From: Fonticula alba ATCC 38817
Lineage: Eukaryota; Protista; Nucleariida
Assembly: GCA_000388065.2 (NCBI GenBank)
Contig: KB932212.1
Strand: one strand, 5' to 3'
Length of the DNA stretch: 16,790 nucleotides
The notes beneath the pieces were generated by a model. It was given only the letters and a program-made list of their open reading frames with translations, was not told where the DNA came from and did not search any database. Shown here piece by piece: positions 1 to 16,790 of this stretch. A program made the translations under genes and the position numbers. Within the stretch, counting starts at the first letter, position 1. Each line of letters starts with the position of its first letter.

Positions 1-106
1 CCCCCCCCCCCCCCCTCTCGGCCTCCTTGCCGCTTGCATGCTAGTCGACAGGGCGGCCGCCCCCTCTGACCTTCTCATCTCCTCCCTGGCCCTCGCGCGC
101 CTGCAG

Positions 107-275
107 CTTCATCGCCTGGCCCCTGGCCGGCATTTGTGCCGGTTTCATCATCCTCTTCATGCCCTTCGAGGCGTGTCTCAAGCCGTGCGCCGACCTCAAC
201 AAGACCCTCATGAAGGTGTTCGAGTGGCCCCGCAAGTGCGGCCACAACATTGTCGAGGGCAACAACGTCTGCTAA
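107..275 (+). CDS. Terminal exon of a small hydrophobic Cys-containing membrane protein (5' part lies upstream of the window)
   Basis: CTGAC branch at 66-70, pyrimidine tract, CAG acceptor at 104-106. The frame from 108 reads FIAWPLAGICAGFIILFMPFEACLKPCADLNKTLMKVFEWPRKCGHNIVEGNNVC, then TAA at 273-275, with C/G-ending codon bias. This frame is missing from the ORF track. From memory it resembles a family of ~70-80 aa uncharacterised membrane proteins; not verified by search. Confidence 0.75.
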
Positions 276-381
276 GGGCGCCTTCTGCCTCTTGCTCGGC
301 TGCTCGCCTGCCTGTCCTCCCTTGTCCCGGTTCCCCGCGCCGGGGCCAATACACTTTTTGAATACCACCGTCGTCCCCCCC

Positions 382-476
382 TCCTCCTGCTGTTCCGATC
401 TCCTCCTGCTGTTCCGATCTCCCCCCACTGTCTCGATCTCCTCCTGCTGTCTCGATCTCCCCCCGCCATCTCGATC
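382..476. repeat. Degenerate 19-bp tandem repeat, 5 units, each ending CGATC
   Basis: Units 382-400 and 401-419 (TCCTCCTGCTGTTCCGATC, identical), 420-438, 439-457 and 458-476, all exactly 19 nt. Confidence 0.9.
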
Positions 477-480
477 TCCC

Positions 481-583
481 TCTCCTCTCCCCCTCTCCTC
501 TCCCCCTCTCCTCTCCCCCTCTCCTCTCCCCCTCTCCTCTCCCCCTCTCCTCTCCCCCTCTCCTCTCCCCCTCTCCTCTCCCC
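481..583. repeat. 13-bp polypyrimidine/polypurine minisatellite (TCTCCTCTCCCCC) x8
   Basis: Eight consecutive units read directly, the last lacking one C. It lies between the convergent 3' ends of gene 1 and the GEX1-like gene. Confidence 0.95.
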
Positions 584-666
584 AACTACCATCTACCTGG
601 CGTCATCGGGAACTCCGTACAACGGCCTTTCGGTGTTTCTATGTTGGACAGCGGCTTTCCCCCCCT

Positions 667-3511
667 TCACGTGGCCACCAGGCCGCCGGCACCGTCCGAA
701 TGGTACCCCGGCGGCGGGTCAGTGCGCTGCTGGAAAAGCCCTTCGCTGGCCAGGAGCCCCTCGAAGTCCTGGTGGTACGGCGGCGGGGGCGGAGCCGAGT
801 GGAAGCCCTTGCTGTGGGAGTCAGCGGCCATGGGGTCGGCCGCCCGGCCGCCACCCACACAGTACGACGAGTAGATGACCGCCTTCGGGGCGGTGCGGTC
901 GGCCGCGCCACCGCGCAGCCGACTGACCAGGTCCACGAGCAGGGCCTGAGCACGCCCGGAGGCCATCGCCGGCGGGTGGTTGTCGTCCGCGCGCGCCAGG
1001 CCGGCCGCCTGCGGCATGGTATCGACATCGCTCAGGCACATGGACGCCGCGCGCCGGGGCTCGAATTCCACCGTCTTCGGGTGGTCCCGGCCCGGGGATC
1101 GGTACAACCGACCGTCGGACTGGCTCCGGAGGGGGCCGTCGGCCCCGAGGCCCGGGGCGATGGACCCGCGGCGAATGGCCGGCGCGAACCACGACCGGCG
1201 CCGGGCGGCTTCCTGGCGCGCTTGCGCCGCGGCCGCCGCCGCCGCCTGCTCCTCCTCCTCCGCGTCCAGCCGATGGTAGTCTCCCCCGGGGGCCGTGTGG
1301 CCCTCTGCCGCGGCCGCCGCCCACTGCTGTTGCTGCTGCTGCTGCTGCTGGTCCAGGTCCATGACGCACTGGTAGCCATCCAGGCTGGGGCTGTAGACGA
1401 TCGGGTGCACCGAGAGCGAGGGGTCCGCCGAGGTGAAGAGGCCGGGTGGCATGCGCGCGGTGGCCATGCGCCGCGGCTGCCCGGTCCGGGTGCTCGGGTG
1501 GCCGGCCGAGCCGCCGGGCGCCAGGCGACGGGCCACACGCCACAGTCCCTCCGCCAGGCGGCCAGTCCACAGGGCCAGGAAGGCCGCCCGGGGAAGGGTC
1601 ACATCCGACAGCATGGGGACCAGCAGGCCCGGCAGGGCGCCGGCCATTTCCAGCGGCAGGAACTCGGCGGCCGGGTCGGGCCCGGCACCCGAGCCCCCGG
1701 CCGCCGGCAACAGCCCGGCCACCAGACGCCCGACCAGCCCGAGCCCCGGGTGCTGGGCCACCTGTGCCAGCAGCCAGATGGCCGGCCCGGCGCCCGGGGC
1801 CGACCCGGGCCCGGGCCCCTCCGGGCGCAAGCACACCAGGGCCAAGTCCAGCAGGGCCAGCAGCCCGAGCAGGGGCCCGAAGCCGGCCAGGCCGGCCCCC
1901 GGCGCGGCCGGCCCCGCCGCCCAGCCCGGCACCAGTGGCAGGAGGACCTGCTGTGCGAGGGCACCCAGCAGCTTCTCCCCCTGCCACAGGAGCACATACA
2001 CCGGGAGGATGTGGGCCACGGCCAGCAGGCGCCGGGCCGGGGCCGCGCGGCCGGCCAGCGCGCCGCGCACCTGCTGCAGCTGCTCCTGCAGCGAGGACAC
2101 GCTGTCGACCACGGCCCCGGCCGAGGTCTCGATGTCGCGAAGCCGGTTGCGCGAGCTGCTCAGCAGCCGGTCGTCTGTGCATGTGTGTGTGCGTGTGTGC
2201 ATGTGTGTGTGCGTGTGTGCATGTGTGTGCGTGTGTGCGTGTGTGCGTGTGTGCATGTGTGTGCATGTGTGTGCGTGTGTACATGTGTGCATGTGTGTGC
2301 ATGTGTGTGCATGTGTGTGCATGTGCGCATGTGTGTGCATGTGTGTGCATGTGTGTGCATGTGTGTGCATGTGTGTGCATGTGTGTGCATGTGCGTGTAG
2401 ACATGCATGAAGGGTGTCCCCGAAGGGCAGCGGCAGTTGGGCAAGTGAGGCAAGCGCAAGCAGACAGGCACCCGGCCAGGCAATTGGTCAGTGAGCATAC
2501 CCAAGGCCCGGGGCCCGGCAAACAGCAGCCCGGCCCATGGGGCCGGGGACACGCACGTGCGCTAAAAGCTTCCTCGACCAGGTCCTCACGGCGCTTGATG
2601 CGCAGAAGGATGTCCTCGGCGAAGGTGTCCATGGCGAAGAGGCCGTGGCCCAGCTGCTCCACCGCCTCGGCCAGCATGCTGGCGGCCGATGACGCGCGCA
2701 GCTGCCACGAATCGGCCTCGAGGGACTTGCACACGTCGCTCACTTGCAGCGTGTAAAGATGGTAGGCCGTGTGGTCGTGGCGGTCCTCCAGGCGCTGGAG
2801 GCACTGCTCGAGCGAGGCGTCCCGCGCCAGGGGCAGGGCCGCCGCCGGGGCGTCCTGCCCGGCGGCCCGGTCGGCGCCTGGCAGCCGGCGGGCCGGGGCC
2901 CCGGCGGCCGGGAGCTCGGCCTCAGCCTCCGCATGGTCATCGGGCCCCTGGTCCAGGGCGTCATGCAGCCCGTAGGTGCAGGCGATGGGGGCCTGGCCGA
3001 GGCGCACGCGCTGGCAGTCAAACCAGCCCAGGGCCAGGGTGCCCTGGAGGTCCGGGTCGTCGGCGATGTGCTGGCAGGTTTGCCGCAGCCGGGTGTACAC
3101 CCGCAGCAAGCACGGGTCCTGGGTCAGGCGCAGTGAGCGCAGGTGCTCCACCGCCCGGGGCGAGGGGATGTTCTTCACCACGTCCACCGGCATACGTGCG
3201 TCCAGGGGCCGGAGCCCCAGTTGCCGGTCGGCCCTGGTGCCGGGCGCCGTGGTGCTGTTGCCGCCATTGCCGGTGTGGTTGTTGTTGCTGTTGCCATGGC
3301 TGTCGGTGTGGTTGCTCGCGGTGGTGGTGGTGGTGGTGGTGCTGTTGCCCTGTGGCCGGCCGGCGGAGATGGCCGGCGAGTCGGCATCCTCGCTGTCGGT
3401 GGGGACGCCGCCGGCGAGAGCGGGCGCCAGGGCGCCATGCACTGCCAGTAGAGCCAGCAGCAAGAGCAGCAGCGCTGCGCGGCGGCTGCGGCGAAGGGCC
3501 CGACCGGACAT
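667..3511 (-). CDS. GEX1: GEX1/KAR5/Brambleberry-family nuclear envelope membrane fusion protein, 2 exons (3511-2557, 2174-667), 820 aa
   Basis: Signal peptide (MSGRALRRSRRAALLLLLLALLAVHGALAPALA). Six-Cys domain DPCLL..QTCQH..LALGWFDCQRVRLGQAPIAC..EQCLQRL..TAYHLY..DVCKSL matches the family Cys-rich domain as I recall it (Brambleberry FNCQ..NAYH..SVC). It is followed by a coiled-coil-like region, several hydrophobic segments and a low-complexity tail. The GTGCGT donor (2556) and CAG acceptor (2177-2175) are both phase 1 and join the 821..3628 and 667..2370 ORF frames; total 2463 nt = 821 codons including stop. Confidence 0.82.
2175..2556 (-). other. 382-nt spliceosomal intron of the GEX1-like gene
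   Basis: GTGCGT...CAG, phase-compatible. Contains a microsatellite. The only CTGAC is at 2491-2487. Confidence 0.85.
2177..2398. repeat. Intronic compound microsatellite (ATGTGTGTGC / GTGTGC units; CACACACATG on the transcribed strand)
   Basis: About 220 nt of alternating purine-pyrimidine sequence, abutting the 3' splice site. Confidence 0.95.
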
Positions 3512-4120
3512 CAGGTATGTCCTAAGGGTGCGACGGTTGTCCGGGTTCCTTTCCGGGGGCCGTCGAGGCGGGAGAGGCGCGTGGCACGAGAGCGAGGGCA
3601 AATGGCTGGGAGAGGATGCGAGTTTCACCCGGCTGGGCCATAAAGCTCCCTGCCCGGTGGCCTCTATACACCCGCCCGGAGGACGAGGCTGCTGCCCCTG
3701 CCAGCGTCACACCCGGTGGGATGCGGCCGGCGGGCATCGCCCCCACATGCGCCACGACCCTGACAGGTGTATTGCCCCCTCCCCCCCCCCCAGCACCCTG
3801 GTGGGGGAGGCCCCGTCGCCCTCGCGGTCTCAGTGCGCCGGCGGACGCGGCTGCCGGGCCCTCTCCCTCGCGTCCACCCACACGCCCCGATGTGGACACG
3901 CATGCACACATACGCAGCGCGCACATGGCGGCCTGGCTCCCCCTCGGCGCCGGAAGGCAGCCCCGTATCCGAAGCCCGAAAGACGCTCCAAAGGACGGCC
4001 ATCGCCCGGACGAGGACGTCTGCCGTGCGAGGGCGGAACACCCGCACCGCTGGGCCCCGCGGGTGTGCCCGGCCCCCCGCCGCCCCCCTCCCCGCTCGGG
4101 CAAGATCGCCCCCCCCCCGC

Positions 4121-4145
4121 TCACCTGGCCCACAATCGCCCCCCC
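4121..4145 (+). promoter_or_regulatory. Candidate cis-element TCACCTGGCCCACAATCGCCCCCCC (copy 1), about 610 nt upstream of the GEX1-like ATG
   Basis: 24/25 identity to 16225-16249; both copies are intergenic and lie 5' of a gene. Confidence 0.5.
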
Positions 4146-4562
4146 TCCGGCTGAACGCCTGTCCGCCCGGCCCCGGGCGACGACATACATTGTGCACAGC
4201 GTGCTCCCCCCCGCCCCCCCGGCTCTCTGCCTCGCTGCCTTTCTCTCGCCCCCTCGGGCAGCGCTTTCCCCACAGGACACAAGAGTGGGCAGCTGCGCCG
4301 GCCGCCATCATTAACTGGCTGAGTTTAGACCGCGGCACTCGGTGCCGGGGCGCCTGGCCGTGTTGTGGGCGGTGGCCCGGGGCCGGGCCCCTTCCCGCAC
4401 ACGGCCGAGCCGGGGGCCGGACCGAGGGCGAGAGGGGAGAGGGGGGGAAAAAAAACCCCCAACAGCAACAACATCGTCAATGGGTTGGAAAAAGGGGGGA
4501 AGGAGCGTGCATTTGGTCAGGCGGCCGCGCCCACCCGGCCGCGTCCCAGGGCACGGGGCATG

Positions 4563-7500
4563 TCAGCCGGTGTGGGCCAGGTGCGAGCAGAGGATCAGGC
4601 ACTCCAGGTGCGAGTCGCGCTCGGGTGCGTCGCCCGCCGGCAGGGCCCCCAAGCACAGGTGGCAGGTGCCGGGCAGCGGGCTGGCCGTCGACGAGGGGCT
4701 GGACCGGCCATCGGGCGACCGGGCCAGGGCCTGGGCCAGCTGGGCCCCGGGGTTCGGGGAGCCCGGGGCCGCCGGGAAGGCCCGGTCGCAGGCCAGGTCC
4801 AGGGTGGCCGAGGTCACGGCGAAGGCGGCGGCCGCGGTCGAGGCGTCGGCCATGTCGCCGGGCGTCTGGCCGGAGGCCAGCAGCAGGCTCAGGGCCAGGT
4901 GCCCGAGCCCGGCGCCATCCAGCAGCCCGGCCGCCGTGCGCAGGTTGTCGGCGGCCATGGCGACCGGGCCGCCGGGGCTGCTCCCCGCCGCCGGGCTCCC
5001 CCCCTGGGCGGCATGGAGGCTCGGCGAGCCGGCGGCCGAGGCGCCGAGCGCCGCAAAGCGCCCAACGCACACCGCATGGCTGAGCCACGCGTGGACATGG
5101 GCCTGCCAGGTGGCCACGGGTGACGGCCGGGGCTCGGCCCCGGGGGAGGCCGGACCACCGGCCGGGCCCGCCTGCAGGGCCTGGTGGAAGAGGTGATCAC
5201 GTGTGCTCTTCCGATCTAAGCGCCCAACGCACACCGCATGGCTGAGCCACGCGTGGACATGGGCCTGCCAGGTGGCCACGGGTGACGGCCGGGGCTCGGC
5301 CCCGGGGGAGGCCGGACCACCGGCCGGGCCCGCCTGCAGGGCCTGGTGGAAGAGGTGATCGTAGCGCCCGCGCGGCAGGGAGGCCCCCAGCAGGCGGCGG
5401 TCAGCCTCCGGCAGGGCGGCAATCCCACGCGCCGAGGCCAGCACAATCTCCGAGTCGGCCACGAGGCGCTGCGACACGCGGCTCAGCAAGGGGCGGTATG
5501 AAGAGAGGACTAGGCACATGCACATGGGGCCGCACATGTGCGGCGGGGCGCAACAGGAGGAAGGGTGGCTCGGTGTTGTTAGCGAGGAGTCTAAGATCGA
5601 AGGAGGGTCGTGTAGGGAAAGAGTGCAGCCTCCGGCAGGGCGGCAATCCCACGCGCCGAGGCCAGCACAATCTCCGAGTCGGCCACGAGGCGCTGCGACA
5701 CGCGGCTCAGCAAGGGGCGGTATGAAGAGAGGACTAGGCACATGCACATGGGGCCGCACATGTGCGGCGGGGCGCAACAGGAGGAAGGGTGGCTCGGTGT
5801 TGTTAGCGAGGAGTCTACAAGGGAAGGAGGGGACCCAGGTCAGCCGGTGGCGGGGGGCATACGTTCGGGCGACTGCTCGGCCGGGGAGAAGGGCGCCGGG
5901 CTGGACCCGGCGCTCAGCTGCATGCCAAAGCCGGCCACCACCGAGGGGAGGATCCGGGCGTCGGGGGCCGGGGCATGGTCCGCGGCCCCGCCGGCCGGCG
6001 CGGCCGTCGCGAACTCCGTGAAGTCCGCATCATCGAAGCCGGTGAAGTCGGCGGTCGCCGGGGCCGGGTCGCCGGCCGGTTGGCCCTCGGGCCTGGGCGA
6101 CCCGGCGGCCGACGTCAGCTCGAAGAGAGACCCCTCGGCCGAGGTCCGATCGTTGGCGGAGAGCCCGTCGGCCACCTCCTCCAGGGACTCCGTGGACCGG
6201 ATGCAGTCGAAGGAGGACCCCGACGGGGAGGAGCCCGTCACGGCCACGAAGGAGTCCGTGTCGTGCGGCTCCTCCGGCGCGGCGGTCGCCGGCACATCGT
6301 CCGTGAAGCCGCCAAAGTCCGCCCAGTCGGCGGTCGAGGACGCCGCAGCGGTCGACCGGGCCGCCGGAGCCCCGGCAGCAGACTCGCCCGGGCCAGCGCC
6401 AGGAGCAGCAGCGGCGGCGGCGGCGGCAGAGCCGGCGGAGACAGCCTCGGCCGACCAGTCGAAGCCGGAGAACTCCACCGGCGAGTGCAGCGGCGACTGG
6501 CTGGCGGCGCTGGCCGACTGGCTGGCCACTGTGCTGAAGTCGCCAAGGGCCGCGGCGTCGCCGGCAGGCCCGGCGAGGGTGGCCGCCTCCAGGGGCCCAG
6601 GGCCGCCGGCGGCAAAGCCAAACTCCGGGAGGAGGTCGCTGGTGCCCGAGGCGGCGGCCATGTCCAGGCCGCTGGCCGGAGTGGCGGCCCCGGAGCCGAA
6701 GTCCCCGAAGGCGTCGTCGGCCAGGGCACCCGACATGGTGGGCCCCGACTCGAAGGCGAAGTCATCGACCGGGGCAGCTGCCGGGGGGGCGTCTGCGGCC
6801 GCGGGCGCCGCGGCAAAGTCGAAGTCGCCAAAGGAATCGGCCGCCGGTGCCGCTGTGCCGACAGTCGCGCCGGCCGCAGCAGCCAGGGTGCCATCACCAA
6901 GCTCGGAGTCCCCGGAAGAGGAGGTGGCCGGGGCAGGCTCGGCAGTCGGCGTCATGTCAAGCCCGAAATCGGCGAAAGAACCGCCCGTCAGGGCGGCGTC
7001 CTGGGCGTCGGCCGCCGGGGCGGCATCAAACTCGAAGTCGCCGAAGGAGGCGCCAGCCGGGGCGTCGGCCGCCGGGGCGGCATCAAACTCGAAATCGGCG
7101 AAAGAGCCCCCCGTCAGGGCGGCGTCCTGGGCAGCGGCCGCCGGAGCGGCATCAAACTCGAAGCCGCCGAAGGAGGCGCCAGTCGGGGCGGCGTCCGGCG
7201 CATCGGCCGCCAGAGCAGCATCCTGGGCGTCGGCCGCCGGGGTAGCATCAAACTCAAAGTCGCCGAAGGAGGCACCAGTCGGGGCGGCGTCCGGCACATC
7301 GGCCGCCGGGGTGGCATCAAACCCGAAATCGCCGAAGGAGTCGTCACCCGGAGCGGTCCCAGTGGCGGTGGGCTCGGCATCGGGGCTGGCCCTGTCGCCG
7401 GCAGAGGCGGCCTCCAGGGCGAAGGGGTCAATGGCTCCGGTCGGCTGGGCTGGTGCCGGCGCCTCGGCCAGGGAGCCAGTGTCAAAGGCAAAGTCCCCGA

Positions 7501-10500
7501 AGATGTCAGCCGGTGGGAGTGCCGAGGCGGCTGCAGTGGCGATGGCACCATCGGCGCCGGCCGGGAAAGTGTCGCCCTGCTGGGCCGGGAGGGCCGCCGG
7601 AGTGGGTGCGACATCGAAGGCAAAGTCCCCGAAGGAGTCGCCGGCCGGGGCCAAGTCGACCACTGGGACGGCATCGAGGGCATCATCCGCCGGGGGCTTG
7701 GCAGTCGGGGCCTCGGCCAGGGCAGCCTCGAAGGAAGGATCCCCCAGAGGGCCGGCCGTGGGGGCTGGCTCGAGGGCGGTGGTCCCGGCCGGCGGCCCAG
7801 CGGCAAGGGCCAGGACGTCCAAGGACCCGGCCGCCGGCGCGGGCTCGGCCGCCGGAGCAGCATCCAGGGACAAGCCCCCGGGAGAGACCCCCGCCGGGGT
7901 GGTGCTGTCGGCAGCCGGGGCCGCGCCGAACAAAAAGTCGTCAAAGGCATCGCCGGCCGGGGTCAGAGCCGCGGCCGGGCCGGCATCGACACCGAAGTCG
8001 CCGAAGGAGTCGGCCGGCGGGCCCGGAGCCGGGATCCCGGACGGGCTGCCATCGAGGGCAAAGTCGCCGAAGGAGCCGGCAGCGGCCGGCGTGGCGGCCA
8101 CAGGGGCCGGGGCAGCCTCGAAGGCAAAGTCCCCGAAAGCGTCAGCCTGGCCGGTCGGCCCCGGCGCCGGGGCACTGTCAAAGCCGAAGTCCCCGAAGGC
8201 ATCGGTCTGCTCGACCGGCAGGGGCGCAGCCTCGGGGGCAAAGCCACCGAAGGGGTCCACGGTGGCCGGCCCGACCGCCGGGCCGGCCTCGAGAGCCAGG
8301 CCATCGAGAGCCCCGGCCAGGGCGCCCTCCTCGGAGAGGGCCTGGTCCAGGGCCTCGGAGGAGGCCGACGGCGAGAAGGACGTCTCGAAGATGAAGTCGT
8401 AGTTCGGGGCCGCGACGGCCACCGGGGCCGCCGGCGTGGCCGGCACAGCGGCCGGCTTGGCCGCCGCCGGGCTGCGCGCGGCCGGACTGGCCGGGGCAAT
8501 CTGGGAGAATGACACCGGCGGGCTCATCAGCAGCTCCGTGAAGGAGTCCACCGGCCGGGTGGGAGCCGGGGCCGGGGCCGGGGCCGGGGCCGGGGCCGAG
8601 TCAGAGCTGCCCGAGGCAATGGGGGAGACTGGCGCACTGAAGCCTTCGAAAGCCGAGGCCGCCGCAGGGCCGGGGGCGGTCACGTCGGGAGGGGCGTCGA
8701 GCGCCGGCGAGGTGCCAAACTCCCCGAACCCCGGGTAATCGTCGCCCGGGGCCGAGGCAGCGGTTGCACCTGAAGCCGGGGCCGGGGCCGAGGCAGGGAA
8801 GGCCTGATCGCCAAAGTCCCCGCCAAAGTCCCCGAAGTCCCCCGCCGGGGGGGCCCCCCCAGCGGCGGGGACAGATCGCGGCCCGAAGTCCCCGAAGTCG
8901 CCGAAGTCCCCGAAGTCGGCAGGCGCGGCCACCGGTGCAGGCTGGCCAGCGGGGGCAGCACCGAAATCCCCGAAATCATCGAAGCTCTGCCCGGGCGGAG
9001 CTGCGCCGGCCGGAGGGCCGACCTCGGCCGGGGGCTCGGCCGGGGGCTCGGCCGGGGGCTCGGCCGGGGGCTCGGCCAAGGGCTCAGCCGGGCCGGTGTC
9101 CACCGCGAAGAGGTCCTCGCTGATGGCCGACCAGTCGGCCGGAGCGGCCACCACCGGGGCAGGCCCCGGGGCGGAGGTCGGGCCGGGGGCCCGGGAGGCC
9201 GGGGGGACGGCCCGACCCGGGCTACTGGCCGGCGTGCTGCCGAGGTTGGCACTCAGCCGGGCGAGCATCTGGTCCATGTCGACCGCGGGCAGGGCTTGCA
9301 GTGAGGACACCGAAGCCTGCGAGGCCGGGGCCTGTGACGGGGGCAGGGGCACGGTCGACCGGCGCAGTTGGTGCCACGTTTGCGGGTTGGCCATGCTGGG
9401 GGCCGGCTGCGGGGGGGCCGGCTGCGGGGGGGCCGGGGAGGCAGCAAAGGCGCCGAAGTCCCCGAACCCGCCGGCAGCCGGGGCGCTGGCCGGCGCCGAG
9501 GCCCCGAAGTCCCCGAAGTCACTGGCGACCGGGGCCGATGTGGCGAAGGCCCCGAACCCGCCGGCGGCCGGGGCACCGAAGTCCCCGAAGTCCGGCTGCG
9601 CGCCGGCCGACACCGGAGCAGGCCCGGCAGAAGCCGCCGGGCCGGAGGCCGGCAGGCCGTCGAAGCCGCCGAAGCCGCCGAAGCCCGGCTGCCCGGAGAC
9701 CGAGGCAAAGGCCGCCGACGCGTCGGCCGCCGAGATGGCCGCCTGCGGCTGCCACGCCGTGAACGGGGCCCCCAGGACCCCGGACGCTGGCGGCGCGGCG
9801 CCACCACTGCCGTCGCCGCCGGAGGCGTCATCCTCGTCGCCGAAGGAAATGTCGTAGTTGGCCACGGCGGTCGGGGCCATTGCCGGGGGCAGGGCACCGC
9901 TCGAGGAGCCGACCTCGCGCTTGCCGAGGGGCAGGCCGACCTGGCTGCGCTCTTGCCGGGCCTTCTCAAAGAGGTCTGCGTAGGTGGGGCGCAAGGCGGG
10001 CGGGCGGGCGGGCGGGCGGGCGGGAGGCAGCCGAGGGGGGGGGGGACAAGGCAAGGGGAGGGCGCGCACACGTGGACGTGAGTAAGCGAGCAGGGGGCGG
10101 GGCGGGGGGCGGGGCCCGGCCCGGCGAGGGAGGGGGCAGTCCATGTCGGACGGGCAAGGGCGCACCCTTCTTGCCGAAGAGGTTGTCCAGGGGGTTGCTC
10201 GATGGCCGGATGGAGAATTGGCTGCCCTTCGGGGCCGGGGCCACAGGAGCAGCGCCCGGCTGGGGGACCGCCCAGCCGCCCTGCGCGTGAGGCGCGCCCA
10301 TGAACTGCTGCGGGTGCTGCTGCGGGTAGTAGTGCTGCGCCGGAGGCTGGGCGGGGTACTGTTGGCCCGGCGGGTGCGGGTGCGGGTGCGGGCGCGGGTG
10401 CGGGTGCGGGTGCTGCTGCGGGTGCGCGTAATACGGCTGCTGTGGCGGGGGCTGGTGCTGCTGGCCGCCGGGTGGCGCCGGGGCCGACGCCCAGGCGAAG

Positions 10501-10520
10501 TTGGAATCGCCGAAGTTCAT
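4563..10520 (-). CDS. Large low-complexity clathrin adaptor (AP-1 gamma-ear-binding) accessory protein, gamma-synergin-like; 3 exons (10520-10166, 9975-5863, 5733-4563 after removing artefacts), ~1750 aa
   Basis: Exon 1 is Q/P/H/Y-rich and ends LDNLFGKK. Intron 10165-9976 is GTGCGC..CAG, phase 1. Exon 2 has about 19 exact FGDF plus FGGF/FGEF/FADF/FDDF variants and DWADF. A GTATGC donor at 5862 precedes the ORF stop and splices in frame (TAG at 5736-5734, or TAG at 5817-5815) to a helical C-terminal region ending CHLC..HLEC. The family call rests on motif architecture only; no EH domain was seen. Confidence 0.6.
5056..5360. repeat. False 143-bp direct duplication (5056-5198 = 5218-5360) flanking an adapter; assembly artefact
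   Basis: Two identical copies separated by 19 nt of Illumina adapter. Confidence 0.93.
5199..5217 (+). other. Illumina TruSeq adapter fragment ACGTGTGCTCTTCCGATCT
   Basis: Exact 19-nt match to the 3' end of the read-2 primer sequence GTGACTGGAGTTCAGACGTGTGCTCTTCCGATCT; it translates as DRKSTR on the minus strand. Confidence 0.97.
5402..5817. repeat. False 192-bp direct duplication (5402-5593 = 5626-5817) flanking an adapter; assembly artefact
   Basis: Two identical copies separated by 32 nt of adapter-like sequence. Confidence 0.93.
5594..5625 (+). other. Illumina TruSeq universal adapter read-through fragment
   Basis: AGATCGAAGGAGGGTCGTGTAGGGAAAGAGTG versus AGATCGGAAGAGCGTCGTGTAGGGAAAGAGTG: 29/32 identity, with the last 19 nt exact. 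Confidence 0.96.
6945..7345 (-). repeat. Coding tandem repeat: six units of SF(G/A)(D/G)F(E/G)(F/L)D(A/M)(T/A)P... within the adaptor-binding protein
   Basis: Units of about 57-96 nt share long near-identical DNA blocks (e.g. GGCATCAAACTCGAA, GGCGGCGTCCTGGGC on the plus strand). Confidence 0.85.
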
Positions 10521-11363
10521 CCTCGTCGTCGGGGTCGGCGAGCCGGCGGGGCAGGATGTGTGAAGAGGAGCAGGCGGCCAGGCGGGAGGGGGGGTGGGGG
10601 GGGGGGGCGGGGAGGGGGGACAGAGGTGTGCGAGGTGGGGCGGGCGCGGGCGTGTGTGTGTGTGTGTGTGTCGGAGGAGGGGCAGGGTGCTGACTGGCGC
10701 GGAGGCCCGGCGTGTGACCGGGGCGCTCAGTCAAGAAGACTCAGCTGCCGATCTACCCCTTCCCCCCGCGTCAGGGCCCGGCCGCCCCCCGCCCCTCCGG
10801 GCCCCAGGGGGCCTTGCGGAGTGCCTGCCCCCCCCGCCCCCCGCCCCCGCCCGACGCCCAGGTCCTCGGGCCCGGGGACGGCGGATCGCCGCAGGCCAAG
10901 CAGGACCGGGGGGGAACTGTCACAAGGGCTGGCGGGCCGGCTGGGCGGACAAGCACGCCAGGGCATGGTGGGCGTCCGCGCGCCGGGCCGGAGCGCCGGA
11001 GCGCCGGCCCTCCACGCGCAAGCAGGGGCGCCATGGCTCCCCCCGCCCCCCGCCCCGGGCGGCCGGGAATGCCGGAGAGCATCGGCAGCGCCCCCCTCCC
11101 GGGGCCGGGGGAACGTGCTCCGGCAGATGCCAACCCTTCGGGCCGGCGATCTTCAGCCGCGCATGGACCCGGCTGCTGGCCGGCGCGGCGCCCGGGGGCA
11201 TGCGCGCGTGCGGGCGCGGGGGGAGGGGCGCCTGCGTGTGGCTGGGCGCGCACCGGAGGGCCAGGCAATCGCGCGGCGCAAGATCTCCGACCGGGGGGAG
11301 GGCTATTTCGTCCGGCACCGCCGGGCCGCCGCCAACACCACCGCAGCAGATCATCTCCCCCCC

Positions 11364-11994
11364 NNNNNNNNNNNNNNNNNNNNNNNNNNNNNNNNNNNNN
11401 NNNNNNNNNNNNNNNNNNNNNNNNNNNNNNNNNNNNNNNNNNNNNNNNNNNNNNNNNNNNNNNNNNNNNNNNNNNNNNNNNNNNNNNNNNNNNNNNNNNN
11501 NNNNNNNNNNNNNNNNNNNNNNNNNNNNNNNNNNNNNNNNNNNNNNNNNNNNNNNNNNNNNNNNNNNNNNNNNNNNNNNNNNNNNNNNNNNNNNNNNNNN
11601 NNNNNNNNNNNNNNNNNNNNNNNNNNNNNNNNNNNNNNNNNNNNNNNNNNNNNNNNNNNNNNNNNNNNNNNNNNNNNNNNNNNNNNNNNNNNNNNNNNNN
11701 NNNNNNNNNNNNNNNNNNNNNNNNNNNNNNNNNNNNNNNNNNNNNNNNNNNNNNNNNNNNNNNNNNNNNNNNNNNNNNNNNNNNNNNNNNNNNNNNNNNN
11801 NNNNNNNNNNNNNNNNNNNNNNNNNNNNNNNNNNNNNNNNNNNNNNNNNNNNNNNNNNNNNNNNNNNNNNNNNNNNNNNNNNNNNNNNNNNNNNNNNNNN
11901 NNNNNNNNNNNNNNNNNNNNNNNNNNNNNNNNNNNNNNNNNNNNNNNNNNNNNNNNNNNNNNNNNNNNNNNNNNNNNNNNNNNNNNNNNNNNNN
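11364..11994. other. Assembly gap (631 N)
   Basis: Run of N flanked by poly-C on both sides. Confidence 1.
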
Positions 11995-12037
11995 CCCCCC
12001 CTCACACCGCCCCCCGTCCCATTGAACCTGCCTGTCG

Positions 12038-14292
12038 ATGAGCGCCCTCCGTGTCCGCTTCGCACCCAGCCCGACGGGCTCCCTGCACCTGGGGGGCCTG
12101 CGCACGGCCCTATTCAACTTCCTGTCGGCGGAGAAGAGCCGCCGGGCGTCGGCCGGCTCGCCGGGCGCCGCGCTGCCGCCCTCCTTCATCCTGCGCATCG
12201 AGGACACCGACCGGACGCGCTTCGTCCCCGGGGCCGGGGAGCAGCTGGCCCGGTCGCTGTGCTGGTCGGGACTCGTGCCGACCGAGGGCCCGGGGGAGTT
12301 GCTGGTGGCGGCGCGCGAGGCCGCGCGCCAGGCGGCGTCCAGCGCACCGCTGGCGCCGGAAACAGCGGCGCCCCACTGGCCGGCCGAGCCGTGCGGCCCC
12401 TACCACCAGTCCCTGCGCACCGGGCTCTACCGGGAGCATGTGGACCGGCTGCTGGAGTCCGGCCATGCGTACCGGTGCTTCTGCACGCCGGAGCGCCTGG
12501 ACCAGATGCGCGCCTGGGCCCAGGCGGCCGCCGCCAAGCAGGGCTCCTCCCAGGCCGGGCTTTCGTACGACCGGCACTGCCTGTCCCTGTCGCCGGAGGA
12601 GTCCCGGCGTCGGGCGCAGGCCGGCGAGGCGCACACCGTGCGCCTGGCGGTGCGTGCTTTTCCTCCTCGCTCGCTGCCACCCCATTCGGACGCTTCCGCG
12701 CGCGCGCGCGCACCCGACTGACCGGGGTGTGCCCGACCGGCTATGACCCCCCGGCCCCGCTTCCCCTCCTGGCGCAGGTCCCCCCGGGTAAGACAGTCAT
12801 CAACGACCTGGTGTATGGGCGCATCGAGATCGACCATGCCCAGGTCGACGACCAGATCCTCCTGAAGAGCGACGCCTACCCCACGTATCACCTGGCCAAT
12901 GTGGTGGACGACCACCACATGGGCATCACGCATGTCCTGCGCGGCGAGGTACGGCCAGTCCCCTCGGGCCCTGCGCGGACCAGCCTCGCGGCCTGTCCAC
13001 CGGATGCTGACCGTCGGCCGCCGGGCCCGGCTCGTCTGCCGGGCCCCCGCCACACACACACACACGCACGCAGGAATGGCTCTCCTCCACGCCGAAGCAC
13101 ATCCTCCTGTACCACGCCTTCGGGTGGACCCCCCCGCGCTTCGCGCATCTCCCGCTGCTGCTGGACGAGCACCGGGCCAAGCTGTCCAAGCGCCACGCCG
13201 CTGGCAATGTGGCCGCCCTGGAGGCCAACTACCTGCCGGAGGCGGTGGTCAACTTCGTGGCCATGCTCGGCTGGACTCCCCCCCGCAGCGACGCCGACCC
13301 GGAGCAGCACACCCGGGAGGTGTTCTCCCTGGAGGAGCTGGTGCAGATCGTACGTCCAGGCCTGCCCCCATCGCGCGCCCATGCGCGCACCCTGCAGCAG
13401 CGCCTGCCTTCGGACAGGCACTGACTCCCCCCCCCCCCCCCCCGATGGGGCACCGCCATGGCACAGTTCGATGTGCGTGACATCAACCGCGGCTCGGCGG
13501 TCGTGTCGGTGGAGAAGCTCAACTGGTTCAACCGCCAGCACATCCTCCGGCTGGCGGCCACGCCGGAGGGGCTCCGGCGCCTGGCCGACATCGTGCTCGA
13601 CCATCTGGCCGGGGCGGCGCTCGATGGCCCGGCCGATGCGGCCGCCACCACCGCCGAGCACTGGACCCGCCCCATCCCCGAGGCCCCGGGGGCCGCCGTC
13701 GACCGGGAGTATGTCCTCCGCGTGGTGGCGGCCATCGTCACCGACCGCATCGCCCTCCTTGGAGATGTGTCCTCCACGTATCGGTACTTCTTCCGCGAGG
13801 CGTCGCCCGAGCAGGTGGCCGCCATCCGGGCGACCCTGGCCCCGGCCGTGGCCGGTACGTGCCCCGCTCCCCTCGGCCCTGACCTCGCTTCGCCGCCCGC
13901 CTCTTTTTTTTTTTTTGCTGTTGTTGTTGTTTGCCTGCCACACCATGCCCGGGGGCCGGCCTTTGACACCCATTCCGCTCTTTCTTCTTCTCCTTTTTGC
14001 TCCCCCGCCCCCGGCCCGGGGGGGCTGCCCAGCCACCATCCGCCACGCCGTCCTCCCGGAGCTGGCCCGGCTGCCGGACTTCGCCGACGAGAAGGCCCTG
14101 TCCGCGTGCCTGAAGGCCCGGCTGCCGGCCGACGATCCCCGGCTGCCGGCCGGCGCCGGGCCCCTCAAGCAGAAGGACCTCCTGCAGGGCCTGCGCAGCC
14201 TGCTCACCGGGTCGCCAGCCGGCGCGCCCATCGCCACGGTCATGGCCGTCCTCGGGAAGCAGGTCGCCGAGCGGCGCCTCGCCGAGTGCTAG
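12038..14292 (+). CDS. EARS2: Glutamyl-tRNA synthetase, mitochondrial/bacterial type; 5 exons (12038-12649, 12778-12948, 13074-13349, 13467-13854, 14033-14292), 568 aa
   Basis: [20 protein letters not shown] (HIGH-type motif), [65 protein letters not shown] (KMSKS-type motif), KLNWFN, and a C-terminal LRSLLTG..GAPI anticodon domain. All four introns are GT-AG and phase-compatible; total 1707 nt. Confidence 0.96.
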
Positions 14293-14352
14293 ACCGTTGG
14301 CACCTGCCCCACCAATAGAGTCCCGCCCATGGGCGGGCGGGTGTCGATCCCG

Positions 14353-14956
14353 NNNNNNNNNNNNNNNNNNNNNNNNNNNNNNNNNNNNNNNNNNNNNNNN
14401 NNNNNNNNNNNNNNNNNNNNNNNNNNNNNNNNNNNNNNNNNNNNNNNNNNNNNNNNNNNNNNNNNNNNNNNNNNNNNNNNNNNNNNNNNNNNNNNNNNNN
14501 NNNNNNNNNNNNNNNNNNNNNNNNNNNNNNNNNNNNNNNNNNNNNNNNNNNNNNNNNNNNNNNNNNNNNNNNNNNNNNNNNNNNNNNNNNNNNNNNNNNN
14601 NNNNNNNNNNNNNNNNNNNNNNNNNNNNNNNNNNNNNNNNNNNNNNNNNNNNNNNNNNNNNNNNNNNNNNNNNNNNNNNNNNNNNNNNNNNNNNNNNNNN
14701 NNNNNNNNNNNNNNNNNNNNNNNNNNNNNNNNNNNNNNNNNNNNNNNNNNNNNNNNNNNNNNNNNNNNNNNNNNNNNNNNNNNNNNNNNNNNNNNNNNNN
14801 NNNNNNNNNNNNNNNNNNNNNNNNNNNNNNNNNNNNNNNNNNNNNNNNNNNNNNNNNNNNNNNNNNNNNNNNNNNNNNNNNNNNNNNNNNNNNNNNNNNN
14901 NNNNNNNNNNNNNNNNNNNNNNNNNNNNNNNNNNNNNNNNNNNNNNNNNNNNNNNN
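14353..14956. other. Assembly gap (604 N)
   Basis: Run of N between the GluRS 3' end and the GNAT gene 5' end. Confidence 1.
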
Positions 14957-15070
14957 CCCGCCCCCTCGCACATTTCAACACCCTGCCGTACCGCCATTCG
15001 CCGGCGCCGCGTTTCTCCCTCGCCGCCACCCGCCCCAACCTTCGCCCCGCATCCTTTCATACCACCAGAC

Positions 15071-15836
15071 ATGACCGCCCTCGAGGATCCCGTCTTCGCG
15101 CTGGACCCGGCGTATGTGGCCCACCTGCGCGCCGAGCGGGGCCTGGAGCTCCGGTTCATTGAGGACGACGATTTTGAGGGTGCGTGCTCGGGCCGGATGC
15201 CGCCCGTGTGAGGGCCCTGCCGCCGGTTGCTGACACTCGCTCCGCGCCGCCCGCCTCTCCGGGACGCACCGCCGGCGGGCCCGTGCGCGCCCCGGAGGAC
15301 AGGCTACCTGCACCTCCTCGGCCAGCTGACCACGGTGACGCCCCTGACGAGGGAGGCCTTTTCGCGTGCGTCCTGACATCCCGATGCGCCGGCCCAGGCC
15401 CAGGCCCGTGCGGGCCCCGCACCGGCAGTTGCTGACCGCCGGCCTCGCCCCCTTATACCTGCGCAAAGTCATCCTCCGCCGCCAGCGCACACAGCAGTCC
15501 TCCTGCACGCTAGTCCTGCTGGCCGACGGCCGGCTGGTGGCCACGGCCAAGGTGGTGATCGAGGACAAGCTGTCGCGTGGCGGCAGCCGCGTGGCCCGGC
15601 TCGAGGATGTGGTGGTCTGCGCGGCCAGCCGCAAGGGCGGCTTCGGCCGGCTGGTGGTCGAGGAGGCCTTCCGCGTGGCCGCGCGCGCCGGCGCCTGGCG
15701 CGTGAACTTCGCCGCGCGCGCCGAGGCGGTCACCTTCTACGAGCACATCGCCGACGGCCGAATCACCCGGGCCAAAGACCAAATGTATGAGCTGGTGCTG
15801 GGCAGCTGGCTCCAGGCCGGGGCCGGCCCCCAGTAG
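15071..15836 (+). CDS. GNA1: GNAT acetyltransferase, glucosamine-6-phosphate N-acetyltransferase-like; 3 exons (15071-15179, 15303-15365, 15469-15836), 179 aa
   Basis: LRFIEDDDFEGYLHLLGQLTTV, LVATAKVVIEDKLSRGGSRVARLEDVVV, RKGGFG (motif A) and VTFYE are the GNA1 signature blocks. Donors GTGCGT at 15180 and 15366; acceptors CAG (15300-15302) and AAG (15466-15468); total 540 nt, in frame. Confidence 0.8.
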
Positions 15837-16224
15837 GGCGGCCGCCGGGCGGCACCCGGCTCGGCCCGGCGGCCAGGGGGTGCGCTCGCCCCATCCCCCG
15901 GCCCCCTCCCCCCCTCCTCCTCCTCCTGCTGGGGCCCATGCCCGGGGGAGAATACACCACCATCTCCCCTCCTCCTCCTCTTCTTCTCTGCCGCCCCCCT
16001 CGGGCCGAGCACAGCCAAGGCACCAGCGCACAGGGGAGGGCCGGGCGTCGGGAGCCGGGCACCGCAGGGGCCGGGCGAGGGCCAGGAGCAGGGGCCCCGG
16101 CGCAGCAAGTCCGGCGCGCGACTTGGCCCACACCGGGGCGCGGCGCGCCAATCACGAGGCGCCGCCGCCGGGGCCGCGCTTAATTGCGGGTGCTGCCCCG
16201 GGGCCGACGCGCCGGCGTCCGCTG

Positions 16225-16249
16225 TCACTTGGCCCACAATCGCCCCCCC
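16225..16249 (+). promoter_or_regulatory. Candidate cis-element TCACTTGGCCCACAATCGCCCCCCC (copy 2), about 240 nt upstream of ATG 16486
   Basis: 24/25 identity to 4121-4145. Partial copies nearby at 16121-16132 (ACTTGGCCCACA) and 16329-16338 (CACAATCCCC); CCAAT at about 16148. Confidence 0.5.
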
Positions 16250-16485
16250 CCCCGCCCCCCGGTGCCTGGTCGATCGAAGGGCGACCGCCGCGCCCTGGGA
16301 CGGGGGGGAGGGTGCAGCCCCATAGCCGCACAATCCCCGCCCCCTGCTGACGCCTTTCGCCTGAGCTCCGCTGCTCGCCCGCTCCCGCGCAAGTTCCCCG
16401 CCCTTCCGACTCCGGCGCCCCTCACCTTCGACTCCTGCCCGGCCGCGCTCCCCCCTCCCGCGCACTCCCGCCACCGGCTGCCAGC

Positions 16486-16708
16486 ATGACGCGCCCCGAG
16501 CACCTGCCCGAGGATCTGACCCTCGTGGCCCTCGGCCAGAAGGCCGACGGGATGAACGCCGCCCTGGCGGACGATCTGCCAGTGGCCTTCGCCCCGGACG
16601 ACCTGGATGCCCTCCTGGCGGATGTGCTGAGCCGGACATCGGTGGCCCTTCCGCAGGACCTCCGCCGCTCGCTGGTCCTACGCATGGCCACCACGGCGGA
16701 CCTCGAAT
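16486..16708 (+). CDS. First exon of a hypothetical protein (continues beyond the window)
   Basis: ATG 16486, strong C/G third-position bias, MTRPEHLPEDLTLVALGQKAD...LRRSLVLRMATTADLE. GTGCGC donor at 16709 (phase 1) and a CTGAC branch candidate near 16772. Confidence 0.75.
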
Positions 16709-16790
16709 GTGCGCTCTGCAGCTCCCCCTGCCACTTGTGCCGCCCGTGACCAGACCCCCAGCGACTGTGCTCTGACTTCGGGCTCTCCCC

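What the first reader, a model, noticed from the sequence alone, without database searches (positions are those of the whole stretch)
667..3511. Intact GEX1/KAR5/Brambleberry nuclear-fusion gene: candidate evidence for karyogamy or cryptic sex
Seen: signal peptide, six-Cys domain with FDCQ, TAYH and DVC landmarks, coiled-coil-like region, hydrophobic segments and an intact spliced frame of 820 aa. Known: this family (yeast Kar5, plant/algal/Plasmodium GEX1, zebrafish Brambleberry) mediates nuclear envelope fusion, is fast-evolving and is often missed by BLAST. Inference: the organism (probably a Fonticula-like amoeba, for which I know of no described sexual cycle) retains nuclear fusion machinery, used either in cryptic sex or in nuclear/karyomere fusion during a multicellular or cyst stage.
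Basis: partly seen in the sequence, partly recalled or inferred. Interest (0 to 1): 0.75.

Follow-up and report, generated by a model that had tools for sequence, protein, structure and literature searches.

The report
Fonticula KAR5/GEX1-type nuclear fusion gene
A two-exon gene of the amoeba Fonticula alba, filed in databases as a hypothetical protein, very probably encodes a diverged member of the KAR5/GEX1/Brambleberry family that fuses nuclear envelopes, which hints at, but does not show, nuclear fusion or sex in an organism with no known sexual cycle.

Summary
On the minus strand, 3511..667, lies a two-exon gene whose product is letter for letter NCBI's Fonticula alba H696_05641, an 820-aa "hypothetical protein". 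It has a signal peptide, six lumenal cysteines (134-261), a long amphipathic helix, a cluster of hydrophobic helices and a long low-complexity tail.

Standard homology tools find nothing. Pfam Tht1 (PF04163) gives no hit, phmmer over 1.84 billion proteins returns only the protein itself, and the AlphaFold2 model is poor.

The family's published definition is still met:
- The cysteine spacing is 12/20/12/59/24, against 12/20/13/9/23 in land-plant GEX1 and 12/23/14/11/25 in yeast Kar5. None of 3 million random placements fits this skeleton.
- 10 of 26 plant-conserved non-cysteine columns match (2.7 expected, P about 1e-4).
- Tht1 is the only named family among the protein's language-model neighbours.

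I rate membership at about 0.85. It is a new member of a known, pan-eukaryotic family, with a 48-50-residue low-complexity insert in the C4-C5 loop.

The "cryptic sex" inference is untested. HOP2 and MND1 are present. SPO11, HAP2 and DMC1 were not detected, but the same scan also misses HORMA, so these negatives are weak. No RNA evidence could be obtained.

The parts
667..3511 (-). Whole gene, start codon to stop codon. It equals Fonticula alba H696_05641 (820 aa) and is single-copy in the genome.
   Evidence: no paralog in the genome
2557..3511 (-). Exon 1: residues 1-318 plus the first base of codon 319.
   Evidence: GC3 0.89 in the annotated frame
2175..2556 (-). Intron, phase 1, donor GTGCGT and acceptor AG. 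It is mostly an imperfect CACACATG/CACACACG-type repeat.
   Evidence: the junction is confirmed by identity to P0001
667..2174 (-). Exon 2: the last two bases of codon 319, residues 320-820, and the TGA stop at 669-667.
   Evidence: GC3 0.91 in the annotated frame
3413..3511 (-). Signal peptide, residues 1-33: an Arg-rich n-region, a Leu/Ala core at 14-32, and ...ALAGG.
   Evidence: KD 2.42. No dedicated signal-peptide predictor was run.
3242..3349 (-). Thr/Asn-rich linker, residues 55-90, with four N-x-S/T sequons at 56, 67, 78 and 85. Likely glycosylated in the lumen.
   Evidence: weak mucin-like Pfam hit
2729..3112 (-). Cysteine-rich domain, residues 134-261, with six Cys at 134, 146, 166, 178, 237 and 261.
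2804..2977 (-). Ala/Pro/Gly/Asp-rich stretch between Cys4 and Cys5, residues 179-236. It is about 48-50 residues longer than the family loop. It is coding: the stretch holds no GT dinucleotide (the first follows at the Cys237 codon), so it cannot be an intron.
2557..2695 (-). Long amphipathic, coiled-coil-like helix, first part (residues 273-318).
2053..2174 (-). Long amphipathic, coiled-coil-like helix, second part (residues 319-359).
1570..2043 (-). Membrane region, residues 363-520. Hydrophobic segments lie at 363-405, 416-434 (strongest; nt 1828-1884), 453-480 and 490-520. The number of true transmembrane helices is not resolved (1 strong, up to 4 weaker).
670..1509 (-). C-terminal low-complexity tail, residues 541-820, including a poly-Gln run, poly-Ala/Glu and Pro-rich PPxY-like motifs. 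Presumed to face the cytoplasm or nucleoplasm.
   Evidence: GC3 0.90, so it is coding

Best explanation
The gene encodes a strongly diverged, single-copy member of the KAR5/GEX1/Brambleberry nuclear-envelope fusion family.

Shown:
- A coherent two-exon coding gene.
- An N-terminal signal peptide.
- A six-cysteine domain with the family's spacing and several of its conserved residues.
- A long amphipathic helix.
- A C-terminal cluster of hydrophobic helices.

Inferred from the family's biology in yeast, plants, Chlamydomonas, Plasmodium and zebrafish:
- The protein is inserted into the ER and nuclear envelope.
- The cysteine-rich domain and the helix sit in the perinuclear lumen, stabilised or cross-linked by disulfides.
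- The membrane helices anchor it, and the long low-complexity tail faces the cytoplasm or nucleoplasm.
- It acts when two nuclear envelopes merge, coupling the outer and inner membranes and promoting inner-membrane fusion.

In Fonticula this would serve one of two purposes. One is karyogamy in a sexual cycle that has not yet been described. The other is fusion of nuclei in the bi- and tri-nucleate cells that arise from failed cytokinesis.
For: 1. Architecture. The family is defined in the literature by a signal peptide, an N-terminal CRD with six invariant cysteines, one or two coiled coils and two or three C-terminal TM helices (PMC4291462; PMC7586128). All four features are present.

2. Cysteine skeleton. 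The spacings are 12/20/12/59/24. Nine land-plant GEX1 proteins have 12/20/13/9/23 (PMC7586128 suppl. fig. 6), and yeast Kar5 C56..C141 has 12/23/14/11/25. None of 3,000,000 random placements of six Cys in the 326-aa lumenal part fits the family skeleton.

3. Conserved residues. With the alignment anchored on the cysteines, 10 of 26 non-Cys columns conserved in at least 8 of 9 plant GEX1 proteins match: Y139, L142, L159, A160, D165, G172, L241, Y250, L255 and L264. The expectation is 2.7, giving P about 9.5e-5. Sixteen shifted registers give 0-4 matches.

4. ESM Atlas features. The top hit scores 0.91 and is an unnamed eukaryotic cluster. The only Pfam-named family among the neighbours is PF04163 Tht1 (score 0.85, 185 shared features). 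The first row of the structure search is 'protein GAMETE EXPRESSED 1-like', though its TM-score is low.

5. A real coding gene. GC3 is 0.89-0.92 in the annotated frame throughout, and the gene model is identical to NCBI's.

6. Context. The meiosis-associated genes MND1 (56.6 bits) and HOP2 (42 bits) are present in the genome. Bi- and tri-nucleate F. alba cells have been reported (PMC9097593).
Against: - Pfam Tht1 (PF04163) gives no hit at E <= 10 on the exons, on sub-pieces or on the whole protein. It also finds nothing anywhere in the genome.
- phmmer of residues 105-420 against 1.84 billion representatives finds only the protein itself. Two word searches find only the protein itself. No metagenomic relative was found.
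- No confident 3-D model could be made. The AlphaFold2 model has mean pLDDT 49, with the CRD below 50, so the fold searches are meaningless. The Atlas structural hit has a TM-score of only 0.16/0.27.
- The C4-C5 loop is about 50 residues longer than in described members.
- I picked the conserved-column set by eye from a machine-read figure, after I had seen both sequences. The P-value is therefore indicative only.
- There is no expression, localisation or ortholog-conservation evidence.
Confidence: 0.82

Rival explanations
1. It is a lineage-specific orphan ER or secretory membrane protein unrelated to KAR5/GEX1. The cysteine pattern and architecture resemble the family by chance or convergence.
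For: No sequence-search tool links it to any other protein. Language-model hits below 0.9 are only leads, and shuffled proteins reach 0.9 in 4-10% of cases. The architecture of signal peptide, helix and TM helices is common.
Against: A chance match of the five-interval Cys skeleton has probability below 1e-6 per such domain, and the conserved columns add about 1e-4. The one named family among the Atlas neighbours is exactly the family predicted beforehand from the motifs. Even true members often fail the Pfam model: only 48% and 21% of members of the Tht1-like and GEX1-like Atlas clusters carry PF04163.
Confidence: 0.1
2. It is a true family member but not a marker of sex. It works in vegetative or developmental nuclear-envelope events, such as fusing nuclei in multinucleate cells after failed cytokinesis or during cyst or spore formation, as Brambleberry does in karyomere fusion.
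For: About 10% of F. alba divisions are non-binary, and bi- and tri-nucleate cells occur (PMC9097593). Zebrafish Brambleberry acts in karyomere fusion (PMC4291462). SPO11, DMC1 and HAP2 were not detected in the genome.
Against: In yeast, plants, Chlamydomonas and Plasmodium the family is induced specifically in the sexual phase (PMC7586128). HOP2 and MND1 are present. The negative scans are unreliable, because the same method also finds no HORMA protein and only a 26-bit Rad21 hit.
Confidence: 0.3
3. It is a decaying relic: a family member no longer under selection or no longer expressed.
For: It is extremely diverged, has long low-complexity inserts, and no RNA evidence was found.
Against: The 820-codon frame is intact and the splice sites are canonical. 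Codon-position bias is strong and uniform. All six cysteines are retained.
Confidence: 0.05

Closest known systems
Land-plant GEX1 (for example Arabidopsis At5g55490)
   Same: Signal peptide, N-terminal six-Cys CRD, coiled coil, several C-terminal TM helices and a C-terminal tail. The Cys spacing is almost identical (12/20/13/-/23 in plants against 12/20/12/-/24 here). Shared residues include C-x4-Y-x2-L-x3-C, L-A six and five residues before Cys3, D before Cys3, G six residues after Cys3, L four residues after Cys5, Y eleven residues before Cys6, and C-x-x-L after Cys6.
   Different: The C4-C5 loop is 59 residues against 9. The invariant plant W after Cys1, F after Cys3 and the LQ..FK after Cys6 are replaced. 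The protein is longer (820 against about 590-640 aa), with a 280-aa low-complexity tail. No sequence-search hit connects them.
S. cerevisiae Kar5 / S. pombe Tht1 (Pfam PF04163)
   Same: The same architecture and six essential lumenal cysteines, with spacing 12/23/14/11/25 (PMC4291462). Fungi are the sister lineage of nucleariids. The Tht1 cluster is the only Pfam-named neighbour by language-model features.
   Different: The Pfam Tht1 HMM does not match. Kar5 ends soon after its second TM helix, whereas Fonticula has a long tail. Kar5 has two TM helices, and the number here is unclear.
Zebrafish Brambleberry; Chlamydomonas and Plasmodium GEX1
   Same: They belong to the same CRD family and are nuclear-envelope proteins needed for pronuclear or karyomere fusion or for zygote karyogamy (as summarised). 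The Atlas's best neighbours are unnamed clusters dominated by Apicomplexa and Chordata, of 588 and 504 aa. These could be such proteins, but that was not verified.
   Different: No sequences of these proteins could be fetched by reference, so no direct comparison was made.

Membership tests
KAR5/GEX1/Brambleberry family (literature definition: Ning 2013 as cited; Rogers & Rose 2014; Nishikawa 2020) | N-terminal signal peptide | tested here: met
   An Arg-rich start followed by a Leu/Ala core at residues 14-32, KD 2.42. No dedicated predictor was available.
KAR5/GEX1/Brambleberry family (literature definition: Ning 2013 as cited; Rogers & Rose 2014; Nishikawa 2020) | N-terminal lumenal cysteine-rich domain with six conserved cysteines at family spacing | tested here: met
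   Cys 134, 146, 166, 178, 237 and 261 give spacing 12/20/12/59/24. Plants have 12/20/13/9/23 and yeast has 12/23/14/11/25. None of 3e6 random placements fits. The C4-C5 interval carries a low-complexity insert.
KAR5/GEX1/Brambleberry family (literature definition: Ning 2013 as cited; Rogers & Rose 2014; Nishikawa 2020) | Conserved non-cysteine residues of the CRD | tested here: inconclusive
   10 of 26 plant-conserved columns match (2.7 expected, P about 1e-4, shifted registers 0-4). However, 16 columns, including the invariant W after Cys1 and F after Cys3, do not match. The column set was read from one plant-only alignment.
KAR5/GEX1/Brambleberry family (literature definition: Ning 2013 as cited; Rogers & Rose 2014; Nishikawa 2020) | One or two coiled-coil regions after the CRD | tested here: met
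   An 87-residue helix at 273-359 with pLDDT up to 91. Its 3.5-residue hydrophobic periodicity beats 98-100% of shuffles. Weak coiled-coil-type Pfam hits also occur. No dedicated coiled-coil predictor was run.
KAR5/GEX1/Brambleberry family (literature definition: Ning 2013 as cited; Rogers & Rose 2014; Nishikawa 2020) | Two or three transmembrane helices in the C-terminal part | tested here: met
   Hydrophobic segments at 363-405, 416-434 (KD 2.16), 453-480 and 490-520. The exact number was not resolved.
KAR5/GEX1/Brambleberry family (literature definition: Ning 2013 as cited; Rogers & Rose 2014; Nishikawa 2020) | Nuclear-envelope localisation, induction in the sexual phase, and requirement for nuclear fusion | not testable with these tools
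Pfam PF04163 Tht1 (HMM-defined family) | Score above the gathering threshold (21 bits) against the Tht1 HMM | tested here: not met
   No hit at E <= 10 for either exon, four sub-pieces or the whole protein, and none in the six-frame genome scan. The model is weak on distant members: only 21-48% of members of the GEX1-like and Tht1-like Atlas clusters carry it.

The most novel reading that the evidence does not exclude
Fonticula alba, an aggregative 'slime mould' sister to fungi with no described sex, has a cryptic sexual or parasexual cycle with true karyogamy. Its toolkit would keep GEX1/KAR5, HOP2 and MND1 but lack canonical SPO11, DMC1 and HAP2. From my own memory, not checked here, this is the reduced toolkit reported for the other cellular slime moulds, the dictyostelids.
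Probability: 0.25. Interest if true: 0.6.

Novelty: new member of a known kind. Interest (0 to 1): 0.4.

Why it matters
KAR5/GEX1 is one of only two conserved genes treated as specific markers of syngamy (PMC11603280).

- **Annotation gain.** It turns a "hypothetical protein" of Fonticula alba into a testable marker. Following its expression through feeding, collective invasion, sorocarp and spore stages would show when, if ever, nuclei fuse.
- **Method point.** Standard pipelines (Pfam, phmmer, single-sequence AlphaFold2) miss such fast-evolving members. The cysteine skeleton and a language-model search recover them.
- **Limits.** The family is already known to occur across eukaryotes, fungi included, so finding it in the fungal sister lineage is expected rather than surprising.

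Tried and rejected
- **Pfam scans** of both exons, four sub-pieces and the whole protein gave no Tht1 hit. They returned only weak mucin-like and coiled-coil noise.
- **A six-frame scan** of the whole genome with PF04163 found nothing. The prokaryotic control genomes cannot validate that search.
- **PDB sequence search** gave nothing relevant.
- **Word searches** with exon 2 and with region 120-345 found only the protein itself.
- **Exhaustive phmmer** with residues 105-420 found only the protein itself.
- **A metagenome locus scan** found no relative.
- **ESM Atlas on residues 100-318 alone** gave only sub-noise hits (0.77, thioredoxin/QSOX-like). I rejected these as a lead.
- **Single-sequence AlphaFold2** of residues 100-560 had the CRD below pLDDT 50. 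The Atlas shape search with that model returned caldesmon and LRR proteins, which is meaningless.
- **An intron hidden in the C4-C5 insert** was rejected. The stretch holds no GT dinucleotide, and the CRD region that contains it keeps a GC3 of about 0.9.
- **A second copy in the genome** was rejected.
- **Ning et al. 2013** could not be read, because it is not held.
Full report
**What is there**

The minus strand of the window carries a two-exon gene.
- The ATG is at 3511. Exon 1 runs to 2557.
- A 382-nt phase-1 intron (2556..2175) begins GTGCGT and ends AG.
- Exon 2 runs from 2174 to the TGA at 669-667.
- I searched the exons separately, by reference. The word search with exon 2 returned one database protein, P0001.
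- From then on I used that database record as the full-length protein. I handed no self-joined sequence to any search tool. In one local script I concatenated the exons only to compute codon-position GC and confirm the length.
- The donor GTGCGT fits the GTRCGY consensus that another reader noted for this genome.

An open frame is no evidence in this 68% GC DNA. The exon-1 frame stays open for 935 codons straight through the intron and the wrong frame of exon 2. The annotated frame, however, has GC3 of 0.89-0.92 and GC2 of 0.44-0.58 in both exons and in every sub-region, the low-complexity tail included. The model is a real coding gene.

**Anatomy of the protein**

| Residues | Feature | Evidence |
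|---|---|---|
| 1-33 | Signal peptide, hydrophobic core 14-32 | |
| 55-90 | Thr/Asn-rich stretch with four N-glycosylation sequons | |
| 134-261 | Six cysteines (134, 146, 166, 178, 237, 261), the only ones in the 326-residue lumenal part | |
| 273-359 | One long helix, the only well-predicted part of the AlphaFold2 model (pLDDT up to 91), with a 3.5-residue hydrophobic periodicity stronger than 98-100% of shuffles | |
| 363-520 | Hydrophobic helices, one strong (416-434) and three or four weaker | |
| 541-820 | Low-complexity tail | |

**What the standard tools say**

They say nothing.
- Pfam Tht1 (PF04163) does not match either exon, any sub-piece or the whole protein at E <= 10. It matches nothing in the six-frame genome scan either.
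- phmmer of residues 105-420 against 1.84 billion representative proteins finds only the protein itself. Two word-index searches do the same. A metagenome scan found no relative.
- The single-sequence AlphaFold2 model has mean pLDDT 49, with the cysteine-rich part below 50, so its shape search is meaningless.

**Why I still think the family call is right**

1. **The definition is met.** The literature defines the family by architecture plus six invariant cysteines, not by overall similarity. [quoted passage not shown] Nishikawa et al. say the same for GEX1 (PMC7586128). Even Kar5 and Tht1 share only three short patches of 28-41% identity (PMC2140214).

2. **The cysteine spacing fits.** The machine-read supplement of PMC7586128 holds an alignment of nine land-plant GEX1 CRDs.

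   | Protein | Cys spacing |
   |---|---|
   | Land-plant GEX1 | 12/20/13/9/23 |
   | Yeast Kar5 | 12/23/14/11/25 |
   | Fonticula | 12/20/12/59/24 |

   Four of the five intervals agree to within one residue with plants. The fifth carries an Ala/Pro/Gly/Asp-rich insert of about 50 residues. That insert holds no GT dinucleotide, so it is not an unrecognised intron. In 3 million random placements of six cysteines in the lumenal part, none fitted the family skeleton, even with the C4-C5 interval allowed to range from 9 to 71.

3. **Conserved residues match.** Anchoring on the cysteines, I listed the 26 non-cysteine columns that are conserved in at least eight of the nine plant sequences.
   - Fonticula matches 10 of them: Y139, L142, L159, A160, D165, G172, L241, Y250, L255 and L264.
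   - The expectation from composition is 2.7, giving a Poisson-binomial P of about 9.5e-5.
   - Sliding the register by 1-8 residues either way gives 0-4 matches.
   - I chose the columns by eye after seeing both sequences, so the number is indicative only.

4. **An independent method names the same family.** The ESM Atlas neighbour search on the whole protein gives a first hit of 0.91 (209 of 256 features), an unnamed eukaryotic cluster. The only Pfam-named family among the neighbours is PF04163 Tht1 (0.85, 185 features). The tool says 170 or more features is typical of true family hits at that score.
   - Its structure search puts "protein GAMETE EXPRESSED 1-like" first, though at TM-scores too low to count on their own.
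   - The same output shows why Pfam fails. Only 48% of the Tht1-like cluster and 21% of the GEX1-like cluster carry PF04163.
   - A family named in advance from motifs, and then returned as the only named family by a different method, is unlikely to be coincidence.

I put membership at about 0.85. The gene is single-copy, and no better candidate exists in the genome.

The decisive hhalign/profile step and an MSA-based fold were therefore not run, and they are listed as next steps.

**How it probably works (inference from the family)**

- The protein enters the ER.
- The glycosylated linker, the CRD and the long helix lie in the perinuclear lumen.
- The hydrophobic helices anchor it in the nuclear envelope, and the tail faces the cytoplasm or nucleoplasm.
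- In yeast the family couples outer and inner membranes and is needed for inner-membrane fusion, with the conserved cysteines essential and possibly forming intermolecular disulfides.
- Nothing here tests this mechanism for Fonticula.

**Sex or not**

| Gene or family | Result in the six-frame genome scan |
|---|---|
| MND1 | Present, 56.6 bits |
| HOP2/TBPIP | Present, 42 bits |
| RAD51/DMC1 | One locus, scoring 366 bits with the RAD51 model and 265 with the DMC1 model; plus a distant paralog. No clear DMC1. |
| SPO11 (two Pfam domains) | No hit |
| HAP2 | No hit |
| HORMA | No hit, although Mad2 is expected in any eukaryote |
| Rad21/Rec8 | One hit of only 26 bits |

The last two rows show that this scan has limited sensitivity. 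The negatives for SPO11, HAP2 and DMC1 are therefore weak, and I do not claim absence.

- No RNA evidence was obtainable.
- Toret et al. report that about 10% of F. alba divisions are non-binary and that bi- and tri-nucleate cells occur (PMC9097593). A non-sexual use in nuclear fusion is therefore a live alternative.
- No paper in the library mentions H696_05641 or links Fonticula with KAR5 or GEX1. GEX1 and HAP2 homologs were recently used as meiosis markers in the filasterean Ministeria (PMC12132279).

**Verdict**

- The family assignment is likely, at about 0.85, but it rests on the cysteine skeleton, anchored residues and a language-model neighbour search rather than on an HMM or a structure.
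- The life-cycle inference is open.
- This is a new, unusually diverged member of a known pan-eukaryotic family. It is useful as a marker to look for karyogamy in Fonticula, and of moderate interest.

Noticed in passing
window 2206-2400 (inside the intron 2175-2556): The intron is largely an imperfect CACACATG/CACACACG-type microsatellite.
   Followed up: no
window about 500-600, just 3' of the stop codon: A tandem GGGGGAGAGGAGAG-type 14-nt purine-rich repeat (as read on the gene's own, minus, strand) lies in the 3' flank. It creates spurious open frames on both strands (ORFs 208-585 and 272-592).
   Followed up: no
window about 12790-12950 and 14160-14290, + strand: Fragments of a class I Glu/Gln-tRNA synthetase (PF00749 at 1.3e-16, plus an anticodon-binding domain) sit inside a long open frame. 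This is a multi-exon neighbouring gene. The other long ORFs of the window gave no Pfam hit.
   Followed up: partly
G000:C3:532694-532798 (L001) and G000:C4:382258-382395 (L002): MND1 (56.6 bits) and HOP2/TBPIP (42 bits) domains, both above Pfam cut-offs. This recombination pair is meiosis-associated in most eukaryotes, and it is present in Fonticula.
   Followed up: partly
G000:C4:688899-689495 (L003/L005) and G000:C31:8263-8484: Only one RAD51/DMC1-class recombinase locus was found. It scores higher with the RAD51 model (366 bits) than with the DMC1 model (265 bits). A distant RAD51 paralog also exists. No separate DMC1 was detected.
   Followed up: partly
whole genome G000: Six-frame Pfam scans found no SPO11 (PF04406, PF21180), no HAP2 (PF10699) and also no HORMA (PF02301). 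Rad21_Rec8_N gave a single 26-bit hit. Because ubiquitous families are missed too, this kind of scan under-detects in this GC-rich, intron-bearing genome, and its negatives should not be read as absences.
   Followed up: partly
window 2551-2556: The 5' splice site GTGCGT fits the GTRCGY consensus (+4C) that another first-stage note reported for this genome.
   Followed up: partly
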